This document shows, one piece after another, positions 1-64,000 of a stretch of 64,000 bases of DNA. Numbering within the stretch: position 1 is the stretch's first letter; the number at the start of each line of letters is the position of its first letter. Origin of the DNA: Escherichia phage EC121; the sequence record NC_054909.1, one strand, 5' to 3'. Both the position numbers and the translations under genes were made by a program. The notes below the pieces were generated by a model. It ran no database searches. It had not been told where the DNA came from and worked only from the letters and a program-made list of their open reading frames with translations.

Positions 1-212
1 ATCATATAAGTACCCGCGTCAGAAAGAGCTTCTTCATAGTACCCGTTAATTTCTTTAAGAGTCCTACGTTTACCACCAGGACCATCAACAGTGATTTTCC
101 ATTTACCTGTAGAAGTGCGACTTGGCGGCTCAACTTGTTCAATCCAGATATAACCGCCTTCTACACGTTGTCCTGCAGCAGATTCTGCAATAAATTCTTT
201 ATACGTTTTCAT
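1..212 (-). CDS. Internal head protein with capsid-targeting sequence (IPIII-like by position); 3' part lies beyond window start
   Basis: Minus-strand ATG at 212..210 preceded by GGAAAC; hand translation gives MKTYKEFIAESAAGQRVEGGYIWIEQ..., matching the T-even internal-protein N-terminal consensus; sits directly downstream of e as ipIII does in T4. Confidence 0.55.
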   Translation of the reverse strand, partial: MKTYKEFIAESAAGQRVEGGYIWIEQVEPPSRTSTGKWKITVDGPGGKRRTLKEINGYYEEALSDAGTYM

Positions 213-249
213 GTGTTTCCTTTAAATATTTTAATTAGTAACTGTGAAT

Positions 250-283
250 ATACTATCACAGTTCTAGGAGAAAGTAAACAACT
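250..283 (-). promoter_or_regulatory. T4-type early promoter (GTTTAC -35, 18-nt spacer, TAGTAT -10) with inverted repeat CTGTGA/TCACAG around the -10
   Basis: rc reads GTTTACTTTCTCCTAGAACTGTGATAGTATATTCACAG; same architecture recurs five more times in the window. Confidence 0.4.
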
Positions 284-814
<531 letters not shown>

Positions 815-1270
815 TTAAAAGAGGTTGTTCATTATTCGGTAAAGTGAAGGACCCATCACATATTGCCACTGAGTGCGAGGAATAAGAGCAAAAGCATCCA
901 TCTCTGGAATCATAACGCCATCTTTATTTTCAAAATAAGACTCGCAATGGCAATTTCTGAACATCTCATGCTCTACTGGAATCGTATAATAAAACAACTG
1001 TAGGTCTTTATTACTAGAATATTTAAATACACCTAGGTCTTCTAGAAGGTCTGGATTATAATTGCTAAAACCGGTCTCTTCTAAGCATTCTCTTCGTGCT
1101 GCATCTAATGCGCTTAAATCAGAATTTTCTACACGGCCCTTTGGAATATCCCAACGATGTGCCATCATTCCAGGCTTACGAGAACCAGTAACCCGACCCA
1201 TAAATAAATCTTTATCTTCTGTCATAAAAATAATACCAGCTGATAATGTTTTCATTTTAATTTCCTGCAT
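815..1270 (-). CDS. nudE: Nudix hydrolase
   Basis: Nudix box ...GRVENSDLSALDAARRECLEETGF (REx2EExGF); ATG at 1270 gives 151 aa; an alternative ATG at 1255 (MKTLSAG...) has the better SD (AGGAAA). Confidence 0.85.
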   Translation of the reverse strand: MQEIKMKTLSAGIIFMTEDKDLFMGRVTGSRKPGMMAHRWDIPKGRVENSDLSALDAARRECLEETGFSNYNPDLLEDLGVFKYSSNKDLQLFYYTIPVEHEMFRNCHCESYFENKDGVMIPEMDAFALIPRTQWQYVMGPSLYRIMNNLF

Positions 1271-1740
1271 TCAGTGATAAAGTTATTTAAATTTTGAGTA
1301 TATTTCTTTTCATCAAAAATCTTTTGCTGCCTACGTAACCGCCATGGCATTTCAATGAACACGCACCATATTCCTGATAGTACTGCTGCTGTAAAAATAT
1401 TAACAAGTATAATTAAAAGAATCCAATCTTCCGTTCTGCCTACTGGACTTTCTCCAAAGAAGCAAAATACAAATGATGTCACAGGAAAACTAATAATATA
1501 CCACAGAATAACCTTCTTATCTGTGAACCAATCAGCGTTCGTTAACTTAGCACGACCATTTTGAATACACACGAATTTATCATCTGTTACAGTAGATGGC
1601 TTAACTGCTTGATATCCCATTCTAAACTCCCTAATTAATCGTTTCTTTGTATCTTCAGAACAGCCGCTCCAGTCAACTCTATCGACTGAAATGCCATCGT
1701 CCCCATCATCTAAATCATACCAGCGAGTTTTTAAAATCAT
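1252..1740 (-). CDS. Small membrane protein (hydrophobic helices), C-terminal ...NNFITECRKLK
   Basis: 162-aa ORF, ATG at 1740; stop overlaps nudE start; member of a 4-ORF tandem array with a shared C-terminal/junction motif. Confidence 0.55.
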   Translation of the reverse strand: MILKTRWYDLDDGDDGISVDRVDWSGCSEDTKKRLIREFRMGYQAVKPSTVTDDKFVCIQNGRAKLTNADWFTDKKVILWYIISFPVTSFVFCFFGESPVGRTEDWILLIILVNIFTAAVLSGIWCVFIEMPWRLRRQQKIFDEKKYTQNLNNFITECRKLK

Positions 1741-2111
1741 TTGATTTTCCTACAATCATTCACGAATTCTTTCATTGATTCATTTTCAATATAAGACATG
1801 TAGTTATTATATTCTTTTAATTGTATTTTGTAATCCTTTTTTCTTTGCCAATTTATTTTAAAATTATCATAATGAAAATATAAAATGATACTAAAGAATG
1901 AAAATAATGAAATTGCTATAGTATAATGAAGTTCACTCCAAACTTCTATTATATCTACTATACCGCTGACGTTACTGCGGATGTTTAAAATAATACAGTC
2001 AATCATTAATCCAATAAGACTACCAGCAAGAGCTGCAGCCAACGCCACAGCAAAAATTAAAAATGACTCAGAAAAAGAATATTTGACTTTATTTAGTTTT
2101 GGCTTTTGCAT
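1737..2111 (-). CDS. Small membrane protein (2 predicted TM helices), C-terminal ...KEFVNDCRKIK
   Basis: 124-aa ORF, ATG at 2111..2109 with SD AAGGAA 5 nt upstream; stop overlaps the next start (ATGA). Confidence 0.6.
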   Translation of the reverse strand: MQKPKLNKVKYSFSESFLIFAVALAAALAGSLIGLMIDCIILNIRSNVSGIVDIIEVWSELHYTIAISLFSFFSIILYFHYDNFKINWQRKKDYKIQLKEYNNYMSYIENESMKEFVNDCRKIK

Positions 2112-2485
2112 CGTGATTCCTTAACAAATTTCATAATTTCATTAAATTCATACATATTTAGTTTAAGCTGGTGTTCCTTTTTAATCTTTTTACACTGAGC
2201 TTTCCATTCGCGTACGCGTTTACGATAATGTCTTCCTTGATACCAGTATCCTACCCAATTTACAGGTACTAATAAAAGTGGAACTATTAATGGAAGAATT
2301 AGCATTAACACAAGTATTTCGCCAGAATCAATATCAGTCATAACATCTAAAACACCTCCAATAATCAATAGAATTACAAATGATATAAGTATAACAGGAC
2401 CTATTAATACATCAGTAGAAATTATCTGACGCTTTAATTCATACTTCAAAGGTTTACTTGGAAGGTATAGTGATGGCTTTGACAT
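2093..2485 (-). CDS. Small membrane protein (2 predicted TM helices), C-terminal ...MKFVKESRCKSQN
   Basis: Track start at 2506 is TTG; first ATG is 2485..2483 (MSKPSLY...), used here; hydrophobic stretches ILISFVILLIIGGVL and LVLMLILPLIVPLLLV. Confidence 0.5.
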   Translation of the reverse strand: MSKPSLYLPSKPLKYELKRQIISTDVLIGPVILISFVILLIIGGVLDVMTDIDSGEILVLMLILPLIVPLLLVPVNWVGYWYQGRHYRKRVREWKAQCKKIKKEHQLKLNMYEFNEIMKFVKESRCKSQN

Positions 2486-3062
2486 ATTCTCTACATTCCT
2501 TAACAAATTTTTCTAGTAATAAATCGCTTTCAAAATTGGGATTTTCCACTAATTTATCAAAAAGATCATCAACAATAGTCAAAATATTCTTTTTACTAAG
2601 AATACGCTTATTTTCATGCTTCGTTTCAGAATCAACTATAAGAGTAAAGAAATATTTCTTTCCCTGAAATTTTACCGTAGTATCAATATAGAATAAATTT
2701 GACTTTTGTAAATTACGTTTAAACCATGCGTCACTTAAACTATAAACACCGAGATAATCAAAATCGTCGTTTAAATAACAAACTGACCATTCAGGAGAAA
2801 TGAAATCAGTAAATTCAACATCAAAATCACATGTCAATGAATAAATTGATTCAATATTGTTAATAAGTATTCCAGGACGTATTAAAGACTTTTTACCTCT
2901 AGAAAATCTTCCAGAAAGACTTTCATCAGTTTCATATGAAGAACCCCAATAATAATTACGTCCTTCTGCCATACGTTTAAGAGCATTTAATAATTGGTCT
3001 GGAACATCAACTTGTCTTTGGAATTCTTCAAACATTGAATTGAAATCACTTTGCATTTTCAT
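2454..3062 (-). CDS. Hypothetical protein, C-terminal ...EKFVKECREYVKAITIPSK
   Basis: 202-aa ORF, ATG at 3062; no hydrophobic segments; 3' end overlaps the next gene start and carries the same junction motif. Confidence 0.6.
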   Translation of the reverse strand: MKMQSDFNSMFEEFQRQVDVPDQLLNALKRMAEGRNYYWGSSYETDESLSGRFSRGKKSLIRPGILINNIESIYSLTCDFDVEFTDFISPEWSVCYLNDDFDYLGVYSLSDAWFKRNLQKSNLFYIDTTVKFQGKKYFFTLIVDSETKHENKRILSKKNILTIVDDLFDKLVENPNFESDLLLEKFVKECREYVKAITIPSK

Positions 3063-3082
3063 TCCTATTTACTCCAAGTAAT

Positions 3083-3098
3083 AGGGGCCGAAGCCCCT
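3083..3098. terminator. GC hairpin AGGGGC-CGAA-GCCCCT between two minus-strand genes
   Basis: Perfect 6-bp stem with CGAA loop, T-run on the plus side; resembles the intergenic hairpins at 41315, 42904 and 56144. Confidence 0.35.
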
Positions 3099-3104
3099 TT
3101 ATCA

Positions 3105-3698
3105 TTATTTCAGAGAATTAATGTATTCCTGAACATCAGCAGAGGTAGTTTCAACCCCAGAAATATTGCCATTAAAGGTTTCAACTCGGGCAAGAGTATC
3201 TTCAATATCAACCTTAGTCAGCGCTGCAATTTCAACTACATCATCAGCAGTACTAATTCCGAGGGCATTCGCGGCGCGAGTTTCACGGATATATTCCAAT
3301 TTAACTGCAAGTTCTTGGCGAGCATCATCTAACTCAACTACTTTCTTGGCGATTTCAATTCGCATTTCAGCATAACCATCAGCTTTAGTAGTCAACTGCT
3401 CAGCTGTTCGACGATATAGTAAACCAAGTTTAGCATGCATTGTTACATCTTGACCTTCCGAAAGAAGCTTGCGAATTTCACGCTCTTTTGATTCGGCCTG
3501 CTTATTCTTTTCGACAATAAGTTCACGAATACGTTTTTCTTCATTAATAGATTTAATAGAAGCAGTTTTTAGATCTTTAATTTTATCAAGTAGTTTTGCT
3601 GCTGCGGCAGTATACTGTTCTTCAACAGATAGATTTTTAGCCATAGCAGAACCAAGTTTAGTGCGAATAAACTCAACAATTTTCTTCAGTGTGTTCAT
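3105..3698 (-). CDS. Hypothetical coiled-coil protein
   Basis: 197-aa ORF, ATG at 3698 with SD AAGGAAA; heptad-rich charged sequence ([27 protein letters not shown]...). Confidence 0.6.
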
Positions 3699-3775
3699 AG
3701 TATTTCCTTAGGTTGATTAAGATTTAAAATCCGTGAGAGTATTAGTATTATACTCTATCTTCAAGTTATGGGCTC

Positions 3776-3805
3776 ATAATATCTCAATCATGAGCCTATG
3801 TAAAC
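3776..3805 (-). promoter_or_regulatory. T4-type early promoter (GTTTAC-N18-TATTAT) with stem-loop GGCTCAT/ATGAGCC around the -10
   Basis: rc: GTTTACATAGGCTCATGATTGAGATATTATGAGCC; lies upstream of the 3105..3698 ORF. Confidence 0.45.
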
Positions 3806-4069
3806 TTATTTCATATTATTGAAATATTCTTCTGCGATTTCGTCGTTATCATGGTAAACTTTAGAAGACAATTTAACATAACCTTCAGCAGTGAACATGT
3901 TAATCACAACCTTTACAGTATACCACTGACCGTCTTCATTGCCCATTACCGCATAAGTTTCAAACATCGGATGATCAGGACCGATAACTTTAATATCATT
4001 CACTGTACGACCGAAATCTTCTGAAACACATTTCATAAAGAAGTTGAACAGTTCGCCGTAATTATCCAT
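3806..4069 (-). CDS. Hypothetical protein
   Basis: Track ORF starts at a TTG (4081); first ATG at 4069..4067 (MDNYGELF...) has SD GGAG 7 nt upstream. Confidence 0.5.
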   Translation of the reverse strand: MDNYGELFNFFMKCVSEDFGRTVNDIKVIGPDHPMFETYAVMGNEDGQWYTVKVVINMFTAEGYVKLSSKVYHDNDEIAEEYFNNMK

Positions 4070-4112
4070 TTCGTTCTCCAAGTTGTTTTCTGTATCAGTA
4101 GTTGATAGTTGT

Positions 4113-4142
4113 ATAGTACCATGGAAGAACAGGGATGTAAAC
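4113..4142 (-). promoter_or_regulatory. T4-type early promoter (GTTTAC-N18-TACTAT)
   Basis: rc: GTTTACATCCCTGTTCTTCCATGGTACTAT, upstream of the 3806..4069 ORF. Confidence 0.45.
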
Positions 4143-4271
4143 AGTTTTGTGAAAAAATTTTTAAAAAGTTTTGGGGAATTCTAGGGCAGGGAGGGGAAAT
4201 CAAAGGATAGGATAATATATTATAAAGGGTAGAAACTAAATGATGTCTAGAGAGGCCTGGAAAGGCCTAGA

Positions 4272-4302
4272 TACCAAAAAGCCCCAACCTTTCGGCTGGG
4301 GC
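4272..4302 (-). terminator. Rho-independent terminator (minus strand)
   Basis: rc reads GCCCCAGCC-GAAA-GGTTGGGGC followed by TTTTT; immediately after the stop of the 4311..4784 ORF. Confidence 0.6.
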
Positions 4303-4310
4303 TAAGAATG

Positions 4311-4784
4311 TTATTTGATTTGTTTAGCAGACCAAATGCGGTCTTTAATAATTTTTTGGATGTCTTCAACATACCCAAGAGAGTGAGCATGTGGGTTATC
4401 TTTGAAACTATAAGCACGAGCCAGTTTTTGGCCTTCAGTTTTGATTACTAAAAGCTCTTTAAGAATAGCTTCATATTTGGAGATAATTCCTTTAACAATA
4501 TTTTTCTCTTGTGCGACTTTAGGATCTGCTTTAGGAGCAGGTTTACCTGAAGCCTTTGCAAAAGCAGCGCCAGTAGCAACTAAACTTTTCCAGGCCATAC
4601 TAACTGCATTTCCCGTAAATCCTTCCGCTTTCATGTCGCGTGCGAACTGGAATCGCGATTCATCAGAAGCATCTTTGTAAGAATATTTACCCGCTGCAAT
4701 GGCTGCTTTTGCGACAGCTTGAATTTCGGTGCTAGATGCTTCATTTAACACCGCTTCATTTAAAAATTGAGTATATGATTTCAT
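4311..4784 (-). CDS. Putative capsid-packaged internal protein (N-terminal capsid-targeting-sequence-like MKSYTQFLNE)
   Basis: 157-aa ORF, ATG at 4784 with SD AGGAAA; N-terminus resembles the T-even internal-protein CTS (MKTYQEF...) with an LNE site of the kind cut by the prohead protease; own late promoter and flanking terminators. Confidence 0.6.
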   Translation of the reverse strand: MKSYTQFLNEAVLNEASSTEIQAVAKAAIAAGKYSYKDASDESRFQFARDMKAEGFTGNAVSMAWKSLVATGAAFAKASGKPAPKADPKVAQEKNIVKGIISKYEAILKELLVIKTEGQKLARAYSFKDNPHAHSLGYVEDIQKIIKDRIWSAKQIK

Positions 4785-4824
4785 CTTATTTCCTGTTTTA
4801 ATTCGTGGTTTTAATATACTACTA

Positions 4825-4832
4825 TATTTATA
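4825..4832 (-). promoter_or_regulatory. T4 late promoter TATAAATA (minus strand)
   Basis: plus-strand tatttata at 4825..4832, about 40 nt upstream of the 4784 start codon. Confidence 0.5.
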
Positions 4833-4834
4833 CC

Positions 4835-4861
4835 AAAAAGCCCCAACCTTTCAGTCGGGGC
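4835..4861 (-). terminator. Rho-independent terminator (minus strand), near-copy of the 4272..4302 element
   Basis: rc: GCCCCGACT-GAAA-GGTTGGGGC + TTTTT; the 36-bp block ataccaaaaagccccaacctttc.g..ggggctaag occurs at 4271..4306 and 4829..4864. Confidence 0.6.
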
Positions 4862-4865
4862 TAAG

Positions 4866-5165
4866 CCTTGCGGCAACCTTGTCGGGGTTCCACCTGCTAA
4901 GGCAAGTGTTTGTACGAAACGCCGGGATTCGAACCCGGTTATTAAGCAGTTGACGCTACTCAATATTTTTAAAAGGCCATATCTCGACCATATCCGAACG
5001 TTCCGTCAAAAACGCTACTCGGTTTACGGCAAAGATATTTCCTCGAATCGATAATTCGGTGCGCCGTTTCTGCTGTGATAGTAAAGAGCCAGAACACAGT
5101 AAAACTGTGGGAGGAAACTATACTCCAGGGAACATCAGTCCGACGACTTACCGGTAGCGACCCGG
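4866..5165 (-). ncRNA. Putative small stable RNA region (T4 rnaC/rnaD-like position), boundaries not resolved
   Basis: ~300 bp with no ORF, between the tRNA cluster side and a terminator; contains a tRNA-like T-arm (rc ACCGGGTTCGAATCCCGGCG at ~4919..4938); T4 encodes two stable RNAs at the distal end of its tRNA cluster. Confidence 0.3.
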
Positions 5166-5169
5166 TTTC

Positions 5170-5520
5170 TTAGTATTCTTTTAAAGCATCAACCTGTTCA
5201 CGACGTTTACGCCATAAATCAATTACTTCATACGCAGATTCAGCATTTCGAATTGGACGGCATTTATATAAAGACTTGTGATTTTGATATTGTGTAGATA
5301 ACGGAATTTTATCTAAAAGGTCTTTACGTTCAAAATATTCGTAACCATCTAAACCAAATGAACGATTTTTGAGAAATTGCCAATGACCAAATTCGTTTTC
5401 GACATAAACATAATCTGCATGCTGATAAAGCAAATTAATTACACGTTCAGAAATAACAGTATCATTATGATTAAAATAGAATGTTAAATCATGAACTACT
5501 AAATAAACATTACCTTTCAT
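5170..5520 (-). CDS. Hypothetical protein embedded in the tRNA/small-RNA cluster
   Basis: 116-aa ORF, ATG at 5520 with SD GAGGAAAA; no recognisable motif (not GIY-YIG). Confidence 0.55.
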   Translation of the reverse strand: MKGNVYLVVHDLTFYFNHNDTVISERVINLLYQHADYVYVENEFGHWQFLKNRSFGLDGYEYFERKDLLDKIPLSTQYQNHKSLYKCRPIRNAESAYEVIDLWRKRREQVDALKEY

Positions 5521-5538
5521 ATTTTCCTCACTTATAAT

Positions 5539-5614
5539 TGGTCGAGGCAGTAGGGATCGAACCTACGACCCAGGACTTAGAAGGTCCTTGCTCTTCCTTC
5601 TGAGCTATGCCCCG
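5539..5614 (-). tRNA. tRNA-Arg (anticodon TCT)
   Basis: Hand-folded cloverleaf, anticodon arm AGGAC-CTTCTAA-GTCCT, T-arm GTAGG-TTCGATC-CCTAC, CCA encoded. Confidence 0.8.
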
Positions 5615-5618
5615 TAAT

Positions 5619-5694
5619 TGGGGTGACCGATGGGAGTCGAACCCATGACTACGAGAATCACAATCTCGAGTTCTACCAACTGAACTACGGCCAC
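5619..5694 (-). tRNA. tRNA-His (anticodon GTG)
   Basis: GTGGCCGTAGTTCAGTTGGTAGAAC-T-CGAGA-TTGTGAT-TCTCG...CCCATCGGTCAC-C-CCA; anticodon loop and C73 as in bacterial tRNA-His; no G at -1. Confidence 0.7.
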
Positions 5695-5808
5695 ATTAAT
5701 ACCTACTCCAACAATCATGATGTCTTCACACGAAATTAAGAGAAGAGTGATCAGTTCAACCCCTATAATCGCGTCAAGTAGATATTAATGTGACAGTTGT
5801 CACAAATT

Positions 5809-5883
5809 TGGCGGACGTGATAGGATTCGAACCTATAACCAATCGCTTAACAGGCGATCGCTCTGCCATTGAGCTACACATCC
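5809..5883 (-). tRNA. tRNA-Asn (anticodon GTT)
   Basis: GGATGTGTAGCTCAATGGCAGAGC-G-ATCGC-CTGTTAA-GCGAT...; acceptor and T stems pair, CCA encoded. Confidence 0.75.
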
Positions 5884-5887
5884 AAAT

Positions 5888-5974
5888 TGGTGGGGAGTGA
5901 TGGAGTCGAACCACCCGAGTCGCAATGACAATGAATTTACAGTCCACACCGCTACCTCTACGGGATAACTCCCC
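5888..5974 (-). tRNA. tRNA-Tyr (anticodon GTA), class II with long variable arm
   Basis: Anticodon arm GTGGA-CTGTAAA-TTCAT (two G-U pairs), variable-arm hairpin GTC-ATTGC-GAC, T-arm GGTGG-TTCGACT-CCATC, acceptor GGGGAGT/ACTCCCC, CCA encoded. Confidence 0.6.
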
Positions 5975-5981
5975 CTTAATT

Positions 5982-6056
5982 TGGTGGCCCTGGGTGGAAT
6001 TGAACCACCATCTGGCGATTATGAGTCGCTTGCTTGAACCTTCCAGCTACAGGGCC
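5982..6056 (-). tRNA. tRNA with CAT anticodon (T4 tRNA-Ile type)
   Basis: GGCCCTG acceptor, anticodon arm AGCGA-CTCATAA-TCGCC, T-arm GGTGG-TTCAATT-CCACC, CCA encoded. Confidence 0.75.
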
Positions 6057-6057
6057 T

Positions 6058-6133
6058 TGGTGCTGATTGACGGAATCGAACCGCCGACATCCTCATTACA
6101 AGTGAGGTGCTCTACCTACTGAGCTAAATCAGC
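6058..6133 (-). tRNA. tRNA-Thr (anticodon TGT)
   Basis: GCTGATTTAGCTCAGTAGGTAGAGC-A-CCTCA-CTTGTAA-TGAGG...TCAATCAGCACCA. Confidence 0.8.
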
Positions 6134-6138
6134 AAAAC

Positions 6139-6228
6139 TGGCGGAGGCGATAGGATTTGAACCTATGAGTCGCCGGAGCGACTGCCGGTTTTCAAGACCG
6201 GTGCATTAAACCACTCTGCCACGCCTCC
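6139..6228 (-). tRNA. tRNA-Ser (anticodon TGA), class II
   Basis: Anticodon arm CCGGT-CTTGAAA-ACCGG, long variable arm, acceptor GGAGGCG/CGCCTCC. Confidence 0.75.
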
Positions 6229-6230
6229 AG

Positions 6231-6304
6231 TCTCCATACAAGGATTTGAACCTACGACATTCTGCTCCCAAAGCAGACGCTCTACCAAACTGAGCTACAC
6301 GGAG
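6231..6304 (-). tRNA. tRNA-Pro (anticodon TGG), CCA not encoded
   Basis: Acceptor CTCCGTG (C1:G72), anticodon arm TCTGC-TTTGGGA-GCAGA; T-stem pairs only 3 bp as I read it; separated from tRNA-Ser by 2 nt. Confidence 0.65.
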
Positions 6305-6314
6305 TAAATTAAAT

Positions 6315-6388
<74 letters not shown>

Positions 6389-6393
6389 AAATT

Positions 6394-6480
6394 TGGTGCG
6401 AGAAGTGGGACTCGAACCCACAAGGAAATAATTCCGCAGCATTTTAAGTGCTGTGCCTTTACCAATTTGACCATTCTCGC
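6394..6480 (-). tRNA. tRNA-Leu (anticodon TAA), class II
   Basis: Acceptor GCGAGAA/TTCTCGC, anticodon arm CAGCA-CTTAAAA-TGCTG, variable-arm hairpin GGAA/TTCC, CCA encoded. Confidence 0.75.
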
Positions 6481-6481
6481 G

Positions 6482-6554
6482 CTGGGAATAAAGGACTCGA
6501 ACCTTTGCATCTAGCAGTCAAAGTGCTATGCCTTACCAACTTGGCTAATTCCCA
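6482..6554 (-). tRNA. tRNA-Gln (anticodon TTG), CCA not encoded
   Basis: Acceptor TGGGAAT/ATTCCCA, anticodon arm TAGCA-CTTTGAC-TGCTA, T-arm AAAGG-TTCGAGT-CCTTT. Confidence 0.75.
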
Positions 6555-6651
6555 ATTATTAACAAAGGCTCTCTAACAAGAACCCTTGATGATAGAGGGT
6601 ATTAATCAGTGCGGTATGAGTTAATAATAACAAATAATTCTTAAAGCATAT

Positions 6652-6939
6652 TTACCATTTATGATAATACATATTTACGATGCATTCAAGGCCCAAAGGA
6701 TTCTTGAAAATATCATATTCAAGAGGACCTTTTTCTGTTTCAATAAAGAAATCAAAATTTACTGTATTAAATTTACGGTCTTCCTTCACTAATTTAACTT
6801 GAGAAGATGAACGGTCAACATAAACCTTTTCAACTTCAAAACATGTTAAAACGCCATAATCATCAATCAAGGCTTTAGCTGCTTCTTGATCATATTTATA
6901 TCCATTTTCAATGGATGATACTTTCGCATAAAGAATCAT
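6652..6939 (-). CDS. Hypothetical protein
   Basis: 95-aa ORF, ATG at 6939, SD AAAGG; tightly packed with neighbours. Confidence 0.55.
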   Translation of the reverse strand: MILYAKVSSIENGYKYDQEAAKALIDDYGVLTCFEVEKVYVDRSSSQVKLVKEDRKFNTVNFDFFIETEKGPLEYDIFKNPLGLECIVNMYYHKW

Positions 6940-6941
6940 TA

Positions 6942-7346
6942 TTAACCTTTATCAACAATAGTATGTGTATGGGCATTTACGATTTGCCACCAGTCAAAAC
7001 TATCGCCAAATCGTTTTGATTTATTGTCTTCAATAATTTGGCGTAATTCATCTTCTGTTTCAGCATACGCAATCAAATCATCATATCCACCGCAAGGATA
7101 GTAATTATCGCCTGCGAACAAAAGAAAATTTACTTTAGATGGGTCTACATAATAATGCTCTTTAGGATATTTAGTTCCTTTCCAATCAGTTACTTCAACA
7201 TAACAATAAGAAAATCCATTTTTACTTTCAACCCAACTCCACGCTTCAAAAGGAGTATTAAAAACTCTATCAGGTATTAAATTACCTTCAAAATGAGAAG
7301 GATTTGCATAATCCCCAGCATAAACATAATATTCGTTAATATTCAT
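6942..7346 (-). CDS. Hypothetical protein
   Basis: 134-aa ORF, ATG at 7346, SD AAAGGTGA. Confidence 0.6.
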   Translation of the reverse strand: MNINEYYVYAGDYANPSHFEGNLIPDRVFNTPFEAWSWVESKNGFSYCYVEVTDWKGTKYPKEHYYVDPSKVNFLLFAGDNYYPCGGYDDLIAYAETEDELRQIIEDNKSKRFGDSFDWWQIVNAHTHTIVDKG

Positions 7347-7532
7347 TTATTCACCTTTAGAAATTTTATCCATAACAATAGCGATTAAACCAATTAAAAA
7401 TGCTACTACAAGTGAAAAAACATTTTCTGCTGTAGTCAATAATCCGCATATAAATCCAACAAACATTGAAAAACTAAATGCAGAAGCAGAAATTGCAATA
7501 GCAACATTTCGAATTAATTCACAGCGTTTCAT
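7347..7532 (-). CDS. Small membrane protein (2 predicted TM helices)
   Basis: 61-aa ORF, ATG at 7532 with SD GAGGAG; hydrophobic AIAISASAFSFSMFVGFICGLL and LVVAFLIGLIAIV. Confidence 0.55.
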   Translation of the reverse strand: MKRCELIRNVAIAISASAFSFSMFVGFICGLLTTAENVFSLVVAFLIGLIAIVMDKISKGE

Positions 7533-7560
7533 TTTATTCTCCTCAGTAGTTGATAGGGTA

Positions 7561-7590
7561 ATAGTATCACAACTAAAACCCTATGTAAAC
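7561..7590 (-). promoter_or_regulatory. T4-type early promoter (GTTTAC-N18-TACTAT) with stem-loop ATAGGG/CCCTAT around the -10
   Basis: rc: GTTTACATAGGGTTTTAGTTGTGATACTATTACCCTAT. Confidence 0.45.
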
Positions 7591-7608
7591 AACTTTGTGA
7601 AAAATTTA

Positions 7609-7893
7609 TTACAAAAGATTTTTAGCAATAATTTTAAGCTGAGCTACTGAAATATGCTTGGCTTTAAACAAAGCAGTTTCTTCAGCAGGGGAGATAATGA
7701 TTGTGGCACCATCTTTCTTAGCGGACCATCCATCACCCAGGTAAACAGTACCTTTAACTTCTTCACCATCAACCAGGCTAATCATCGGTTTACCTTCACG
7801 TCCTTTGTTTGCTTTAATAACTTCAGAAGTAAGGGTCGCTTCAGTCAAAGTAGAAGCGTTAGTGGTTGAAGTGAATTCTTGATAAGTTTTCAT
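7609..7893 (-). CDS. ipI: Internal protein I (capsid-packaged, injected)
   Basis: 94 aa, MKTYQEFTSTTNASTLTEATLTSEVIKANKGREGKPMISLVDGEEVKGTVYLGDGWSAKKDG...; CTS-type N-terminus and a mature part I recognise as T4 IPI. Confidence 0.85.
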   Translation of the reverse strand: MKTYQEFTSTTNASTLTEATLTSEVIKANKGREGKPMISLVDGEEVKGTVYLGDGWSAKKDGATIIISPAEETALFKAKHISVAQLKIIAKNLL

Positions 7894-7923
7894 TTTATTT
7901 TCCTAATTAATTTTGACGAGGTA

Positions 7924-7953
7924 ATAGTATCACTACCTCATCAGCATGTAAAC
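7924..7953 (-). promoter_or_regulatory. T4-type early promoter (GTTTAC-N18-TACTAT) with stem-loop GAGGTA/TACCTC around the -10
   Basis: rc: GTTTACATGCTGATGAGGTAGTGATACTATTACCTC, upstream of ipI. Confidence 0.45.
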
Positions 7954-7965
7954 AACTTTGTGAAA

Positions 7966-8662
<697 letters not shown>

Positions 8663-8663
<1 letters not shown>

Positions 8664-9376
8664 TATAGTACCTTTAGTGTATTTTTAATTTTAGAAAAAA
8701 GTTCTTCAAGAGAACCATCGTTTGTAATTACTAAATCGCCATCACGAATTGGCAATCCAGCTTCTGTAATATGTGTATCATTGGATTTTTGACCAGGACG
8801 AACTACATGAATTACTGTAGCACCCATCGCCCTAGCCGCATCCATTTCATGATCTTGACGGGTATCAGGAACGATATAATAATCATAACCTGAGTTAAAT
8901 TTATCAAGATAATCTAAAGCAAATAATTTTACCCAGTACATGCGGTCGAAGTTATTAACAATCAAATCCGTACCTAGGGCTTGCATCAGACGACGGACTG
9001 ACCATTGATCTTCAATATTATTTATAACGTCAGCAATCTTGTTAAATGCTACGAAATTAACTGCGTCATCAAAAACAAACACACCTTTAATTGGGCTTTT
9101 ACTATTAAGATAGCAAAATGCTTGTTCCATAATCGTAATTACTTCTAATTTAGTCAGATTTAAATTAGTCTCACGATCATAGTCAATTCCTTCAAACTCT
9201 TTACGAGTTAAGCAAGGATAGTCAGTGTTTGCTGCAAATACACCCCATGCATAAGCCAATGCATCCTTAATAGGACCAGCAAGTTGATATTTAACTGCAG
9301 AATAATTATTCATAATAAAATCTGCAGTAGTATCTTTTCCACTACGCTTTACACCACTTAAAAAGATTAGTTTCAT
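8663..9376 (-). CDS. 1: Deoxynucleoside monophosphate kinase
   Basis: 237 aa, P-loop MKLIFLSGVKRSGKDT; SD GAGGAG; synteny 57A-1-3-2-4. Confidence 0.9.
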
Positions 9377-9425
9377 ATGTTTCTCCTCAAATTTAGTTAA
9401 GATTATAACACATGAAACTGAAGCA

Positions 9426-9956
9426 TTAAACTTCTGCTATAATTTTGCCATCTTTTTCTACTTGAAAATACGTATAAGGAATCGTTGCTGTGCATACTAA
9501 GGCTGGGTCTGAATCTTCCGTGTAGCTAAATTCTACTTCAGACAGGTCAGAAACCCAAGGCTTATAAAAATTTATTGACATCACGATTTCAGTTTTACTA
9601 TTATCTAAAATGTAAAGCGTAATGTATTCAGGACCTGTTTTTTGGGCAGTATTTTCGCCTGTAAGATAGTTACTAGTTCCTAGCATCCATTCATACATTC
9701 CTATCCACGACTTAAGCTCTTCATCAACTATAAATCTCACGATGAGTGGGTCGTACTCAAATGTAACACCTGGACGTTGCGCTCGGCCTAGTCCAAATGG
9801 CCCAGTCACGGTATCAGTAACAGGTATTCTAATTCCTGGAATAGGAACTGACTGAGCATTTAAAGTAAAAGCAGATGTAGTATTACTATGTGGTATTGAT
9901 ACTACAAAGTTAGTTGTATTTGCTTGGTTAAAAATTTGTTGCAGAGCTTGCGACAT
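9426..9956 (-). CDS. 3: gp3, tail tube terminator / tail completion protein
   Basis: Track ORF starts at TTG 10037; first ATG at 9956..9954 (MSQALQQ...) gives 176 aa, the size I recall for T4 gp3. Confidence 0.8.
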   Translation of the reverse strand: MSQALQQIFNQANTTNFVVSIPHSNTTSAFTLNAQSVPIPGIRIPVTDTVTGPFGLGRAQRPGVTFEYDPLIVRFIVDEELKSWIGMYEWMLGTSNYLTGENTAQKTGPEYITLYILDNSKTEIVMSINFYKPWVSDLSEVEFSYTEDSDPALVCTATIPYTYFQVEKDGKIIAEV

Positions 9957-10062
9957 ATATTCCTCATAATGCTTTATAGCTGTTGGTGGTATAATGGGTC
10001 TAAGTCCCTTCCATTCAATTCCATTTAGAACAAACAACAGAAAAGAATGGAAGATAATAGAA

Positions 10063-10887
10063 TTAGATATTTGACCAGACTTTGTTTGCAGAGAAACGTT
10101 TTCCTTTTGAAACGAACTGCTGAAGTGGCATTAACACAACGTTCGCCCAGTCTTTCGGGGCGATTTCAACTAGGCTACCCATAATATTACCAGGTATATA
10201 TGCCTTAATCATTTGGTCTGCACCCCTAAATCCTTTCACTTGACTCCAATCAATTTTTAATTTCGTTTTATTAGTAATAGTAGGTGTATTTGCATATTGC
10301 TTTAAAAGCTCTTCTAGAAATTGCTGACGAGCTTTAGGTGGAATATAGTGCAAGTTTAATCCGTACATTAAATTATGCTTACCTAAACCAAGGTAAATTA
10401 TCAAAGGAAATTTATCCCAATAAGGAAGAGTTTCTTTGTGTTTAGCATCGTAAGCAAAAGCATATATTCGTCCCGGCTGAGGGCGAACAACTTTATGTCC
10501 TTTTACTTGCTTAATAGTTTCAGCAAACCATTTTCTGGTTTTATTATTAATTGCTGCACCTTCATTACGAATTTTATCGCGCAATGTTTGTCTGAATGAA
10601 TTTATCATAAGCAGTTGTCTTTCTTGCTTATTGAGCTTATTCATTGGTTTTGATTCAAGCTTTTGAATCTTTTCAGCTGTTTTAATTCCTGAAGCATATT
10701 TTGACATTGCCGAAGTAAACGTAGAGTATTTGATTCCTCTTTCTTCAGCAAATTGTTTTCCTGTCATTCCTTTTGCTTTGGCCTTTTTATATTCAAGACC
10801 TATTTGAATCCATTTCTTTTCGTTTAATGATTGCTTAACCTTTGGAACTTGGGGAGTGCTTTCATTAATTATTTGAAAAATAGCCAT
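10063..10887 (-). CDS. 2: gp2, DNA end-protector protein
   Basis: 274-aa ORF in the conserved 3-2-4 order. Confidence 0.85.
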
Positions 10888-11339
10888 TATGCCCCCTTAA
10901 AGCCAAGAGCTCGTAATCCATCTTCTGTTAGAATTCTAAATTTTATTCCACGCTTTTCAGCTAAAGATTGTGCTGCTTTCCATTTGTCAGTGTTCACAGA
11001 CCAGGTATAAATTTCATTCATAAATCTTTTCTTCGCTGCGGTTGTTAGATGTGCTGGTTTAACTGGTGGTTGTGTTTCTTTTTTAGGTTTTATTTCAATA
11101 AAAAATTCTTGTCCAGAAGAATCTTTCATCCAAATATCCATGAAGTATCTACGTTTTTTCCCTTCTGCATTACAAAAATAAGGAATTACTGCTGTTTCAC
11201 TACCCCATGCAATAATTTCTGGATTTTTATCTAACCATTCAAAAAAGAATTTTTCCCAATTTGATCTATACGTAATTTTTTTAGGGTCACCTCTATATTT
11301 TGATATATTTTTAGGAACCCATTTTCCAGAATATGCCAT
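10887..11339 (-). CDS. 4: gp4, head completion protein
   Basis: 150-aa ORF; stop/start overlap with gene 2. Confidence 0.85.
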
Positions 11340-11350
11340 TGGATTCTCCT

Positions 11351-11373
11351 TATAAATAGATAATATATTTATA
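11351..11373. promoter_or_regulatory. Overlapping divergent late promoters (TATAAATA on plus strand at 11351..11358 for gene 53; on minus strand at 11366..11373 for gene 4)
   Basis: Exact TATAAATA octamers on both strands in the 4/53 intergenic region. Confidence 0.6.
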
Positions 11374-11386
11374 AACAGGAGGGCCC

Positions 11387-11977
11387 ATGCTCTTTACATT
11401 TTTTGATCCGATTGAATATGCGGCCAAAACGGTGAATAAAAACGCGCCGACTATTCCTATGACAGATATTTTTAGAAACTATAAAGACTATTTTAAACGC
11501 GCTCTTGCGGGATACCGCTTACGTACTTATTATATTAAAGGTTCACCACGCCCGGAAGAATTAGCAAATACTATATATGGAAATCCGCAGTTGTATTGGG
11601 TTTTATTGATGTGTAATGATAATTATGACCCGTACTATGGATGGATTACTTCGCAAGAAGCTGCTTATCAAGCATCTATACAAAAATACAAAAACGTAGG
11701 TGGAGACCAAATAGTATATCATGTGAATGAGAACGGTGAAAAATTTTATAATTTAATATCATACGATGATAATCCATATGTTTGGTATGACAAAGGCGAT
11801 AAAGCTAGAAAATATCCTCAATATGAAGGAGCGCTTGCTGCGGTCGATACGTATGAAGCTGCTGTTCTTGAAAATGAAAAACTTCGTCAAATAAAAATAA
11901 TAGCAAAATCAGACATCAATTCATTTATGAACGACCTTATACGTATAATGGAGAAATCTTATGGAAATGATAAGTAA
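11387..11977 (+). CDS. 53: gp53, baseplate wedge subunit
   Basis: 196-aa ORF, first plus-strand late gene, overlaps the start of gene 5. Confidence 0.9.
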   Translation: MLFTFFDPIEYAAKTVNKNAPTIPMTDIFRNYKDYFKRALAGYRLRTYYIKGSPRPEELANTIYGNPQLYWVLLMCNDNYDPYYGWITSQEAAYQASIQKYKNVGGDQIVYHVNENGEKFYNLISYDDNPYVWYDKGDKARKYPQYEGALAAVDTYEAAVLENEKLRQIKIIAKSDINSFMNDLIRIMEKSYGNDK

Positions 11978-13688
11978 TAACCTTAATTGGTTTGTTGGTG
12001 TTGTTGAAGATAGAATGGACCCATTAAAATTAGGTCGTGTTCGTGTTCGTGTGGTTGGTCTGCATCCACCCCAAAGAGCGCAAGGCGATGTAATGGGTAT
12101 TCCAACCGATAAATTACCATGGATGTCAGTTATTCAACCTATAACTTCTGCAGCAATGTCTGGAATTGGAGGTTCTGTTACAGGACCAGTAGAAGGAACT
12201 AGAGTTTATGGTCATTTTTTAGACAAATGGAAAACTAACGGAATTGTCCTTGGCACGTATGGTGGGATAGTTCGCGAAAAACCTAATAGACTTGAAGGAT
12301 TTTCTGACCCAACTGGGCAGTATCCTAGACGTTTAGGAAATGATACTAACGTATTAAACCAAGGCGGAGAAGTAGGATATGATTCGTCTTCTAATATTAT
12401 CCAAGATAGCAATCTAGACACTGCGATAAATCCTGATGATAGACCGCTATCAGAGATTCCAACCGATGATAATCCAAATATGTCAATGGCTGAAATGCTT
12501 CGCCGTGATGAAGGATTAAGACTAAAAGTTTATTGGGATACCGAAGGATATCCGACAATTGGTATTGGTCATCTTATCATGAAGCAGCCAGTTCGTGATA
12601 TGACCCAAATTAATAAAGTTTTATCAAAACAAGTTGGTCGTGAAATTACAGGAAATCCAGGTTCTATTACAATGGAAGAGGCGACGACTTTATTTGAGCG
12701 TGATTTGGCTGATATGCAACGTGACATTAAATCACATTCTAAAGTTGGCCCAGTTTGGCAAGCAGTTAATCGTTCTCGTCAAATGGCGTTAGAAAATATG
12801 GCATTCCAAATGGGCGTTGGTGGCGTAGCTAAATTTAACACAATGTTAACTGCTATGTTAGCAGGAGATTGGGAAAAAGCATATAAAGCCGGTCGTGATT
12901 CATTGTGGTATCAACAAACAAAAGGCCGTGCATCCCGTGTTACCATGATTATTCTTACGGGGAATTTGGAATCATATGGTGTTGAAGTGAAAACACCGGC
13001 TAGGTCTTTGTCAGCAATGGCTGCTACTGTGGCGAAGTCTTCTGACCCAGCTGATCCTCCTATTCCGAATGATTCGAGAATTTTATTTAAAGAACCTGTT
13101 TCTTCATATAAAGGCGAATATCCATATGTTCACACAATGGAAACTGAAAGCGGTCATATTCAGGAATTTGATGATACCCCAGGGCAAGAACGATACAGAT
13201 TAGTTCATCCGACTGGAACATATGAGGAAGTGTCACCATCAGGAAGAAGAACAAGAAAAACTGTTGATAATTTGTATGATATAACAAATGCTGATGGTAA
13301 TTTTTTGGTTGCTGGAGATAAAAAGACCAATGTTGGCGGATCTGAAATTTATTACAACATGGATAATCGTCTCCACCAAATAGATGGAAGCAATACGATA
13401 TTTGTTCGAGGCGATGAAACTAAGACGGTTGAAGGTAATGGAACTATCCTAGTCAAAGGTAATGTTACTATTGTAGTTGAAGGTAATGCTGACATTACAG
13501 TTAAAGGAGATGCTACCACTTTAGTTGAAGGAAATCAAACTAATACAGTAAATGGAAATCTTTCTTGGAAAGTTGCTGGGACAGTTGATTGGGACGTTGG
13601 CGGTGATTGGACAGAAAAAATGGCATCTATGAGTTCTATTTCATCTGGTCAATACACAATTGATGGATCGAGGATTGACATTGGCTAA
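11961..13688 (+). CDS. 5: gp5, baseplate hub subunit and tail lysozyme
   Basis: 575 aa; internal lysozyme domain MAEMLRRDEGLRLKVYWDTEGYPTIGIGHL paralogous to gene e; C-terminal beta-helix repeats (VEGNGTILVKGNVTIVVEGNADITVKGDA). Confidence 0.95.
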   Translation: MEMISNNLNWFVGVVEDRMDPLKLGRVRVRVVGLHPPQRAQGDVMGIPTDKLPWMSVIQPITSAAMSGIGGSVTGPVEGTRVYGHFLDKWKTNGIVLGTYGGIVREKPNRLEGFSDPTGQYPRRLGNDTNVLNQGGEVGYDSSSNIIQDSNLDTAINPDDRPLSEIPTDDNPNMSMAEMLRRDEGLRLKVYWDTEGYPTIGIGHLIMKQPVRDMTQINKVLSKQVGREITGNPGSITMEEATTLFERDLADMQRDIKSHSKVGPVWQAVNRSRQMALENMAFQMGVGGVAKFNTMLTAMLAGDWEKAYKAGRDSLWYQQTKGRASRVTMIILTGNLESYGVEVKTPARSLSAMAATVAKSSDPADPPIPNDSRILFKEPVSSYKGEYPYVHTMETESGHIQEFDDTPGQERYRLVHPTGTYEEVSPSGRRTRKTVDNLYDITNADGNFLVAGDKKTNVGGSEIYYNMDNRLHQIDGSNTIFVRGDETKTVEGNGTILVKGNVTIVVEGNADITVKGDATTLVEGNQTNTVNGNLSWKVAGTVDWDVGGDWTEKMASMSSISSGQYTIDGSRIDIG

Positions 13689-13698
13689 TATACTTCCA

Positions 13699-14217
13699 AT
13701 GAGCGCTGATTTAGGAGAATCCATGGAAGGTTCTTCTATCGACGTCACCTTTACCGCTCAATTAGAAACAGGTGAAACGTTAGTATCTATAAATATAACT
13801 AGTTACGAAGAAACTCCTGGGGTTTTAGTAGAAGAAAGTCGCTTATACGGAACATATGAATCTGTGTTTGGATTTGGAAATGACGCGTTGAAATATCGTT
13901 TAGGTGATGAATTTAAAACTGCTGCTTCATGGGAAGAACTTCCTACTGATTCTGACACTCAGTTGTATTTGTGGAAAGCTCCTCAGAATCTCCAGAAGAC
14001 ATTCACTTACGAAGTAACATTAATATATGACTACCAAGAACAAAGTGAATCTGGAGGTTCTGGCAGTAATTCTAGGTCATCTTCTGATACTACTGAACCG
14101 ACAGATCCTCCTGCTCCAGTAAGAAAAACTCTCGTTAAAAATTATACTAAAACTATAGTTGGAAATTGGAGTCGTTGGGCTAATAAATTAAGAAGCTATG
14201 TGTATGAGAGGTCATAG
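13699..14217 (+). CDS. 5.1: gp5.1-like hypothetical protein
   Basis: Track ORF starts inside gene 5; first ATG after the gene 5 stop is 13699 (MSADLGES...); 172 aa. Confidence 0.6.
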
Positions 14218-14511
14218 ATGTCAGGATTAAGTTATGATAAATGTGTTACTGCTGGTCATGAAGCATGGCCTCCAACAGTTGTGAATGCTACACAAAGTAA
14301 AGTATTCACTGGAGGAATTGCTGTTCTCGTAGCAGGTGATCCAATTACAGAACATACAGAAATTAAAAAGCCATATGAAACACATGGCGGAGTGACACAA
14401 CCTAGAACTTCTAAGGTATATGTCACAGGAAAGAAAGCTGTCCAAATGGCTGATCCAATATCATGCGGTGATACTGTGGCTCAGGCATCATCTAAAGTAT
14501 TCATTAAATAG
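14218..14511 (+). CDS. 5.4: gp5.4, PAAR-repeat spike-tip protein
   Basis: 97 aa, [22 protein letters not shown]...; start overlaps the 5.1 stop. Confidence 0.85.
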
Positions 14512-14519
14512 GATTTAAA

Positions 14520-16502
14520 ATGGCAAATACCCCTGTAAATTATCAATTAACAAGAACAGCAAATGCTATTCCCGAGATATTCGTCGGGGGTACGTTTGCT
14601 GAAATAAAACAAAACCTCATTGAATGGCTTAATGGCCAAAATGAATTTTTGGATTATGATTTTGAAGGCTCAAGATTAAACGTTCTGTGCGACCTTTTAG
14701 CTTATAATACATTGTACATTCAGCAGTTTGGTAATGCTGCCGTGTATGAAAGCTTTATGCGTACTGCTAACTTACGAAGTTCAGTTGTTCAGGCTGCACA
14801 AGATAATGGATATTTACCTACTTCAAAATCCGCTGCACAGACCGAAATTATGTTAACGTGTACAGATGCATTGAATAGAAATTACATTACTATTCCTCGC
14901 GGTACTCGCTTTTTAGCATATGCAAAGGATACTTCTGTTAATCCATATAACTTCGTTTCTACCGAAGACGTTATTGCTATTCGTGATAAAAATAACCAAT
15001 ATTTTCCACGATTAAAATTAGCCCAGGGACGTATAGTAAGAACTGAAATCATTTATGATAAATTAACACCTATTATCATTTATGACAAAAACATAGATAG
15101 AAACCAAGTTAAACTATACGTTGATGGAGCAGAATGGATTAACTGGACAAGAAAGTCAATGGTTCATGCTGGTTCTACATCAACAATTTACTACATGCGT
15201 GAAACTATTGATGGAAACACTGAATTCTATTTTGGCGAAGGTGAAATTTCTGTTAATGCGGCAGAAGGAGCTCTAACTGCTAACTATATTGGAGGTCTTA
15301 AACCTACCCAGAACTCTACTATTGTTATTGAGTACATCAGTACTAACGGTGCAGATGCGAACGGTGCAGTCGGATTTTCATACGCAGATACATTAACAAA
15401 TATAACTGTCATCAATATTAACGAAAATCCAAATGATGACCCAGATTTTGTTGGGGCAGATGGCGGTGGCGATCCAGAAGATATTGAGCGTATTCGCGAA
15501 TTGGGTACTATTAAACGCGAAACCCAGCAACGCTGCGTAACTGCGACCGACTATGATACATTCGTTTCAGAGAGATTTGGTTCTATTATTCAAGCTGTGC
15601 AGACTTTCACTGATTCTACTAAACCTGGGTATGCATTTATTGCTGCTAAACCTAAATCAGGATTGTATTTAACTACTGTGCAACGTGAAGATATTAAAAA
15701 TTATCTCAAAGACTATAATTTAGCGCCTATTACACCGTCAATTATTTCTCCTAATTATCTTTTTATTAAGACTAATTTAAAAGTCACATATGCTTTAAAT
15801 AAACTACAAGAATCCGAACAGTGGCTTGAAGGTCAAATAATTGATAAAATTGATCGCTATTATACCGAAGATGTAGAAATTTTTAACTCATCTTTTGCCA
15901 AGTCTAAGATGTTAACTTACGTAGATGATGCAGATCATTCTATCATTGGTTCATCAGCGACTATTCAAATTGTTCGTGAAGTACAAAACTTCTATAAAAC
16001 GCCTGAAGCAGGTATTAAATACAATAATCAAATAAAAGATCGTTCTATGGAATCTAATACGTTTTCATTTAATTCTGGACGAAAGGTTGTAAATCCTGAT
16101 ACCGGTTTAGAAGAAGATGTATTATATGACGTTCGTATAGTATCAACAGACCGAGATTCTAAAGGAATTGGTAAAGTTATTATTGGTCCATTTGCTTCTG
16201 GCGATGTTACAGAAAATGAAAACATTCAGCCGTATACAGGCAACGATTTTAACAAATTAGCAAATTCTGATGGACGCGACAAATACTATGTTATCGGTGA
16301 AATAAATTATCCAGCTGACATGATTTATTGGAATATCGCTAAAATTAATTTAACATCTGAAAAATTTGAAGTTCAGACTATTGAATTATATTCTGACCCA
16401 ACCGATGATGTTATCTTTACTCGCGATGGTTCACTGATTGTATTTGAAAATGACTTACGTCCACAATACTTAACTATCGATTTGGAGCCTATATCACAAT
16501 GA
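14520..16502 (+). CDS. 6: gp6, baseplate wedge subunit
   Basis: 660 aa, synteny. Confidence 0.95.
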   Translation: MANTPVNYQLTRTANAIPEIFVGGTFAEIKQNLIEWLNGQNEFLDYDFEGSRLNVLCDLLAYNTLYIQQFGNAAVYESFMRTANLRSSVVQAAQDNGYLPTSKSAAQTEIMLTCTDALNRNYITIPRGTRFLAYAKDTSVNPYNFVSTEDVIAIRDKNNQYFPRLKLAQGRIVRTEIIYDKLTPIIIYDKNIDRNQVKLYVDGAEWINWTRKSMVHAGSTSTIYYMRETIDGNTEFYFGEGEISVNAAEGALTANYIGGLKPTQNSTIVIEYISTNGADANGAVGFSYADTLTNITVININENPNDDPDFVGADGGGDPEDIERIRELGTIKRETQQRCVTATDYDTFVSERFGSIIQAVQTFTDSTKPGYAFIAAKPKSGLYLTTVQREDIKNYLKDYNLAPITPSIISPNYLFIKTNLKVTYALNKLQESEQWLEGQIIDKIDRYYTEDVEIFNSSFAKSKMLTYVDDADHSIIGSSATIQIVREVQNFYKTPEAGIKYNNQIKDRSMESNTFSFNSGRKVVNPDTGLEEDVLYDVRIVSTDRDSKGIGKVIIGPFASGDVTENENIQPYTGNDFNKLANSDGRDKYYVIGEINYPADMIYWNIAKINLTSEKFEVQTIELYSDPTDDVIFTRDGSLIVFENDLRPQYLTIDLEPISQ

Positions 16503-19500
16503 CAGTAAAAGCACCTTCAGTCACTAGTCTCAGAATTTCCAAGTTATCCGCTAATCAGGTGCAAGTACGCTGGGATGACGTTGGTGCTAATTTCTACTAT
16601 TTTGTAGAAATCGCTGAGACAAAATCAAACTCGGGAAAAAATCTCCCGAGTAATCAATATCGTTGGATTAATTTAGGATATACAGCAAATAATAGTTTCT
16701 TTTTTGATGATGCTGATCCATTGACATCATATGTTATTAGAGTAGCTACAGCTGCACAAGATTTTGAGCAGTCTGATTGGATTTATACCGAAGAGTTTGA
16801 AACTTTTGCTACAAATGCTTATACATTTCAAAACATGATTGAAATGCAATTAGCTAATAAATTCATTCAGGAAAAATTTACTCTTAATAATTCTAACTAT
16901 GTTAATTTTAATAATGACACTATAATGGCTGCATTGATGAATGAATCGTTCCAATTCAGCCCATCATACGTTGACGTTTCATCAATAAGTAATTTTATTA
17001 TTGGTGAAAATGAATATCATGAAATACAAGGTTCTATTCAGCAAGTATGTAAGGATATTAACCGAGTTTATTTGATGGAATCAGAAGGGATTCTATATCT
17101 TTTTGAGCGCTATCAGCCTGTAGTTAAAGTATCCAATGATAAAGGACAAACATGGAAAGCTGTAAAGCTCTTCAATGACCGCGTAGGATATCCTTTATCT
17201 AAGACGGTATATTACCAATCTGCAAACACAACATACGTTCTAGGATACGATAAGATTTTCTATGGCCGTAAATCGACTGATGTTAGATGGTCAGCAGATG
17301 ATGTCAGATTCAGTTCACAGGATATAACATTTGCTAAATTAGGAGACCAACTTCATTTAGGATTCGATGTTGAAATCTTCGCTACTTATGCGACTTTACC
17401 AGCGAATGTATATCGTATAGCTGAAGCCATTACTTGTACGGATGATTATATCTATGTTGTTGCCAGAGATAAAGTTAGATATATAAAAACGAGTAATGCA
17501 CCTATAGATTCTGACCCGTTATCACCAACATACTCGGAAAGACTTTTTGAACCTGACACAATGACTATAACCGGAAATCCTAAAGCAGTATGCTATAAAA
17601 TGGATTCTGTTGGTGATAAAGTTTTTGCTCTTATTATTGGTGAAGTTGAAACATTAAATGCTAATCCTAGAACTTCAAAAATAATTGATTCTGCTGATAA
17701 AGGAATATATGTTTTAAATCATGACACAAAAACATGGAAAAGAGTTTTTGGCAACACTGAAGAAGAAAGAAGACGTATTCAACCGGGGTATGCGAATATG
17801 TCAACTGATGGTAAATTAGTTTCGCTATCTTCGAGTAATTTTAAATTTTTAAGTGATAATATTGTTAATGACTCTGAAACTGCAGCAAAGTATCAGTTAA
17901 TTGGTGCCGTTAAATATGAATTTCCTCGTGAATGGTTAGCTGATAAGCATTATCATATGATGGCATTTATAGCAGATGAAAAATCTGATTGGGAAACTTT
18001 TACGCCTCAGCCAATAAAATACTATGCAGAACCATTCTTTAACTGGTCTAAAAAATCTAACACACGATGTTGGATAAACAACTCTGATAGAGCTGTAGTG
18101 GTTTATGCTGATTTAAAATACACTAAAGTTATTGAAAATTTTCCAGAAACATCTCCAGACAGATTAGTTCATGAATACTGGGATGACGGCGATTGCACTA
18201 TAGTAATGCCAAATGTTAAATTCACTGGATTTAAAAAATATGCATCTGGGATGCTTTTTTATAAATCCTCCGGTGAAATAATTTCTTACTATGATTTTAA
18301 TTATCGTGTTAGAGATACAGTAGAAATTATTTGGAAGCCAACTGGAGTATTTTTAAAGGCATTTTTACAAAACCAAGAACATGAAACTCCTTGGTCGCCT
18401 GAAGAAGAGCGTGGATTAGCTGACCCTGATTTAAGACCATTAATTGGCACAATGATGCCTGATTCTTATTTGTTGCAGGATTCGAATTTTGAAGCATTTT
18501 GCGAAGCATATATTCAATATCTTTCTGATGGATATGGAACTCAGTATAACAATTTACGAAATTTAATTCGTAACAAATATCCACGAGAAGAGCATGCGTG
18601 GGAGTATTTGTGGTCAGAGATATATAAAAGAAACATTTATTTAAATGCTGACAAACGTGATGCTGTTGCAAGATTTTTCGAATCACGTAGCTATGATTTT
18701 TATTCTACTAAAGGAATTGAAGCATCATACAAATTTCTTTTTAAAGTTCTTTATAATGAAGAAGTTGAAATTGAAATTGAATCTGGGGCTGGTACTGAAT
18801 ATGACATAATCGTTCAATCTGATTCTTTGACTGAAGATTTAGTAGGACAAACGATTTATACAGCCACAGGAAGATGTAATGTTACTTATATAGAAAGAAG
18901 TTATTCTAATGGTAAATTGCAATGGACCGTAACTATTCATAATCTTTTGGGAAGATTGATTGCCGGTCAAGAAGTTAAAGCAGAAAGACTTCCTAGTTTT
19001 GAAGGCGAAATTATTCGTGGGGTTAAAGGAAAGGATTTGCTTCAAAATAATATAGACTATATTAATAGAAGTCGATCATATTATGTAATGAAAATTAAAT
19101 CCAATTTACCTTCTTCCCGCTGGAAATCTGACGTTATTCGTTTTGTTCATCCAGTAGGATTTGGATTTATAGCAATTACCCTTTTAACTATGTTTATTAA
19201 TGTTGGTTTAACTCTTAAACATACAGAGACCATAATTAATAAATACAAAAACTACAAATGGGATTCTGGATTGCCTACTGAATATGCTGATAGAGTAGCT
19301 AAATTGACTCCGACTGGTGAAATTGAGCATGATTCGGTAACAGGCGAAGCAATTTATGAACCTGGCCCAATGGCTGGCGTAGAATATCCTCTTCCTGATG
19401 ACTATAATACTGAAAATAACAATTCAATATTTCAAGGTCAATTGCCGTCTGAACGACGCAAATTAATGAGTCCTCTATTTGATGCATCTGGAACAACATT

Positions 19501-19597
19501 TGCACAATTTAGGGATTTAGTTAATAAACGTCTAAAAGATAATATAGGAAATCCAAGAGACCCTGAAAATCCAACACAGGTTAAAATAGATGAATGA
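16499..19597 (+). CDS. 7: gp7, baseplate wedge initiator
   Basis: 1032 aa, synteny; ATGA overlap with gene 6. Confidence 0.95.
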   Translation: MTVKAPSVTSLRISKLSANQVQVRWDDVGANFYYFVEIAETKSNSGKNLPSNQYRWINLGYTANNSFFFDDADPLTSYVIRVATAAQDFEQSDWIYTEEFETFATNAYTFQNMIEMQLANKFIQEKFTLNNSNYVNFNNDTIMAALMNESFQFSPSYVDVSSISNFIIGENEYHEIQGSIQQVCKDINRVYLMESEGILYLFERYQPVVKVSNDKGQTWKAVKLFNDRVGYPLSKTVYYQSANTTYVLGYDKIFYGRKSTDVRWSADDVRFSSQDITFAKLGDQLHLGFDVEIFATYATLPANVYRIAEAITCTDDYIYVVARDKVRYIKTSNAPIDSDPLSPTYSERLFEPDTMTITGNPKAVCYKMDSVGDKVFALIIGEVETLNANPRTSKIIDSADKGIYVLNHDTKTWKRVFGNTEEERRRIQPGYANMSTDGKLVSLSSSNFKFLSDNIVNDSETAAKYQLIGAVKYEFPREWLADKHYHMMAFIADEKSDWETFTPQPIKYYAEPFFNWSKKSNTRCWINNSDRAVVVYADLKYTKVIENFPETSPDRLVHEYWDDGDCTIVMPNVKFTGFKKYASGMLFYKSSGEIISYYDFNYRVRDTVEIIWKPTGVFLKAFLQNQEHETPWSPEEERGLADPDLRPLIGTMMPDSYLLQDSNFEAFCEAYIQYLSDGYGTQYNNLRNLIRNKYPREEHAWEYLWSEIYKRNIYLNADKRDAVARFFESRSYDFYSTKGIEASYKFLFKVLYNEEVEIEIESGAGTEYDIIVQSDSLTEDLVGQTIYTATGRCNVTYIERSYSNGKLQWTVTIHNLLGRLIAGQEVKAERLPSFEGEIIRGVKGKDLLQNNIDYINRSRSYYVMKIKSNLPSSRWKSDVIRFVHPVGFGFIAITLLTMFINVGLTLKHTETIINKYKNYKWDSGLPTEYADRVAKLTPTGEIEHDSVTGEAIYEPGPMAGVEYPLPDDYNTENNNSIFQGQLPSERRKLMSPLFDASGTTFAQFRDLVNKRLKDNIGNPRDPENPTQVKIDE

Positions 19598-20594
19598 TTC
19601 AAGTGTTATCTATCGTGCGATAGTTACTTCAAAATTTAGAACAGAAAAAATGTTGAATTTTTATAATTCAATTGGAAGTGGTCCGGATAAAAACACTATC
19701 TTTATCACATTTGGAAGATCAGAACCGTGGTCATCAAATGAAAATGAGGTGGGCTTTGCTCCACCTTATCCAACTGATTCTGTATTGGGTGTAACTGACA
19801 TGTGGACTCATATGATGGGAACTGTAAAGGTTCTTCCATCTATGCTTGATGCAGTTATTCCTCGTAGAGATTGGGGAGATACTAGATATCCGGATCCATA
19901 CACATTTAGAATTAACGATATTGTAGTGTGTAACTCAGCTCCTTACAATGCTACTGAATCAGGCGCAGGCTGGTTAGTATATCGTTGTTTAGATGTTCCT
20001 GATACCGGAACGTGTTCAATAGCATCTTTAACTAATAAGGATGAATGTCTTAAGTTAGGTGGAAAATGGACTCCTTCTGTTAGGTCAATGACTCCTCCTG
20101 AAGGTCGAGGAGACGCTGAAGGAACAATCGAACCCGGCGACGGTTATGTTTGGGAATATCTTTTTGAGATTCCGCCTGATGTATCTATAAATAGATGCAC
20201 GAATGAATATATCGTAGTTCCTTGGCCTGAGGAATTAAAAGAAGACCCTGCTAGATGGGGGTATGAAGATAATCTCACTTGGCAACAAGATGATTTTGGA
20301 TTAATTTACCGTGTTAAGGCAAATACTATCCGTTTTAAAGCATATTTAGATTCAGTTTACTTTCCTGATGCTGCATTACCGGGAAATAAAGGATTTAGAC
20401 AAATATCAATAATCACCAATCCTCTTGAAGCTAAAGTTCATCCAAATGACCCAAACGTTAAAGCTGAAAAGGATTATTATGATCCGGAAGATTTAATGAG
20501 GCATTCGGGCGAAATGATTTATATGGAAAATAGGCCACCTATTATCATGGCAATGGATCAAACAGAAGAAATCAATATTCTGTTTACATTTTAA
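19590..20594 (+). CDS. 8: gp8, baseplate wedge subunit
   Basis: 334 aa, synteny. Confidence 0.95.
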   Translation: MNDSSVIYRAIVTSKFRTEKMLNFYNSIGSGPDKNTIFITFGRSEPWSSNENEVGFAPPYPTDSVLGVTDMWTHMMGTVKVLPSMLDAVIPRRDWGDTRYPDPYTFRINDIVVCNSAPYNATESGAGWLVYRCLDVPDTGTCSIASLTNKDECLKLGGKWTPSVRSMTPPEGRGDAEGTIEPGDGYVWEYLFEIPPDVSINRCTNEYIVVPWPEELKEDPARWGYEDNLTWQQDDFGLIYRVKANTIRFKAYLDSVYFPDAALPGNKGFRQISIITNPLEAKVHPNDPNVKAEKDYYDPEDLMRHSGEMIYMENRPPIIMAMDQTEEINILFTF

Positions 20595-20599
20595 ATTAA

Positions 20600-20622
20600 G
20601 GGAGCCCATGGGCTCCCTTTTT
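20600..20622 (+). terminator. Rho-independent terminator after gene 8
   Basis: GGGAGCCCATGGGCTCCC hairpin followed by TTTTT. Confidence 0.65.
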
Positions 20623-20625
20623 CTT

Positions 20626-20633
20626 TATAAATA
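20626..20633 (+). promoter_or_regulatory. T4 late promoter TATAAATA for gene 9
   Basis: Exact octamer 25 nt upstream of the gene 9 ATG. Confidence 0.6.
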
Positions 20634-20657
20634 CTATAAACTCATAAGGAAACCGCT

Positions 20658-21524
20658 ATGTTCATTCAAGAACCAAAGAAATTGATTGATACCGGCGAAA
20701 TTGGTAACGCTTCTACTGGTGATATCTTATTCGACGGTGGTAATAAAATTAATAGTGATTTTAACGCAATTTATAATGCGTTTGGCGATCAGCGCAAAAT
20801 GGCAGTAGCAAATGGCACTGGAGCAGATGGCCAAATTATTCATGCTACTGGATATTATCAAAAACACTCTATTGCAGAGTACGCAACTCCAGTAAAAGTT
20901 GGCACTAGGCATGATATTGATACCTCTACTGTAGGTGTTAAAGTTATCATTGAAAGAGGCGAACTTGGTGACTGCGTTGAATTTATTAACTCAAATGGAT
21001 CTATATCAGTTACTAATCCTTTAACGATTCAAGCAATTGATTCAATTAAAGGTGTTTCAGGCAATTTAGTAGTAACTAGCCCATATAGTAAAGTAACTTT
21101 ACGCTGTATTTCATCTGATAATTCTACATCGGTTTGGAATTATTCTATTGAAAGTATGTTTGGACAAAAGGAATCACCAGCTGAAGGTACATGGAATATT
21201 TCTACATCCGGATCAGTTGATATTCCATTATTTCATCGTACTGAATACAATATGGCTAAATTGCTAGTTACATGCCAGTCAGTAGATGGAAGAAAAATTA
21301 AAACAGCAGAAATAAATATTCTTGTGGATACTGTTAATTCAGAGGTCATTTCTTCTGAATATGCTGTCATGCGAGTTGGGAATGAAACCGAAGAAGACGA
21401 AATCGCTAATATTGCATTTAGTGTTAAAGAAAATTATGTAACGGCGACTATAAGTTCTTCAACTGTCGGTATGAGAGCAGCAGTTAAAGTTATCGCTACG
21501 CAGAAAATCGGGGTGGCTCAATAA
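20658..21524 (+). CDS. 9: gp9, baseplate wedge / long tail fibre socket
   Basis: 288 aa, synteny. Confidence 0.95.
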   Translation: MFIQEPKKLIDTGEIGNASTGDILFDGGNKINSDFNAIYNAFGDQRKMAVANGTGADGQIIHATGYYQKHSIAEYATPVKVGTRHDIDTSTVGVKVIIERGELGDCVEFINSNGSISVTNPLTIQAIDSIKGVSGNLVVTSPYSKVTLRCISSDNSTSVWNYSIESMFGQKESPAEGTWNISTSGSVDIPLFHRTEYNMAKLLVTCQSVDGRKIKTAEINILVDTVNSEVISSEYAVMRVGNETEEDEIANIAFSVKENYVTATISSSTVGMRAAVKVIATQKIGVAQ

Positions 21525-23329
21525 TGAAACAAAATATTAATATCGGTAATGTTGTAGATGATGGTACCGGTGACTACCTGCGTAAAGGTGGTATAAAAAT
21601 AAATGAAAACTTTGATGAGCTTTATTATGAACTCGGTGATGGTAATGTTCCATATTCAGCCGGTGCTTGGAAAACTTATAATGCTTCATCTGGGCAAACA
21701 TTAAAAGCTGAATGGGGAAAATCATACGCTATTAATACTTCGTCTGGAAGAGTAACACTGCAACTTCCTAAAGGAACTGTTAATGATTATAATAAAGTAA
21801 TTAGAGCTAGGGATGTATTTGCAACATGGAATGTTAATCCAGTTACTTTAGTAGCCGCTTCTGGTGATACTATCAAAGGATCATCGTCATCGGTTGAAAT
21901 TAACGTTCAATTTAGTGATTTAGAGCTAGTTTATTGCGCTCCGGGCCGTTGGGAATATGTCAAAAATAAACAAATTGACAAAATTATTAGTTCAGACATT
22001 AGCAATGTAGCTCGTAAAGAATTTTTAGTCGAAGTTCAAGGACAAACAGACTTTTTAGATATTTTCCGTGGAACTAGTTATAATGTTAATAACATCAGAG
22101 TAAAACACCGCGGTAATGAATTGTATTACGGCGATGTTTTTAGCGAAAATAGCGACTTTGGTTCTCCTGGAGAAAATGAAGGCGAATTAGTTCCTCTTGA
22201 TGGATTTAATATTCGATTAAGACAGCCTTGTAATATTGGTGACACTGTTCAAATTGAAACATTTATGGATGGTGTATCACAATGGAGAAGTTCATATACA
22301 AGACGCCAAATAAAAGTACTGGATTCAAAACTAACATCAAAGACTTCTTTAGAAGGAAGTATTTACGTTACTGATTTATCGACGATGAAATCAATTCCAT
22401 TTTCCGCATTTGGATTAATTCCAGGAGAACCTATTAATCCTAATTCTCTTGAAGTTCGTTTTAATGGAATTTTACAACAACAAGCTGGAACAGCTGGATA
22501 TCCTCTGTTTTTGTGTGAAGGCGCTAGTTCAGATACGCAAGAAGGATGTATATCTCTTGGTGGTGAATGGAAAGAATCAAACACAGATTATTCTATAGAA
22601 TATGAAGATGGAAAACCTACCAGTCTTTTATTTGATAGAAAATTTGAATCAGGCGATATAATCGTTATAACGTGGTTCAATAATGATTTAGGAACTCTTT
22701 TAGAAAAAGATGACATCATTGAATTGACTGATGACCGTTATGTTAGCAAAGGATCATCTACCGAAGTTACTGGTGATGTAGCCTTAACAGATTTTGATAA
22801 AATCGGTTGGCCAAATGTTGAAAAAGTTGATTCTTATACTAGAACGTATAATTCAATATCATCTATTTTCGATAGCATTTATCCTGTAGGTTCAATTTAT
22901 GAAAATGCTATAAACCCAAATAATCCAGTAACTTATATGGGATTTGGTTCATGGAAATTATTTGGTAAAGGGCAGGTTTTAGTAGGATGGAATGATGATG
23001 TCACAGATCCAAACTTTGCATTAAACAATAATGATTTAGATTCTAGCGGAAATCCTTCACATACCGCCGGTGGAACAGTTGGTACAACATCAGTAACGCT
23101 TGAAAACGCAAATCTTCCTGCGACTAAAACTGATGAAAGAGTTTTAATTGAAGACGAAAATGGATCAGTTATTATTGGAGGATGTCAATATGACCCAGAC
23201 GAAACTGGTCCTATATATACAAAATATCGTGAAGACTACGCAACAACAAACTCTTCACATACTCCTCCTGCTAATATTAGTAATATTCAACCGTCTATTA
23301 CTGTATACCGTTGGATAAGGATTGCATAA
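21524..23329 (+). CDS. 10: gp10, baseplate wedge subunit / short tail fibre attachment
   Basis: 601 aa, TAATG overlap with gene 9. Confidence 0.95.
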
Positions 23330-23988
23330 TGAGTTTACTTAATAATAAAGCGGGAGTTATTTCCCGCTTAGCAGATTTTCTTGGTTTTAGAACTAAGAAA
23401 AATGATATTTCGGTTATGAATAATCAGCCAGTAGGTGCTGTAACAATTTCACAAATAGCAAAAGGTTTTTATGACCCAAATGTAGAATCTGCTATCAATG
23501 ATGTTAGAAATATGGCAGAGCAACAGGTTGGAGCTGTATTAGTTAATATAAGTGGCGTATCTCCTACTGGCGTGCAGCAAACAGACTATTGGTCATTTGA
23601 AGGAACTGTTACTGATACTTCAGCCAAACCAGGTGACACAGTTATTGTTAATATGTTTGGCATTCCTGTTAAAGCTACTAATGGAATGACTTCAATCGAA
23701 TTTACCAGTGCCGTTAGAACAGCTCTGCAGGAAATGGTTGCAAAATTTATTGCAATTGATTCATTTGAAGACCATCCTACCATAGGAAATAAAATACAAG
23801 TTAAGTATTTAGATAACCAAGAACATATCTTAGAACAATACTCTGATAAAGGAATTACTTTCAAACAAGAAATAATTTCTCCTTCTAAACCTGGATACGG
23901 AACTTGGCAATTATTAGGTGCGCAAACTGTCACGCTAGATAGTCACACACAACCTACGGTATTTTATTATTTTGAGAGAATAGCATGA
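23329..23988 (+). CDS. 11: gp11, baseplate wedge subunit
   Basis: Track start at 23311 lies inside gene 10; ATG at 23329 (MSLLNNKAG...) overlaps the gene 10 stop (TAATG) and gives 219 aa. Confidence 0.9.
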
Positions 23989-25541
23989 GTAACAATACAT
24001 ATCAGCACGTATCAAATGAATCAAAATATGTTAAATTCGATCCAGTAGGATCGAATTTTCCTGACACTGTCACGACAGTGCAGTCTGCATTATCAAAAAT
24101 AAGTAATATCGGCGTAAATGGTATTCCTGATGCAACTATGGAAGTTAAAGGAATAGCAATGATTGCGTCAGAGCAAGAGGTTTTAGATGGAACTAATAAT
24201 TCTAAAATCGTTACACCAGCTACATTAGCAACAAGATTATTGTATCCAAATGCTACTGAAACTAAGTATGGTTTAACGCGCTATTCAACAAATGAAGAAA
24301 CATTAGAAGGCTCAGATAATAATTCATCAATAACGCCGCAAAAACTGAAATACCATACTGACGATGTGTTCCAAAATAGATATTCGTCTGAGTCATCAAA
24401 CGGGGTTATTAAAATATCATCTACACCTGCAGCTTTAGCTGGAGTTGATGATACTACGGCAATGACTCCATTAAAAACGCAAAAACTTGCAATAAAATTA
24501 ATTTCACAAATAGCTCCTTCCGAAGATACTGCATCAGAATCTGTGAGAGGTGTAGTTCAATTATCTACTGTTGCGCAAACTCGTCAAGGAACTCTCCGCG
24601 AAGGATATGCAATTTCTCCGTATACCTTTATGAATTCTGTTGCAACACAAGAATATAAGGGTGTTATACGTTTAGGAACACAATCGGAAATTAACAGTAA
24701 TTTGGGAGATGTTGCAGTAACGGGTGAAACGCTAAATGGTCGAGGAGCTACTGGTTCTATGCGTGGAGTAGTTAAATTAACGACGCAAGCCGGTATTGCC
24801 CCTGAAGGTGATAGCTCTGGTGCATTAGCATGGAACGCAGATGTAATTAATACTCGTGGTGGACAAACTATTAATGGTTCTTTAAATTTAGACCATCTTA
24901 CAGCAAACGGAATTTGGTCGCGCGGCGGAATGTGGAAAAATGGCGATCAACCTGTTGCCACTGAAAGATACGCGTCCGAAAGGGTTCCAGTTGGAACTAT
25001 TATGATGTTTGCTGGAGATTCAGCACCTCCGGGTTGGATTATGTGCCACGGCGGAACCGTGTCAGGAGATCAATATCCTGATTATAGAAACACAGTTGGA
25101 ACGAGATTTGGTGGCGATTGGAATAATCCTGGCATTCCTGATATGCGAGGTCTTTTTGTTAGAGGAGCGGGCACCGGCGGTCATATTTTAAATCAACGAG
25201 GACAAGATGGTTATGGGAAGGATAGACTTGGTGTAGGATGTGATGGAATGCATGTTGGTGGTGTTCAAGCACAACAAATATCATACCATAAACATGCTGG
25301 TGCCTGGGGGGAAAATGGAAATAACAGAGGTTATGCACCGTTTGGCGCATCTAATGGCAATGGATATTTGGGCAATGGTAAAAGCGCCGACTGGGACAAC
25401 CATTTGTTCTTTACTAATGACGGATTTGAAATGGGTGGTCCTCGTGACTCGTTTGGCACGTTAAATCGCGAAGGATTAATTGGTTATGAAACTAGACCAT
25501 GGAATATATCATTAAACTATATTATTAAAATTCATTACTAA
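23985..25541 (+). CDS. 12: gp12, short tail fibre
   Basis: 518 aa, [13 protein letters not shown]...; C-terminal His-rich metal-site region ([13 protein letters not shown]). Confidence 0.9.
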
Positions 25542-25550
25542 GGATTACAA

Positions 25551-27008
25551 ATGATTGAATTAAAAGAGTTACCTTTTGTTGATAGCGTTCCTGGCGAAGG
25601 TCAGGAACGTATTTCATGGATTAAAAATGGTGAAGAAATACTAGGAGCTAGTACTAAGTATGGAAACGATGGATCAATGAATAGACCAACTGTTTCCGTG
25701 TTTAAAAACGTCGAAGTTCTTGATGAAAATGTGGGAATTCTTAAAACTGCTGTTGAAACATCACAGGAAGATATTAAAACAATTCAAGGCATTTTAGATG
25801 TATCAGGAGATATAGAAGCGCTATCACAAATCAGCGTTAATAAAAATGACATATCAAATTTAAAAACGCTTACGAGTGAACATACTGATATATTAAATGG
25901 TACAAATACTACGGTTGATAATATTCTTTCTGATATTGGTCCATTTAATTCGCAAGCAAATTCAGTTTATAGAACGATTAGAAATGATTTGTTATGGATT
26001 AAAAGGGAATTAGGACAATATGCTGGGCAAGATATTAATGGTCTTCCTGTTGTAGGAAATAGCAGCACGGGGATGAAGCACCGTATCATTAATAATACAG
26101 ATGCTATAACTTCCCAAGGAATACGTCTAAGTGATTTGGAAGAAAAATTTATTGAATCTGATGTAGGTTCACTGACAATTGAAGTCGGAAATCTTAGACA
26201 AGAACTTGGACAAAGACCATCTTCATTTAGTGAAAGCATATATTCACGTGTGCATAATTTAGATCAATCACAGATTAATCTTAGTTCCGAAATTAAATCT
26301 ATCAAAACTTCTATTGGATATCCAGGAAATACTTCAATAATCACAGATGTCAATGTCAACAGTCAAGAAATTTCAGCTTTAAATGATGAACTAAATAAAA
26401 GTGGCGGCGTTAAACAGCGATTAACTGTTATTGAAACATCGATTGGTTCAGATGATATTCCTTCTAGTATTAAAGGTCAAATTAAAGATAATACCACTTC
26501 TATTGAATCTTTAAATGGAATTGTAGGTGAAAACACCTCGTCCGGTTTAAGAGCTAACGTTTCATGGCTAAATCAGATAGTTGGAACTGATTCTAGCGGA
26601 GGTCAACCTTCTCCTCCGGGGTCTCTTTTAAATAGAGTTTCAACTGTTGAAACCTCTGTTAATAGACTTAACAATGATGTTCAAAACTTACAGGTTGAAA
26701 TTGGTAATAACAGTTCCGGAATTAAAGGGCAAGTTGTAACACTAAATAAATTAGTAAGTGGAACAAATCCGAATGGTTCAACTGTCGAAGAACGCGGATT
26801 GACTAATTCAATAAAAGCTAATGAGACTAACATTTCTTCAATTAATCAAGAGATTCGTAGTATTAAAGGTAATGTGTCCTCATTGCAGAGGGATGTCCAG
26901 ACTTTACAAGAAGCTGGTTATATTCCTGAAGCTCCAAAAGATGGTCAAGCTTACGTTCGTAAAGACGGCGAATGGGTATTGCTTTCTACCTTTTTATCAC
27001 CAGCATAA
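25551..27008 (+). CDS. wac: Fibritin (whisker antigen control)
   Basis: 485 aa coiled-coil protein ending with the foldon [27 protein letters not shown]. Confidence 0.95.
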
Positions 27009-27039
27009 CATGGGGCCGCAAGGCCCTAAAGGATTTTAA

Positions 27040-28741
<1,702 letters not shown>

Positions 28742-28782
28742 TAAATACTATAAATTAATTAAAGCCCAGATTAGGAGAAATC

Positions 28783-31920
<3,138 letters not shown>

Positions 31921-31951
31921 ATATATTAAAGCATATTAAAGAGGATTAAAA

Positions 31952-33931
31952 ATGACTTTATTATCTCCGGGCATTGAGCTCAAAGAAACTACGGTTCAAA
32001 GCACCGTGGTTAATAACTCTACTGGTACAGCAGCTTTGGCCGGTAAATTCCAGTGGGGTCCTGCTTTTCAGATCAAACAGGTTACAAATGAAGTAGATTT
32101 AGTTAATACTTTTGGTCAACCTACAGCTGAAACTGCTGATTATTTTATGTCTGCAATGAATTTCTTACAATATGGAAATGATTTGCGAGTTGTGCGTGCT
32201 GTCGATAGAGATACCGCTAAAAACTCATCTCCGATTGCCGGTAATATTGAATACACTATTTCTACCCCAGGTAGTAACTACGCGGTTGGAGATAAAATCA
32301 CGGTTAAGTATGTTTCAGAAGATGTTGAAACAGAATGTAAAGTTACCGAAGTAGATGCTGATGGAAAAATTAAGAAAATTAATATTCCTACCGCAAAAAT
32401 TATCGCTAAAGCGAAAGAAGTAGGCGAATATCCAGCATTAGGTTCTAACTGGACCGCGGAAATTTCTTCGTCTTCCTCTGGTTTAGCTGCAGTAATAACT
32501 CTTGGAAAAATTATTACTGATTCTGGTATTTTATTAGCTGAAATTGAAAATGCTGAAGCTGCTATGACAGCTGTTGACTTTCAAGCAAATCTCGAAAAAT
32601 ATGGAATTCCAGGAGTAGTAGCTCTTTATCCAGGCGAGTTGGGCGATAAAATCGAAATTGAAATCGTATCTAAAGCTGACTACGCAAAAGGTGCTTCTGC
32701 ATTACTTCCAATTTATCCAGGTGGCGGAACACGCGCATCTACTGCCAAAGCAGTGTTTGGATATGGACCACAAACTGATTCACAATACGCTATTATAGTT
32801 CGTCGCAATGATGCTATTGTTCAAAGCGTTGTTCTTTCGACAAAGCGAGGTGAAAAAGATATTTACGATAGTAACATCTATATTGACGACTTTTTCGCAA
32901 AAGGTGGTTCAGAATATATTTTCGCAACTGCACAAAACTGGCCAGAAGGCTTCTCTGGAATTTTAACTCTGTCTGGTGGATTATCATCAAATGCTGAAGT
33001 AACAGCAGGAGATTTGATGGAAGCTTGGGGCTTCTTTGCTGACCGTGAATCTGTTGATGTTCAGTTGTTTATTGCGGGTTCTTGTGCCGGTGAATCTTTA
33101 GAAACAGCATCTACTGTCCAAAAACACGTCGTTTCAATTGGGGATGCTCGCCAAGATTGCTTAGTACTGTGCTCGCCACCGCGTGAAACTGTAGTTGGAA
33201 TTCCTGTAACTCGTGCTGTTGATAACTTAGTCAATTGGAGAACTGCCGCAGGTTCATATACTGATAATAACTTTAATATTAGTTCAACCTACGCAGCAAT
33301 TGATGGTAACTACAAGTATCAGTATGACAAATATAATGATGTAAATCGTTGGGTTCCATTAGCAGCTGATATTGCCGGATTGTGCGCAAGAACTGACAAC
33401 GTATCTCAGACTTGGATGTCTCCAGCTGGTTATAATCGTGGCCAGATTCTTAACGTTATTAAACTTGCTATTGAAACTCGCCAGGCTCAGCGCGACCGTT
33501 TATACCAAGAAGCTATCAACCCGGTAACTGGTACAGGTGGTGATGGTTACGTATTATATGGTGATAAAACAGCTACTTCTGTTCCTTCTCCATTTGATCG
33601 TATTAACGTTCGTCGTCTGTTTAATATGTTGAAAACGAATATCGGACGTAGTTCAAAATATCGTTTGTTCGAATTAAACAACGCGTTTACTCGTTCATCA
33701 TTCCGCACAGAAACTGCCCAGTACTTACAGGGAATTAAAGCTCTCGGTGGAATTTATGAATATCGTGTAGTTTGCGATACAACAAATAACACTCCGTCAG
33801 TAATTGATAGAAATGAGTTTGTTGCAACATTCTACATTCAACCGGCGCGCAGTATAAATTATATTACTTTGAATTTCGTCGCAACTGCTACTGGTGCAGA
33901 TTTCGATGAGTTAACTGGTCTTGCAGGTTAA
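31952..33931 (+). CDS. 18: gp18, tail sheath protein
   Basis: 659 aa, synteny. Confidence 0.95.
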   Translation: MTLLSPGIELKETTVQSTVVNNSTGTAALAGKFQWGPAFQIKQVTNEVDLVNTFGQPTAETADYFMSAMNFLQYGNDLRVVRAVDRDTAKNSSPIAGNIEYTISTPGSNYAVGDKITVKYVSEDVETECKVTEVDADGKIKKINIPTAKIIAKAKEVGEYPALGSNWTAEISSSSSGLAAVITLGKIITDSGILLAEIENAEAAMTAVDFQANLEKYGIPGVVALYPGELGDKIEIEIVSKADYAKGASALLPIYPGGGTRASTAKAVFGYGPQTDSQYAIIVRRNDAIVQSVVLSTKRGEKDIYDSNIYIDDFFAKGGSEYIFATAQNWPEGFSGILTLSGGLSSNAEVTAGDLMEAWGFFADRESVDVQLFIAGSCAGESLETASTVQKHVVSIGDARQDCLVLCSPPRETVVGIPVTRAVDNLVNWRTAAGSYTDNNFNISSTYAAIDGNYKYQYDKYNDVNRWVPLAADIAGLCARTDNVSQTWMSPAGYNRGQILNVIKLAIETRQAQRDRLYQEAINPVTGTGGDGYVLYGDKTATSVPSPFDRINVRRLFNMLKTNIGRSSKYRLFELNNAFTRSSFRTETAQYLQGIKALGGIYEYRVVCDTTNNTPSVIDRNEFVATFYIQPARSINYITLNFVATATGADFDELTGLAG

Positions 33932-33966
33932 TACGGTGCATTCTAAAGGCCTGTTTCGGCAGGCCA

Positions 33967-34033
33967 TATAAATACACTATATCCTTAATTCTTTAATTCT
34001 ATATGCCCTAGGTTAAACATAGGGATATAAATA
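33967..34033 (+). promoter_or_regulatory. Two late promoters (TATAAATA at 33967..33974 and 34026..34033) upstream of gene 19, after a hairpin at 33948..33965
   Basis: Exact octamers; second is 14 nt upstream of the gene 19 ATG. Confidence 0.55.
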
Positions 34034-34047
34034 CTACAGAGGCTAAT

Positions 34048-34539
34048 ATGTTTGTAGATGATGTAACACGAGCGTTTGAATCTGGTGATTTTGCTCGACC
34101 TAACTTATTCCAAGTAGAAATTTCTTATCTTGGACAAAATTTTACGTTTCAATGCAAAGCCACTGCTTTACCAGCTGGTATTGTAGAAAAAATTCCAGTC
34201 GGATTTATGAACCGTAAAATTAACGTAGCAGGCGATCGTACATTCGATGACTGGACTGTTACAGTAATGAACGATGAGGCACATGATGCTCGCCAGAAGT
34301 TTGTTGATTGGCAAAGCATTGCTGCTGGGCAAGGGAACGAAATTACTGGTGGAAAACCAGCAGAGTATAAAAAGAGCGCTGTTGTTCGCCAATACGCTCG
34401 TGATGCTAAAACAGTAACAAAAGAAATTGAAATTAAAGGTCTATGGCCTACTAACGTTGGTGAACTTCAATTAGATTGGGATTCAAACAATGAAATCCAA
34501 ACATTTGAAGTAACTCTTGCTCTCGATTATTGGGAATAA
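34048..34539 (+). CDS. 19: gp19, tail tube protein
   Basis: 163 aa, synteny. Confidence 0.95.
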   Translation: MFVDDVTRAFESGDFARPNLFQVEISYLGQNFTFQCKATALPAGIVEKIPVGFMNRKINVAGDRTFDDWTVTVMNDEAHDARQKFVDWQSIAAGQGNEITGGKPAEYKKSAVVRQYARDAKTVTKEIEIKGLWPTNVGELQLDWDSNNEIQTFEVTLALDYWE

Positions 34540-34544
34540 AATGA

Positions 34545-36196
<1,652 letters not shown>

Positions 36197-36197
<1 letters not shown>

Positions 36198-36454
36198 TGG
36201 AAGGTTTAATTGAAGCTATTAAATCAAACGACCTCGTAGCCGCTCGTAAATTCTTTGCTGAAGCCATGGCTGCAAGAACGATTGATTTAATTAAAGAAGA
36301 AAAAATCGCTATCGCTCGTAATTTCTTAATCGAAGGTGAAGAACCTGATGATGAGGATGACGAAGACGAGGATGATGACGAAGATAGCGATGATAAAGAC
36401 GACAAAAAAGGCAAAGACTCTGACGAAGATGACGAAGACGAGGATGATGAATAA
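36197..36454 (+). CDS. 67: gp67, prohead core protein with acidic C-terminal tract
   Basis: 85 aa, [20 protein letters not shown]... then [16 protein letters not shown]...; TAATG overlap with gene 20. Confidence 0.85.
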
Positions 36455-36879
36455 TGCTTCTGATCCCTGAAACTCATGAATTAGTTCTCGAGAATGTCGA
36501 AGCACTTATTCCTGAAGCACAGGGTCGCTTTGACGAATTGTCTTCTGCTTTAAATAAAGACGATATAAATACAATTGTCGAGAATATGCTTGATGATGAA
36601 ACTGATTTAGCGATTGCATTAGCTTCTATTAATGAAGATATGCCGCTAAATGAATTCATCGTTAAACATGTTTCTGCTCGTGGTGAAATTACACGTACTA
36701 AAGACCGCAAGACGCGTGAACGTAATGCATTTCAAACCACCGGGCTGTCTAAAGCAAAACGTAGACAAATTGCTCGCAAAGCTACCAAAACGAAGATTGC
36801 CAACCCAGCAGGTCAATCTCGTGCTCAGCGTAAGCGTAAAAAAGCTCTTAAACGCCGTAAAGCATTAGGATTAAGCTAA
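36454..36879 (+). CDS. 68: gp68, prohead core protein
   Basis: 141 aa, synteny 67-68-21. Confidence 0.85.
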
Positions 36880-37517
36880 TGAATGAACCCCAATTACTAA
36901 TTGAAACTTGGGGTCAACCTGGCGAAATTATTGATGGCGTGCCAATGCTTGAATCCCATGATGGAAAAGACTTAGGTTTAAAACCTGGTTTATACATCGA
37001 AGGAATATTCATGCAAGCAGAAGTCGTCAATAGAAATAAACGTCTTTATCCAAAACGTATATTAGAAAAAGCGGTAAAAGACTATATTAATGAGCAAGTT
37101 TTAACTAAACAAGCTCTCGGAGAATTAAATCATCCTCCACGCGCTAATGTTGACCCGATGCAAGCCGCTATCATTATAGAAGATATGTGGTGGAAAGGAA
37201 ATGACGTATACGGACGAGCTCGTGTTATTGAAGGTGACCATGGTCCTGGAGATAAATTAGCAGCTAATATTCGTGCCGGATGGATTCCAGGAGTTTCTTC
37301 TCGTGGATTAGGTTCATTGACTGACACAAATAAAGGTTATCGTATCGTAAACGAAGGATTCAAATTAACTGTAGGTGTTGATGCAGTATGGGGTCCAAGT
37401 GCTCCAGATGCATGGGTAACTCCTAAGGAAATTACCGAATCACAGACGGCGGAAGCCGATACAAGTGCCGATGACGCCTATATGGCTCTCGCAGAGGCCA
37501 TGAAAAAAGCGTTATAA
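36879..37517 (+). CDS. 21: gp21, prohead core protease
   Basis: 212 aa, synteny. Confidence 0.9.
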   Translation: MNEPQLLIETWGQPGEIIDGVPMLESHDGKDLGLKPGLYIEGIFMQAEVVNRNKRLYPKRILEKAVKDYINEQVLTKQALGELNHPPRANVDPMQAAIIIEDMWWKGNDVYGRARVIEGDHGPGDKLAANIRAGWIPGVSSRGLGSLTDTNKGYRIVNEGFKLTVGVDAVWGPSAPDAWVTPKEITESQTAEADTSADDAYMALAEAMKKAL

Positions 37518-37547
37518 ATATTATTATCTAAACAACAGGACTACAAA

Positions 37548-38357
37548 ATGCTTAAAGAACAACTGATTGCTGAAGCGCAAAAAATTGATGCTTCCGTTGC
37601 TCTTGATAGTATTTTCGAATCAGTTAATATTTCTCCGGAAGCAAAAGAAACTTTCGGCACTGTATTCGAAGCTACCGTCAAGCAGCACGCCGTTAAATTA
37701 GCTGAATCTCATATCGCTAAAATTGCTGAAAAAGCAGAAGAAGAAGTAGAAAAAAATAAAGAAGAAGCCGAAGAAAAAGCTGAGAAGAAAATTGCTGAGC
37801 AAGCTTCTAAATTCATCGACCATCTTGCAAAAGAATGGCTCGCTGAAAATAAATTAGCAGTTGATAAAGGCATCAAAGCCGAACTGTTTGAATCCATGCT
37901 AGGTGGATTAAAAGAGCTCTTTGTTGAACACAACGTCGTTGTTCCAGAAGAATCAGTTGATGTTGTAGCTGAAATGGAAGAAGAGCTGCAAGAACATAAA
38001 GAAGAATCAGCTCGTCTGTTCGAAGAACTCAATATGCGCGACGCATATATCAATTATGTGCAGCGTGAAGTGGCATTGAGCGAAAGTACTAAAGATCTGA
38101 CTGAGTCTCAAAAAGAAAAAGTCTCTGCTCTGGTCGAAGGTATGGATTATTCAGATGCATTCTCAAGTAAATTGAGTGCCATCGTAGAAATGGTGAAGAA
38201 GTCTAATAAAGATGAAAGCACTATTACTGAGGGTATAAATACTCCTGATACTGAAGCAGCCGGACTGAATTTCGTCACTGAAGCTGTAGAAGATAAAACT
38301 GCACCTGGTGCAGAAGATATTGTAAGTGTATATGCGAAAGTCGCATCTCGTTTCTAA
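37548..38357 (+). CDS. 22: gp22, prohead core scaffold protein
   Basis: 269 aa, acidic coiled-coil sequence, upstream of gene 23. Confidence 0.9.
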   Translation: MLKEQLIAEAQKIDASVALDSIFESVNISPEAKETFGTVFEATVKQHAVKLAESHIAKIAEKAEEEVEKNKEEAEEKAEKKIAEQASKFIDHLAKEWLAENKLAVDKGIKAELFESMLGGLKELFVEHNVVVPEESVDVVAEMEEELQEHKEESARLFEELNMRDAYINYVQREVALSESTKDLTESQKEKVSALVEGMDYSDAFSSKLSAIVEMVKKSNKDESTITEGINTPDTEAAGLNFVTEAVEDKTAPGAEDIVSVYAKVASRF

Positions 38358-38375
38358 TTTTAAAGGTTAACACAA

Positions 38376-39941
38376 ATGACTATCAAAACTAAAGCTGAAC
38401 TTTTGAACAAATGGAAGCCATTACTGGAAGGTGAAGGTTTACCGGAAATTGCTAATAGCAAACAAGCGATTATCGCTAAAATCTTTGAAAACCAGGAAAA
38501 AGATTTCCAGACAGCTCCAGAGTACAAAGACGAAAAAATCGCTCAGGCGTTCGGTTCTTTCTTAACAGAAGCTGAAATCGGTGGTGACCACGGTTACAAC
38601 GCTACTAACATCGCTGCTGGTCAGACTTCTGGCGCAGTAACTCAGATTGGCCCAGCTGTTATGGGTATGGTACGTCGTGCTATTCCTAACCTGATTGCTT
38701 TCGATATTTGTGGTGTTCAGCCGATGAACAGCCCGACTGGCCAGGTATTCGCACTGCGTGCAGTATATGGTAAAGACCCAATCGCTGCCGGTGCTAAAGA
38801 AGCATTCCACCCAATGTATGGTCCAGATGCAATGTTCTCTGGTCAGGGTGCTGCTAAGAAATTCCCAGCTCTGGCTGCTAGCACACAAACCACAGTAGGT
38901 GATATCTATACTCACTTCTTCCAGGACACTGGTACTGTGTATCTGCAGGCTTCTGCTCAAGTAACAATTAGTTCTACTGCAGATGATGCAGCTAAATTAG
39001 ATGCTGAAATTAAGAAACAAATGGAAGCTGGCGTACTGGTAGAAATTGCTGAAGGTATGGCTACTTCTATCGCTGAACTCCAGGAAGGTTTCAACGGTTC
39101 TACCGATAACCCATGGAATGAAATGGGCTTCCGTATCGATAAACAAGTTATCGAAGCTAAATCTCGCCAGCTGAAAGCTGCTTACTCTATCGAATTAGCA
39201 CAAGACCTCCGCGCTGTTCACGGTATGGATGCTGATGCTGAACTGTCTGGTATTCTGGCTACCGAAATCATGTTGGAAATCAACCGTGAAGTTGTTGATT
39301 GGATTAACTACTCAGCTCAGGTTGGTAAATCTGGTATGACCCTGACTCCTGGTTCTAAAGCTGGTGTATTTGACTTCCAGGATCCGATTGATATTCGTGG
39401 TGCTCGCTGGGCGGGTGAATCCTTTAAAGCTCTGTTGTTCCAGATTGACAAAGAAGCAGTTGAAATTGCTCGTCAGACCGGTCGTGGTGAAGGTAACTTC
39501 ATTATCGCTTCCCGTAACGTAGTTAACGTTCTGGCTTCAGTTGATACTGGCATTTCTTATGCTGCACAGGGTCTGGCTACCGGCTTTAACACTGATACTA
39601 CCAAGTCAGTATTTGCTGGTGTTCTGGGTGGTAAATACCGTGTATATATCGACCAGTATGCTAAACAGGATTATTTCACTGTAGGTTATAAAGGTCCGAA
39701 CGAAATGGATGCTGGTATTTACTATGCTCCATATGTAGCTCTGACTCCGCTGCGTGGTTCCGATCCGAAGAACTTCCAACCAGTAATGGGATTCAAAACT
39801 CGTTACGGTATCGGTATCAACCCATTTGCAGAATCCGCTGCTCAGGCTCCGGCTTCTCGCATCCAGAGCGGTATGCCTTCTATTCTGAATAGCCTTGGTA
39901 AAAACGCTTACTTCCGCCGTGTATATGTTAAAGGTATCTAA
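38376..39941 (+). CDS. 23: gp23, major capsid protein
   Basis: 521 aa, MTIKTKAELLNKWKPLLEGEG...; strongly E. coli-like codon usage (ctg/cgt/ggt rich) unlike flanking genes. Confidence 0.98.
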   Translation: MTIKTKAELLNKWKPLLEGEGLPEIANSKQAIIAKIFENQEKDFQTAPEYKDEKIAQAFGSFLTEAEIGGDHGYNATNIAAGQTSGAVTQIGPAVMGMVRRAIPNLIAFDICGVQPMNSPTGQVFALRAVYGKDPIAAGAKEAFHPMYGPDAMFSGQGAAKKFPALAASTQTTVGDIYTHFFQDTGTVYLQASAQVTISSTADDAAKLDAEIKKQMEAGVLVEIAEGMATSIAELQEGFNGSTDNPWNEMGFRIDKQVIEAKSRQLKAAYSIELAQDLRAVHGMDADAELSGILATEIMLEINREVVDWINYSAQVGKSGMTLTPGSKAGVFDFQDPIDIRGARWAGESFKALLFQIDKEAVEIARQTGRGEGNFIIASRNVVNVLASVDTGISYAAQGLATGFNTDTTKSVFAGVLGGKYRVYIDQYAKQDYFTVGYKGPNEMDAGIYYAPYVALTPLRGSDPKNFQPVMGFKTRYGIGINPFAESAAQAPASRIQSGMPSILNSLGKNAYFRRVYVKGI

Positions 39942-39957
39942 TCTTTGACGATTTAAG

Positions 39958-39976
39958 GGACCTTCGGGTCCCTTTA
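39958..39976 (+). terminator. Terminator hairpin after gene 23
   Basis: GGGACC-TTCG-GGTCCC followed by TTTAGTTGTTTTT. Confidence 0.6.
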
Positions 39977-39989
39977 GTTGTTTTTATGG

Positions 39990-39997
39990 TATAAATA
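39990..39997 (+). promoter_or_regulatory. T4 late promoter TATAAATA for gene 24
   Basis: Exact octamer 28 nt upstream of the gene 24 ATG. Confidence 0.55.
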
Positions 39998-40024
39998 AAT
40001 CATATAAACCAAAAGGAAAGCGCA

Positions 40025-41308
40025 ATGGCTAAAATCAACGAACTTCTGCGCGAATCAACCACAACGAATAGCAACTCAATCGGTCGCCCAAATCTCGTTG
40101 CTTTGACTCGCGCTACCACTAAATTAATATATTCTGACATTGTAGCAACGCAAAGAACTAATCAACCTGTTGCTGCTTTTTATGGTATCAAATACCTTAA
40201 CCCAGACAACGAATTTACATTTAAAACTGGTGCTACTTACGCTGGCGAAGCTGGATATGTAGACCGAGAACAAATCACAGAATTAACAGAAGAGTCTAAA
40301 TTAACTCTCAATAAAGGCGATTTATTCAAATATAATAATATCGTTTATAAAGTATTAGAAGATACTCCATTCGCTGATATTGAAGAAAGCGACTTAGAGT
40401 TAGCTCTTCAGATTGCAATTGTTCTTTTAAAGGTTCGTCTATTTTCTGACGCAGCGTCAACAAGCAAATTTGAAAGCTCTGATAGTGAAATTGCGGATGC
40501 TAGATTTCAGATTAATAAATGGCAAACCGCGGTTAAATCTCGTAAACTTAAAACTGGCATCACAGTTGAATTAGCGCAAGATTTAGAAGCAAATGGATTC
40601 GATGCTCCTAATTTCTTGGAAGATTTGCTTGCAACTGAAATGGCAGATGAAATCAATAAAGATATTCTGCAGTCTTTGATTACAGTGTCAAAACGCTATA
40701 AAGTTACAGGAATTACTGATAGTGGATTCATCGATTTGAGTTATGCATCTGCACCTGAAGCGGGTCGTTCATTATATCGAATGGTATGTGAAATGGTTTC
40801 GCATATCCAAAAAGAATCAACTTATACAGCAACGTTCTGTGTTGCTTCAGCTCGTGCCGCTGCGATTCTTGCTGCATCAGGTTGGTTAAAACATAAACCA
40901 GAAGATGATAAATATCTTTCACAAAATGCCTACGGGTTCTTAGCTAATGGTTTACCGCTTTATTGCGATACTAACAGCCCATTAGATTATGTAATCGTTG
41001 GTGTAGTAGAAAATATCGGTGAAAAAGAAATTGTTGGGTCAATTTTCTATGCTCCGTATACAGAAGGTCTTGACTTAGATGACCCTGAACATGTAGGTGC
41101 ATTTAAAGTTGTAGTTGATCCAGAAAGTTTGCAGCCATCTATCGGTTTATTAGTTAGATATGCTTTATCTGCAAATCCTTACACTGTAGCAAAAGATGAA
41201 AAAGAAGCAAGAGTAATTGACGGTGGAGACATGGATAAAATGGCGGGTCGTTCAGATTTGTCTGTTTTATTAGGTGTTAAGCTACCAAAAATTATCATTG
41301 ATGAATAA
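40025..41308 (+). CDS. 24: gp24, capsid vertex protein
   Basis: 427 aa, paralogue-like of gp23, synteny. Confidence 0.95.
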   Translation: MAKINELLRESTTTNSNSIGRPNLVALTRATTKLIYSDIVATQRTNQPVAAFYGIKYLNPDNEFTFKTGATYAGEAGYVDREQITELTEESKLTLNKGDLFKYNNIVYKVLEDTPFADIEESDLELALQIAIVLLKVRLFSDAASTSKFESSDSEIADARFQINKWQTAVKSRKLKTGITVELAQDLEANGFDAPNFLEDLLATEMADEINKDILQSLITVSKRYKVTGITDSGFIDLSYASAPEAGRSLYRMVCEMVSHIQKESTYTATFCVASARAAAILAASGWLKHKPEDDKYLSQNAYGFLANGLPLYCDTNSPLDYVIVGVVENIGEKEIVGSIFYAPYTEGLDLDDPEHVGAFKVVVDPESLQPSIGLLVRYALSANPYTVAKDEKEARVIDGGDMDKMAGRSDLSVLLGVKLPKIIIDE

Positions 41309-41314
41309 AACAAA

Positions 41315-41335
41315 GGGACCGAAAGGTCCCTTTTT
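41315..41335. terminator. Bidirectional terminator between gene 24 and rnlB
   Basis: GGGACC-GAAA-GGTCCC with T-runs on both sides. Confidence 0.65.
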
Positions 41336-41337
41336 AT

Positions 41338-42345
41338 TTAACTTACCAATTCAATCCAAGCCGGACGAAGTACATCTTGTACCATTTTAACTAATTCCTT
41401 CTTAATCAAAGAAGGATTATCCGCTTGAGTTAGAGTAATACCTTCACGAGAAGTTTCTTCCAAAATATCTTGAACCGTTAGTCCCATCACCTTTCCAAAA
41501 TCCTTTGGACCAATTTCGCCAATTTTAGAAATAACGTTATTTACGCGGTTTAGTGTAACGTAACAAGCTAAAATTCCAACCAATTTGTTATCAGCTTCTG
41601 ATAGTTCAACTTTAGCTTTAATAGGCTTATCAGACTTTTTCTTTTCACTAAATTTAGAGTTCTTGCATTTAATCGCTACACGAGCACCGTTTGGCAGCCA
41701 TTTAGGGAAACAAGGCTTCAGAACATAACCTTCTGCAGTATTATCACCAATAACATTAGCATCAAATACACAATTATTTGCTTCGACAAGGTCTTCCGAT
41801 GCCGTAACGTTATAAGCGGCTAAGACGGAATCAAGGTCGTTTGGAATCATGATAAGAGCATCAAATGTTCCACGTCCAAGCATTGGTGCCATTTTAAAAC
41901 CAAACGTATTACAGAAATCTTGCATTTCGTAATCACTCATGTAATAAGTATCACCGCTTTCCGTGTTTATGATGATATCGAATACATAGAAATCTTTTTC
42001 ACCGTAGTCAACACCTTTCTGAATTCCACCACCAGCGAATTCACCAAAGACTTGATATGTCACCGGCACTGAAGTTGAAATACTGTCCATGACTTCTTGA
42101 ACGCCTTTAATAGCTTTATCATACTTTTTGAGTACTATTTCATAGCCATAAAAATCTTCTGCTGGAAGAATAGGACCAGTACGTTTAGCGCAAGTTACTT
42201 TATCACGCTCAATAATCAATGAGAAATTTGTACCATGAATCTTTTCACGAGCTACCCACTCCCCACCAGTCAATCCCAAGCTATAAAGTTTTTCAATGAA
42301 TTTAGAATTGTAATGATTTTCAAGACTGCTATACTTTTTAAACAT
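41338..42345 (-). CDS. rnlB: RNA ligase 2
   Basis: 335 aa, nucleotidyltransferase motif I KIHGTN; position as T4 rnlB (24.1). Confidence 0.9.
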
Positions 42346-42354
42346 AATTAATCC

Positions 42355-42633
42355 TCAAAATGTAATTTCTAACCAATCACCATCACGCTGATCACTATTG
42401 ACTTTAAAGCTAAATCCTTCTTTTCTCAGCCAATCACCAATTTCTTCAGTAATCAATTTATCGCGAGCAGTACAATAATAACTAAAATATGTTTTACCTT
42501 GTTCAGCTGCTTTATTAGCAAGTTCCGAAAAATCTTTAATAAAACACTCTAACTTAAACTGTTTACTTTTAAGTGCTTTTTCACGTAATTGATTAGCAAA
42601 AGATTCATTTTCATAAAGATCATACTGTTCCAT
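42355..42633 (-). CDS. Hypothetical protein (T4 24.2 position)
   Basis: 92-aa ORF. Confidence 0.6.
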   Translation of the reverse strand: MEQYDLYENESFANQLREKALKSKQFKLECFIKDFSELANKAAEQGKTYFSYYCTARDKLITEEIGDWLRKEGFSFKVNSDQRDGDWLEITF

Positions 42634-42835
42634 TTTTCACCTTTTTATTAATATGCCTTTTTCTATAGACAACTTTTTCTCGAGTTTCAAATTTATTCTT
42701 AGCAGTCATAGCTCGAGCCCATAATACAGCCACTTCCTTTGCCTGTAAGTTCAATTCACGAGCAATTTCAATGAATGACTTTCCAGACTCATGAAGAGTA
42801 AACACCACAACCTCAGTTCTCATAATCAATCTCAT
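42620..42835 (-). CDS. Hypothetical protein (T4 24.3 position)
   Basis: 71-aa ORF overlapping the upstream end of the previous one. Confidence 0.55.
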   Translation of the reverse strand: MRLIMRTEVVVFTLHESGKSFIEIARELNLQAKEVAVLWARAMTAKNKFETREKVVYRKRHINKKVKNGTV

Positions 42836-42924
42836 GTTATCGAGTTGGTGCCATTATATACATCATTTTCTGAGTGTGTTTTGTGTGCTTTCAAAATGAA
42901 GAAAGGGGCCGAAGCCCCTTATGA

Positions 42925-44055
42925 TTATGGATAGGTATAGATGATACCAGTTTCTAAAGCAGTTTTATGAATGATGTATCCATTACGTGATTCTTGAACA
43001 TCAACTTCTGGATAGTCTTTCATCATCTTCTGAAGGGTGTAACGATGCAGGTAGTATTTACTATCTGGATCTTCAGTTTTCCAATCTTTACCTTCTTCGG
43101 TCATTTTTTGGATTTCATCCATAACCCACCAACCGCACCAGATATAAGCCGAAGTACGATGTGGAAGAGGATGAACATAAGGCAATTCACCTTCTGGTTC
43201 TGGAGCAACTTTATCAGTTACCTGAACTTGACCTTCTGCTGTGATAGTTTTGCTATCATAATCAGTAGCAGTAACAGTTGCAGTAACTTCAATAGTTTGA
43301 CTTCCAATAGATGATGTATCAACGGTGTATACATTAGTTGACCCTTCTACTGGAGAAGAATCTTTCTTCCATGAATATTCGATTTGCGCTTCTTCTGGAG
43401 CATCAGTGACATTAGCAGTAAATGTAGCCGAAGCATCTTGCTGAACGTTAATAGAAGGAGGAGTCAATGTAACCTGTGGATTCATTGTTTTCTTATTAAC
43501 AGTCAATGATACTTCATTAGAAGTAACTGTTTTTGCGTCATAATCTGTTGCTGTTACTTGCGCTACGCATTTAATTCTTTTTACTCCACTTGTAGTTGGA
43601 GTATAGCTAAATGTAGCAGAAGTCGCTTCACCAATTTGAGAATCATCTACATACCATTGATATGTAGCAGACGCTCCATCGGGTTGAGAAGCTAAGGCAG
43701 CAGTAAATTGAACTGGGGTTCCAATTACTCCAGCAGCGGGACTATTGGGAGTTACTGCCAATGTAGTTGTCTGAGTTTTGTTTTTGACTGTGATAGTTGT
43801 AGTAGCTTCTGCTATTTCAGCTTCAGATTCTGGAACTGTATTTGTTGCAACAACTTTAATAGTCTTTTGACCAGCAGGACCTTTTAATACATAATCAAAA
43901 GTTGCCGCTGATCCTTCTTGCGGAGCATTATCTACACTCCAAGCATAGGTAATAGTTCCACCTCCAGTTTCACCACTGGGTGCAGCAGTAAACTGCTTAG
44001 TTTCATCAATAACTCCAGTAGGTGTTTTAGGAGTTATATCAACTGTAAAAGCCAT
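42925..44055 (-). CDS. hoc: Hoc, highly immunogenic outer capsid protein
   Basis: 376 aa, repetitive Ig-like domains, C-terminal capsid-binding region. Confidence 0.9.
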   Translation of the reverse strand: MAFTVDITPKTPTGVIDETKQFTAAPSGETGGGTITYAWSVDNAPQEGSAATFDYVLKGPAGQKTIKVVATNTVPESEAEIAEATTTITVKNKTQTTTLAVTPNSPAAGVIGTPVQFTAALASQPDGASATYQWYVDDSQIGEATSATFSYTPTTSGVKRIKCVAQVTATDYDAKTVTSNEVSLTVNKKTMNPQVTLTPPSINVQQDASATFTANVTDAPEEAQIEYSWKKDSSPVEGSTNVYTVDTSSIGSQTIEVTATVTATDYDSKTITAEGQVQVTDKVAPEPEGELPYVHPLPHRTSAYIWCGWWVMDEIQKMTEEGKDWKTEDPDSKYYLHRYTLQKMMKDYPEVDVQESRNGYIIHKTALETGIIYTYP

Positions 44056-44064
44056 AAGTTATCC

Positions 44065-44745
44065 TTATTTTAATGTTACGAAAGAAGAATTGCGTGTTTC
44101 ACGAATTAGAACTGATCCGTCGCGATTAATGTAATAAATTAAGCTAAATAAAGTTTGGTGCGCCGACGCGTGTTCAAAACTAGTTGGGTGAGATTTCCAA
44201 TCCGGAGTTTCAGCAATCCACTGGTAAATCCACCAAGGAACGGTACAGAATCCTGGATTTTTTCCAATCAGTTGAAGATTCGGACTAAAGTTTTCCGGAA
44301 GAGTAAATACAGACGGCTTTTCAGATTCAATAATCTTATCTACAGCTTGTTCAAACTTTTCTTCAACAAAAGGAGTATCTTCAATCAAAACATCGGTATT
44401 TTCAGGAATTTTATCCGTTTCTACTACTTCAATTTTAATGTCAGATTTAACCGGAGAATCAATCAGAAGTGCTGCCTCTGGATTGACTTCTTCATCGTCA
44501 TATTTTAATCCGTCTGCAGCATCAGCAGCATCAATTAAGTCTTTAATAGATAACCCATCAGTCTCTGGCATAGGTTCACTAGCGAGCTTCTGGAGGGCTT
44601 CTTCAATATCATTAACGATATTATCAAAAGATTTATTCTTTTTGACTTTTATACCAAACTGTTCAGCATATTCAGCTAATTTAGCTTTAGCTTCTTTATT
44701 ATCATCAAGAGCCTTCAGCTCTGCAATATAATCTTTATCTATCAT
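44065..44745 (-). CDS. inh: Inh, inhibitor of prohead protease
   Basis: 226 aa, synteny hoc-inh. Confidence 0.8.
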   Translation of the reverse strand: MIDKDYIAELKALDDNKEAKAKLAEYAEQFGIKVKKNKSFDNIVNDIEEALQKLASEPMPETDGLSIKDLIDAADAADGLKYDDEEVNPEAALLIDSPVKSDIKIEVVETDKIPENTDVLIEDTPFVEEKFEQAVDKIIESEKPSVFTLPENFSPNLQLIGKNPGFCTVPWWIYQWIAETPDWKSHPTSFEHASAHQTLFSLIYYINRDGSVLIRETRNSSFVTLK

Positions 44746-44794
44746 AATATTTCCTCAGTATAAATATAGATATATTTATTACTCGGAAAATAGT

Positions 44795-45412
44795 ATGTAC
44801 CACTTTGTATATGAAACAACAAATCTAATAAATGGTAAAAAGTATATAGGAAAACACTCTACTGATGACTTGAATGATGGTTACCTTGGTTCCGGTAAGG
44901 CAATTCAGCAGGCTATAAAGAAATATGGTGAAAACAATTTCTCTAGAACAATACTAAAAGAGTTTAAAACTTCCGAAGAAGCGTACATGTATGAAGAAGA
45001 AATTATAACTCCTGAACTAATAAAAAGCAAAAATTATTATAATATGAAACCTGGTGGAATTGGTGGAATTGTTATGACTGCAGAGGTTATAGCAAAGATG
45101 AAAGAATCTTCCGCTAAGAGATTTGAAAACTCACCGGGCACGGTATTAGGTACAACTTGTTACACTAATGGAACTAAAAATATTTTTATTAAACCTGGAG
45201 AACTTGTTCCAGAAGGATTTGTAAAAGGGATGGTTCATCTTAATAGAAAGTCCAGAAAAGGATGTAAAGTCAAACCGACTACCACAGGAACTTTTTGGGT
45301 CAATAATGGAGCAATAAATAAATTAATACAACCAGACGGTATTATTCCCGACGGATTTATTAAAGGTCGTCTCATGAAAAGAGACTCTAAAGGCAAATTT
45401 AGTAAGGCATAA
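44795..45412 (+). CDS. GIY-YIG homing endonuclease (Seg-like; T4 segE position)
   Basis: 205 aa, N-terminal YHFVYETTNLINGKKYIGKH (GIY-YIG), C-terminal repeated NxxxIxPxxxxPxGFxKG modules; TATAAATA at 44759..44766. Confidence 0.8.
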   Translation: MYHFVYETTNLINGKKYIGKHSTDDLNDGYLGSGKAIQQAIKKYGENNFSRTILKEFKTSEEAYMYEEEIITPELIKSKNYYNMKPGGIGGIVMTAEVIAKMKESSAKRFENSPGTVLGTTCYTNGTKNIFIKPGELVPEGFVKGMVHLNRKSRKGCKVKPTTTGTFWVNNGAINKLIQPDGIIPDGFIKGRLMKRDSKGKFSKA

Positions 45413-45414
45413 TT

Positions 45415-46923
45415 ATGGATATTAAAGTACATTTTCACGACTTCAGTCATGTACGCATCGATTGTGAAGAGAGCACGTTCCACGAATTAAGAGATTTCTT
45501 TTCGTTTGAGGCCGATGGATATAGGTTTAATCCTCGCTTCAGATATGGCAACTGGGATGGACGAATCCGTCTTTTAGATTATAATCGCCTTCTTCCATTC
45601 GGTTTAGTCGGGCAAATTAAAAAGTTCTGTGATAACTTTGGCTATAAAGCCTGGATTGACCCGCAAATTAACGAAAAAGAAGAATTATCAAGAAAAGATT
45701 TTGATGAATGGCTTTCTAAATTAGAAATCTATTCAGGAAATAAAAGAATTGAACCGCATTGGTATCAAAAAGATGCAGTGTTCGAAGGATTAGTTAATCG
45801 TCGTAGAATTCTTAATCTTCCAACATCCGCAGGTAAATCTTTAATTCAAGCTTTGCTTGCTCGGTATTATTTGGAAAATTATGAAGGTAAAATTCTTATC
45901 ATTGTTCCAACAACTGCTCTGACAACTCAGATGGCTGATGACTTTGTTGACTATCGTTTATTCAGTCATGCAATGATAAAGAAAATCGGCGGTGGAGCAT
46001 CAAAAGATGATAAATATAAAAATGATGCACCAGTCGTTGTTGGTACATGGCAAACTGTAGTAAAACAACCGAAAGAATGGTTCTCACAGTTTGGAATGAT
46101 GATGAATGATGAATGTCATCTTGCTACAGGAAAAAGTATTTCATCTATCATATCAGGTTTAAATAACTGTATGTTTAAATTTGGTTTGTCTGGTTCATTA
46201 CGTGATGGCAAAGCTAATATCATGCAGTATGTTGGAATGTTTGGCGAAATATTTAAGCCAGTAACGACTTCTAAATTAATGGAAGATGGACAAGTAACTG
46301 AGTTAAAAATTAATAGTATTTTTCTTCGCTATCCCGATGAGTTCACTACTAAATTAAAGGGAAAAACTTACCAAGAAGAAATAAAAATTATTACTGGACT
46401 CAGTAAAAGAAATAAATGGATCGCTAAATTAGCTATTAAGCTTGCACAAAAAGATGAAAACGCTTTTGTCATGTTTAAACACGTATCGCACGGTAAAGCT
46501 ATTTTCGATTTAATTAAAAATGAATACGATAAAGTTTATTACGTATCAGGGGAAGTTGATACCGAAACACGCAACGTAATGAAAACCTTAGCTGAAAACG
46601 GTAAAGGAATAATTATAGTAGCTAGTTATGGTGTATTTTCTACTGGTATTTCAGTTAAAAATCTGCATCACGTTGTTTTAGCGCACGGTGTTAAATCAAA
46701 AATCATTGTATTACAAACAATCGGTCGTGTATTACGTAAGCACGGTTCTAAGACAATAGCAACGGTCTGGGACCTCATAGATGACGCGGGCGTAGTTTCT
46801 AAATCAAAAACATCTTCTAAAAAATACTCGCATTTAAACTATCTTTTAAAACATGGACTTGATCGTATTCAGCGTTATGCTGATGAGAAGTTTAATTATG
46901 TGATGAAAGAGGTTAAACTTTGA
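45415..46923 (+). CDS. uvsW: UvsW, DNA/RNA helicase
   Basis: 502 aa, Walker A LPTSAGKS, DECH box. Confidence 0.95.
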   Translation: MDIKVHFHDFSHVRIDCEESTFHELRDFFSFEADGYRFNPRFRYGNWDGRIRLLDYNRLLPFGLVGQIKKFCDNFGYKAWIDPQINEKEELSRKDFDEWLSKLEIYSGNKRIEPHWYQKDAVFEGLVNRRRILNLPTSAGKSLIQALLARYYLENYEGKILIIVPTTALTTQMADDFVDYRLFSHAMIKKIGGGASKDDKYKNDAPVVVGTWQTVVKQPKEWFSQFGMMMNDECHLATGKSISSIISGLNNCMFKFGLSGSLRDGKANIMQYVGMFGEIFKPVTTSKLMEDGQVTELKINSIFLRYPDEFTTKLKGKTYQEEIKIITGLSKRNKWIAKLAIKLAQKDENAFVMFKHVSHGKAIFDLIKNEYDKVYYVSGEVDTETRNVMKTLAENGKGIIIVASYGVFSTGISVKNLHHVVLAHGVKSKIIVLQTIGRVLRKHGSKTIATVWDLIDDAGVVSKSKTSSKKYSHLNYLLKHGLDRIQRYADEKFNYVMKEVKL

Positions 46924-47612
46924 ATTATAAATTAATATACGATAATTTAATTAATAGAGCCCAGAATCGGGCTCGCCTTAATGGATACACTGAAACTCAT
47001 CATATAATTCCTAGATGTATGGGCGGTACAGATGATAAGTGTAATTTGGTAGAACTAACAGCTGAAGAGCATTTTATAGCTCATAAACTTTTAGCTAAAA
47101 TTCATCCAAACCATTACGGTATAATTAAAGCCGTTATATGTATGGGGATGAATTCAAAGACTCATGAAAGACACGTTAATAAATCTTACGCCTGGGAACG
47201 TCGTAAAATGGCAGAACTTCAATCAGGTGAAGGTAATCCATTTTACGGAAAACACCATACGGAAGAACATAAACAATATATGTCAAAACTCATGAAAAAT
47301 CGTCCAATTACATGGGGAAGTAAAATTAGTAAAACTAAAAGAATGAACCCAACAAAATGGACTGAAGAAGCTAAAAGATTGCATTCTATCAATCAATCAG
47401 GTAAAAATAATGGCATGTATGGAAGGAAACATTCCGCTAAATCTATTCAGAAAATTAAAGATAATATGCCAGATAATTCAGGAGCTAATAACCCAGCTGC
47501 TAAACCTATAGAAGTAAATGGTGTTAAGTATAAATGTATGAAAGATGCTTCTAAAGCTACTGGATTATCAATGTACAAACTAAGAATACTTAGAAAAACA
47601 GTTAATTTATAA
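46920..47612 (+). CDS. HNH homing endonuclease with NUMOD-like DNA-binding repeats (free-standing mobile ORF)
   Basis: HNH core HHIIPRCMGGTDDKCNLVELTAEEHFIAH; repeats GEGNPFYGKHHTEEHK, GKNNGMYGRKHSAKS; no in-frame ATG before residue 33, so the start is probably the TTG at 46920 overlapping the uvsW stop (SD GAGG 6 nt upstream). Confidence 0.75.
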   Translation: MNYKLIYDNLINRAQNRARLNGYTETHHIIPRCMGGTDDKCNLVELTAEEHFIAHKLLAKIHPNHYGIIKAVICMGMNSKTHERHVNKSYAWERRKMAELQSGEGNPFYGKHHTEEHKQYMSKLMKNRPITWGSKISKTKRMNPTKWTEEAKRLHSINQSGKNNGMYGRKHSAKSIQKIKDNMPDNSGANNPAAKPIEVNGVKYKCMKDASKATGLSMYKLRILRKTVNL

Positions 47613-47625
47613 GGGCTTCGGCCCT
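47612..47625 (+). terminator. Hairpin AGGGC-TTCG-GCCCT after the HNH ORF
   Basis: Perfect stem directly after the stop codon, followed by TTTGG. Confidence 0.4.
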
Positions 47626-47637
47626 TTGGAGAAAAAG

Positions 47638-47868
47638 ATGTTACTAGAATTTAAACAATTTCTTTATGAAGCTTCTATTGATGAATTTATGGGTAAAATT
47701 GCCTCTTGTCAAACATTAGAAGGTTTAGAAGAACTTGAAGCTTATTATAAGAAAAGAGTCAAAGAAACTGAATTAAAAGATACTGATGACATCTCCGTGA
47801 GAGATGCTTTGGCAGGAAAAAGAGCTGAATTAGAAGATTCAGACGATGAAGTAGAAGAAAGCTTTTAA
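47638..47868 (+). CDS. uvsW.1: UvsW.1
   Basis: Track ORF starts at TTG 47626; ATG at 47638 (MLLEFKQF...) has SD GGAGAAA and gives 76 aa, the T4 uvsW.1 size. Confidence 0.75.
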   Translation: MLLEFKQFLYEASIDEFMGKIASCQTLEGLEELEAYYKKRVKETELKDTDDISVRDALAGKRAELEDSDDEVEESF

Positions 47869-47923
47869 ATTAAAAAAGGCCCAACCAAAAAGGAAGGGCC
47901 AAAACTATAGACTAAAGGTCACA

Positions 47924-48091
47924 CTATAGCAAAAGTTGTGTTTCATTTAATTGTTCTTCCGAACTTTCTGAAACTGGTAGTTCTTTAATGTAATTATAGC
48001 AAGGCCCAGGATGTACAGGACCTTTGTCTGTTTCAACAACCAATGCAGAATCGATTGGAGTTTTACAGACAACACAAATCTTATCTGACAT
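47924..48091 (-). CDS. Small zinc-ribbon-like protein (T4 uvsY.-2 position)
   Basis: Hand translation MSDKICVVCKTPIDSALVVETDKGPVHPGPCYNYIKELPVSESSEEQLNETQLLL (55 aa), SD GGAG; below the ORF-track length cutoff. Confidence 0.5.
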   Translation of the reverse strand: MSDKICVVCKTPIDSALVVETDKGPVHPGPCYNYIKELPVSESSEEQLNETQLLL

Positions 48092-48119
48092 GATTGTCTC
48101 CTCTGAATTATATATCTAT

Positions 48120-48344
48120 TTATACAACTCTCATATGCATATCAATGCCCATATCTTTAGAATAAAAATATTCATCAAGATATCCGGCAAATTTTCCTTT
48201 AATATAAAGGACATCTTCACTGCACGGGTGGTCGGCCAGGATACGAATATCCTGACGCTTAAGATTATACTTTTTCATTAAGAATTGAATTTCCGTTTCA
48301 AATTCTTCTTCATAATTAAAAGCATCATCAATGTTATATCTCAT
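48120..48344 (-). CDS. Hypothetical protein (T4 uvsY.-1 position)
   Basis: 74-aa ORF whose start overlaps the uvsY stop. Confidence 0.65.
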   Translation of the reverse strand: MRYNIDDAFNYEEEFETEIQFLMKKYNLKRQDIRILADHPCSEDVLYIKGKFAGYLDEYFYSKDMGIDMHMRVV

Positions 48345-48757
48345 TATTTTCCAGCCTCAAATGCCCGCATGTCTTGAATATGCTTAATAGCAAATCCACG
48401 TGATTTAATAGCATCAAGAGCTCCGCTACAGAAATCTAATAAAATCCCCCAATACTGTAACGAGGTATCAACCTTTAAAACATCCTTATCAGCTGATAGA
48501 ACTGTTTTCATTTCTGATTTCTCATAACGATCCATACTAAATTCATCACCATCTCCTCGTCCCGAGTAGTAGTCTAATTTAGCTTTAAGAGCAACTTTTT
48601 TCTGTGCTTCAATTCTAAGCATTTCCTTTTTAATACTTGAATGCTTATTAAGCCATTTACTATATAACATCACATTATTAGCTGCTTCATACTGTAATTT
48701 AGTCGAATCTATAAACACATCTTTCTTCAATTCTTCTTGAAGATCTTCTAATCTCAT
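48344..48757 (-). CDS. uvsY: UvsY, recombination mediator
   Basis: 137 aa, MRLEDLQEELKKDVFIDSTKLQYEAANNV... Confidence 0.95.
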   Translation of the reverse strand: MRLEDLQEELKKDVFIDSTKLQYEAANNVMLYSKWLNKHSSIKKEMLRIEAQKKVALKAKLDYYSGRGDGDEFSMDRYEKSEMKTVLSADKDVLKVDTSLQYWGILLDFCSGALDAIKSRGFAIKHIQDMRAFEAGK

Positions 48758-48823
48758 ATTGTTCTCTATTCAATTGTTATTGGATGGACTTAGATTCATT
48801 ATACCACGTTTTAACGTGAAGCA

Positions 48824-49222
48824 TTATACTCTATTACTGGAAGCCAGTTGCAGTTTTATCTGCTCAATATCATCAGGGTTATCAATGACCGAAAAGCGTA
48901 TTTCTACTATCAGAGTATAATCATCATAAACTGGTATTACATTAACTGCTAATTTATCAATACGCGGCTCGTAGTTTCTTACTGCGCTTTCAATGTTACG
49001 CTCAACAGTATCAGCAGTAAGAGGAGTCATATTCTCAAAAAGCTGATCAGATAAATCACATCCAAATTCCGGGTCAAATGGTCTCGACCCTTTTCTGGTT
49101 GTAATAATTCCCAAAAGGCTATTTTTAATTGACCTTAATCCAAGAGATCTAGAAACATCTTTGTCCCAATCCATTTTCATTTCTGGGTCAATGTCAGAAT
49201 AAAGCTTATTAATATTTGCCAT
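48824..49222 (-). CDS. 25: gp25, baseplate wedge subunit (lysozyme-like fold)
   Basis: 132 aa, synteny. Confidence 0.9.
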   Translation of the reverse strand: MANINKLYSDIDPEMKMDWDKDVSRSLGLRSIKNSLLGIITTRKGSRPFDPEFGCDLSDQLFENMTPLTADTVERNIESAVRNYEPRIDKLAVNVIPVYDDYTLIVEIRFSVIDNPDDIEQIKLQLASSNRV

Positions 49223-49848
49223 TACAATAGCTCAAAGAATTCTTTGAGTCCTCTTATTACATGAGCGTGAGATTTTCCACACTCTGGACACTTAATTGGA
49301 ACAGCCAAATACACAGTAGGCTTTAAAAGCATATCTTTTATAGCTACAATATCTGACTCTGTGATGATAGAATATAAATCTTCCAACTCTTTTTCATTTA
49401 AGTCTTCAATTGGAATGCTTTCACCGTTAGCATGAATCGTTTCTATACATGATACTATCATGTGGGCTATATTTTTATCATCAAAAATTTTAGGGTAATG
49501 GAACTTAATTTTAATGTCACCCAGTGTATACCAGAGGTCTTCTGGTGCATCTATTTGTGTATGTAATAGATTTATATGGGTTGGTATTTCAGTTCCGCAG
49601 GTGCACTTCCAGGAGTTTTCGTGATTAACTTCGCCGAGAGAATGTGCCCATAAATGAATCAACAATAGTTCTGATTCTTGGCGGTTTAAATCTTTTGCAT
49701 TTGTGCAGTCTTTGATTAGCTTTTTAACAATTACTTCTACGGAACCATTATTTTTGGCAGTAATAAGTTCTAGATATTCTTTAAGCGTGAATGCGCGACA
49801 ATTGATTATTTTAGAACCAACTCTCACATCAAATTTGTATTCATACAT
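49222..49848 (-). CDS. 26: gp26, baseplate hub subunit
   Basis: 208 aa, synteny. Confidence 0.9.
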
Positions 49849-49870
49849 ATTTTAGCTCCTTTATTTATCA

Positions 49871-49882
49871 TATTTATAAATA
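49871..49882. promoter_or_regulatory. Overlapping divergent late promoters in the 26/51 intergenic region
   Basis: tatttata 49871..49878 (minus-strand TATAAATA for gene 26) overlapping TATAAATA 49875..49882 (gene 51). Confidence 0.6.
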
Positions 49883-49899
49883 GAATAAAAGGAGCATCT

Positions 49900-50649
49900 A
49901 TGGCAAACATTATTCGTTGTAAATTACCAGATGGTGTTCATCGTTTTAAACCATTTACGGTAGAAGATTATCGAGATTTTTTGTTAGTTCGAAACGATAT
50001 AGAACATCGGTCACCACAAGAACAAAAAGAAATAATTACTGATTTAATTGATGATTATTTTGGAGACTATCCGAAGACTTGGCAACCATTTATATTTTTG
50101 CAGGTATTTGTAGGGTCAATAGGTAAAACTAAAGTACCGGTCACATTTGTATGTCCAAAATGTAAAAAAGAAAAGACAGTTCCATTTGAAATATATCAAA
50201 AAGAATTAAAGGAACCTATTTTTGATGTAGCTAATGTTAAAATTAAATTAAAGTTTCCTTCTGAGTTTTATGAAAATAAAGCAAAGATGATTACTGAAAA
50301 TATTCATTCTGTTCAAGTAGATGAAATATGGTATGATTGGAAGGAAATTAACGAGTCCAGTCAAATAGAACTAGTTGACGCCATCGAGATAGAAACATTA
50401 GAAAAAATTCTCAATGCAATGAATCCTATTAATTTAACTCTACATATGTCATGCTGTAATAAGTACATTAAAAAATACACTGATATAGTAGACGTGTTTA
50501 AGCTATTAGTTAACCCAGATGAGATATTTACTTTTTATCAAATTAATCACACACTCGTAAAAAGTAATTATAGCTTAAATTCAATAATGAAAATGATTCC
50601 TGCTGAGCGCGGATTCGTATTAAAACTGATTGAGAAGGATAAACAATAA
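49900..50649 (+). CDS. 51: gp51, baseplate hub assembly catalyst
   Basis: 249 aa, synteny. Confidence 0.9.
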
Positions 50650-51824
50650 TGAGTATGCTGCAACGCCCAGGATATCCAAATCTCAGCGTTAAATTATTTG
50701 ATAGCTACGACGCTTGGAGTAATAATAGATTTGTTGAATTAGCTGCTACTATTACCACATTAACTATGCGGGATTCTCTTTATGGCCGAAATGAAGGAAT
50801 GCTGCAGTTTTATGATTCTAAAAATATCCATACAAAAATGGATGGAAATGAAATAATTCAGATTTCTGTAGCTAATGCAAACGATATTAATAATGTTAAA
50901 ACACGAATTTATGGATGTAAGCATTTTTCTGTATCTGTAGATTCAAAGGGTGATAACATCATTGCTATTGAATTGGGAACTATTCATTCCATAGAAAATC
51001 TTAAATTTGGCAGACCGTTTTTCTCTGATGCAGGTGAATCTATAAAGGAAATGCTTGGCGTCATTTATCAGGATCGCACGTTATTAACTCCAGCAATAAA
51101 TGCTATAAATGCTTATGTTCCTGATATTCCATGGACTAGCACATTTGAAAACTATTTGTCGTATGTCAGAGAAGTTGCTCTAGCTGTAGGAAGTGACAAA
51201 TTTGTATTTGTGTGGCAAGACATCATGGGAGTTAACATGATGGACTATGATATGATGATAAATCAAGAACCGTATCCAATGATTGTCGGTGAGCCATCTT
51301 TAATAGGTCAATTCATCCAAGAATTAAAATATCCATTAGCATATGATTTCGTTTGGTTGACTAAATCGAATCCTCACAAACGCGACCCAATGAAAAATGC
51401 TACTATTTATGCTCATTCATTTTTAGATTCTTCATTGCCAATGATTACTACAGGAAAGGGCGAAAACTCTATTGTAGTGTCAAGGTCAGGTGCTTATTCT
51501 GAAATGACTTATAGGAATGGCTATGAAGAAGCTATTCGTCTTCAAACTATGGCGCAATATGACGGCTATGCTAAATGTTCTACTGTCGGTAATTTTAACT
51601 TGACTCCTGGCGTTAAAATTATTTTTAATGATAGTAAAAACCAATTTAAAACAGAATTTTACGTTGATGAAGTTATCCATGAATTATCCAATAATAATTC
51701 AGTAACTCATCTATATATGTTCACTAATGCAACGAAACTGGAAACAATAGACCCAGTTAAGGTTAAAAATGAATTTAAATCTGATACTACCACTGAAGAA
51801 AGTAGTTCTTCCAATAAGCAATAA
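50649..51824 (+). CDS. 27: gp27, baseplate hub subunit
   Basis: 391 aa, synteny. Confidence 0.95.
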
Positions 51825-52302
51825 AGAAGTTTCTATTCCTAAAATGGGTCTTAAACATTATAACATTTTGAAAGATGTTAAAGGTCCTGATGAAAATTTA
51901 AAACTTCTTATTGATTCTATTTGTCCGAATTTATCACCAGCAGAAGTTGATTTCGTTTCCATTCATTTATTGGAATTTAATGGAAAGATTAAATCTCGTA
52001 AAGAAATAGATGGTTATACTTATGACATTAATGATGTTTATGTATGCCAAAGATTAGAATTTCAATACCAAGGAAATACATTTTATTTTAGACCTCCTGG
52101 AAAATTTGAACAATTTTTAACGGTGAGCGATATGTTATCCAAATGCTTGCTTAAGGTCAATGATGAAGTTAAAGAAATTAATTTTCTTGAGATGCCAGCA
52201 TTCGTTTTAAAATGGGCAAATGATATTTTTACAACTTTAGCAATTCCTGGCCCTAATGGTCCAATAACCGGAATTGGCAATATTATTGGATTATTTGAAT
52301 GA
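51769..52302 (+). CDS. 28: gp28, baseplate hub distal subunit
   Basis: 177 aa, overlaps the 3' end of gene 27. Confidence 0.85.
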
Positions 52303-54071
52303 AAAAGCCACAAGAAATGCAAACGATGCGTAGAAAAGTTATTTCAGATAATAAACCAACACAGGAAGCGGCTAAATCCGCTTCTAACACTTTATCTGGA
52401 CTTAACGATATATCTACGAAATTGGATGATGCTCAAGCTGCTTCTGAATTAATTGCTCAAACTGTTGAAGAAAAATCGAATGAAATAATTGGAGCAATTG
52501 ACAATGTAGAAAGCGCAGTGAGTGATACTACTGCTGGTTCTGAGTTAATTGCTGAAACTGTAGAAATTGGCAACAATATTAATAAAGAAATCGGTGAATC
52601 ACTCGGAAGTAAATTAGATAAATTAACAAGTTTACTAGAGCAAAAAATCCAGACAGCTGGAATTCAACAGACTGGAACTAGTTTAGCTACGGTTGAAAGC
52701 GCTATTCCTGTTAAAGTTGTTGAGGACGATACAGCTGAATCTGTGGGTCCTTTATTACCGGCTCCTGAAGCAGTTAATAATGATCCTGATGCTGATTTTT
52801 TCCCTACCCCTCAGCCAGTTGAACCTAAACAAGAATCGCCAGAAGAAAAACAGAAAAAAGACGCATTTAACTTAAAATTATCTCAAGCTTTAGATAAATT
52901 AACAAAGACTGTTGATTTCGGATTTAAGAAATCTATTTCAATTACTGATAAAATATCAAGCATGCTATTTAAGTATACCGTCAGTGCTGCTATTGAAGCT
53001 GCTAAAATGACAGCAATGATATTGGCTGTTGTTGTCGGAATAGACCTGTTGATGGTTCATTTCAAATATTGGTCAGATAAATTTTCACAGGCTTGGGATT
53101 TGTTTAGTTCAAACTTTACTAAATTCTCTAGTGAAACAGGAACATGGGGTCCTTTATTACAGAGCATCTTTAGTTCTATTGATGAAATTAAAAAATTCTG
53201 GGAAGAGGGAGATTGGGGCGGTTTGACGGTAGCTATTGTAGAAGGGCTTGGAAAGGTTCTTTATAATTTAGGAGAACTTATTCAGCTTGGAATGGCTAAA
53301 TTATCTGCTGCAATTCTTCGAGTCATTCCTGGCATGAAGGATACCGCTGATGAAGTAGAAGGAAGAGCACTAGAAAATTTCCAAAATTCTACTGGAGCAT
53401 CTCTCAATAAAGAAGACCAGGAAAAAGTTGCAAATTATCAAGATAAACGAATGAACGGAGACCTTGGTCCGATAGCAAAAGGATTAGATAAAATTGCTAA
53501 TTGGAAAACTCGTGCATCTAACTGGATTCGTGGCGTTGATAATAAAGAAGCATTGACAACCGATGAAGAACGCGCAGCAGAAGAAGAAAAATTAAAGCAG
53601 CTTTCACCAGAAGAAAGAAAAAATGCTTTAATGAAGGCTAATGAAGCTCGGGCCGCGATGATTCGTTTTGAAAAATATGCTGATTCAGCTGATATGAGTA
53701 AAGACTCAACGGTTAAATCAGTTGAAGCTGCCTATGAAGACCTTAAAAAACGGATGGATGACCCGGATTTAAATAATTCACCGGCAGTTAAAAAAGAACT
53801 TGCTGCTAGATTTTCTAAAATTGATGCTACTTATCAAGAGCTCAAGAAAAATCAGCCTAATGCCAAACCTGAAACTTCTGCTAAATCGCCAGAAGCAAAA
53901 CAAGTCCAGGTAATAGAAAAGAACAAAGCACAGCAAGCTCCTGTTCAACAAGCATCTCCTTCGATCAATAATACTAATAATGTTGTTAAGAAAAATACTG
54001 TCGTTCATAATATGACACCCGTAACGAGCACGACTGCTCCTGGTGTATTTGATGCGACCGGAGTTAATTAA
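52299..54071 (+). CDS. 29: gp29, baseplate hub subunit / tail length determinant
   Basis: 590 aa, synteny. Confidence 0.95.
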   Translation: MKKPQEMQTMRRKVISDNKPTQEAAKSASNTLSGLNDISTKLDDAQAASELIAQTVEEKSNEIIGAIDNVESAVSDTTAGSELIAETVEIGNNINKEIGESLGSKLDKLTSLLEQKIQTAGIQQTGTSLATVESAIPVKVVEDDTAESVGPLLPAPEAVNNDPDADFFPTPQPVEPKQESPEEKQKKDAFNLKLSQALDKLTKTVDFGFKKSISITDKISSMLFKYTVSAAIEAAKMTAMILAVVVGIDLLMVHFKYWSDKFSQAWDLFSSNFTKFSSETGTWGPLLQSIFSSIDEIKKFWEEGDWGGLTVAIVEGLGKVLYNLGELIQLGMAKLSAAILRVIPGMKDTADEVEGRALENFQNSTGASLNKEDQEKVANYQDKRMNGDLGPIAKGLDKIANWKTRASNWIRGVDNKEALTTDEERAAEEEKLKQLSPEERKNALMKANEARAAMIRFEKYADSADMSKDSTVKSVEAAYEDLKKRMDDPDLNNSPAVKKELAARFSKIDATYQELKKNQPNAKPETSAKSPEAKQVQVIEKNKAQQAPVQQASPSINNTNNVVKKNTVVHNMTPVTSTTAPGVFDATGVN

Positions 54072-54079
54072 GGAATAAT

Positions 54080-55174
54080 ATGGCAATTGTTAAAGAAATA
54101 ACTGCTGATTTAATTAAAAAGTCCGGTGAGAAAATTTCAGCCGGACAGAGTACTAAATCAGAAGTAGCAACTAAAACATACACTGCCCAGTTTCCAACTG
54201 GGCGTGCTAGTGGTAATGACACTACAGGGGACTTCCAGGTAACAGATCTATATAAGAATGGATTATTATTTACTGCATACAATATGTCATCTAGGGATTC
54301 TGGAAGTCTTAGATCGATGAGATCTAACTACTCTTCTTCATCTTCGAGTATTTTAAGTACAGCTAGAAACACTATTAGTAGTACAGTATCAAAACTATCA
54401 AATGGATTAATATCAAATAATAATTCAGGAACAATAAGTAAAGCTCCTGTCGCAAACATTCTTTTACCGAGATCTAAATCTGACGTTGATACATCATCAC
54501 ATAGATTTAATGATGTTCAAGAAAGTCTTATTAGCAGAGGCGGAGGTACTGCTACTGGTGTGTTAAGTAATATTGCTTCAACTGCAGTATTTGGGGCACT
54601 GGAAAGTATAACACAAGGTATAATGGCTGATAATAATGAACAGATTTATACGACAGCTAGAAGTATGTATGGCGGTGCTGAGAATAGAACTAAAGTGTTT
54701 ACATGGGATTTGACGCCACGTTCAACAGAAGATTTAATGGCTATTATTAATATCTATCAATATTTTAACTATTTTTCTTATGGTGAAACGGGTAAATCTC
54801 AATATGCTGCTGAAATAAAGGGGTATTTAGATGATTGGTATCGTTCTACGTTAATTGAACCTTTATCTCCGGAAGACGCAGCTAAAAATAAAACACTATT
54901 TGAGAAAATGACATCGAGTTTAACTAACGTTCTAGTAGTTTCAAACCCGACAATTTGGATGGTGAAAAACTTTGGTGCAACATCTAAGTTTGATGGAAAA
55001 ACGGAAATATTTGGCCCATGCCAAATACAGAGCATCAGATTTGATAAAACGCCTAATGGTAACTTTAACGGATTAGCTATTGCTCCAAACCTCCCTAGTA
55101 CATTTACTCTTGAGATTACTATGAGAGAAATTATCACGTTAAACCGTGCTTCTTTATATGCGGGGACTTTTTAA
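54080..55174 (+). CDS. 48: gp48, baseplate tail-tube cap
   Basis: 364 aa, synteny. Confidence 0.9.
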   Translation: MAIVKEITADLIKKSGEKISAGQSTKSEVATKTYTAQFPTGRASGNDTTGDFQVTDLYKNGLLFTAYNMSSRDSGSLRSMRSNYSSSSSSILSTARNTISSTVSKLSNGLISNNNSGTISKAPVANILLPRSKSDVDTSSHRFNDVQESLISRGGGTATGVLSNIASTAVFGALESITQGIMADNNEQIYTTARSMYGGAENRTKVFTWDLTPRSTEDLMAIINIYQYFNYFSYGETGKSQYAAEIKGYLDDWYRSTLIEPLSPEDAAKNKTLFEKMTSSLTNVLVVSNPTIWMVKNFGATSKFDGKTEIFGPCQIQSIRFDKTPNGNFNGLAIAPNLPSTFTLEITMREIITLNRASLYAGTF

Positions 55175-56139
55175 TGTATTCTTTAGAGGAATTTAATAAT
55201 CAAGCAATAAACGCAGATTTCCAACGTAATAATATGTTTAGCTGCGTTTTTGCGACAACTCCATCAACTAAAAGCTCTTCGTTGATAAGTTCAATTAGCA
55301 ACTTTTCTTATAATAACTTGGGTCTAAATTCAGATTGGTTAGGATTGACTCAAGGCGATATTAATCAGGGAATTACCACGCTAATTACCGCTGGCACACA
55401 AAAACTGATAAGAAAATCAGGGGTTAGTAAATATCTTATTGGTGCCATGAGTCAACGTACAGTTCAAAGTTTATTGGGCTCATTTACAGTTGGTACATAT
55501 TTAATTGACTTCTTTAACATGGCATATAACTCATCTGGATTGATGATATATTCTGTAAAAATGCCAGAGAATAGATTATCCTATGAAACTGACTGGAACT
55601 ATAATTCTCCTAATATTCGTATAACTGGGAGAGAATTAGACCCTTTGGTTATTTCATTTAGGATGGATTCAGAAGCTTGTAACTATCGTGCGATGCAAGA
55701 CTGGGTTAACGCTGTTCAAGACCCAGTAACTGGATTGCGTGCTTTGCCACAAGATGTCGAGGCAGATATTCAGGTTAATCTTCATGCTCGTAATGGATTA
55801 CCTCATACTGCGGTGATGTTCACTGGATGCATTCCAATGTCAGTGAGCGCTCCTGAGCTATCATATGATGGAGATAACCAAATAACTACATTTGATGTTA
55901 CTTTTGCGTATAGAGTCATGCAGGCTGGGTCGGTTGATAGACAAGCTGCGCTTGAGTGGCTTGAATCTGCTGCTATAAACGGTATTCAAAGCGTTCTCGG
56001 AAATAGTGGAGGTGTTACTGGATTATCTAATTCGCTTTCACGACTTAGTAGATTAGGAGGAACTGCTGGAAGCATTTCAAACATTAATACTATGACGGGA
56101 ATTGTCAACTCGCAAAGTAAAATATTAGGAGCAATATAA
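55174..56139 (+). CDS. 54: gp54, baseplate tail-tube initiator
   Basis: 321 aa, TAATG overlap with gene 48. Confidence 0.9.
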   Translation: MYSLEEFNNQAINADFQRNNMFSCVFATTPSTKSSSLISSISNFSYNNLGLNSDWLGLTQGDINQGITTLITAGTQKLIRKSGVSKYLIGAMSQRTVQSLLGSFTVGTYLIDFFNMAYNSSGLMIYSVKMPENRLSYETDWNYNSPNIRITGRELDPLVISFRMDSEACNYRAMQDWVNAVQDPVTGLRALPQDVEADIQVNLHARNGLPHTAVMFTGCIPMSVSAPELSYDGDNQITTFDVTFAYRVMQAGSVDRQAALEWLESAAINGIQSVLGNSGGVTGLSNSLSRLSRLGGTAGSISNINTMTGIVNSQSKILGAI

Positions 56140-56143
56140 CAAT

Positions 56144-56165
56144 GGGGACCGAAAGGTCCCCATAT
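56144..56165. terminator. Bidirectional terminator between gene 54 and the convergent minus-strand ORFs
   Basis: GGGGACC-GAAA-GGTCCCC hairpin. Confidence 0.6.
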
Positions 56166-56167
56166 TT

Positions 56168-56458
56168 TTATTTACGGAATGAAATGAAAGCAGCAACTGA
56201 AGCAACTAAACTGTCTTCAATATAAACTTCAATTTTTACCGGAGCTTCTGACTCAAATTTACCTGTTACTACACCTTGGAAAATGCTTTCAGTCTGTTCT
56301 GGCTTTGAAAAATTTTCAGAAGGAAAAATTCCGAACTTTTTATCTGTTCCAAAAATTTTGATAAATTCATCATAAACTGCTTCATTAAAAGCGTTATCAG
56401 CAGGAATAACGCCTTCAACTACAAGTTCTTGACCTAAAAAGCGTAAAGAAGATTTCAT
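56168..56458 (-). CDS. Hypothetical protein
   Basis: 96-aa ORF, ATG at 56458, SD GAGGAA; own early promoter. Confidence 0.6.
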   Translation of the reverse strand: MKSSLRFLGQELVVEGVIPADNAFNEAVYDEFIKIFGTDKKFGIFPSENFSKPEQTESIFQGVVTGKFESEAPVKIEVYIEDSLVASVAAFISFRK

Positions 56459-56489
56459 TTTGTGTTCCTCATGTTATGTCAGTAAGACT

Positions 56490-56519
56490 ACTATAACACA
56501 ACACGAGGGACTTGTAAAC
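56490..56519 (-). promoter_or_regulatory. T4-type early promoter (GTTTAC-N18-TATAGT)
   Basis: rc: GTTTACAAGTCCCTCGTGTTGTGTTATAGT. Confidence 0.45.
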
Positions 56520-58576
56520 TACATTTTGAACTTTTTAGACATTCCGTTGATGTTAACCAAAGAAGCTAAGATTTGAGAAACTTCGTTTTCCTCTTCTTTT
56601 GATTCTTCTACAAGGAATTGATTAAATCCAGCCATTGGACGAACTTCACCAGTTTCCATTAGATGGTCGCCATCATATACTGATTCTTCTAATTGTTCAG
56701 AAGGAGGAACGATTGTGCCTTCAATTAGATACTTGTTATAAGCAGTTTCTTTCATCATGTACGTGCTTACTTTATTAATCTTCAACAAAATTCCACGCGG
56801 TAGAATAACTTCAGCTTCTGATGGAAATCCTGATAAATGACCTGGAACGATAACTTTAATTCGCTCAGCTCCTTTTATTACCATACCCACGCTAGTTTCA
56901 GCATCTTCATTAGCATATGCGGAATGACTACCCATATGCATTAAATCTTCGGCATCAACAGAACCTTCTCCTTCACCAGAAAATACTGCGCCGGAATCAT
57001 CTAGAGCCATATAGTTTTTACCATGCTCACCGAAGATATTTGGTTTAAGCGATGTTGATACGAAGTTCTTGAAATAGAACATTTTATTTTCAATATTATG
57101 GCGTAAAGTTTTAAAAGTAACTTCTTGTCCACGATAAAGCGTAGTTCCCGGAGGAAGAACTGATCCTTTGGCGAATGCAGAATCCAACGTCTCGATGTGT
57201 TTAATAGCTCGTTCCATGTATTCTTCACGGGTAGAATCTGGTTTACCCAAGAGGAACGAGTTCATTTCAACATATGAATCTGCACAATAATCTTCAATTA
57301 CATCAGACTCAGCCTGAGTCAGTCCTTTTGGAGTTACTTCGGTGCTTGCGTATTCATATGCCTGAGCAGCAGATTCATTAATCAATTTATAAATGCCATT
57401 CATGACAAATTGAATAATAGCTACCTTTTCGTCTGGTGTGGCTTTAGAACCTTTAACTAAATCATTGATAATTTTCTTAATAACATCAAAGCTATTAGAA
57501 ATATTAATGTCAGCGAGATCGCTCAAAATTTTATCGGTTTTATAATCAAAAAATTCTTTATTCTTTAAATATTCTTGAGAACCTTGATGTGTTATATCGC
57601 TCTGCAGTCTGATAGACGGATCACGTAAACGTGCATGGGCCAATGCAATATGATTTCGGAAGCTTTCTAGTTCATAATCGTTAGATTTAAAACGAGAAGC
57701 ACTTCTCATACCACCGATAGCTCCTTTGCCGAAGTTTGAACCAATCTGAATAACGCCAGAGTTCATTGGTCCTTCTGCTTTATATACAGGAACTTTAGAT
57801 TCAAACTCTTGATATTTCTTGGCAGCGAAGCTATCACCCTGAAGTGAAGCATCGACAGTAGAATATTGAGCTTGCGCTGCTAATCGACGACTAATTTTAG
57901 TTTTCTGAATAACAGCTTGATCCGTGCGCTTATCATTTTCTAAAGCAATAGAAGCAGCAACAGCAACAGCTTTAGGAACAGCATTACCTGTTTTAACATC
58001 TACATAAACATCACCAACCTTTGATTCAACTTTTGTGAATAACTCAGTTGAAATAGGAGGTACGCCTGGAATGTCTTCTAAATTGGCATTTTTACGGTAA
58101 ACCATAATATATGCATACTTTTTATCATAATCCCAGATTTCCTTTAAAAGAACATATCGACCTGCTCCTTTAGTACGTACTAAACGATCAGCAATAACTT
58201 GCATTTGACGAGCTGCGCCATTTGTTTTACTTTTTAGTACGCGGAATAGGCATGCGTCAATTTTATACTGTTTCATTGTTTGAAGAGCAGTATCAAAAAC
58301 CGCATTAATGACACCAATTGGATTTCCACCCAAGTTTTTAAGTTTAACTAATGATAGTTTCTCATTAACACCTATCATTACGATATGCATCATTTTATCG
58401 CCTGGCTTAACGTTTTTATTTGTATCACCACCAGAGGTGTATGTACAAAATCTAAATCCAGGAAGCACACTTTCTTCGCCGGCTTGAATAGCAAAAATTT
58501 GAGGTATTTTATGCTTAGGATTTAAGTTAACAACCGGCGCCGAAGCGCCGTCAAATAATTCTGTAATAAGTTCCAT
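56519..58576 (-). CDS. Alt-family ADP-ribosyltransferase, second paralogue
   Basis: 685 aa; N-terminal 60 aa and C-terminal ART motifs (YRGQ, FVSTSL, EAEVILPRG) shared with the upstream alt; central region diverged; ATG 3 nt after the alt stop. Confidence 0.85.
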   Translation of the reverse strand: MELITELFDGASAPVVNLNPKHKIPQIFAIQAGEESVLPGFRFCTYTSGGDTNKNVKPGDKMMHIVMIGVNEKLSLVKLKNLGGNPIGVINAVFDTALQTMKQYKIDACLFRVLKSKTNGAARQMQVIADRLVRTKGAGRYVLLKEIWDYDKKYAYIMVYRKNANLEDIPGVPPISTELFTKVESKVGDVYVDVKTGNAVPKAVAVAASIALENDKRTDQAVIQKTKISRRLAAQAQYSTVDASLQGDSFAAKKYQEFESKVPVYKAEGPMNSGVIQIGSNFGKGAIGGMRSASRFKSNDYELESFRNHIALAHARLRDPSIRLQSDITHQGSQEYLKNKEFFDYKTDKILSDLADINISNSFDVIKKIINDLVKGSKATPDEKVAIIQFVMNGIYKLINESAAQAYEYASTEVTPKGLTQAESDVIEDYCADSYVEMNSFLLGKPDSTREEYMERAIKHIETLDSAFAKGSVLPPGTTLYRGQEVTFKTLRHNIENKMFYFKNFVSTSLKPNIFGEHGKNYMALDDSGAVFSGEGEGSVDAEDLMHMGSHSAYANEDAETSVGMVIKGAERIKVIVPGHLSGFPSEAEVILPRGILLKINKVSTYMMKETAYNKYLIEGTIVPPSEQLEESVYDGDHLMETGEVRPMAGFNQFLVEESKEEENEVSQILASLVNINGMSKKFKM

Positions 58577-58579
58577 GAT

Positions 58580-60673
58580 TTATCCTTGAACGAACTTGTA
58601 AGGCATGTTTGTAATATCTATGCAAGACGCAATAATTCCAAGAGATGATTCTACTTTTTGTTTAACATTTGATGAAACAAATGATGCAAAGTCAACTCTG
58701 TCTTCTATTTCAATATCACCTGTCATTGCAACTACTTCACCAGTTTCCATTAGACGGTCACCGTCATAAATTACTGATTCGGTGAGTTCTTCCGTAGTCA
58801 TAACTTCAGCTTGAATGAGTTTTGTATTATTAGATGTTGTTCCGTCATTATTAGAAGCATCAGTTATTTTATTAACTTTGACCATCAATCCGCGTGGTAG
58901 AATAACTTCAGCTTCTGTTGCTATTCCGAGACTTCCTGGATATACAACATTAACTTTATGAGCTCCATCAATTGCCCATCCTATTTGAACTTTAACGTAT
59001 TCAGGATTTTCTTTATACGCTCTTATTTCGTTTGGATTAATAGTTATTCCTTCTTCATTTTTATCAACTGTTAATTCATTACGAGCTTCTGGTTCTAAAA
59101 GACCAATACCAGCATGTGTAATTCCAAAACGTCCAAAAATGATAGGAGTTAAAGAAGTAGATACAAAATTTCTGAAATAGAATACTTTATTTTTAACTAG
59201 TGCTTCGTATATAGGAGCAGTCATACTTTGAGCACGATAAACTGTAATGCCTTCTGGTATACGGTCACCATTTTCAAAAGCTGAATCTAAGTTATTTATA
59301 GCAGATTCAATTTCTTTTTCACTCATTACATCATATCGTTCTGGATTGTAGCGTCCTAAAAGAAGATTATTGATGTCAGTATATCCTGAACCGCAATACT
59401 CTCTAATGCCGCGCTTTTGTGATGGAGTATATTTAGAACCATCACGGGCAATAGTAATATCAATCATTGGACCTGCACCAATTCCAGAAAAGCTATAAAT
59501 CATTCGTTTGAGGAATTTAGTTTTTGCTGCGTTCCAGGAATTTTTAGTTATTTCTTCCCAGACTTCATCTGGCTGTCCTTTACGGGTTTTATTATGTTTA
59601 TCAAGCCAATTATCTTTATATTCTTCAAAGAGTTGATTAACAGCTGCTGCGTATTTCTCCAAACATTTTATTGAAGTAGTTGGTTCATTTTTAATCGCAT
59701 TAAGAATTACATCTTTAATCTTTTCAGAAACTTCATTAACCTCACTTTTTGAAAAGAATTTATAGTCATAATGAAGTTCATCTGCAGTTCCTTCAGCAAT
59801 AATTTTTGCTGCCTTAGTTTTAGAAGCTAATGAATTAATTCCAAGCTTCATTTCTTCTGCTTCGGGAATTAAAGGAGCTGTAGCAGGTTTATTGAAATTA
59901 GCTGCGGTAGATTCATACTTCTGGAATAATTCACTTTCAAATCTAGAAGATTCTAATGATTGACTTTGTGCAATTGCTCTACGGGAAATTTTAACTTTAA
60001 CGATTACAGCTTGGTCAGAACGTTTATCGTTTTCTTGCGCAATAGATGCTGCAATTGCCTCATTTTTAGTTACTTGAGCTCCGGTATCTTTATTGATATA
60101 AACATCACCGACCTTCGATTCAACTTTAGTAAAGAGCTCGGTACTAATTTCTGGAACTCCTGGAATGTCTTCTAGTGATACATTTTTACGATGTATAAGA
60201 ATATATGCATACTTTTTATCGTAATCCCAGAGTTCCTTAAGAAGGACGTATCTGCCACCTGAACGACTACGGATAAGTCTATCAGCAATAACTTGAATTT
60301 GTCGAGCTTGGCCAGCAGTTTTAGACTTAAGAATACGAAGCATACAAGCATCAATTTTATATTGACGCATTGTTTGCATTGCAACAGTAAAAACTGAATT
60401 GATATAATTAATTGGGCTTGGACCAAGACCTTTTAATTTAGCAATTGAACCTTTAGCAGTTAATGTAAAAGGAACAATGTGCATCATTTTGTCGCCCATT
60501 TTTAAATCGCGATTAGTATCACCTCCAGATGTATATGTACATAAACGAAAGCCTGGTTGTTCAATTGCATCATCAACATGAACTGAAAAAATTTGTGGTA
60601 TTTTCTTCTTTGGATTTAAGTTTGTAATCGGAAGAGTAGTATCTTCGTCAAATAATTCTGTAATAAGTTCCAT
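58580..60673 (-). CDS. alt: Alt, capsid-packaged ADP-ribosyltransferase
   Basis: MELITELFDEDTTLPITNL... as I recall T4 Alt; motifs YRAQ, FVSTSL, EAEVILPRG; track starts one Met earlier (60676). Confidence 0.9.
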   Translation of the reverse strand: MELITELFDEDTTLPITNLNPKKKIPQIFSVHVDDAIEQPGFRLCTYTSGGDTNRDLKMGDKMMHIVPFTLTAKGSIAKLKGLGPSPINYINSVFTVAMQTMRQYKIDACMLRILKSKTAGQARQIQVIADRLIRSRSGGRYVLLKELWDYDKKYAYILIHRKNVSLEDIPGVPEISTELFTKVESKVGDVYINKDTGAQVTKNEAIAASIAQENDKRSDQAVIVKVKISRRAIAQSQSLESSRFESELFQKYESTAANFNKPATAPLIPEAEEMKLGINSLASKTKAAKIIAEGTADELHYDYKFFSKSEVNEVSEKIKDVILNAIKNEPTTSIKCLEKYAAAVNQLFEEYKDNWLDKHNKTRKGQPDEVWEEITKNSWNAAKTKFLKRMIYSFSGIGAGPMIDITIARDGSKYTPSQKRGIREYCGSGYTDINNLLLGRYNPERYDVMSEKEIESAINNLDSAFENGDRIPEGITVYRAQSMTAPIYEALVKNKVFYFRNFVSTSLTPIIFGRFGITHAGIGLLEPEARNELTVDKNEEGITINPNEIRAYKENPEYVKVQIGWAIDGAHKVNVVYPGSLGIATEAEVILPRGLMVKVNKITDASNNDGTTSNNTKLIQAEVMTTEELTESVIYDGDRLMETGEVVAMTGDIEIEDRVDFASFVSSNVKQKVESSLGIIASCIDITNMPYKFVQG

Positions 60674-60696
60674 CATAGCCTCTCTAGTGTTTATTC

Positions 60697-60704
60697 TATT
60701 TATA
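60697..60704 (-). promoter_or_regulatory. T4 late promoter TATAAATA for alt
   Basis: plus-strand tatttata, 24 nt upstream of the alt ATG. Confidence 0.55.
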
Positions 60705-60725
60705 AAATTAAAGGCCCGAAGGCCT

Positions 60726-60914
60726 TTAGTAATCTAGTGGTAAGAGAGTACGATATATTTCAAACTTTGGTCCTTTTTCATAGGCATCAAATGTTTCTGT
60801 AAATTTATTGTAAGCATATGCATCTACAAATTCGAGAATGACTTGTGATACAGAAGTAGAAACATCTCCACCTTCTTTTTGAGCAATGACAATTGTTTCT
60901 AAGTAAGCTTTCAT
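60726..60914 (-). CDS. Hypothetical protein
   Basis: 62-aa ORF, start overlaps the gene 30 stop. Confidence 0.5.
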   Translation of the reverse strand: MKAYLETIVIAQKEGGDVSTSVSQVILEFVDAYAYNKFTETFDAYEKGPKFEIYRTLLPLDY

Positions 60915-62374
60915 AAACCAGTTACCTCATGAAAATCGCCAAATACATCCTCGAATGTATTAGCTTTAGTTTTATCTTCACGTAAACGAATCGCAATCGG
61001 AAGAAATAATTTAACGTAATCAGTGCGGCCATCAGATTTTAACCAACCGTTGCATTCGCACTCTAGAATTTTTCCAATATAATAATTTTGGTTTTCCATA
61101 ATGCGAGTACGGTCAAGTTCATGCGATTTTACACCAGCTTTATCTTTTAAGCCTGAACCAGCATTTACTTTAATTTTTCCACACTCTGACTCAAGAATAA
61201 ATCCACCCGCTTTAGTAGGGTCTTTACGGTGAGGATAAATTCCTACAATTTTTAAATCAACATCAATTACTTCTTTAAATTTATAAAGATTTTTTGAACG
61301 AGCATTTTCCCATAATCCATCGATATTTTTGAGAATAATACCTTCAAGACCTTGGTCAATATACTTTTTGTAAATTACCTTAGCTTCATCTAGGTTATTT
61401 ACTACCTGGTTTTCAATTAAAATTACTTTATCATATCCCGATGTCATTTGTTCTAGTTTAGAAAAACGTACATCATATTTCAAACGAAATGCTGGAAGAC
61501 CATATATTTCTACTAATGGAACATAATCCCAGACCTGAAACTTCATGCATTGAGCTTCTTTTTCTGAAATGGTTCCCTTTAAAGATTTATTAGCGATTCC
61601 ATTAGAAGTAGTACGTGATTCAGCTACTTCGGCGAATTCTTTAGCTTTACTAATTTCAGGATAAGCATCAAAAAGAAAATCTAGGCCTTCTGGTTCCTTT
61701 TCAACTTGCTCATGGTATACCAATTCGCCATCAATTAACACACCTTCTGGATGAATCTGGCGAGCTTCTGCAGTCATTTTGATTAACTCTTCCTTGAGAA
61801 GATCTAATCCTAGATATTCATTACCAGCTCGTGATAAAAGACGAACATCATCTAATTCATCACCTCTGACTTCAGCAAAGCACCGAGCTCCATCAGCTTT
61901 TAACTGGGCAAAAGCTGGAAATTTGATATTCTTATTAATGCCTTTTTCATCATAAGAACTTGCCAGCATTTGAGGTTGTTCAGGAATTAAACCTGGCCAA
62001 ACTTTGTTTGCAATAGATACTGATGCACCACATTCAAGGTCTCGCATCATCACCCGACGCAAAACTTCAACATCATCTTTTTTACCGTCAGCAATATATC
62101 CAGTTAATTCCTCAATTGCCGCATTTCCGGTCAATTTCCGAGTAGCTAACGTGAATTCAATGAAGTCAAGCATATCGGTAAGAGTTAACATTCCAAAACT
62201 CTGGGTAGAAATACCCGGTTTAGGCCATTTCTTGATATAATACTGCAACCCACGAGAATAAGTCAGACGATATACTCGTTTAAGCAATTCATTATCTTTA
62301 TTCTTTTCAAGAATTGCTTGCTTCTGCTTAGTTGAACCAATAGATGCTATTTCGTTCAGAATTTTAAGAATCAT
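60911..62374 (-). CDS. 30: ATP-dependent DNA ligase
   Basis: 487 aa, MILKILNEIASIGSTKQKQAILEKNKDNE..., adenylation motif KADG (AQLKADGARCF). Confidence 0.97.
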   Translation of the reverse strand: MILKILNEIASIGSTKQKQAILEKNKDNELLKRVYRLTYSRGLQYYIKKWPKPGISTQSFGMLTLTDMLDFIEFTLATRKLTGNAAIEELTGYIADGKKDDVEVLRRVMMRDLECGASVSIANKVWPGLIPEQPQMLASSYDEKGINKNIKFPAFAQLKADGARCFAEVRGDELDDVRLLSRAGNEYLGLDLLKEELIKMTAEARQIHPEGVLIDGELVYHEQVEKEPEGLDFLFDAYPEISKAKEFAEVAESRTTSNGIANKSLKGTISEKEAQCMKFQVWDYVPLVEIYGLPAFRLKYDVRFSKLEQMTSGYDKVILIENQVVNNLDEAKVIYKKYIDQGLEGIILKNIDGLWENARSKNLYKFKEVIDVDLKIVGIYPHRKDPTKAGGFILESECGKIKVNAGSGLKDKAGVKSHELDRTRIMENQNYYIGKILECECNGWLKSDGRTDYVKLFLPIAIRLREDKTKANTFEDVFGDFHEVTGL

Positions 62375-62640
62375 TGTTCATCCTTTAGAGTTTGGTTTAC
62401 AGCTCTATTATAAATCAATTCATCATTAAGCTCAGTCAAAGACTTGTGGTACGTGGTTCTAACTTTATTTCCTTGCATCCAGTGCTTGACGTAAATGAAA
62501 CCTTGCTCTACACATTTTTTAAAAATTCGTTCGTCTTTTTGAGCTCGGAATTCTGGATTGCATCTAAAAAATTGATTTACGTGACCGTAATCACGTGTAG
62601 TATTACCTTCATTTTCATAAATAGTGTGAACAACAAACAT
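62371..62640 (-). CDS. Hypothetical protein (T4 30.1 position)
   Basis: 89-aa ORF, ATG at 62640. Confidence 0.6.
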   Translation of the reverse strand: MFVVHTIYENEGNTTRDYGHVNQFFRCNPEFRAQKDERIFKKCVEQGFIYVKHWMQGNKVRTTYHKSLTELNDELIYNRAVNQTLKDEQ

Positions 62641-63479
62641 TAGAATGCTCCTTGGAAAATATTATCACCACTAGTAGGTCTATTATACAAATACTCTATG
62701 CCACCAGGTTTAATATAGTTCCATGTCTGAAACGGACGTGTCTGATATGGATGATATAGATGATTATAAGGATTAAATCCAGGAGTTCTCCAGGTAGTGT
62801 TCCAAGGAAAAGAATCGTTTTTAACCATCTTCTCGATTACATCTTTTATAGCTTTTTCACAATCAAAACTTTCTTTATTTTCCTTCGGTGAAAAAAGCTT
62901 ATTCTCTACATCATTCCATGTATAAACTCGCTGCGCAGTTTTTGGAATACTGTCACGCTCCCCTCGAGCCATCCAATAAACAGGAACATTTAATATTTCA
63001 CTCGCGTGATCGCAGTGGTGAGCGAGATCGTCAATATAACAAATTACGTTATATTTCTCTTTTGCCTTTTTGAACAACTCTTCTTTTGAAGAATCATGAC
63101 CACACATCAATACTTCTGAGAAGGCACCAGGAAAAAGAGCATTCAAATTAAATTGACGATTTAGCAGAGCGTCAATAGAATCACCCAATGCTGTAACAGC
63201 TACAAAATTATAATCTTCTTTTAATTTGTTAATTACACACAGGGCATCTTTATACGGAGACAAGTAACGAATAAAATCTGAACGATTATACTTTTCGATT
63301 AATTTAACACCAAGTTCTTCATCGCAATTAAAGAGCTTACCAGGAGAAATAAATTTTTCGTCCTGAATCATTTTTAAAATATGTTCCAACGGAAGATTAT
63401 ATTTTTGGGCAAAATAAGGAAGGCCCGATTGCCAGCTTAAACACACCCCGTCAATATCAGTCAAAATAGTAGGCTTCAT
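62640..63479 (-). CDS. HAD-superfamily hydrolase-like protein (T4 30.2 position)
   Basis: 279 aa; N-terminal motif I LTDIDGV (DxDG[TV]) of HAD phosphatases. Confidence 0.65.
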   Translation of the reverse strand: MKPTILTDIDGVCLSWQSGLPYFAQKYNLPLEHILKMIQDEKFISPGKLFNCDEELGVKLIEKYNRSDFIRYLSPYKDALCVINKLKEDYNFVAVTALGDSIDALLNRQFNLNALFPGAFSEVLMCGHDSSKEELFKKAKEKYNVICYIDDLAHHCDHASEILNVPVYWMARGERDSIPKTAQRVYTWNDVENKLFSPKENKESFDCEKAIKDVIEKMVKNDSFPWNTTWRTPGFNPYNHLYHPYQTRPFQTWNYIKPGGIEYLYNRPTSGDNIFQGAF

Positions 63480-63934
63480 AGAGAGTCTCTTAATAGGTTT
63501 AACACATCAATAAATTCAGCTTCGGTTAGTATTGTATCATCTTTTGTTAGACCACTAGCCATGCTATGCTTCAAAACTTTTCCTTTCGAGGCTAGTAATG
63601 CATCACGAAAGCCCTTGTTTTGAATCGCTGCTTCAAAATATGCATTTGTGTACAACTCTTTCCACGCTGGTGAGTATCTTGAAAACGGAACTCCAAGCCA
63701 GAAGAGGGTCCCACGGTCCTGAGCTCTAGCATAAGACCTTCCAGCTTGTTGGGCGGCAAGCCCGGATAACCCAAATACACGACGTTGCTGTTCAACATTT
63801 TTCACCTTACATCCTTGGAGGAATCCTTCGAGACCTCCAAATTGAATGCCATCCATAACGAAAGGCCAATAGGCGAAATTACTTAATGCACATGATGGCC
63901 ACCTAAAATTACTTCTAATCTCTAACTCAGACAT
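63476..63934 (-). CDS. NADAR-like (YbiA/DUF1768-type) protein (T4 30.3 position)
   Basis: ATG at 63934 (track starts 2 codons earlier at TTG); LSNFAYWPFVMDGIQFGGLEGFLQGCK resembles the NADAR signature. Confidence 0.55.
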   Translation of the reverse strand: MSELEIRSNFRWPSCALSNFAYWPFVMDGIQFGGLEGFLQGCKVKNVEQQRRVFGLSGLAAQQAGRSYARAQDRGTLFWLGVPFSRYSPAWKELYTNAYFEAAIQNKGFRDALLASKGKVLKHSMASGLTKDDTILTEAEFIDVLNLLRDSL

Positions 63935-64000
63935 TTTCAATGCTTATAATTTCAACATCAGCCCAATGACCATAGTTTGGTAGACGAAATTCAACTGGCC

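Follow-up and report, generated by a model that had tools for sequence, protein, structure and literature searches.

Bacteriophage T4 is the best-studied lytic phage, and about half of its genes, including e.2 to e.8, have no known function. The capsid targeting sequence (CTS, MKTYQEFIAE) of T4 internal proteins is N-terminal on capsid proteins made late, and the prohead protease cleaves it off at [LI]-x-E. Imm and Sp, the superinfection exclusion proteins, are early, small, non-essential proteins of the inner membrane, and lysis of the host is accounted for by t, rI and rIII, which are encoded elsewhere in the genome. In the hyperplastic regions of T4-type phages, shuffling of genes by means of PeSLs, intergenic units of a promoter and a stem-loop that are conserved as DNA, has been documented (Arbiol et al. 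2010, PMC2839356; Comeau et al. 2014, PMC4122927). The products of T4 e.2, e.3, e.4 and e.5 stand in the databases as four separate families of unknown function (UniProt names Y06M, Y06N, Y06O and Y06P, respectively), and literature searches by gene name found no functional studies of these genes. Here we describe a C-terminal peptide that all four proteins have in common. None of the annotations examined records this shared tail, the paralogy of e.3 and e.4, or how widely the tail is distributed.

The window, that is, the whole 64,000-nucleotide stretch of DNA analysed, comes from a Tequatrovirus, and the region described here is 97.5% identical to Tequatrovirus G29. Its four minus-strand ORFs are the T4 genes e.5, e.4, e.3 and e.2 (Table 1), annotated as e.2–e.5 in phage ime09 and in T4, and they are 84–100% identical to their orthologues, with gene order and overlaps alike. 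PHROG profiles matched each of the four proteins over its full length (E 9e-78 to 5e-109), and the Pfam assignments, which were precomputed on homologues of 84–98% identity, agree with those of PHROG for the e.2–e.5 block. The tandem array of overlapping genes reported in the preliminary description was borne out, with overlaps of 32 nt for e.5/e.4, 19 nt for e.4/e.3 and 4 nt (ATGA) for e.3/e.2; a further 4-nt overlap (ATGA) joins e.2 to nudE, given the nudE start at position 1255 as annotated in phage ime09. The synteny e.6–e.5–e.4–e.3–e.2–nudE–e is kept in ime09, T4 GT7 and PhAPEC2. The length of e.4 was counted from the ATG at 2485, as in orthologues (start MSKPSL); the ORF list gave a TTG at 2506. 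In Kyte–Doolittle windows, e.5 showed no transmembrane (TM) segment and the other three proteins showed two apiece, in agreement with the three two-TM hairpins with a basic juxtamembrane segment that had been noted earlier. In e.2 the hairpin follows a conserved N-terminal soluble domain; the gene is full length here, while T4 itself has a truncated e.2 of 102 aa.

A UUCG-loop hairpin forms the upstream limit of the overlapping e.5–e.4–e.3–e.2–nudE run. Beyond it lies e.6, which is strongly conserved (74% identity to a Gaprivervirus protein). In each genus examined, e.6 is the immediate upstream neighbour of the first soluble protein that carries a tail. PDB sequence searches with e.5 and e.6 gave no match, and a resemblance of e.6 to PspA was unsupported by Pfam or by a PDB profile search. 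No known protein family scored above threshold in Pfam (local copy), NCBIfam or PADLOC, the last of which also gave no match to an anti-phage defence protein. The GenBank product names 'sulfurtransferase', 'phosphoserine phosphatase', 'host specificity protein', 'DNA primase' and 'VirB3' were unsupported in all libraries searched and were set aside as annotation noise.

Table 1. Features of the e.6–e.2 region and related elements in the window.
Feature	Positions	Strand	Description
CTS-bearing ORF	4311-4784		carries a capsid targeting sequence
e.6	3105-3698	minus	197 aa; phrog_1203; context only, without tail
UUCG-loop hairpin	3083-3098	minus	GC-rich; between e.6 and e.5; annotated terminator in related phages
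e.5	2454-3062	minus	202 aa, soluble; PF26876 Phage_T4_Y06P; phrog_2607; ends ...EKFVKECREYVKAITIPSK*; tail helix carries FVKECREYVKA
16-nt exact direct repeat, copy 1	2495-2510	minus	AAATTTGTTAAGGAAT (sense strand), in e.5 tail
e.5 tail codons F-V-K-E-C-R	2490-2507	minus	K-E codons AAGGAA (2496-2501) form an SD-like hexamer upstream of the e.4 ATG (2483-2485)
e.4	2093-2485	minus	130 aa, 2-TM hairpin; PF26873 Phage_T4_Y06O; phrog_2604; ends ...MKFVKESRCKSQN*; tail FVKESRC
16-nt exact direct repeat, copy 2	2116-2131	minus	AAATTTGTTAAGGAAT, in e.4 tail
e.4 tail codons F-V-K-E-S-R-C	2108-2128	minus	AAGGAA (2117-2122) is the SD of e.3, ATG 2109-2111
e.3	1737-2111	minus	124 aa, 2-TM hairpin; phrog_2330; e.4 paralogue; ends ...KEFVNDCRKIK*
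e.3 tail codons F-V-N-D-C-R	1749-1766	minus	R-K codons AGGAAA (1746-1751) are the SD of e.2; stop/start ATGA 1737-1740
e.2	1252-1740	minus	162 aa; PF26896 Phage_T4_Y06M; phrog_2203; ends ...NNFITECRKLK*
e.2 tail codons F-I-T-E-C-R	1264-1281	minus	R-K codons AGGAAA (1261-1266) are the SD of nudE; stop/start ATGA 1252-1255

All four proteins have a common ending, Φ-x-x-F-[IV]-x-[ED]-[C/S]-R followed by basic residues. The C-terminal sequences listed in the preliminary description were accurate for all four ORFs, except that seven more residues follow the string quoted for e.5. A census of the motif covered ~169 kb, made up of the window and the remainder of the closest genome, with 355 six-frame ORFs of at least 60 aa. 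The strict form, F[IVL]xxCR, occurred three times genome-wide, each time in a tail (the last 22 residues), namely those of e.2, e.3 and e.5, compared with 0.038 such tails expected from composition; the tail motif exceeds chance. The e.4 protein carries a variant, FVKESRC. Loss of the motif from orthologues had been considered at the outset, but the tails are retained at 21–35% overall identity: e.2 of Dhakavirus NC-G ends in NSFIEECRK, e.3 of Mosigvirus in ENFIKECRK and the e.3-like protein of Gaprivervirus in ETFIKECKS. In an alignment of e.2, 8 of 14 columns were invariant at the C-terminal end, as against 31 of 191 elsewhere (Fisher p = 0.001). Judged by this pattern of conservation, the tail module is under selection at the protein level. 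No single residue chemistry holds for every tail: members of the e.4 lineage all have S, I or V in place of the Cys, which weakens the case for a chemistry based on Cys (metal or covalent), and in one e.3 lineage Lys takes the place of the Arg.

Treated at first as a feature of this array, where it is indeed present, the tail proved to be far more widespread and to occur on soluble proteins as well. It was found in at least six genera of T4 relatives (Tequatrovirus, Mosigvirus, Dhakavirus, Gaprivervirus, Jiaodavirus and Karamvirus), and the module predates the split of these Tevenvirinae. Its carriers comprise hairpin proteins (e.4, e.3, ORF133c and the hairpin half of e.2), soluble proteins of the e.5 type and several small soluble proteins, and in all of these genera they are encoded in the e/nudE–tRNA hyperplastic region. 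Three ORFs are tagged in Jiaodavirus Merci and six in Karamvirus VIPECLOM01, four of the latter being tandem hairpin genes with ATGA overlaps; the number of tagged hairpins is one in Jiaodavirus, three here and four in tandem in Karamvirus. When 1.84 billion representative proteins were searched exhaustively with a profile, only eight matched, all from T-even phages. A pattern scan of IMG/VR gave 12 real matches, again all T-even, with 13 further short ORFs fitting chance, and a search for related loci with the e.3 alignment found only five in IMG/VR.

The preliminary description had proposed serial duplication of one cassette, and for e.3 and e.4 this was upheld. HHalign comparison of three-genus profiles gave a probability of 87% (E 4e-6 over 58 columns), the e.3/e.4-like pair of Gaprivervirus matched in blastp (E 5e-6 over 84 aa), and e.3 weakly matched the e.4 PHROG family (E 0.006). 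These alignments show e.3 and e.4, at the level of sequence, to be true paralogues that arose by tandem duplication. The proposal did not extend to e.2 and e.5, which are not detectable duplicates. The similarity of e.2 and of RB69 ORF133c to e.3 is confined to the 18-aa tail (E 2e-5), and what these two have in common with e.3 and e.4 is the hairpin layout and the tail. Matches of e.5 to members of the array are limited to ~10 aa, the tail being all that they share, and its match to e.5-like proteins is also restricted to the tail (E 6e-5).

At the nucleotide level, an exact 16-nt direct repeat lies in the tails of e.5 and e.4 (Table 1); any exact 16-mer repeat was present in only 5 of 2000 shuffles of the region. 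Homology beyond the repeat reaches the start of the next gene (ATGTCAAAGCCATCACTA versus ATGCAAAAGCCAAAACTA; MSKPSL versus MQKPKL), and DNA homology between the junction of e.5 with e.4 and that of e.4 with e.3 extends through the first codons of the downstream gene. We also found a natural chimera, P0123, in which residues 1–31 of e.4 are fused in frame to residues 87–162 of e.2 at a TCCTGT microhomology. The array changes by recombination. It might be supposed that this is what the junctions are chiefly for, as coding counterparts of PeSL cassettes that mainly promote unequal crossing-over and cassette shuffling. The 16-nt identity of two junctions 379 bp apart does suggest gene conversion within Tequatrovirus, the copy number of tagged hairpins varies among genera, and shuffling by PeSLs is known from such regions. 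We nevertheless consider a recombination linker very unlikely. Between genera only the peptide is conserved, not the nucleotides; folding and terminator/promoter calls found no stem-loop, promoter or terminator at the junctions; and the sole natural rearrangement found, P0123, was joined in TM1 at the 6-nt microhomology and not in the tail.

Each junction of the window encodes both a tail and the Shine–Dalgarno (SD) sequence of the next gene, AAGGAA or AGGAAA in the tail codons, as had been noticed from the start. The tail could therefore be regarded as the upstream-frame translation of a duplicated initiation region (SD, spacer and start) that was spread by tandem duplication, in which case the peptide would be inert. 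Such an origin would explain why an SD is present in every tail of the window, why the homology of the e.5/e.4 and e.4/e.3 junctions takes in the repeat and the next gene's first six codons, and why AAG for Lys and AGG for Arg, both rare, occur precisely where they spell the SD. The residues, however, stay constant while the codons and the SD register vary. Every conserved residue differs in codon among members (F, TTT/TTC; C, TGT/TGC; R, AGG/AGA/CGT/CGA), and the SD may be spelled by the x-E codons, the R-K codons or R-G-K, or lie after the motif or ~20 nt downstream, so that it occupies at least four different registers or a place outside the motif. The motif of the Gaprivervirus e.5-like protein holds no SD, with AAAGGGG ~20 nt downstream, and in the Jiaodavirus e.5-like protein the SD is placed after the motif. 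Furthermore, one tagged ORF of Karamvirus (1711-2064) is followed by an intergenic gap, and the genome's other close-packed genes with a downstream SD in their last codons are all without the motif. The SD sits in whichever tail codons spell it (AAG-GAA, GAG-GAA, AGG-AAA or CGA-GGA-AAA); it was the ribosome-binding site that became adapted to the peptide, not the reverse. Contrary to a possibility allowed for in the preliminary description, the similarity of the tails is not limited to codons constrained by the SD, given the varying SD register and Arg codons. We conclude from these comparisons that the motif is not a by-product of the SD sequence, an inert peptide of that origin being quite unlikely, with the qualification that each tail overlaps or abuts the downstream initiation region and comparison alone cannot fully part a translational from a protein role.

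The e.5–e.2 block appears to be set up for translational coupling. As in translationally coupled overlapping genes, all members are on the same strand, each stop codon overlaps the next start or the start lies inside the upstream ORF, and the SD is contained in the upstream coding sequence. Folding z-scores of the junction RNAs (+0.79, +2.38, +0.70 and -0.52) indicated no structure, which fits open initiation regions; on these scores, and with no Rfam match to an RNA family at E <= 1, an RNA element at the junctions was rejected. A tail acting in cis as a nascent peptide was also considered. By slowing termination or elongation at the junction, it would tune re-initiation at the overlapping start, and the tail is conserved, always within 0–27 nt of the next start codon, and present on proteins of unrelated architecture. 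We give this explanation very little credence: the tail is unlike any known arrest peptide, it lies anywhere from 1 to 17 codons before the stop codon, and a ribosome paused over the start codon would hinder initiation there.

From hydropathy and the positive-inside rule, the hairpins of e.2, e.3 and e.4 are predicted to lie in the inner membrane with both termini cytoplasmic (N-in/C-in). The AlphaFold2 model of e.5 was mediocre (pLDDT 64.5), with residues 180–196 as the last helix, and that of e.2 was poor and unusable (pLDDT 50). A fold search with the e.5 model in BFVD found only uncharacterised proteins of other T4-like phages (TM ~0.45). On helical wheels, the Φ at position -3, the F and the C fall on one face in nearly all of 17 tails. 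The hydrophobic moment of the tails is moderate (0.27–0.56), with an apolar face of only 3–4 residues.

In published T4 omics data (PMC9697503, supplementary files 4 and 6), both the RNA and the protein of e.4 and e.5 are classed as early; for e.3 the RNA is early and the protein late. Knock-down in a CRISPRi-ART screen of T4 produced no phenotype, e.2–e.5 all being scored 'Not Fit' (PMC11879866, supplementary file 15). The table gives this score to the essential lysozyme gene e as well, which limits the weight of the result. The e.5–e.4–e.3–e.2 block is a set of early, non-essential accessory genes that runs without gaps into nudE. Early expression and dispensability point to an accessory role at the host interface (envelope, exclusion or counter-defence) rather than in lysis. 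Lysis timing, which the preliminary description had mentioned, would make the hairpins holin- or antiholin-like proteins tied to the adjacent endolysin gene e, upstream of which they lie, and their architecture resembles that of class II holins (small, two TMs, charged C-terminus). The early expression of e.4 and e.5 and the early RNA of e.3 argue against it, and the same tail is found on soluble e.5. No holin family was matched in Pfam, PHROGs or NCBIfam, laboratory T4 has its truncated e.2 and no known lysis defect, and t, rI and rIII already explain T4 lysis. A role in lysis timing is highly improbable.

The tail is most likely a portable cytoplasmic helix on translationally coupled accessory proteins, an amphipathic element serving for docking or lying at the membrane surface. 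Accordingly worded for the whole locus, with moderate confidence, the early accessory block would consist of soluble e.5 and three membrane hairpins that have one protein-selected amphipathic tail in common as a portable cytoplasmic docking element. We infer the docking role from two observations, the conservation of the tail and its helical geometry. The docking face would be formed by L, M or I at position -3, F, I or V, and C on one side of the helix, with Arg and Lys alongside, and the tail would bring the e.2–e.5 proteins to one common site. The site could be the membrane's inner face, a partner that all of them bind, or the proteins themselves; in the last case they might form a membrane-anchored hetero-oligomer whose proportions would be fixed by coupled translation.

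A bolder proposal, which we regard as rather doubtful, is that the tail is a Tevenvirinae-specific portable C-terminal address label, an early-gene, cytoplasmic-membrane counterpart of the N-terminal CTS, which would recruit to a common platform any protein that gains it by recombination in the e/nudE–tRNA hyperplastic region. This platform could be the e.6 protein, which is always adjacent and far better conserved, or an inner-membrane machine of the host, and phages could exchange the effector domains attached to an unchanging docking site. Whatever its role, a single C-terminal peptide connects four families that the databases list without a function, and with them ORFs from five further genera. 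As a short sequence the tail offers an experimental handle that could reveal a shared partner or site of early accessory proteins. The junctions are a clean natural example of ribosome-binding sites fitted inside a constrained coding sequence in several registers, and the array one of a hyperplastic region that expands and contracts as small membrane-protein cassettes are duplicated or fused in frame. Should the tail turn out to be just a structural end-cap in a small family of paralogues, the result would be a routine refinement of annotation.

Compared with known systems, the tail resembles PeSLs in being a short conserved sequence that recurs at the borders of small variable genes whose number differs among relatives. 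Unlike PeSLs, it lies in coding sequence, lacks both promoter and stem-loop, and is conserved as a peptide, not as DNA. Like the CTS of T4, it is a short terminal amphipathic peptide common to otherwise unrelated proteins of one region, and the core Φ-x-x-F-I-x-E is similar; in contrast to the CTS, it is C-terminal and carried by early proteins, most of them membrane proteins. Homology of the two was dropped, since the general pattern common to both occurs 29 times in the proteome and the resemblance is not significant. The membrane-targeting helices of MinD and FtsA are also C-terminal and helical, with an apolar face flanked by Lys and Arg, and the tail, a predicted cytoplasmic helix, would be like them in these respects. 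It differs in that its apolar face is short, that membrane binding does not account for its conserved Glu/Asp and Arg, and that most of its carriers are already anchored in the membrane. Sequence similarity of e.2–e.4 to Imm or Sp was found in none of the libraries searched; what they have in common with these T4 proteins is that they are early, small, non-essential and predicted to reside in the inner membrane.

Nucleotide searches with window positions 1000-3400 identified Escherichia phage vB_EcoM_G29 as the closest relative (97.5% identity), and approximately 500 Tequatrovirus records matched at 90-99%. Annotation of the same ORFs in ime09 and T4 gives their order of transcription, on the minus strand, as e.6, e.5, e.4, e.3, e.2, nudE and e. 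The Pfam families on close homologues (see table) are recent entries that carry a name only, with function unknown. For e.4 we used the ATG start of its orthologues, in place of the upstream TTG in the ORF listing. The tandem, overlapping arrangement in the preliminary description was borne out, with overlaps of 32 nt (e.5/e.4), 19 nt (e.4/e.3) and 4 nt (e.3/e.2, and also e.2/nudE). Its count of three two-TM proteins also held, hydropathy analysis revealing two TM segments in each of e.2, e.3 and e.4 and none in e.5. Basic residues precede TM1 and follow TM2 in these three hairpin proteins, and by the positive-inside rule both termini are predicted to be cytoplasmic.

Two start codons in this region deserve comment. 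The nudE start is ambiguous between two in-frame ATGs: that at 1255, annotated in ime09, has an AGGAAA Shine-Dalgarno (SD) sequence 5 nt upstream and an ATGA overlap with the e.2 stop codon, while that at 1270, the start annotated in T4, lacks an SD. In PhAPEC2, e.4 has an annotated start (MPIKPW) that probably lies 21 nt downstream of the true one; translation from the upstream ATG, set in GAATATG as in the window, begins MSKPTLYMPIKPW, in agreement with the Tequatrovirus N-terminus and with protein P0063.

Coordinates of the features discussed (window positions unless a relative's locus, L, is named)
Feature	Position	Strand	Description
e.6	3105-3698	minus	197 aa, largely helical by composition; orthologues L003 (PhAPEC2):1413-2006, L039:6574-7167, L042:1516-2109
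e.5	2454-3062	minus	202 aa; PHROG 2607, full-length match; PF26876 (Phage_T4_Y06P) on close homologues
e.4	2093-2485	minus	130 aa; PHROG 2604, full-length match; PF26873 (Y06O) on close homologues
e.3	1737-2111	minus	124 aa; PHROG 2330, full-length match
e.2	1252-1740	minus	162 aa, intact; PHROG 2203, full-length match; PF26896 (Y06M) on close homologues
nudE	815-1270	minus	two in-frame ATGs
UUCG-tetraloop hairpin	3083-3098		AGGGGCUUCGGCCCCU; separates e.6 and e.5
Terminator hairpins	4280-4303; 4839-4862	minus	near-identical, GC-rich
ORF between terminators	4311-4784		157 aa; N-terminus MKSYTQFLNE
tRNA cluster	5539-6554	minus	11 genes
PhAPEC2 e.4	L003:2627-3022		annotated start at 2648
T4 GT7 e.2	L002:2860-3340		truncated, 102 aa
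P0123	L014:3001-3321		106 aa; phage OP555981.1; present in UFV05/UFV11-type genomes
G-x-W family	L003:3357-4151; L040:1131-1657; L036; L019	reverse (L036, L019)	L036 and L019 copies directly downstream of e.3-like gene

The C-termini of the four proteins read as first quoted, except that e.5 does not end at KFVKECREYVK but continues for seven more residues. A census of six-frame ORFs in the window and the remaining 105 kb of the G29 genome found the strict motif F[IVL]xxCR three times, always within 22 residues of the C-terminus, in e.2, e.3 and e.5, where 0.038 such tails would be expected; e.4 carries a variant, FVKESRC. The peptide motif is therefore far beyond chance. The e.5 and e.4 tails also have one exact 16-nt repeat in common, and an exact 16-mer repeat of any kind arose in just 5 of 2000 shuffles of the region. 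These data confirm and extend the original observation of a tail motif.

The proposed dual use of the junctions, in which tail codons also supply the SD of the next gene, was upheld: SD-like hexamers lie inside the tail codons (AAGGAA twice, AGGAAA twice). An unlikely alternative is that the tail is purely a shadow of the ribosome-binding site, its residues dictated by the SD. Five lines of evidence argue against an SD-driven motif. First, divergent orthologues did not lack the motif but kept the peptide. Dhakavirus NC-G e.2 (31-35% identical) ends NSFIEECRK, e.2 of a further lineage NDFIEECRK, Mosigvirus e.3 (36% identical) ENFIKECRK and Mosigvirus e.5 (47% identical) EQFIMECREYVKA..., while the Gaprivervirus e.3-like and e.4-like tails are ETFIKECKS and EEFIKEVRNGTA. 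Second, 8 of 14 columns at the C-terminal end of the e.2 alignment are invariant, compared with 31 of 191 elsewhere (Fisher p = 0.001). Third, codons vary at every conserved position, Arg being AGG, AGA, CGT or CGA. Fourth, the SD changes register: it falls in the x-E codons (AAG-GAA, GAG-GAA, AAG-GAG-G), in R-K (AGG-AAA) or in R-G-K (CGA-GGA-AAA), comes after the motif in Jiaodavirus (GAG-AGG), and in the e.5-like gene of Gaprivervirus lies outside the motif, approximately 20 nt downstream. Fifth, the motif is absent from the genome's other closely packed genes, though the last codons of each hold a downstream SD. A peptide kept while codons and SD register change is at odds with a pure shadow, and these comparisons argue that the tail motif is not one. 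The SD does leave a smaller imprint, the ribosome-binding site having accommodated itself to a peptide under constraint: where the SD occupies the free position x, that residue is Lys (AAG) or Glu (GAG), and an SD in R-K spells Arg with the rare AGG codon. Because the e.5 tail extension (GAATGTAGAGAATATGTCAAAGCC) also encodes the e.4 start, MSKP, dual coding accounts for its 24-nt identity between Tequatrovirus and Mosigvirus.

With a profile of the hairpin family, an exhaustive HMM search across 1.84 billion representative proteins returned eight proteins only, all from T-even phages. A DNA pattern scan of IMG/VR for FIxECRK-stop gave 25 hits; 12 were real ORFs, each an e.2 or e.3 on a T-even contig, and 13 were very short ORFs, the number predicted by chance. 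Walking the region upstream of nudE in other genera showed the tail to be widespread within Tevenvirinae; in Slopekvirus Miro, outside the subfamily, no tail was found in 14 kb. Next after e.6 in Jiaodavirus Merci come a soluble protein of 196 aa with the C-terminus EFIKYCRERVQK and then an e.4 orthologue ending EFIKEVRRK; a 102-aa protein has the end MFIAKCRAK. Karamvirus VIPECLOM01 has a soluble protein of 221 aa (...DFINYCRGQ...) after e.6, as well as a further soluble protein of 117 aa (...NFIRICRKNQ...) and four tandem hairpins with ATGA overlaps, whose tails are SFIDDCRRARK, EFITECRGKK, NFISKCRTKR and NFIQGIRGER. Between genera, e.5-type proteins barely align beyond the tail, or not at all. 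A BFVD fold search with the e.5 model matched uncharacterised proteins of Klebsiella and Erwinia T4-like phages (TM ~0.45), so e.5-type proteins may be one fast-evolving family.

A second tandem family, of small soluble proteins with the conserved C-terminal end G-x-W-[VLY]-[SNT]-S-S-x-x-C, adjoins the e.3-type gene directly downstream in other genera, with none in the window. Members include RB69 (Mosigvirus) ORF139c, 137c and 136c, five copies in Gaprivervirus/Dhakavirus contigs and two in Karamvirus.

The preliminary description also proposed serial duplication of one cassette, which is supported for e.3 and e.4 only. Single-sequence BLAST revealed almost no similarity among the four proteins. 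With profiles from three genera for e.2, e.3, e.4, e.5 and ORF133c, an unlinked tagged hairpin of Mosigvirus, e.3 and e.4 aligned over 58 columns, TM2 through tail (probability 87%, E 4e-6); the two proteins resemble each other at the N-terminus too (MQKPKL and MSKPSL), e.3 weakly matches the e.4 PHROG family, and the Gaprivervirus e.3-like and e.4-like proteins match directly by blastp (E 5e-6, 84 aa). Both e.2 and ORF133c align with e.3 over the 18-residue tail only (E 2e-5), and e.5 aligns with other profiles over only about 10 residues (E 0.002-0.07). From these graded matches, e.3 and e.4 are a duplicated pair, e.2 and ORF133c share the hairpin-plus-tail layout, and e.5 shares the tail only.

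The e.5/e.4 and e.4/e.3 junctions are homologous in DNA as far as codon six of the following gene, the trace expected of a tandem duplication with the two tails as its boundaries. The perfect 16-mer is confined to Tequatrovirus and absent in Mosigvirus, suggesting later gene conversion between the e.5 and e.4 tails. The array has also contracted: in P0123, residues 1-31 of e.4 are fused in frame to residues 87-162 of e.2 at a TCCTGT microhomology, with e.3 deleted, and this natural chimera carries the e.4 N-terminus with the TM1-TM2 and tail of e.2. The e.2 of laboratory T4 has lost both TM2 and tail, but the remainder of the gene, including ...NNFITECRK, is recognisable downstream in another frame. 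That the tail is a recombination linker is an unlikely alternative, at odds with specific observations.

The AF2 model of e.5 (pLDDT 64.5 overall) places the tail within a terminal helix (residues 180-196), and a low-confidence e.2 model has a single helix from TM2 through the C-terminus. On helical wheels of 17 tails, the -3 residue (L/M/I), Phe and Cys share a face in nearly all, with Arg/Lys alongside and after (moment 0.27-0.56). Ser, Ile or Val replaces Cys throughout the e.4 lineage, making cysteine-specific chemistry unlikely as the common denominator. The tagged proteins, whose genes overlap tightly, are linked by a portable C-terminal amphipathic helix conserved at the protein level. 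On the best-supported reading, this tail would act as a docking element, gathering the proteins together or to a common partner or membrane surface. A cis-acting nascent peptide is an unlikely alternative, again at odds with specific observations.

In T4 dual-omics data (PMC9697503, supplementary files 4 and 6), e.4 and e.5 are early as RNA and protein, and e.3 is early as RNA and late as protein, so these are real products. Early expression and the absence of a holin signature argue against the lysis-timing role raised earlier. A CRISPRi-ART screen scored e.2-e.6 as 'Not Fit', with prior essentiality unknown, a weak negative since the lysozyme gene e was likewise 'Not Fit' (PMC11879866, supplementary file 15). 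Literature searches found no functional studies of e.2-e.6.

The gene immediately before the first tagged soluble protein was e.6 in every genus checked. Its product is conserved well above the tagged proteins (74% identical in Tequatrovirus and Gaprivervirus, 61-88% across four genera) and had no match in Pfam, NCBIfam or PDB sequences. GenBank product names on e.3, e.4, e.5 and e.6 orthologues (sulfurtransferase, phosphoserine phosphatase, host specificity protein, DNA primase, VirB3, ubiquitinyl hydrolase) were supported by no profile library searched. Annotations of G29 and PhAPEC2 label the UUCG hairpin a terminator, yet it lacks a strong U-run after it. Farther upstream, the two terminator hairpins (consensus TTAGCCCCrrCyGAAAGGTTGGGGCTTTTTGGTAT) flank an ORF whose N-terminus resembles a capsid targeting sequence, and may mark PeSL-like cassette boundaries. 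The tRNA cluster encodes Arg, His, Asn, Tyr, Met, Thr, Ser, Pro, Gly, Leu and Gln tRNAs; T4 has 8 tRNA genes.

The tagged proteins make up a small set of early accessory proteins restricted to T-even phages, mostly inner-membrane hairpins together with e.5-type cytoplasmic proteins. Hypothetical ORFs e.2-e.5 have long been known, but the tail that unifies them, and how it is distributed, appear unrecorded in the annotations and papers found. The tail is not a new kind of system, but offers experiments a useful way into T4 genes whose function is unknown.

Follow-up and report, generated by a model that had tools for sequence, protein, structure and literature searches.

A probable T4-type internal head protein encoded in a hairpin-bounded module between rnaC and e.8 of Escherichia phage EC121

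Introduction

The gap between rnaC and e.8 in Escherichia phage EC121 (NC_054909.1) holds a single short gene enclosed by two copies of one terminator hairpin, which raises the question of what this gene encodes and whether the hairpins mark it as a unit exchanged between phages. The original prediction, made from the 64,000-nucleotide stretch of DNA analysed here (the window), was that a 157-aa ORF under its own late promoter starts with a sequence resembling the T-even capsid-targeting sequence (CTS) and is a candidate injected internal protein. The present results indicate that ORF 4311-4784 encodes a T4-type internal (head) protein (Ip) so far unannotated as such, a reading drawn from sequence comparison and given a probability of about 0.7. 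Late transcription, packaging, cleavage, injection and an anti-defence function of the 157-aa protein make up its proposed course.

Results

A conserved gene of the rnaC-e.8 gap

The gene and its immediate surroundings comprise the following features.

4311..4784, minus strand: candidate internal protein CDS, 157 aa, PHROG 2280
4791..4794, minus strand: Shine-Dalgarno AGGA, read from the sequence, 6 nt before the ATG
4913..5051, minus strand: rnaC (species 1 RNA), left neighbour, coordinates transferred from the RB68 annotation
3806..4081, minus strand: e.8, right neighbour, with its own early promoter at about 4113-4155

The predicted minus-strand ORF, which starts with MKSYTQFLNEAVLNEA, is a real gene under purifying selection, with a whole-gene dN/dS of 0.10-0.14 (against JK1 and PhAPEC2), and its product is identical to hypothetical protein KMC01_gp130 of Escherichia phage EC121. 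Two overlapping plus-strand ORFs (4308-4451 and 4441-4680) were dismissed because the minus-strand frame is the conserved one (dN/dS about 0.1). Selection is strongest in the C-domain, which has a dN/dS of 0.04-0.07 and is near-invariant among coliphages, and nonsynonymous divergence of the N-domain is 4-10 times that of the C-domain.

The 157-aa protein is not rare but belongs to a widespread family lacking annotation as an Ip. The gene is present in 468 phage records, where its name is nearly always "hypothetical"; besides EC121, its carriers include RB51, RB68, AR1 and wV7. The PHROG 2280 family, labelled as being of unknown function, extends to some 470-630 T4-like phages with sequenced genomes, of which many were isolated for phage therapy or biocontrol. 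Homologues, with identity down to 23-30%, were found in Tequatrovirus, Mosigvirus, Jiaodavirus, Yersinia phages and metagenomes. A Klebsiella homologue has been named 'Internal head protein' by one depositor. As with other ip genes, phages can do without it and vary in carrying it: it is absent from T4, T2, PST, RB10, KIT06, W143 and others. Frameshifted alleles are common, so that the gene could often be decaying.

An N-terminus of the internal-protein type

The N-terminus was compared with known targeting and cleavage sites, for which the relevant features of the window are listed below (a slash marks the cut).

4740..4784, minus strand: codons 1-15, predicted propeptide, with the CTS MKSYTQFLNE as residues 1-10
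36879..37517, plus strand: gp21 prohead protease, expected to remove the propeptide (Pfam Peptidase_S77, E = 1.5e-111)
38376..39941, plus strand: gp23 major capsid protein, maturation site S-F-L-T-E65/A66
7609-7893, minus strand: ipI, starting MKTYQEF (Pfam IPI_T4, 3.5e-51)
1..212, minus strand: cut-off ORF, starting MKTYKEFIAE

The T4 CTS is MKTYQEFIAE (PMC8442874), and these 10 residues alone suffice to package foreign proteins (PMC9026906, PMC8442874). Suppressor mutagenesis of IPIII assigned targeting to residues 4 and 7 and processing to residues 8 and 10, and the propeptides of known Ips are 10-19 residues long (PMC9026906). The 157-aa ORF has all four IPIII-critical residues, with the aromatic residue and the phenylalanine of the targeting determinants as Y4 and F7, and the aliphatic residue and glutamate of the gp21 processing determinants as L8 and E10, followed by Ala11; the likeness to the T-even CTS that had been noticed includes the positions that matter in IPIII. 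Positions 3, 5, 6 and 9 differ from T4 (S, T, Q and N versus T, Q, E and A). A second site of the same kind (L13-N-E15/A16), within the known range of propeptide lengths, lies five residues further on and originated by a 15-bp tandem duplication (4737-4763).

The suggestion that LNE is a site of the kind cleaved by gp21 agrees with the phage's own gp23, whose site S-F-L-T-E65/A66 is close to the ORF's Q-F-L-N-E10/A11; the cut of gp23 at residue 65/66 is established for T4. Genes of the prohead core and protease are all found in the window, namely those for gp21, gp22 (T4_CASP), gp67 (GP67) and gp23 (Gp23).

These residues are among the best-conserved positions of the family in relatives down to 23% identity. 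In an alignment of 12 family sequences spanning that range, M1 and F7 are invariant, L8 is conserved in at least 90%, position 4 holds either Y or F throughout, and a glutamate closes every propeptide. No orthologue was found to lack a CTS-like start, all of them reading M-x-x-[YF]-x-x-F-[LV]...E with A, G or S mostly as the next residue. A six-frame scan of the window for M[KL].[YF]..F gave 7 matches, only 3 of which have the MK[ST]Y start: the 157-aa ORF, IPI and the cut-off ORF at 1..212, which lies at the ipII/ipIII locus. Of the remaining 4, three are short fragments and the fourth is an ORF of 420 aa with the start MLDF. The MKTYQEF-like starts described earlier for ipI and for the truncated ORF at 1..212 were both confirmed. 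Similarity of the 157-aa ORF to IPIII, and to a neighbouring 187-aa paralogue, stops after residues 10-11; known Ips share the CTS only.

A late promoter motif joined to a duplicated terminator hairpin

Transcription of the gene appears to be delimited by three elements.

4825..4832, minus strand: T4-type late promoter motif TATAAATA, an exact consensus match, 40 nt upstream of the ATG
4830..4865, minus strand: upstream 36-nt repeat, terminator of the tRNA/rnaC unit (stem-loop 4839-4862, GAAA loop, T5 tract)
4271..4306, minus strand: downstream 36-nt repeat, the gene's own terminator and right-hand module edge (stem-loop 4280-4303)

The late promoter proposed for the gene stands as a motif, exact copies of TATAAATA numbering 24 in the window against 9.3 expected. 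The order hairpin-T5-(G/A)GTATAAATA is also found ahead of the gene in JK1, ES19 and Klebsiella phage phiKp_22, and Mosigvirus PhAPEC2 has AATAAATA at the promoter position. The motif is kept beside the hairpin in three genera and also stands in that position in a Klebsiella phage genus with a differing hairpin. The stretch from the hairpin to the ATG showed no sigma-70-like promoter.

The two flanking blocks are near-identical as reported (36 nt, 92% identity), with the second placed at 4830-4865 rather than 4829-4864, and the last three bases of the upstream repeat also form the start of the late promoter. Both repeats score as intrinsic terminators of the GAAA-loop type originally recognised (consensus match), combining a stem of 10 bp and the GAAA loop with a T5 tract; their folding energies are -22.8 and -19.0 kcal/mol, with z-scores of -3.3 and -2.9. 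A degenerate 33-nt pattern of the repeat has exactly 2 matches in 64 kb, with 0.00 expected. Rfam returned no model matching rnaC or the hairpins.

Modules present or absent at the hairpins

That these repeats bound a swappable cassette, rather than being terminators found everywhere, is supported by their having only two copies in the window, which coincide exactly with the two ends of a 559-bp module present in some genomes and absent from others, and by comparison of the locus across genomes. T4, T2 and PST have an empty site with one hairpin copy and no gene, the single hairpin of T4 being separated from the 3' end of rnaC by about 50 nt. In RB14 and RB69 a module encoding the 187-aa paralogue takes the place of the 157-aa module, and ES19 and PhAPEC2 carry both, giving four occupancy states among close relatives (none, 157-aa only, 187-aa only, both). 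Every module joint is located at the hairpin or the T-tract, and the same hairpin forms the joint to the 187-aa module in RB14, ES19, RB69 and PhAPEC2. The CTS-bearing gene and its hairpin-bounded module states therefore suggest that the rnaC-e.8 gap may be a third, modular internal-protein locus, at which packaging and the later steps are deduced from sequence.

An alternative is that the repeats say nothing of a cassette, the gene being ancestral, each gene having a similar terminator and the empty site of T4 reflecting a one-off deletion between direct repeats. This account is possible but somewhat doubtful. Recombination between 36-nt direct repeats would leave one copy, as in T4; the base composition is native-like (GC of 0.386 for the gene and 0.361 for the phage); and the 157-aa gene lies at the same locus, once per genome, in every genome examined. 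A single deletion does not, however, readily fit the empty state of several distinct phages (T4, T2, PST, RB10, KIT06 and W143) or the four occupancy states of close relatives with joints always at the hairpin or T-tract. Mosigvirus, moreover, shows an indel of this duplicated-hairpin type in which the hairpin is a variant of its own, and the upstream and downstream hairpin variants are swapped between the window and JK1. An ancestral gene would bear only on the direction and frequency of exchange, and is compatible with the internal-protein reading.

The predicted mature protein

4314..4739, minus strand: predicted mature protein, residues 16-157, 15.4 kDa, pI 9.7

The structure model consists of a small three-helix N-domain (residues 18-75), a linker, KPAPKADPK (76-87), and a helical hairpin (88-154), an arrangement that suggests no function. 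The pLDDT over codons 1-15 is 56-64, and the propeptide stretch is therefore predicted to be flexible. The mature protein is basic, with a pI of 9.6-9.7 (9.3 for IPII and 9.5 for IPIII), and the 157-aa protein shows the general traits of Ips in being small, basic, non-essential and variably present in T-even phages.

The earlier impression of a protein body devoid of recognisable motifs was upheld. Pfam, NCBIfam and PADLOC contain no family for the 157-aa protein or its paralogues, a fold search with the model gave no match pointing to function, and neither sequence nor fold homology to the GmrSD inhibitors (IPI* PF11634, IPII and IPIII) was found. A profile search of PDB sequences gave weak matches only (such as Old Yellow Enzyme and streptavidin), which lie in or around the Ala/Pro/Lys-rich linker and were rejected as low-complexity. 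In the literature, neither a virion proteome mentioning the 157-aa protein nor a relevant mention of RB32ORF132c or RB69ORF149c was found.

Discussion

A proposed route from late transcription to the next host

In the proposed sequence of events, gp55-directed RNA polymerase would start late at TATAAATA, directly after the tRNA/rnaC terminator, and the resulting single-gene message would end at the second copy of the same hairpin. Residues 1-10 would act as a CTS docking the protein on the gp22 scaffolding core of the prohead, after which gp21 would cut after LNE10 and/or LNE15, leaving a basic, all-helical protein of about 15.4-15.9 kDa with the predicted mature N-terminus AVLNEASSTEIQAVAK if cut after E10, or ASSTEIQAVAK if cut after E15. 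The processed protein would stay in the head with the DNA and be ejected into the next host, where its most likely job, by analogy with Ip1-3, would be to neutralise a first-response host defence. This candidate anti-defence role is assigned solely through that analogy; if it is correct, specificity would be set by the faster-evolving N-domain. At the level of the locus, the rnaC-e.8 gap would hold 0, 1 or 2 copies of two alternative modules, in each of which a CTS-bearing gene stands between a late promoter and a terminator; homologous recombination inside the hairpin of the terminator and its T-tract would add or remove them.

It could be argued that the protein is a late cytoplasmic one that is never packaged, its CTS-like start being a relic of the exchange of 5' ends and ribosome-binding regions among ip-type genes. 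T-even genomes recombine heavily at short homologies, and similarity to known Ips spans 10-11 residues only. This explanation is nonetheless very improbable, as a relic would decay, whereas the targeting and cleavage residues are among the most conserved in relatives at 23-30% identity, and in most of them A, G or S comes after the cut-site Glu, in line with the gp23 site. A late-made protein with such an N-terminus would also be expected to enter the prohead, because the 10-residue CTS of T4 is by itself enough to carry foreign proteins in. A less remote, though still unlikely, alternative is that the protein is packaged with no anti-defence role, as a basic protein with a physical task such as offsetting the charge of the DNA, arranging it after packaging or assisting ejection. 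Such a physical role would suit the pI of 9.6 and simple helical fold, the low dN/dS overall and in the C-domain, the retention of gene and locus in at least three phage genera with differing hosts and cytosine modifications, and the lack of reproducible anti-GmrSD activity in Ip4-10. The strong purifying selection and near-invariant C-domain run counter to an arms race in that they are not the signature of a fast race involving the whole protein. The higher nonsynonymous divergence of the N-domain, however, fits the tracking of a target, all three T4 Ips of known function are defence inhibitors, and the absence of the gene from T4, T2, PST and RB10 together with circulating frameshifted alleles implies that it is not a required structural element.

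Comparison with known systems

Ip1, Ip2 and Ip3 each inhibit a different variant of the GmrSD type IV restriction enzyme (PMC12373910), and T4 infection of ECOR17 needs IPIII. The 157-aa protein resembles IPII and IPIII in its propeptide of about 10 residues, with an aromatic residue at 4, F7, an aliphatic residue at 8 and E10 followed by a small residue, and in being small, basic, non-essential and variably present. It differs in having no detectable homology to them past residue 11, in its predicted rather than known packaging and in its location at rnaC-e.8, not denV-e, with its own late promoter and terminator. IPI and IPI* (PF11634) provide the functional precedent for an injected anti-restriction protein (a GmrSD inhibitor) and share with the 157-aa gene a CTS-type start and the bracketing of a single gene by repeated regulatory sequence; in contrast, the 157-aa protein has no PF11634 match, and the repeats on either side of IPI in the window are early promoters rather than terminators, while the IPI propeptide is 19 residues long.

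Ip4-Ip10 are, in the description of Repoila et al. 1994 as cited in PMC12373910, recognised by their signal sequence only, mutually unrelated, hypervariable and without known targets, which is also how the 157-aa protein appears. In that same description they are all placed at the ipI locus, unlike the present gene. The PHROG labels also differ: internal virion or head protein for the Ip4-Ip10 families, unknown function for PHROG 2280. Ip4-10 gave no reproducible inhibition of any tested GmrSD (PMC12373910), so that Ip status is no guarantee of anti-restriction activity. The 157-aa family is not among the ip1-10 genes tested there, and its sequence is absent from the supplements of that study (Silas et al. 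2025, PMC12373910). The 'IpIV' of PST, also 157 aa, is an unrelated sequence (DUF7412 / PHROG 3155) that matches in length only.

The module is also reminiscent of PeSL and PmSL elements, in which a stem-loop terminator rich in G/C adjoins a promoter and Shine-Dalgarno sequence, and copies lie on both sides of single accessory genes, at places where close relatives differ by indels (Arbiol 2010, PMC2839356; Comeau 2014, PMC4122927), under a model of homologous recombination between copies, with excised mini-circles among its products (PMC2839356, PMC4122927). The 559-bp module shares the repeated stem-loop terminator flanking an accessory gene at an indel, but does not have the sigma-70-like early or Mot-box middle promoter inside the repeat: the promoter here is the late TATAAATA, not one of the sigma-70-like early or MotA middle type, and the duplicated part is the hairpin and T-tract only, with 3 promoter bases inside the repeat. 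The term 'late promoter' does not occur in the first PeSL paper (PMC2839356). As a self-contained transcription unit between two undisturbed genes, the module further resembles the morons of lambdoid phages. It differs from them in belonging to a virulent phage, with late-lytic expression and a predicted virion component instead of a lysogenic-conversion factor. A foreign, moron-like origin was rejected because the GC content of the gene (0.386) is native-like against that of the window (0.361).

Implications for T-even internal proteins

Until 2025 a target was known for only one of the T-even internal proteins; targets are now known for all three of T4, while Ip4-10 and several active GmrSD variants are still unmatched (PMC12373910). 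Being labelled "hypothetical", the PHROG 2280 family was left out of such Ip screens. Recognition of the family would correct the annotation of PHROG 2280 and add two candidate injected effectors (157-aa and 187-aa), for which T4 and T2 are natural null phages. The rnaC-e.8 gap would offer a third, cleanly modular locus for the study of how host-range determinants are swapped.

A broader and more tentative possibility is that PHROG 2280, comprising the 157-aa gene and its 187-aa paralogue, is a new class of two-domain injected effectors, with a fast-evolving N-domain recognising a host defence outside the three known Ip targets, with rnaC-e.8 as a third Ip locus and with its joints as the late-gene counterpart of PeSLs. 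If this is true, the defence targeted could be, for example, one of the five active GmrSD clusters of PMC12373910 with no inhibitor yet found, or another first-response system, and the hairpin-plus-late-promoter joints would let co-infecting T-even phages trade ready-to-express injected effectors.

A conserved, putatively late gene between rnaC and e.8

The window region shares 98.9% identity with RB51, RB68, wV7 and related Tequatrovirus genomes and keeps the T4 gene order (e, nudE, e.2-e.8, rnaC/rnaD, tRNA cluster, trna.2-4, ipI, 57B onward). Eleven tRNA genes are present (5539-6554, minus strand; His, Asn, Tyr and Met among them), where T4 has eight. Unlike T4, the window also has an ORF between tRNA-Arg and rnaD, 116 aa long and resembling RB69ORF150c (5170-5520, minus strand; PHROG 3355). 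The original prediction of a 157-aa ORF with its own late promoter motif, flanked by near-identical blocks of about 36 bp that each form a GAAA-loop terminator, was confirmed, with the second block displaced by one base:

4311-4784, minus strand: 157-aa ORF, protein start MKSYTQFLNEAVLNEA
6 nt 5' of its ATG, minus strand: Shine-Dalgarno AGGA, from sequence
4825-4832, minus strand: late promoter motif TATAAATA, by motif match
4271-4306 and 4830-4865, minus strand: 36-nt repeat blocks, 92% mutual identity

Both blocks score as intrinsic terminators, with a 10-bp stem, GAAA loop and T5 tract (folding energies -22.8 and -19.0 kcal/mol), and rather than recurring as ubiquitous terminators the degenerate block pattern has exactly two matches in 64 kb (0.00 expected). 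The gene product is identical to EC121 "hypothetical protein KMC01_gp130", and the gene occurs in 510 phage records by tblastn (468 with at least 80% coverage), in single copy per genome. Compared with the diverged alleles of JK1 (79% identical) and PhAPEC2 (76%), its dN/dS is 0.10-0.14, which indicates that the minus-strand frame is under purifying selection. Depositors nearly always name the protein "hypothetical", and its family, PHROG 2280, is labelled "unknown function", unlike the PHROGs of the named internal proteins (Ips), of which there are at least ten, at the ipI and ipII/III loci; one UniRef entry, a Klebsiella homologue, is titled "Internal head protein".

Putative capsid-targeting sequence and predicted cleavage site

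The T4 capsid-targeting sequence (CTS) is MKTYQEFIAE, beside which the internal proteins are cut once (PMC8442874), and its use as a recognition mark for Ips is established practice (PMC12373910). According to a review of Black's work, residues 1-10 of IPIII suffice for packaging, suppressor mutagenesis of IPIII shows that targeting depends chiefly on residues 4 and 7, and processing on residues 8 and 10, and propeptides are 10-19 residues long (PMC9026906). The 157-aa ORF matches at all these targeting and processing residues, carrying Y4, F7, L8 and E10 followed by Ala.

Relatives were gathered by a word-indexed search and an exhaustive profile search, and 12 non-redundant ones (82% down to 23% identity to the window protein) were aligned. 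All share M1 and F7, have either Y or F at position 4 and close the predicted propeptide with E. L8 is conserved at 90% or more, and the residue after the E is mostly A, G or S, as in MKTYNEFLMTE/A, MKSYAEFLTE/Q, MKFKEFLAE/A, MLKFNEFLAE/G, MINFSDFLNE/G and MISFNEFVDGNLITE/S; few columns outside the CTS positions are equally conserved. The possibility that orthologues lack the CTS-like start is thus contradicted by all 12. When T4 IPIII and the neighbouring paralogue were compared with the ORF by BLASTP and by profile, residues 1-11 alone aligned, the same pattern as among known Ips, whose sole shared part is the CTS.

Genes for the receiving machinery lie in the window too: gp21 (the prohead protease; Peptidase_S77, 1.5e-111), gp22, gp67 and gp23. 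The EC121 gp23 maturation site, FLTE65/A66, is nearly identical to FLNE10/A11 of the ORF. A 15-bp tandem duplication in the window allele's predicted propeptide (4737-4763, minus strand; TTAAATGAAGCG-GTG-TTAAATGAAGCA) doubles the LNE/A site, which is single in the JK1, PhAPEC2 and Klebsiella alleles.

The pattern M[KL].[YF]..F occurs seven times in the six frames of the window, and the MK[ST]Y start was confined to the 157-aa ORF, ipI and an incomplete edge ORF, the latter two having been foreseen. The ipI gene starts MKTYQEF (Pfam IPI_T4, 3.5e-51) and is bracketed by two near-identical early-promoter blocks (~7924-7965 and 7561-7604, minus strand; TTTCACAAAGTTGTTTACAT ... GTGATACTAT), with a third copy upstream of e.8 (~4113-4155, minus strand). 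The blocks resemble the PeSL-type repeats classically found at the ipI locus, whereas the repeats flanking the 157-aa gene are terminators. The edge ORF (1-212, minus strand), which occupies the ipII/ipIII locus immediately downstream of e, starts with a perfect CTS (MKTYKEFIAE/SAAGQ...). It is not T4 IPIII; its PHROG, 3966, carries the label 'unknown function', and the ORF seems to represent a second Ip-like family that has gone unannotated. The denV-e gap of RB68, a close relative of RB51, holds no gene (L001 1-700 against window 1-283), so a protein from the ipII/ipIII locus is missing and the CTS-bearing set of RB68 may consist chiefly of the 157-aa protein and Ip5.

Occupancy of the rnaC-e.8 gap

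T4 annotation shows no gene in this gap, which there runs from the rnaC trailer through one hairpin (AGCCCCGACCGAAAGGTTGGGGCTTTTT) and GGTATCTAAGCC... to the e.8 early promoter. In the window the order is rnaC trailer, hairpin, GGTAT/AAATA..., 157-aa gene, ...CATTCTT/hairpin and GGTATCTAGGCC..., a 559-bp extra unit relative to T4 whose edges are the repeat. A query of the two flanks, with the gene left out, matched 710 records, and in sampled rows the flanks lay ~990 bp (occupied) or ~430 bp (empty) apart, the empty sites including T4, T2, RB10, KIT06, PST and W143.

In RB14 and RB69 a different module comes after the hairpin: AGTTTGAATCACTC..., an ATAAATA motif, a 187-aa gene and a different terminator (CCCTATCTAAATGATAGGG), beyond which lies the usual GGTATCTAGGCC flank. 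This paralogue (RB69ORF149c / RB14ncORF136c) starts MKTYAEFLTE/AAK, matches PHROG 2280 at 1.6e-53 and was found in 165 phage records; a frameshift divides it into ORF149c and ORF148c in the RB69 reference. Its positions in four genome stretches are:

5429-5991 in RB69 (L007)
1301-1864 in RB14 (L009)
1301-1864 in ES19 (L008)
3589-4152 in PhAPEC2 (L004)

In ES19 (Tequatrovirus) and PhAPEC2 (Mosigvirus) the two modules follow one another, and the first hairpin is present twice, once on either side of the 157-aa gene. The ES19 copies are identical across the 28 nt compared, both Mosigvirus copies have a genus-specific stem variant, and between the window and JK1 two stem variants have exchanged positions. 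One Klebsiella Jiaodavirus has the homologue at the same place after the tRNA cluster, with an unrelated hairpin (UUCG loop), yet the same ...TTTTTAGTATAAATA junction follows. By its module content across genomes the gap is therefore a probable third locus for internal proteins, found in four states: empty, 157-aa, 187-aa and both. The unit is present or absent with joints in the terminator hairpin or T-tract, which supports the expectation that the repeats mark a swappable cassette.

Loss in T4 and gain elsewhere would leave the same scar, and the gene was found always at this locus. A foreign "moron", a lambdoid promoter-ORF-terminator insertion, was rejected because module GC content (0.379-0.386) is native. 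The arrangement resembles PeSL cassettes, in which a stem-loop and promoter flank accessory genes and recombine (Arbiol PMC2839356; Comeau PMC4122927). The 157-aa module shares this logic of a repeated stem-loop beside a promoter flanking an accessory gene, but its predicted promoter is late, whereas those of PeSLs are early or middle; late promoters are absent from the first PeSL paper (Arbiol PMC2839356).

Predicted structure and divergence of the protein

The AlphaFold2 model of the 157-aa protein, from an 8-sequence alignment (mean pLDDT 76.7, pTM 0.48), comprises:

residues 1-17, N-terminus, low confidence
residues 18-75, three-helix domain (N-domain)
residues 76-87, linker KPAPKADPK
residues 88-154, long helical hairpin

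Fold searches with this model returned family members or generic helical hairpins and nothing else, so the structure points to no mechanism, and Pfam, NCBIfam and PADLOC gave zero matches, in line with the earlier view that the protein body lacks a recognised motif. The predicted mature product has a mass of 15.4-15.9 kDa and a pI of 9.6-9.7, against 9.3 for T4 IPII and 9.5 for IPIII.

Among coliphage alleles, nonsynonymous change is 4-10 times faster in the N-domain than in the C-domain (dN 0.21-0.36 against 0.03-0.05). The C-terminal half is no longer recognisable in the Klebsiella and Yersinia relatives and some metagenomic ones, where it finishes with another motif, ...DVGRHYKKL; we read this as a different C-terminal module, and the protein is thus modular. 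Many database alleles (P0006, P0008, P0014, P0026, P0040, P0042) are only 93-111 aa long, breaking near window position 4495-4510. In P0006, P0008 and P0014 a frameshift at an A-run directly after ...AQEK leaves the N-domain and linker alone. Homopolymer sequencing errors or real decay could account for these short alleles, or they could be functional proteins made of the N-domain only.

Proposed role in the virion

Late transcription would begin at TATAAATA, directly after the tRNA/rnaC terminator, and stop at the second hairpin. The CTS would bring the product into the prohead core, gp21 would cleave after E10 and/or E15, and the basic mature protein would stay with the DNA and be injected. 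The reading as a packaged, processed internal protein is supported in silico, and its probability is put at about 0.7.

A specific anti-defence role, suggested by analogy, is more tentative, at roughly half that likelihood. GmrSD is inhibited by IPI (PMC12373910), and infection of ECOR17 requires IPIII. Ip2 and Ip3 each inhibit one distinct GmrSD variant without cross-protection, and Ip4-10 had no reproducible activity in the same assays (PMC12373910); membership of the Ip class therefore does not fix the target. Looked for by sequence, the 157-aa family does not appear in the set of ip genes that the 2025 study assayed. Its occurrence in phages with glucosylated and with arabinosylated cytosine derivatives speaks against a target that depends on a single sugar. 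The CTS-bearing Ip class is already known, and the 157-aa protein, which we class as an additional member, brings with it a modest extension: a probable third, modular internal-protein locus built on a late promoter motif.

Follow-up and report, generated by a model that had tools for sequence, protein, structure and literature searches.

A Mob-type HNH homing endonuclease gene at the uvsW/uvsW.1 junction of Escherichia phage EC121

Introduction

T-even phages are full of free-standing homing endonucleases. We analysed a window of 64,000 nucleotides from Escherichia phage EC121 (sequence record NC_054909.1), in which an additional open reading frame stands between the helicase gene uvsW (45415..46923, + strand, 502 aa) and uvsW.1 (47638..47868, + strand, 76 aa; Pfam UvsW-1, 1.5e-30). 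The locus raises the questions of what this gene encodes, how it came to lie there and where its product would act. An earlier note, made from the letters of the window, had described it as an HNH homing endonuclease gene inserted as a mobile element and probably translated from a TTG coupled to the uvsW stop.

The same homing-endonuclease annotation is already present in about 47 public T4-like records, e.g. those of T6, PST and ACG-C40, and our literature searches found no paper on this specific HNH gene. As such genes are abundant in T-even phages and this one is already annotated, it matters little as a discovery. Its setting can be read in some detail, and we find it very probable that a gene of the T4 Mob (HNH) family, encoding a free-standing homing endonuclease, invaded the uvsW/uvsW.1 junction.

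On the other side of uvsW lies a second, independent mobile gene, segE (44795..45412, + strand), which encodes a GIY-YIG homing endonuclease (Pfam SegE_GIY-YIG, 6.6e-9) and is annotated as segE in PST and T4. Its presence is independent of that of the HNH gene.

The reading frame and its start codon

The HNH gene is an open reading frame of 230 aa at 46920..47612 on the + strand, with a TTG start and a TAA stop, and appears in the list of reading frames exactly as the earlier note had it. It has 337 homologues at E<=1e-5 and is therefore not a chance reading frame. The last two codons of uvsW are CTT and TGA, the latter (46921-46923) overlapping the TTG at 46920-46922. The note had also stated that the frame lacks an early ATG, and the first one indeed encodes residue 34, in the motif RCMGG. 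Starting there would delete the HNH active site, because this ATG comes after the catalytic residues H27-H28.

Orthologues in Jiaodavirus, Dhakavirus, Gaprivervirus and a Morganella phage begin at the codon homologous to the TTG. Two lineages have ATG here and three have TTG, the codon overlaps the uvsW stop as ATGA or TTGA every time, and the N-terminal MNY begins at it in all five lineages, as it does in T4 MobB-E. The start position proposed in the note, overlapping the uvsW stop, is thus kept across the five lineages, and the TTG is a well-supported candidate for the true start. The GenBank record of phage SP18 misses it, and the active site is thereby cut off from the annotated protein.

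Domains of the predicted protein

The product belongs to the Mob family of phage T4, whose members are free-standing HNH homing endonucleases. BLASTP aligned it to T4 MobE with 52% identity over 106 aa (5e-32), to MobB (1e-26), MobD (9e-26) and MobC (9e-20), and to the C-terminus of I-TevI (3e-7, 32% over 69 aa). It also matches PHROG 655, "homing endonuclease", at 1.6e-61. All 48 homologues that were aligned have H28, N42, H51 and H55, and H27 is nearly invariant among them. The MobE match and these residues bear out the HNH identity that had been assigned by eye.

The Mob-type HNH catalytic domain covers residues 1 to about 75 (46920..47144, + strand), as judged from the alignment, BLASTP and a structure model. 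Its HNH residues are encoded, on the + strand, at 46998-47003 (H27-H28), 47043-47045 (N42), 47070-47072 (H51) and 47082-47084 (H55). It should be noted that Pfam HNH (PF01844) matches residues 23-44 below its gathering threshold (16.8 bits vs a cutoff of 21.4, E 0.0079), so membership in the HNH superfamily rests on homology to the T4 Mob proteins together with the motif, and not on Pfam. The AlphaFold2 model (pLDDT 88.7) predicts a beta-beta-alpha arrangement of E25-28, E43-46 and H48-61.

Two NUMOD-like repeats had been claimed for the protein, and Pfam NUMOD3 (PF07460) is found in two stretches, above threshold (51.8 bits vs 20.4, 7.7e-14). The first repeat comprises about residues 102-127 (47223..47300, + strand; best Pfam stretch 94-122) and the second, seen by Pfam and phmmer, about residues 160-183 (47397..47468, + strand); the limits of both are approximate and come from the translation. 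A strand plus helix-turn-helix DNA-binding module like that of I-TevI is predicted at the C-terminus (47496..47603, + strand, limits approximate). Pfam I-TevI_DNA-bd (PF20987) scores below threshold here (14.7 bits vs a cutoff of 27), a phmmer alignment pairs residues 157-216 with the I-TevI DNA-binding domain 1i3j (E 0.006), and the same domain is the top Foldseek match of the AlphaFold2 model (probability 1.00, TM 0.50 on the target). We found no further copies (paralogues) of the HNH gene within the 64-kb window.

Architecture of the insertion

Compared with relatives that lack the HNH gene, phage EC121 carries an insertion of 689 nt at 46909..47597 (+ strand). Coordinates 46906..47594 are equivalent, owing to a 3-nt AAA boundary ambiguity. 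The element entered five codons upstream of the uvsW stop and brought with it a substitute uvsW tail, GAGGTTAAACTTTGA (E V K L stop; 46909..46923, + strand), which holds a ribosome-binding site, GAGG, at 46909-46912, 7 nt before the TTG. The native uvsW tail, ACAGTTAATTTATAA (T V N L stop; 47598..47612, + strand), is displaced in its original frame and now forms the C-terminus and stop of the HNH reading frame.

Because the element's reading frame ends in the displaced tail, the insertion leaves the hairpin as it was, and likewise the ribosome-binding site and start of uvsW.1. The hairpin GGGC-TTCG-GCCC (GGGCTTCGGCCC; 47613..47624, + strand) had been taken for the element's own. This does not hold, as the same hairpin with identical flanks is found in the HNH-less phages L005, L006, RB51 and others, and it is native to the junction. 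The uvsW.1 gene has its own ribosome-binding site (GGAG, 47628-47631), and its expression context is thus unchanged by the insertion. In brief, the last uvsW codons are replaced and the displaced tail and stop are reused, so both neighbours keep their expression signals, which makes the element a clear example of a harmless insertion. The element in Gaprivervirus lies between two perfect copies, in direct orientation, of a 19-nt stretch of the uvsW tail.

Distribution among phages

The HNH gene is present in 47 of the 792 matching phage records, about 6% of Tequatrovirus records. T4 and most relatives are without it, and their junctions are clean, empty and identical to one another. A mobile insertion had been claimed, and the precise 689-nt indel, together with the absence of the gene from T4 and most relatives, upholds that claim. 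The statement that uvsW is followed directly by uvsW.1 stands for the HNH-less relatives but not for the T4 reference record, which shows a fused uvsW of 587 aa; this fusion is a sequencing error (PMC1524935, PMC6486255). Orthologues with 55-70% identity fill the same junction in the four other lineages, i.e. Jiaodavirus (13 records), Dhakavirus, Gaprivervirus and the Morganella phage.

The linked block in uvsW and the candidate target

A comparison of eight HNH-bearing with seven HNH-less Tequatrovirus alleles gave 36 fixed differences. All 36 fall within 46795-46922, in the last 129 nt of uvsW, while 109 further polymorphic sites are spread across the 1200 nt examined, and the 330 nt downstream of the insertion hold no fixed difference. 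Confinement of the fixed differences to the uvsW 3' end points to a target located there. The divergent block linked to the gene is at 46795..46908 (+ strand) and contains 29 of the 36 differences, the other seven being in the substitute tail. Its identity to HNH-less Tequatrovirus is 72%, against 94-98% just upstream. The same left-only pattern is seen in Jiaodavirus, Dhakavirus and Gaprivervirus.

Within the block, 46884..46908 (+ strand; codons E-K-F-N-Y-V-M-K) is the most promising stretch for the core of the target that the endonuclease would have in HNH-less genomes. Here every HNH-bearing allele class, in four genera, differs from the HNH-less alleles of its own genus. The segE gene serves as an internal control. 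Its target gene is uvsW (PMC2988022, Table 1), and it has an equivalent linked block at the uvsW 5' end, which supports the use of linked blocks for locating targets.

Instead of conferring immunity, the HNH-linked block could be donor DNA that hitchhiked with the gene. Naming a donor lineage was dropped, as the block is 65-73% identical to every sampled lineage. Two alleles from other genera may be recorded at this point. In the Dhakavirus phage UP19 the HNH gene stands beside an almost native uvsW 3' end, and in the HNH-bearing Jiaodavirus allele the upstream part of the block is the sequence that goes with absence of the gene in Tequatrovirus.

Expression

The T4 late-promoter consensus TATAAATA occurs upstream of segE at 44759..44766 (+ strand). 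As the only exact + strand match between 39997 and 49875, it is the likely source of a late transcript covering segE, uvsW, the HNH gene and uvsW.1. No exact match to this consensus is found inside or directly upstream of the HNH gene, and a scan for sigma-70-type promoters gave fewer sites than in shuffled sequences. The site TATAAATT at 46927-46934 falls inside the HNH reading frame. From the promoter position and the start-stop overlap we infer that the HNH gene is transcribed late and translated by coupling to uvsW.

An RNA hairpin of AAGUUUAAUU with GGUUAAACUU is predicted at 46887..46921 (+ strand) and would take in the first base of the UUG as well as part of the ribosome-binding site. 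Its predicted energy is -9.4 kcal/mol in the Tequatrovirus allele, and the other four lineages do not have it. We rejected it as a conserved regulator and keep it as a lineage-specific possibility.

Proposed mechanism

We suggest the following course of events. The HNH gene would be transcribed late together with uvsW, from TATAAATA at 44759, and ribosomes ending at the uvsW stop would restart on the overlapping UUG, giving a low level of translation. Like other Mob enzymes, the protein may then nick or cut the 3' end of uvsW in HNH-less relatives infecting the same cell, its NUMOD3 and helix-turn-helix modules binding a long target site. When the damage is repaired by recombination with the HNH-bearing genome, the recipient would acquire the gene together with the neighbouring uvsW 3' block. 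In the carrier genome the site is split by the insertion and the linked block has many substitutions, and these two changes would protect it. Nicking by MobA and MobE, coupling through the nrdA/mobE overlap and promoter-less cassettes have all been described (PMC2988022). The promotion of homing by Mob nicking enzymes was listed as an open question in that 2010 review (PMC2988022).

Alternative explanations

A target at some distance from the insertion is possible, though we regard it as unlikely. The enzyme would then recognise a uvsW "core patch" that lies 75-115 nt upstream of the insertion and corresponds to 46795-46836 (codons GVKPKSANTKKKYVH), the altered carrier patch GVVSKSKTSSKKYSH would be the immunity determinant, and HNH-less phages with the patch would be resistant empty sites. 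Cutting far from the own gene is common among free-standing endonucleases (PMC2988022). About half of the patch positions differ, with changes to residues that all other lineages conserve, the other HNH-bearing ones included, and the patch is found in all 47 HNH-bearing records, with an identity gap between 91.9% and 84.6%. Phages OES_C-1/2/3 and LH2 have the patch without the gene, T4-type sequence resuming between 46830 and 46836, and the reciprocal recombinant, the gene with a T4-type patch, was not seen. Other genera fit this less well. The HNH-bearing Jiaodavirus allele has T4-type sequence at the patch, HNH-bearing Gaprivervirus alleles have no fixed differences upstream of -43, and UP19 differs there from the HNH-less QL01 by 2 nt only. 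An immunity patch valid for all lineages is contradicted by these three cases and was rejected. Moreover, high divergence alone would suppress crossovers inside the 114-nt block and so keep the linkage, and the patch-only records may reflect just one or two independent events.

We think it very improbable that the gene is an inactive relic, i.e. a formerly mobile endonuclease gene that now cuts nothing and persists only through its linkage to uvsW. The BF15 copy is truncated to 195 aa by a 4-nt deletion, and the gene is infrequent in Tequatrovirus, both of which would suit a relic. The sequences speak otherwise. The dN/dS of the HNH gene is 0.03-0.06 within genera, at dS 0.15-0.27, which argues against decay, and 0.10-0.29 between genera. 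Nine copies from five lineages have intact reading frames, the catalytic residues are invariant, and the position of the start codon and the N-terminus are conserved. The HNH histidines in particular are intact in the alignment, so the loss by which the earlier note would have recognised a decayed pseudogene is not found.

Slightly less probable still is a domesticated nuclease, kept because it benefits the phage, e.g. by damaging the uvsW region of competitors or by working with UvsW. This would account for the strong purifying selection and for a position beside recombination genes that is fixed across five lineages, and marker exclusion by T4 endonucleases is established (PMC2988022). Yet the gene is patchy and in the minority in every genus examined, as expected of a selfish element and not of a beneficial gene, and its sequence gives no sign of a new activity.

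That a once-continuous uvsW was interrupted, or that the reading frame lies within a group I intron, can be set aside almost entirely: PST annotates uvsW-A/uvsW-B, Metamorpho gives uvsW as a two-piece join, the T4 reference has the fused gene and several records read "group I intron endonuclease", but the empty sites of HNH-less relatives already have the uvsW stop, the hairpin, a separate ribosome-binding site and the uvsW.1 ATG, the literature on the erroneous T4 fusion cited above supports the two-ORF state, which T4 shares with five distant relatives, a search of 46400-48000 against Rfam gave nothing at E<=1, and TIGR01453, with a cutoff of 56.05 bits, reaches 30 and covers just the C-terminal modules.

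Invasion of the junction by a Mob-type homing endonuclease gene, with a target at the adjoining uvsW 3' end, thus remains our preferred reading. For annotation, this means that the TTG is to be taken as the start, that uvsW is not split and that the labels intron, GIY-YIG enzyme and mobD do not apply to the element. The public genomes form a natural experiment, through their carriers, empty sites and patch-only recombinants, the four genera and the domain-swapped neighbours; it predicts the site of action of an uncharacterised Mob enzyme, and the prediction is testable.

Comparison with known systems

T4 MobE is the best T4 match, with the common core MNY...HHIIPRCMGG...N...EHFIAH. It is likewise free-standing and without its own promoter, and its start also overlaps the upstream stop (UAAUGA in mobE, UUUGA here), suggesting coupling (PMC2988022). 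MobE differs in that it has 141 aa, lacks the NUMOD3 pair and the I-TevI-like tail, and starts with AUG instead of UUG. Its locus, between nrdA and nrdB, and its target, nrdB, are also different.

T4 MobB, MobC and MobD have homologous N-terminal HNH domains (44-59% identity, E 1e-20 to 1e-26) but differ from the EC121 protein in their C-terminal modules and insertion sites. Each has a distinct C-terminal region fused to a well-defined HNH domain (PMC2988022). The gene name "mobD" used in PST cannot be read as orthology, since only the first 75 residues show identity to T4 MobD, and T4 mobD is located at nrdC.11/mobD.1.

The minor-groove helix and helix-turn-helix of I-TevI (PDB 1i3j, 1t2t) are the parts to which residues 157-216 of the HNH protein align. 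In I-TevI, which is encoded in an intron, the catalytic domain is of the GIY-YIG type and a zinc finger is present, whereas here the module is joined to an HNH domain. I-HmuI (PDB 1u3e), also intron-encoded, has a like design: an HNH domain at the N-terminus is followed by NUMOD-type helices and, at the C-terminus, a helix-turn-helix, arranged along an extended site. I-HmuI nicks DNA, an activity also reported for MobA and MobE (PMC2988022). SegE targets uvsW from the other end, with a divergent uvsW block strictly linked to its own gene; it differs in belonging to an unrelated nuclease family and in being experimentally characterised (PMC2988022, Table 1).

At least three endonucleases occupy the uvsW/uvsW.1 junction in different Tevenvirinae, namely the one described here, the Bp7 type and the Yersinia phage P8 type. 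Their Mob-type HNH domains are homologous, whereas their C-terminal DNA-binding modules are unrelated, being, in this order, NUMOD3 plus I-TevI-like, MobD-like and MobB/NUMOD1-like. The Bp7 type and the EC121 gene share the design of the 5' junction, with a substitute uvsW tail, a GAGG and a TTG overlapping the stop. We speculate, with considerable doubt, that the junction is a common landing pad for a modular endonuclease family. If the choice of site travels with the HNH domain and the 5' junction and not with the DNA-binding module, this would be an unusual division of labour for homing endonucleases, and the three enzymes would form a natural domain-swap series for the study of specificity.

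Insertion at the uvsW/uvsW.1 junction

The window belongs to a Tequatrovirus that is a close relative of T4 and T6; a 2.4-kb query around the HNH ORF is 97.4-98.3% identical to HY03, T6, PST, ACG-C40 and others. The ORF is found at 46920..47612 on the + strand, precisely where the earlier note placed it, and has 230 codons, the first being TTG. It is flanked by uvsW (45415..46923, +; 502 aa; Pfam UvsW_N, ResIII, DEAD and Helicase_C) and uvsW.1 (47638..47868, +; 76 aa; Pfam UvsW-1, 1.5e-30).

Far from being common to T4 and all its relatives, the ORF was contained in just 47 of 792 records matching the 2.4-kb nucleotide query, presence being scored as at least 80% query coverage. A tblastn search likewise gave 47 records with at least 95% protein identity. 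HNH-less junctions (records L005, L006, RB51, HY01, ESh34 and CE1) read ...AAT TAC GTA ATG AAA ACA GTT AAT TTA TAA GGGCTTCGGCCC TTT GGAG AAAAAG ATG(uvsW.1). The window has ...ATG AAA / GAG GTT AAA CTT TGA... on the left and ...CTT AGA AAA / ACA GTT AAT TTA TAA GGGCTTCGGCCC... on the right. This defines an insertion of 689 nt, 46909..47597, with a boundary ambiguous by 3 nt (AAA), and bears out the proposal of a mobile insertion.

Three features follow from the junction comparison. The element brings a substitute uvsW tail, in which E V K L stop replaces T V N L stop and which creates a GAGG ribosome-binding site 7 nt 5' of the TTG. The HNH ORF brings no stop codon; it runs on into the displaced native uvsW tail, in the frame that this tail had before, and ends at the old uvsW stop. 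The insertion leaves the native hairpin (47613-47624), GGAG and uvsW.1 start unaltered; the same hairpin sequence is present at HNH-less junctions, and the hairpin was therefore incorrectly assigned to the inserted gene. This aside, the earlier reading is supported. On either side of the Gaprivervirus element the uvsW tail forms a perfect 19-nt direct repeat, TAATTAAACAGGTGGAAAT, whose left copy departs from the native junction in two bases only, those creating the TTG and the TGA.

The earlier note also had uvsW directly preceding uvsW.1 in T4. The two are indeed separate ORFs in T4 and five distant relatives (PMC1524935; PMC6486255), but the T4 reference record NC_000866 shows a fused 587-aa uvsW, because ATAAGCTTCGG stands where others have TAAGGGCTTCGG at the uvsW 3' end (L002 3669-3700), a known sequencing error (PMC1524935; PMC6486255). 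The error is still in the T4 RefSeq and has spread 'uvsW-A/uvsW-B', 'split helicase' and 'join' annotations to other records. Since the T4 fusion is a sequencing error, the 'uvsW-A/uvsW-B' and 'join' labels are no sign of a split gene.

Start codon

The uvsW 3' end reads ...AAA CTT TGA, and its TGA is overlapped by the TTG at 46920-46922. The earliest in-frame ATG is codon 34, which comes after the catalytic His-His 27-28, so that an ATG start would remove the active site. This has happened in the GenBank record of SP18 (GQ981382; L046 1098-1697), where an ORF of 199 aa is begun at the internal ATG and thus lacks the catalytic His-His. The start codon is homologous across five lineages: the window, PSD2002 and TH40 use TTG, Roth77 and Rgz1 use ATG. 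In all five it overlaps the uvsW stop, as TTGA or ATGA, and the N-terminus is MNY, as it is in T4 MobB-E. These comparisons argue strongly for the TTG as the true start, as had been suggested. We consider the substitute-tail and reused-tail design, and the conserved non-AUG coupled start, worth recording.

It should be noted that codons 13-19 (46957-46974) hold a GC-rich inverted repeat, GAGCCCAGAATCGGGCTC, in AT-rich surroundings. All predicted folds contained it as a stable stem; the Jiaodavirus orthologue lacks it.

The HNH protein and its distribution

Homology to T4 Mob proteins covers the N-terminal 75-130 residues (BLASTP against T4 proteins: MobE, 52% over 106 aa, 5e-32; MobB, 1e-26; MobD, 59% over 75 aa, 9e-26; MobC, 9e-20), and the protein matches PHROG 655 'homing endonuclease' (1.6e-61). 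Pfam detects two NUMOD3 repeats (7.7e-14), with HNH (16.8 bits, cutoff 21.4) and I-TevI_DNA-bd (14.7 bits, cutoff 27) below threshold. A resemblance to the I-TevI DNA-binding domain was seen in the last 65 residues (BLASTP, 3e-7), and phmmer against PDB sequences matched this same domain (1i3j, E 0.006). Residues H28, N42, H51 and H55 are invariant in an alignment of 48 sequences, and an AlphaFold2 model (pLDDT 88.7) suggests the expected beta-beta-alpha core. In sum, the protein combines a Mob-type HNH domain with NUMOD3 and I-TevI-like helix-turn-helix modules, the three parts recognized in the earlier note. It has the design of the T4 mob genes, an 'HNH domain fused to a distinct C-terminal region' (PMC2988022). 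It is not an orthologue of T4 mobD, to which the match is limited to the first 75 residues and which is at another locus. Neither is it a GIY-YIG enzyme, nor, as Rfam was negative, an intron-encoded endonuclease.

The gene is already publicly annotated, as 'homing endonuclease', 'mobD', 'group I intron endonuclease', 'NUMOD3 motif protein' or 'hypothetical protein'. A full-text literature search found no paper studying it; a 2010 review counts three mob-like HNH genes in T6 (PMC2993671). Within the T4 Mob family it is an ordinary putative homing endonuclease. Orthologues with 55-70% identity occupy the uvsW/uvsW.1 junction in four other lineages: Jiaodavirus (Klebsiella phages, 13 records), Dhakavirus (PSD2002, ESCO10, UP19), Gaprivervirus (TH40, SP18 and others) and Morganella phage Rgz1. 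In Metamorpho (L023) and Nispero (L024) the orthologue is mislabelled as a GIY-YIG endonuclease, and in Metamorpho uvsW is erroneously annotated as an intron-like join across it.

The ORF is intact in nine copies from five lineages, with dN/dS of 0.03-0.06 within genera (at dS 0.15-0.27) and 0.10-0.29 between genera. Judged from these ratios the gene is under purifying selection, which speaks against a decaying relic. The BF15 copy (L036 1501-2088) has a 4-nt deletion that leaves 195 aa and removes the helix-turn-helix tail, through either genuine decay or faulty assembly.

Candidate target site in uvsW

We compared the last 1200 nt of uvsW in 8 HNH-bearing and 7 HNH-less Tequatrovirus alleles. 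All 36 fixed differences fall within 46795-46922, whereas 109 further polymorphic sites assort freely over the whole 1200 nt; the 330 nt downstream of the element hold no fixed difference. The 114-nt block at 46795..46908 stands as far from HNH-less Tequatrovirus (72% identity) as other genera do; the adjoining upstream sequence is 94-98% identical. One-sided blocks are also found in Jiaodavirus (approximately 148 nt, right flank clean), Gaprivervirus (approximately 43 nt) and Dhakavirus (in PSD2002, much shorter in UP19).

The segE endonuclease, whose target gene is uvsW (PMC2988022, Table 1), served as control. All segE-bearing alleles share one uvsW 5' block and all segE-less alleles another, with 32-40 differing sites in the first ~135 nt. 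As segE has this signature too, at the opposite end of uvsW, we infer from the one-sided differences in several genera that in HNH-less phages the HNH enzyme acts on the 3' end of uvsW. For the target core, the best candidate is the stretch of codons for K-F-N-Y-V, which lies 15-30 nt 5' of the insertion point. In four genera, every HNH-bearing allele class has at least two changes here when set against HNH-less alleles from the same genus (TAC GTA to TAT GTG, TAT GTT or TAT GTC; or AAA to CGT).

A target further upstream, in the strongly altered core patch at 46795-46836, is unlikely. Four HNH-less records, OES_C-1, OES_C-2 (L019), OES_C-3 and LH2 (L020), carry this patch, VVSKSKTSSKKYSH, and could be resistant empty sites, but the other genera argue against it. 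These four change to T4-type sequence between 46830 and 46836 and have a perfect empty junction; they are either recombinants or conversion tracts ending short of the HNH gene. The one-sided linked block with its patch-only recombinants is worth recording, and the K-F-N-Y-V codons remain our preferred candidate. By analogy with the Mob enzymes tested so far, which nick one strand (PMC2988022), we assume single-strand nicking.

The UvsW segment K-S-x-x-x-K-K-K-Y (46806-46818) is hypervariable between lineages, with conserved flanks (variants ANT, ANM, ANA, KDS, SMA, ATA, KTS, VNA, KNS and LNT). This could be a tolerant surface loop, or it could reflect an endonuclease target that has been under selection repeatedly.

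Other endonucleases near uvsW

uvsW stands between two independent homing endonuclease genes, segE (44795-45412) and the HNH gene, and all four combinations of presence and absence occur. The segE-linked block lies in the uvsW 5' end (45415-45594) and is strictly linked: the window, PST, T4 and LH2 have the segE-bearing version, and ZN18, G8, Sso113, AREG1, OES_C-2, L005 and L006 the segE-less one. HY03 (L034 about 2693-2815), F26 and G2540-3 have approximately 98 nt more than the window between uvsY.-2 and uvsY.-1, seen as a two-piece match in the nucleotide search.

Other Mob-type endonucleases occupy the uvsW/uvsW.1 junction in Bp7 (L041 1902-2684; also UGJNEcP3/4) and Yersinia phage vB_YenM_P8 (P0030; also P479). 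Their HNH N-termini are homologous to that of the HNH protein (47-52% identity), but their C-terminal modules differ from it, being MobD-like in the Bp7 type and MobB/NUMOD1-like in the P8 type. The Bp7 type also has a TTG start over the uvsW stop and a similar substitute tail, AAA GAG GTG CAG CTT TGA. Mob-type endonucleases with differing DNA-binding modules at one junction are worth recording.

Expression compared with T4 endonucleases

Near the locus, the + strand has one exact match to the T4 late-promoter consensus, TATAAATA. It is at 44759-44766, 5' of segE, and the next on this strand is at 49875. The HNH gene thus seems to be a cassette that lacks a promoter and is carried on the uvsW transcript. 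In the Tequatrovirus allele, a hairpin predicted at 46887-46921 (-9.4 kcal/mol) would partly cover the ribosome-binding site; fold prediction did not find it conserved in other lineages, and we thus give it little weight.

We suggest that the gene would be transcribed late with uvsW, and that its coupled translation may be limited by the stop overlap and the weak UUG. A promoter-less arrangement is described for seven T4 endonucleases, including mobA, mobC, mobD and mobE, and for MobE a start overlapping the upstream stop was proposed to limit translation by coupling (PMC2988022). The HNH gene has the same kind of overlap, here combined with a weak UUG.

Follow-up and report, generated by a model that had tools for sequence, protein, structure and literature searches.

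Introduction

The Alt protein of bacteriophage T4 is an NAD+--arginine ADP-ribosyltransferase (ART) that is injected into the host, about 40 copies being carried per head, and it is non-essential (PMC9026906). Besides being an enzyme, it has been called a protein of the head core, and a mutant in the glutamate of its ExE motif, named E577A, is inactive (PMC11404850). In the literature found, ADP-ribosylation of arginines on host proteins, RNA polymerase alpha among them, has been studied for T4 Alt only. T4 Alt is cleaved at ITE-6, which removes a 6-residue N-terminal propeptide, and at LTE-619, which removes a 63-residue C-terminal propeptide, leaving a protein of 68.2 kDa (PMC5694885); the mass that we calculated for residues 7-619 was also 68.2 kDa. 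In the RefSeq count of T4 Alt the E577 of PMC11404850 falls at E574/E576, and the numbering of PMC5694885 matches exactly. ModA and ModB of T4 belong to the same R-S-E ART clade and are phage-encoded modifiers of host proteins (PMC5512222). By description they are set apart from Alt, being small, expressed early, not packaged and devoid of the Alt N-domain and propeptides. Compared with the C3-like and binary toxins (Vis, iota Ia, CdtA, CPILE-a, VIP2 and C3), Alt adds a phage N-domain of ~240 aa, a helical domain of ~170 aa and a cleavable C-tail, and it is delivered by ejection from the phage head, whereas the toxins are secreted. The distance from STS to ExE is roughly 36-38 residues in C3 and iota Ia; it is ~78-80 residues in the Alt proteins.

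Duplication of Alt has been noted in the genomic literature, and Acinetobacter phage ZZ1 has its Alt gene broken into two, an N part of 229 aa and an ART part of 463 aa (PMC4177764). In T4, the record note for alt.-1 and alt.-2 (NP_049810, NP_049809) reads 'an old duplication of the first part of gene alt'. Our full-text literature search returned genomic mentions of the duplication only and no experimental study of the second protein (virion proteomics, targets). Here we describe the alt locus of Escherichia phage EC121 (NC_054909.1) within a window of 64,000 nucleotides, to whose first letter all positions refer.

Layout of the alt locus

ORF calling revealed two alt-type ORFs on the minus strand, arranged in tandem, the upstream one being called A1 and the downstream one A2. 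They are located between gene 30/alt.1 and alt.-3/gene 54 and are transcribed opposite to the baseplate genes. A1 is the positional orthologue of T4 Alt (NP_049811), which lies between alt.1/gene 30 and gene 54.

58580..60673, minus strand: A1, the alt orthologue (T2/T6-type allele), 697 aa from the T4-type ATG
56519..58576, minus strand: A2, the full-length second Alt paralogue, 685 aa (ORF, BLASTP, Pfam, PHROG)
56168..56458, minus strand: alt.-3, the next gene downstream, 96 aa, DUF5498 (ORF, Pfam, PHROG)

The locus is already known, as it is the standard annotated arrangement in T2, T6 and most Tequatroviruses: the same gene pair, about 98% identical, occurs in T2, T6 and several hundred GenBank records, and nothing of substance differs at the alt/alt.-2 locus of T6 (MH550421), T2 (MH751506), RB32 and ime09. 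A2 is named alt.-2 in T6, RB32 and ime09 and altb in IME08, and the RefSeq Tequatrovirus records label the pair 'Alt-like RNA polymerase ADP-ribosyltransferase (x2)'. For genome annotation the locus is thus of little consequence.

Transcription and translation signals

The signals found around the two genes were the following.

60709..60728, minus strand: intrinsic terminator-like hairpin (TAAAGGCCTTCGGGCCTTTA plus T-run) ending the alt.1/gene 30 unit (scan and sequence)
60697..60704, minus strand: late promoter box of the T4 type, TATAAATA, located 20 nt before the A1 start region
60679..60684, minus strand: Shine-Dalgarno sequence of A1, GAGAGG (sequence inspection)
58583..58587, minus strand: Shine-Dalgarno sequence of A2, AAGGA, within the last two sense codons of A1
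56142..56163, no strand assigned: bidirectional terminator-like hairpin in the alt.-3/gene 54 gap (terminator scan)

Exact matches to TATAAATA numbered 24 in the window, against 9.3 expected, and the region upstream of A1 that carries the late box is 96% identical to that upstream of alt in T4. We infer that A1 and A2 are co-transcribed late from this box, because the stretch from A1 to A2 gave no terminator-like hit on the coding strand in the terminator scan; the hairpin at 56142..56163 is the first such site downstream of the two genes. No late box lies near the start of A2; the nearest one (59300..59293) is 717 nt upstream of it, inside A1. This internal TATAAATA seems an unlikely candidate for a dedicated promoter of A2. 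By the protein alignment it appears to overlap codons that differ in T4 (AINNLD vs AIDNLD), so it is probably not conserved there.

The A1 ORF opens with ATGATG, the extra in-frame ATG 3 nt upstream extending it to 58580..60676 and 698 aa. GAGAGG leaves a spacing of 2 nt to the upstream ATG and of 5 nt to the downstream one. Given this spacing and the fact that T4 Alt opens with MELITE, translation of A1 likely starts at 60673, giving 697 aa; the sequence-only reading had used this same end coordinate. The sequence-only reading of this DNA had placed the second ATG 3 nt after the first stop, with its Shine-Dalgarno sequence in the last codons of the first gene, and this is what we found: the junction consists of TAA (58582..58580), ATC and ATG (58576..58574), with AAGGA 6 nt from the ATG. 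T4, T6 and IME08 keep the same geometry. No stable stem masked the AAGGA in a fold of the 90-nt junction (-9.5 kcal/mol, z = +0.87 vs shuffles), and with this site outside any stable stem, initiation of A2 without dependence on the translation of A1 appears equally as possible as strict coupling.

Family membership and catalytic residues

A1 and A2 were 41% identical over their full length (BLASTP, E = 9e-158), a similarity far above what chance would give. The ADP-ribosyltransferase exoenzyme domain PF03496 was matched with 129.2 bits by A1 and 72.7 bits by A2 (cutoff 23.4), and phrog_802 was matched end to end with 906 and 852 bits, respectively. PF26846 (Tevenvirinae_ADPRT) is precomputed for every full-length homologue and for P0001, which shares 99% identity with A2; our own Pfam scan at E <= 0.01 returned PF03496 only, so this assignment rests on the precomputed annotation of homologues. 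The motifs YRAQ (479-482), STS (505-507) and EAEVILPRG (587-595) of A1 correspond to YRGQ (481-484), STS (507-509) and EAEVILPRG (587-595) of A2, and the catalytic residues are R480, S505-S507 and E587-E589 in A1 and R482, S507-S509 and E587-E589 in A2. In homologue alignments of 17 and 18 sequences the R, STS and ExE elements were invariant and in register with T4 Alt, and the ART fold expected of the Alt family was found. The BFVD search matched other Alt or ART proteins only. In the PDB sequence search, A2 had no match and A1 had only weak ones (E about 5e-4), to the helical lobe of CdtA and of iota Ia, and no solved Alt structure was found; the NCBIfam scan of both proteins matched no family. 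By domain, PHROG and catalytic-residue matches, A1 and A2 are both full-length ARTs of the Alt family; the sequence-only reading had likewise called them Alt-family ARTs with shared motifs, both apparently catalytically intact.

Domain architecture

Each of the two proteins probably consists of four parts: a genome-specific N-terminal alpha/beta domain opening with the 6-residue propeptide, a helical middle domain, an R-S-E arginine mono-ART domain of the C3/iota type with ExE, and a disordered C-terminal propeptide. The boundaries are given below.

59960..60673, minus strand: A1 N-terminal alpha/beta domain, aa 1-238, PF26846, including ITE-6 (alignment, AF2 secondary structure)
58799..59431, minus strand: A1 ART catalytic domain, aa ~415-625 (Pfam, alignment, AF2 model)
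58583..58777, minus strand: predicted propeptide at the C-terminus of A1, aa 633-697, following LTE-632 (the motif aligns with LTE-619 of T4)
57863..58576, minus strand: A2 N-terminal domain, aa 1-238 (alignment), its first ~116 codons corresponding to T4 alt.-1/alt.-2
57332..57862, minus strand: A2 all-helical middle domain, aa 239-415
56702..57331, minus strand: A2 ART catalytic domain, aa 416-625 (Pfam, alignments)
56522..56683, minus strand: predicted propeptide at the C-terminus of A2, aa 632-685, following LEE-631 (motif; disordered in the model)

The predicted structure of A1 shows the identical domain layout, with pLDDT below 50 from aa 652. The first ~60 residues of A1 and A2, previously taken to be almost identical, share only 37 of 60 positions (~62%), and the whole N-terminal block to about aa 238 is 68% identical. 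The idea of a diverged centre between conserved ends fits as far as the helical middle (239-415, about 17% identical) and the N block are concerned, but divergence extends to the catalytic domain outside its motifs (~37%) and to the C-tail (39%). Between STS and ExE, only 6-8 of 40 positions are identical per alignment block.

The ITE-6 motif is present in both proteins, and a C-terminal LxE motif is found as LTE-632 in A1 and LEE-631 in A2. The earlier view that the N-terminal ~60 residues contain the packaging and processing region of T4 Alt is only partly right: the sites used in T4 delimit propeptides of 6 residues at the N-terminus and 63 at the C-terminus rather than a 60-residue block (PMC5694885). 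The predicted mature masses are about 70.1 kDa for A1 and about 69.1 kDa for A2.

Comparison with other phages

A1 shares with T4 Alt the late-promoter region, the R/STS/ExE residues and the ITE-6 and LTE cleavage motifs. Over residues 1-240, and hence over the N-terminal domain, identity is 100%, and over the last ~80 aa it is 90-95%, whereas the middle (32%) and the ART domain (62-66%) belong to a different allele. This allele is common to T2 and T6, whose Alt proteins match A1 at 98.7% and 99.3% identity, respectively; its relative in Dhakavirus is AltA, with the ART domain 96% identical at the amino acid and 81% at the nucleotide level. A2 is 42% identical to T4 Alt overall.

The AltA/AltB genes of Dhakavirus IME08 (HM071924) and of JS98/JS10-type phages are likewise arranged in tandem within an unchanged gene context, and their junction (stop, 3 nt, ATG) and Shine-Dalgarno sequence agree with those found here. 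A1 and IME08 AltA are 66% identical in the middle and 96% in the ART domain, and A2 and AltB 45% and 58%; the paralogues within one genome share only 12-18% and 37-39% in these two parts. N-domains show the opposite pattern, being 66-68% identical within a genome and 42-47% between Tequatrovirus and Dhakavirus, and those of Aeromonas phage 44RR2.8t follow it as well (55% vs 32-44%). By these comparisons, the payloads (middle plus ART) are orthologues between genera, and the N-domains track the genome. Such within-genome similarity of N-domains could also be due to gene conversion rather than shared functional constraint. Moreover, we found a natural single-gene hybrid, located between alt.1 and alt.-3, in which an A1-type N-domain (94%) is joined to an A2 payload (97-99%). 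In this hybrid, as in the split Alt gene of ZZ1, the N-domain behaves as a separable module.

The T4 remnant of A2

T4 alt.-1/alt.-2 align with the opening ~348 nt of A2 at nearly every base, and the PHROG families that apparently represent these fragments (61 and 67 aa) were matched with 138 and 131 bits by A2 and with 78 and 70 bits by A1. Judging from the alignment, alt.-1/alt.-2 are what remains of A2 after the loss of 1,699 bp between 9-nt repeats and a frameshift of -1 within a run of A (AAATAAAAAC to AAATAAAAC); here A2 is intact.

58229..58237, minus strand: 9-nt direct repeat CTAAAAAGT, copy 1, at A2 codons ~114-116, where the T4 deletion has its upstream end
56530..56538, minus strand: 9-nt direct repeat CTAAAAAGT, copy 2, in the last codons of A2, where the T4 deletion has its downstream end

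The T6 record speaks of an 'apparent insertion in alt.-2', which as we read it reverses the direction of the event. We favour a deletion in T4 because the T4 junction lies exactly on the 9-nt repeat that flanks the extra DNA of the full-length gene, and because T4 is also frameshifted and full-length orthologues exist in another genus. The locus described here probably represents the ancestral two-gene alt state, retained in T2 and T6 and not in T4. The deletion removing A2 is found in T4 and 91 of 484 related records, and truncated forms occur among the homologues (P0006, P0008 and P0010); A2 is dispensable.

Conservation and selection

For the 4.85-kb region as a whole, 343 records cover at least 80% of it, at 97-98% identity, and full-length A2 is present in about 400 phage records at 90% identity or more and in about 395 at 95% or more. 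Relative to T6, dN/dS was 0.02 for A1 and 0.04 for A2, the latter with 74 synonymous vs 13 non-synonymous differences. Both genes are under strong purifying selection.

Discussion

Taken together, we consider it probable that the locus encodes two co-transcribed, packaged, trimmed and injected arginine ARTs that share a delivery N-domain and most likely have different substrates. According to this model, the late TATAAATA promoter would give a single message for both genes, ending at the hairpin after alt.-3, and A2 would be translated from its own Shine-Dalgarno sequence, 6 nt before an ATG that sits 3 nt past the A1 stop. Both proteins would then join the prohead core, where the gp21 protease would trim them at ITE-6 and the C-terminal LxE, and after injection with the DNA they would ADP-ribosylate arginines on host proteins. 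The shared N-domain would be a common delivery or assembly module; for the Alt N-domain we infer a role in capsid targeting. The payloads of A1 and A2 are old, separately conserved and differ most between STS and ExE, and therefore the target specificities of the two enzymes most likely differ.

Beyond this, we tentatively propose that A2 could be a second head-packaged arginine ART whose targets, distinct from those of Alt, may serve counter-defence or take-over, and which was lost in T4. Alt proteins would then be modular vehicles: gene conversion, or co-evolution with the head core, would keep the N-module genome-matched, and the payload cassettes would form separate lineages exchanged between genera. 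It seems unlikely that A2, although functional and packaged, is redundant with A1 in acting on the same substrates (e.g., RNA polymerase alpha), either by raising the dose or as a back-up with a divergent surface that evades a host factor recognising or inhibiting one paralogue. The catalytic motifs, including the arginine-type ExE, and the architecture are the same as in A1, T4, a fully viable model phage, has lost A2 at no obvious cost, and Alt itself can be dispensed with (PMC9026906). However, the payload lineages have been separate since before the split of Tequatrovirus and Dhakavirus, each gene is under strong purifying selection, and the divergence of the middle and of the STS-ExE segment goes far beyond the need of simple redundancy.

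We regard as rather improbable the possibility that A2 is made late without being injected, so that it acts in the producing cell or is mainly a structural or assembly part of the prohead core with catalysis secondary. This would agree with the late box upstream of A1 being the sole visible promoter and with the description of Alt as a head core protein (PMC11404850), but both gp21 cleavage motifs are kept at the positions used in T4 Alt, the N-domain is 68% identical to that of the packaged paralogue, and the catalytic residues are invariant under purifying selection. Finally, the frameshifted and shortened T4 stub and the several truncated homologues could suggest that A2 is a decaying duplicate, a functionless pseudogene in the making. 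We ruled this out on dN/dS, which effectively refutes it; the 685-codon ORF is moreover intact and at least 95% identical in about 395 records, its catalytic and processing motifs are all intact, and an orthologue is kept in another genus.

Knowledge of injected phage ARTs comes almost wholly from T4, which represents a minority state without the second enzyme. In the majority state two intact, strongly conserved and co-located enzymes are present, and we found no published function for the second. If A2 is indeed injected and has distinct targets, T4-based work would under-report the injected effector repertoire of the T-even phages, since T4 has lost A2. The natural domain-swap variants could help to map the head-targeting determinant of Alt.

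Organization of the tandem alt genes

The window is a T-even (Tequatrovirus) segment in which the gene order around the two Alt-family genes is that of T4: genes 29, 48 and 54 lie on the plus strand, and alt.-3, two large ORFs, alt.1, the DNA ligase gene (gene 30) and 30.1-30.3 on the minus strand. The upstream large ORF, the alt orthologue, is designated A1 and the second Alt paralogue directly downstream A2.

58580..60676, minus strand: A1, ORF of 698 aa from the first ATG
58582..58580, minus strand: A1 stop codon TAA, followed by ATC and then by the A2 ATG at 58576
56519..58576, minus strand: A2, ORF of 685 aa

A1 opens with ATGATG, and the spacing from its SD sequence GAGAGG is 2 nt to the first of these ATGs and 5 nt to the second. 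Because of this spacing, and because T4 Alt begins with MELITE, the start of A1 was taken as 60673 (697 aa), which is also the end coordinate of the sequence-only reading. The observation of two tandem ADP-ribosyltransferase (ART) genes made in that reading is correct, with the corrections described below. The junction geometry that it reported was exact, TAA-ATC-ATG, with the A2 SD sequence AAGGA within the final two sense codons of A1, 6 nt ahead of the A2 ATG. This junction, CAAGGRTAAATMATGGAA, is kept in T4, T6 and Dhakavirus IME08. No significant RNA structure was detected at the A1/A2 junction (z = +0.87). The geometry allows re-initiation of translation at A2, and A2 translation may depend on that of A1 or may start independently.

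Both proteins passed PF03496 (129 bits for A1 and 73 bits for A2, cutoff 23.4) and matched the Alt PHROG end to end; PF26846 'Tevenvirinae_ADPRT' was added from the database's precomputed Pfam hits. All of the catalytic motifs noticed earlier were found in register in the two proteins (YRAQ in A1 and YRGQ in A2, FVSTSL, EAEVILPRG), and R, S-x-S and E-x-E did not vary among the 17-18 family members aligned. The family assignment thus held in every test that could be run, and both enzymes are predicted to be catalytically intact. The AlphaFold models of A2 (pLDDT 77) and A1 (pLDDT 75) have a common layout, in which an alpha/beta N-domain to about residue 195 and helices to about residue 238 are followed by an all-helical middle, the ART domain and a disordered C-tail. 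The identity between A1 and A2 was 41% over the full length (E = 9e-158) and was unevenly spread.

Identity between A1 and A2 by region
N-terminal block, aa 1-238: 68%
Middle, aa 239-415: about 17%
Catalytic region, aa 416-600: 37%
C-tail, aa 601-685: 39%

The first 60 residues, previously described as almost identical, share only 37 of 60 positions, and the conservation is patchy (MELITELFD, CTYTSGGDTN, GDKMMHIV).

T4 carries the remnant of a full-length second Alt gene

The A1/A2 locus was known before this analysis. Its 4.85-kb region is matched at 97-98% identity and a coverage of at least 80% by 343 phage records, and many of them label the genes 'Alt-like RNA polymerase ADP-ribosyltransferase (x2)'. 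The identity of A1 is 99.3% with T6 Alt and 98.7% with T2 Alt. For A2, 395 records reach an identity of at least 95%, and the gene is named alt.-2 in RB32, ime09 and T6; the IME08 annotation has alta/altb in the same context. T4 alt.-1/alt.-2 and ORF187c of 44RR have been described as alt duplications (Nolan et al. 2006, PMC1524935), and Alt duplication has been reported in Ac42, JS98 and Bp7 (Jin et al. 2014, PMC4177764). Our literature searches revealed no experiments on the second Alt paralogue.

When T4 (NC_000866) 1066-1451 was compared with window 56530-58576, T4 alt.-1 and alt.-2 together agreed at nearly every base with the initial ~348 nt of A2. Two lesions were apparent in T4. One A is missing from an A-run, and this -1 frameshift splits the reading frame; in addition, 1,699 bp are deleted, the junction being a 9-nt direct repeat, CTAAAAAGT, whose copies in the intact A2 mark the ends of the T4 deletion.

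58237..58229, minus strand: CTAAAAAGT, end of the T4 deletion
56538..56530, minus strand: CTAAAAAGT, end of the T4 deletion

The alignment to the start of A2, the frameshift and the deletion at the repeat indicate that T4 holds a decayed A2, and alt.-1/alt.-2 are therefore the remnant of a full-length second Alt gene. In the T4 record the ORFs are noted as an 'old duplication of the first part of alt', which implies a partial duplication; we reject this in view of the frameshift and the repeat-flanked deletion. In our reading, the T6 note of an 'apparent insertion in alt.-2' has the direction reversed, the event being the deletion in T4. Of 484 related records, 91 matched a 101-nt probe over the T4 junction without interruption, and in the others the match was split; the two-gene state is the commoner one.

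Of the differences between A1 and its T6 counterpart, 60 are synonymous and 5 non-synonymous (dN/dS 0.02); the corresponding counts for A2 are 74 and 13 (dN/dS 0.04). The latter value excludes A2 as a neutral pseudogene. The most likely reading, which we favour with modest confidence, is that A1 and A2 would be two injected ARTs with different specificities.

Processing signals at both termini

According to published mass spectrometry, the prohead protease gp21 cleaves T4 Alt at both ITE-6 and LTE-619, which leaves a product of 68.2 kDa (PMC5694885; PMC9026906). The computed mass of T4 Alt residues 7-619 was also 68.2 kDa, so our count agrees with the numbering of PMC5694885. ITE-6 is retained in A1 and A2, and the aligned LxE motif is retained as LTE-632 in A1 and LEE-631 in A2, with predicted mature sizes of 70.1 and 69.1 kDa. 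In the A2 model, predicted disorder sets in from residue 630, exactly at the LEE-631 site. Processing information therefore sits at both termini and not, as had been proposed, in an N-terminal region of 60 residues. The published catalytic-dead T4 mutant is Alt E577A (PMC11404850); in the RefSeq T4 protein (L001, the T4 record, 1455-3503) we counted the ExE glutamates at 574 and 576.

Exchangeable payloads behind a shared N-terminal module

Between A1 and T4 Alt, aa 1-240 are 100% identical and the C-terminus 90-95%, but the identity falls to 32% in the middle domain and to 62-66% across the ART domain; these blocks are sharply delimited in the DNA. The payload of A1, made up of its middle and ART domains, is an allele different from that of T4 and is related to AltA of Dhakavirus IME08, with 81% nucleotide identity (window 58743-59993, minus strand, against L005, the IME08 record, 4175-5425). 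No blastn match to IME08 was found in the N-domain DNA beside this payload, which is too diverged. The A1 payload and its flank thus suggest that cassettes have been exchanged at the alt locus or that its allelic lineages are deep.

Protein identity by domain (N-domain, middle, ART)
A1 and IME08 AltA: 46%, 66%, 96%
A2 and IME08 AltB: 46%, 45%, 58%
A1 and A2 (same genome): 68%, 18%, 38%
AltA and AltB (same genome, IME08): 66%, 12%, 39%

As judged from these identities, the payloads are orthologous across genera, but the N-domains follow the genome. The same N-domain pattern was seen in Aeromonas phage 44RR2.8t, with 55% identity within the genome versus 32-44% across genera.

Hybrid genes were found in two contigs. 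In a 65-kb metagenomic contig (Logan SRR24155011; L004 5001-7055), the sole Alt gene between alt.1 and alt.-3 combines an A1-type N-domain (94%) with an A2 payload (97-99%), and a second contig (L003 5001-7061) carries a similar gene; taken together, the hybrids are 94-98% identical to A1 in the N-domain and 97-99% to A2 in the middle, ART domain and tail. The single hybrid gene of L004 implies a deletion via recombination between the two N-domain sequences, an event that thus happens in nature. The Alt gene of Acinetobacter phage ZZ1 is in two pieces, which encode an N part (229 aa) and an ART part (463 aa) (PMC4177764). The orthologous payloads, the genome-tracking N-domains, the hybrids and the ZZ1 split support a view of Alt as a shared N-terminal module with exchangeable payloads; we infer that this module is a putative head-delivery determinant.

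The N-domain of another collected Alt homologue, P0003, is 92% identical to that of A2 and 76% to that of A1, which looks like partial conversion. In 44RR2.8t, three ART genes lie in a row (L006, the 44RR2.8t record, 1558-6426): ORF188c, of 319 aa, which consists of an ART domain alone and has the ExE motif; ORF187c, of 639 aa; and alt, of 642 aa. Repeated expansion of the locus is thus seen across Straboviridae.

Expression signals and neighbouring genes

60726-60914, minus strand: alt.1, 62 aa, Pfam PF24647 'Phage_blade' (102 bits)
60728..60709, minus strand: terminator-like hairpin upstream of A1
60704..60697, minus strand: TATAAATA, late promoter box directly after the hairpin, upstream of A1
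56168-56458, minus strand: alt.-3, 96 aa, DUF5498, phrog_1739, directly downstream of A2
56142-56163: bidirectional hairpin after alt.-3, the next terminator-like site downstream

The terminator scan revealed no terminator-like site on the coding strand between A1 and A2, so the two genes are likely co-transcribed. A second exact TATAAATA is present inside A1 (59293-59300, minus strand; about codon 458), 717 nt upstream of A2. T4 late promoters require little beyond the box. According to the protein alignment, the internal copy would overlap codons that differ in T4 Alt, and it is probably fortuitous.

The A2 stop and the start of alt.-3 are 60 nt apart, and the intervening DNA contains a sigma-70-like site (56490-56518, minus strand) with TTTACA, a 17-nt spacer and a TG-extended TATAGT (10 of 12 matches). 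Because of this site, alt.-3 may have its own early-type promoter, in addition to read-through from the alt genes. T4 mutants with a C-terminal extension of Alt.-3 evade CmdTAC defence through a block of CmdA degradation (PMC11618068). At the other end of the locus, the 3' end of alt.1 runs into the hairpin just ahead of the alt late promoter. Elsewhere in the window, a cluster of 11 tRNA genes (5539-6554, minus strand) comprises Arg, His, Asn, Tyr, Met(CAT), Thr, Ser, Pro, Gly, Leu and Gln; T4 has eight tRNA genes, and the set is therefore larger here.

Follow-up and report, generated by a model that had tools for sequence, protein, structure and literature searches.

T-even phages resist bacterial DarTG1, and Johannesman, Carlson and LeRoux mapped this resistance to gene 30.3, renamed adfN (PMC11257639, published as PMC11825919, Nat Commun 2025). 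Deletion of adfN from T4 or T2 lowers plaquing on DarTG1 by about four logs, AdfN supplied in trans suffices by itself to rescue RB69, and the substitutions E36A and K43A abolish the function of the T4 protein (PMC11257639). RB69 carries an adfN frameshift that removes the last 15 residues and correlates with its DarTG1 sensitivity; DNA modified by DarT1 loses its ADP-ribose when treated with purified AdfN, and DarTG2 is not countered (PMC11257639). The published work also reports that T4 AdfN prefers T-even DNA (PMC11257639/PMC11825919) and, together with PMC11125620, that AdfN does not substitute for DarG1 in uninfected cells. Guanine-linked ADP-ribose removal and DarTG1 plaquing have been shown for the T4 and T2 orthologs (PMC11257639, PMC11125620 and PMC12945103); the T4 NADAR hydrolyzes guanine-ADP-ribose and is not listed among the removers of cytosine-ADP-ribose (PMC12945103). 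The methods of the Toxins 2024 study (PMC11125620) give the T4 construct as "gp30.3; residues 1-208" versus the 152 aa of T4 gp30.3, which may be a typing error or reflect a different homolog.

The window analyzed here is a 64,000-nucleotide stretch of Escherichia phage EC121 (NC_054909.1). Its last 3.3 kb are 98% identical to Escherichia phage wV7 and match 686 phage records, mostly Tequatrovirus. The phage is T4-like (genus Tequatrovirus), and its gene 30 region forms the end of the window. Gene names and order were assigned by comparison with the annotated T4 genome, as follows.

56519-58576, minus strand: second alt paralog (T4 comparison; PF03496)
58580-60676, minus strand: alt (T4 comparison; PF03496)
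60709-60728, minus strand: terminator-like hairpin, GC-rich with a T-run, after alt.1 and before alt (consensus match only)
60726-60914, minus strand: alt.1 (T4 comparison)
60911-62374, minus strand: gene 30, encoding ATP-dependent DNA ligase; conserved as the downstream neighbor of 30.2 (T4 annotation)
62371-62640, minus strand: gene 30.1 (DUF3045), between 30.2 and the ligase gene (Pfam PF11243, E 1e-63; T4 annotation)
62640-63479, minus strand: gene 30.2, predicted 279-aa HAD-superfamily phosphatase with a C1 cap, NT5C-like (97% identity to T4 gp30.2)
63476-63934, minus strand: gene 30.3 = adfN, 152-aa stand-alone NADAR domain, predicted guanine-specific ADP-ribosylglycohydrolase acting on DNA (97% identity to T4 gp30.3; PF08010)

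The two open reading frames (ORFs) that a preliminary description of this DNA had placed just beyond DNA ligase lie exactly where it put them, with gene 30.1 between them and the ligase gene, and are on the minus strand like all genes in the region. They are not chance ORFs: T4 has both as annotated genes, 30.3 and 30.2, at 97% identity, and the region matches 686 phage records. Our overall reading, held with high confidence, is that 30.3 is adfN, countering DarTG1, and that 30.2 encodes an NT5C-like, C1-capped HAD phosphatase that is a neighbor of adfN rather than a demonstrated partner.

The gene junctions overlap: ATGA at 63476-63479 (30.3 stop and 30.2 start), TAATG at 62640 and ATGA at 62371-62374. 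The hairpin at 60709-60728 was the sole terminator-like site on the coding strand within 60600-64000 and is the probable end of a 30.x-30-alt.1 transcription unit. Together, the overlapping junctions and the hairpin fit a single, tightly packed unit. A promoter scan returned 12 sigma-70-like sites compared with 11.9 in shuffled sequence, and because such sites were no commoner than in shuffled sequence we propose no promoter inside the cluster. The gene upstream of 30.3, equivalent to T4 30.4, runs past the end of the window (window part 63927-64000, minus strand), and its stop overlaps the 30.3 start (ATGTCTGA). The region ahead of the 30.3 ATG has no obvious Shine-Dalgarno sequence, which together with the overlapping upstream stop suggests translational coupling of 30.3.

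Counted from its ATG, as in the T4 annotation, the 30.3 ORF encodes 152 aa; the mechanically called ORF starts two codons earlier, at TTG 63940. The product matches T4 gp30.3 at 148 of 152 positions (97%) over the same length, with four substitutions relative to T4 (Y22 for Q, V53 for I, L114 for Q and M125 for I). It matches the Pfam family Phage_30_3 (PF08010) over profile positions 1-138 of 138, with E 2.2e-69 and 232 bits (cut-off 36), a family that PMC11125620 describes as the phage branch of the NADAR superfamily. Searched on its own, it has no match to Pfam NADAR (PF08719) at E<=1, NCBIfam gave nothing useful for it or for gp30.2, and when either protein was searched by itself against PDB sequences, the result was noise only. 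PF08719 is nevertheless matched by 19 of 98 gp30.3 family members (best E 1.5e-7), and the profile built from the 98 homologs matches Escherichia coli YbiA (2b3w) with E 0.0078, precisely at the SNF...E..xQ..K region. The homology between gp30.3 and NADAR is therefore transitive. Several metagenomic homologs also carry a YbiA/DUF1768 label from their source.

The AlphaFold (AF2) model of gp30.3 has a pLDDT of 93.7 and a predicted helical core with small beta hairpins at its flanks, as in the YbiA fold. A Foldseek search of the PDB placed YbiA first (2b3w, E 3.8e-5, TM 0.69), followed by a Phytophthora NADAR (8bau) and a Geobacter NADAR (8bat). All other PDB matches had E>2, so that the credible ones were the three solved NADAR-superfamily structures only. 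The residues and segments of gene 30.3 that bear on function are the following.

63806-63886, minus strand: motif LSNFAYWPFVMDGIQFGGLEGFLQGCK of the preliminary description, gp30.3 residues 17-43, with invariant L17-S18-N19-F20 and catalytic E36 and K43
63827-63829, minus strand: E36 codon (sequence position)
63806-63808, minus strand: K43 codon (sequence position)
63566-63568, minus strand: H123, invariant in 98 sequences, directly after the predicted last strand (E120-122)
63479-63523, minus strand: intact C-terminal helix, residues 138-152 (helix 138-151 in the model)
63592-63798, minus strand: equivalent of 30.3', an out-of-frame ORF inside gene 30.3 (T4 annotates 75 aa)

Across the alignment of 98 homologs, L17-S18-N19-F20, E36, G37, F38, Q40 and H123 are among the invariant positions, and conservation of K43 is at least 90%. 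The residue Y22 (Q22 in T4) falls within the motif, at a position that varies across the family. According to PMC11125620 and PMC12945103, phage NADARs have a His in place of the last-strand Glu or Asp of other NADAR families. The C-terminal 27 residues of the EC121 protein are the same as in T4, without differences. The overlapping 30.3' frame stops seven codons sooner than in T4 and differs at six further positions, compared with four changes in the 30.3 frame; it looks unconstrained, which argues against 30.3' as a real gene.

Relative to T4, then, EC121 has an ortholog of AdfN in the same gene order (30.4-30.3-30.2-30.1-30), with catalytic E36 and K43, H123 and the C-terminal helix alike. 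The NADAR antitoxins of the DarG1/BC4488 type and YbiA (8bat, 8bau, 2b3w) share the YbiA fold and the SNF...E..xQ..K motif with gp30.3, as well as the chemistry on guanine-ADP-ribose (PMC11125620). Unlike these proteins, the phage enzyme is a bare core lacking N-terminal extensions and has His rather than Asp or Glu in the last strand. Its gene has no DarT toxin gene beside it, and the protein gives uninfected cells no protection from DarT1 (PMC11257639, PMC11125620, PMC12945103). The NADAR call, originally made from a short motif, is thus borne out by the Phage_30_3 match, the transitive PF08719 and YbiA matches, the predicted fold, for which YbiA and two NADAR crystal structures were the only matches, and the retention of E36, K43 and H123. 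Taken literally, the lack of a PF08719 match for the single sequence is the outcome that the preliminary description had named as counting against NADAR membership; we consider it outweighed by the transitive and structural evidence.

Because E36, K43 and H123 are kept, the protein is full length and its C-terminal helix (138-151) is present, the EC121 gene is almost certainly a functional adfN allele. Its product, a bare NADAR/YbiA-fold enzyme, would hydrolyze the N-glycosidic bond that joins ADP-ribose to guanine in phage DNA; this activity would remove the adduct that DarT1, the toxin of bacterial DarTG1, leaves on the DNA, so that the phage could replicate. Orthology, fold, conserved catalytic residues and the intact C-terminus come from the present analysis; activity, necessity and sufficiency against DarTG1, the null result with DarTG2 and the preference for T-even DNA come from the literature on T4 AdfN, which is 97% identical. 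The anti-DarTG role that had been proposed from the sequence has accordingly been shown by experiment for T4 AdfN, for DarTG1 (guanine) only and not for DarTG2 (PMC11257639 = PMC11825919). That a phage NADAR can counteract DNA ADP-ribosylation of the DarT type is already established for the T4 ortholog and is not new.

Before those experiments, it had been proposed that the main substrates of NADARs of this kind are not DNA adducts but soluble immune signals derived from ADP-ribose, or by-products of RNA repair (PMC9503650). NADARs are enriched in large myoviruses and are found alongside Macro, SLOG and Nudix genes (PMC9503650), and the failure of AdfN to stand in for DarG1 in uninfected cells (PMC11257639 and PMC11125620) implies that substrate context matters. 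For gp30.3 we nonetheless regard such a main role as very improbable, given that DNA de-ADP-ribosylation and the escape from DarTG1 are backed by direct evidence from both genetics and biochemistry (PMC11257639) and that the window has nothing bearing on soluble signals.

A second alternative arises from the neighboring ADP-ribosyltransferase genes. That the phage has two of them, as had been claimed, holds at the sequence level: both tandem Alt-like ORFs match Pfam ADPrib_exo_Tox (PF03496; E 3e-20 and 2e-37), and their products, of 685 aa (56519-58576) and 698 aa (58580-60676), are both full length. By analogy with T4 Alt, both proteins may be injected. In T4, an old duplication has left one alt and two short remnants, alt.-1 and alt.-2. 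EC121 still has the second copy in full, and both states occur among related loci. The two genes lie about 3 kb from gene 30.3 and seem to belong with it to one early transcription region, and T4-like NADARs are expressed early along with ADP-ribosyltransferases (Iyer et al., PMC9503650); gp30.3 could thus mainly reverse or tune ADP-ribosylation of the Alt/Mod type that the phage itself carries out on host proteins, for example RNA polymerase. However, PMC11125620 and PMC12945103 characterize NADARs on ADP-ribose linked to nucleic-acid bases: guanine for every family, and cytosine only for the NADAR and YbiA-type families. The adfN deletion phenotype is moreover specific to DarTG1 (PMC11257639), and for most of the distant gp30.3 homologs no Alt homolog lies within 6 kb. 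We consider such a main role exceedingly improbable, and the suggestion that gp30.3 regulates Alt-type (arginine, protein) modification found no support in the evidence examined.

Turning to gene 30.2, the literature searched contained no mention of gp30.2 and no biochemical data on it. The 279-aa product is 97% identical to T4 gp30.2, with LTDIDGV at residues 6-12. It has no Pfam or NCBIfam match, including none to the family HMM of NT5C (PF06941), and its PHROG has no assigned function. HAD motifs I-IV are all present (D8-I-D10-G-V12, T96, K132 and D150-D151). In an alignment of 98 homologs, D8, D10, K132, D150 and D151 were invariant and G11 and T96 nearly so, and the motif residues were invariant or at least 90% conserved in both homolog sets (98 and 45 sequences). 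The model is confident over residues 1-220 and has a Rossmannoid core, a helical insert after motif I and two extra helices; the insert, of four to five helices (residues about 14-75), forms a C1-type cap. The HAD call that had been made from motif I therefore extends to motifs I-IV and to a predicted C1-capped HAD fold.

Foldseek returned 114 PDB matches for the gp30.2 model at E<=1e-3; among the matches listed, all were HAD enzymes, and the best target coverage was to the 5'(3')-deoxyribonucleotidases 3bwv (TM 0.71), 4yih (0.68) and 2i7d (0.66). Sequence profiles gave the same neighbors. The best PDB match of the gp30.2 profile was mouse cytosolic deoxyribonucleotidase, improving from E 0.047 to 0.011 with more divergent members, and deoxyribonucleotidases made up 11 of 15 among the matches listed. 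A wider profile that includes distant relatives (A6) matched the deoxyribonucleotidase-like 3bwv end to end with E 1.6e-6, followed by pyrimidine and XMP nucleotidases. An exhaustive profile search identified 1,294 representative relatives (589 at E<=1e-10), typically of about 190-210 aa, that is, the core alone. NT5C was the most frequent Pfam family among 94 scanned sequences (93 relatives and the window core), with 34 matches, and distant phage relatives (gp30.2 profile E 1e-26 to 1e-31) score 29-41 bits against NT5C over the whole model (cut-off 24.8). The NT5C link is thus transitive, through intermediate sequences, and we call gp30.2 NT5C-like rather than a member of NT5C because it has no PF06941 match of its own.

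The 5'(3')-deoxyribonucleotidases (NT5C, PF06941; human cdN and mdN, Staphylococcus epidermidis 3bwv) share with gp30.2 the C1-capped HAD fold, the four motifs and an alignable cap segment (DGV..W/F.SGL, Y..S.F). Identity to the solved enzymes is about 17-21%, and gp30.2 itself scores below every Pfam threshold and differs from them in its two extra helices and a disordered tail of roughly 55 residues. The T5 deoxynucleoside-5'-monophosphatase Dmp (which has no Pfam match) and the 3'-phosphatase domain of T4 PseT are likewise early enzymes encoded by phages and have the DxDG(T/V) nucleophile motif in common with gp30.2. Since only motif I aligns in profile comparisons (hhalign probability 1.7% and 13%, respectively), no specific kinship with either was retained. 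The HAD phosphatase in the NAR 2026 paper on arabinosylated cytosine is RB69 gp51 and not gp30.2. By sequence and model, gp30.2 is a divergent, NT5C-like, C1-capped HAD phosphatase, a family that can now be placed beside the deoxyribonucleotidases.

We propose that gp30.2, with its helical C1 cap, is a HAD phosphomonoesterase that depends on Mg and belongs to a large, phage-rich branch related to the 5'(3')-deoxyribonucleotidases (NT5C); it would most likely dephosphorylate a small nucleotide-type substrate, with its translation probably coupled to that of 30.3 through the ATGA overlap. Capped HADs act on small molecules, as the cap encloses the substrate, and end-processing HADs lack such a cap. 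Because of the C1 cap and this rule, a nucleoside monophosphate is the most likely substrate.

Gene neighborhoods were compared in loci from IMG/VR, 80 collected with the gp30.3 profile and 79 with the gp30.2 profile, whose ORFs were searched with our own HMMs. Of the 79 gp30.2 loci, 65 have a ligase homolog no more than 1.5 kb downstream of the gp30.2 homolog, 68 have one within 6 kb, and 31 have a gp30.3 homolog upstream. In about a quarter of the 80 gp30.3 loci, all of them from T4-like phages and mostly close relatives, a gp30.2 homolog occurs within 6 kb. From these neighborhoods, the evolutionary linkage of gp30.2 is with DNA ligase and not with the NADAR, and 30.2 and 30.3 are therefore neighbors rather than a demonstrated functional pair. 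In three loci (L149, L150 and L151) the order, unlike that of T4, is a NADAR-like ORF, then ligase, then a gp30.2-like HAD, all within 4.5 kb (in L149, 2022-2483, 3898-5307 and 5998-6594). The NADAR-like ORF of these loci contains LSNFAYSPF and matches the gp30.3 profile with E 9e-4, with no Pfam match.

The proximity of the two genes raises the idea of a single module, in which the HAD would dispose of an ADP-ribose-derived product released by the NADAR. The overlapping stop and start codons (63476-63479), the adjacency of 30.2 and 30.3 in all close T4 relatives and the compact arrangement in L149-L151 speak for it. Set against this, gp30.3 is upstream in just 31 of the 79 gp30.2 loci, no gp30.2 homolog turned up within 6 kb in about three quarters of the 80 gp30.3 loci, and AdfN by itself rescues RB69 in trans (PMC11257639). 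We regard a shared module as quite unlikely and decided against a functional NADAR-HAD pairing as the main reading, because co-occurrence is weak beyond close T4 relatives.

The eight most distant gp30.2 loci had no ligase, and in six of them (L153, L154, L155, L156, L158 and L160; for example, 5980-6582 and 6694-7002 in L158) a gene for a MazG-type nucleotide pyrophosphohydrolase follows the HAD gene. The HADs of these six loci are about 30% identical to gp30.2, are true Pfam NT5C matches and have no ligase within 6 kb. This MazG adjacency points to nucleotide metabolism. It also bears on whether gp30.2 could be a DNA-end 3'-phosphatase that prepares nicks for the adjoining ligase, like the HAD domain of polynucleotide kinase. 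Ligase is within 6 kb of the HAD in 0 of 11 loci outside T4-like genomes, MazG adjoins it in six of the eight most distant ones, and T4-like gene order is conserved in general, so that synteny is weak evidence. The C1 cap, moreover, fits small substrates, unlike end-processing HADs, which lack one, and the nearest relatives by sequence and profile are deoxyribonucleotidases. An end-processing role for gp30.2 is thus unlikely, and an NT5C-like nucleotidase remains the preferred reading.

The C-terminal tail of gp30.2 does not belong to the conserved core.

62643-62807, minus strand: C-terminal tail of gp30.2, residues about 225-279, disordered and W/P/N/Y-rich (pLDDT 37-57)

The tail is hypervariable, being absent or unrelated in homologs, whose lengths range from 176 to 347 aa. 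Short motifs recur near the C-terminus in one subset of homologs or another: G(T)GIEYLxxQPT (here PGGIEYLYNRPT), [LV][RK]A[YTF][YF] and VPDYVLLNKVTANDS. These may be partner-binding linear motifs. One could imagine gp30.2 as a ligase-associated accessory or counter-defense enzyme rather than a housekeeping nucleotidase, with swappable tails (the GIEYLxxQPT, LRAYY and VLLNKVTAND types) steering the HAD core to partners, although we find this doubtful. Such an enzyme might destroy a nucleotide-derived host signal or a toxic nucleotide, or clean up repair sites after de-ADP-ribosylation.

The earlier inference of a NADAR with an anti-DarT function was right but not new, since T4 gp30.3 had already been shown to be AdfN both genetically and biochemically; it was a good inference from sequence that experiments on the T4 ortholog have since established. 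What is added here is confirmation, at the sequence level, that EC121 carries an intact and probably functional adfN allele. For gp30.2 there is nothing to suggest a new kind of system. The family is widespread (about 1,300 representative sequences), uncharacterized and phage-borne in every locus examined, and identifying its substrate would close a gap in the map of T4 early genes.
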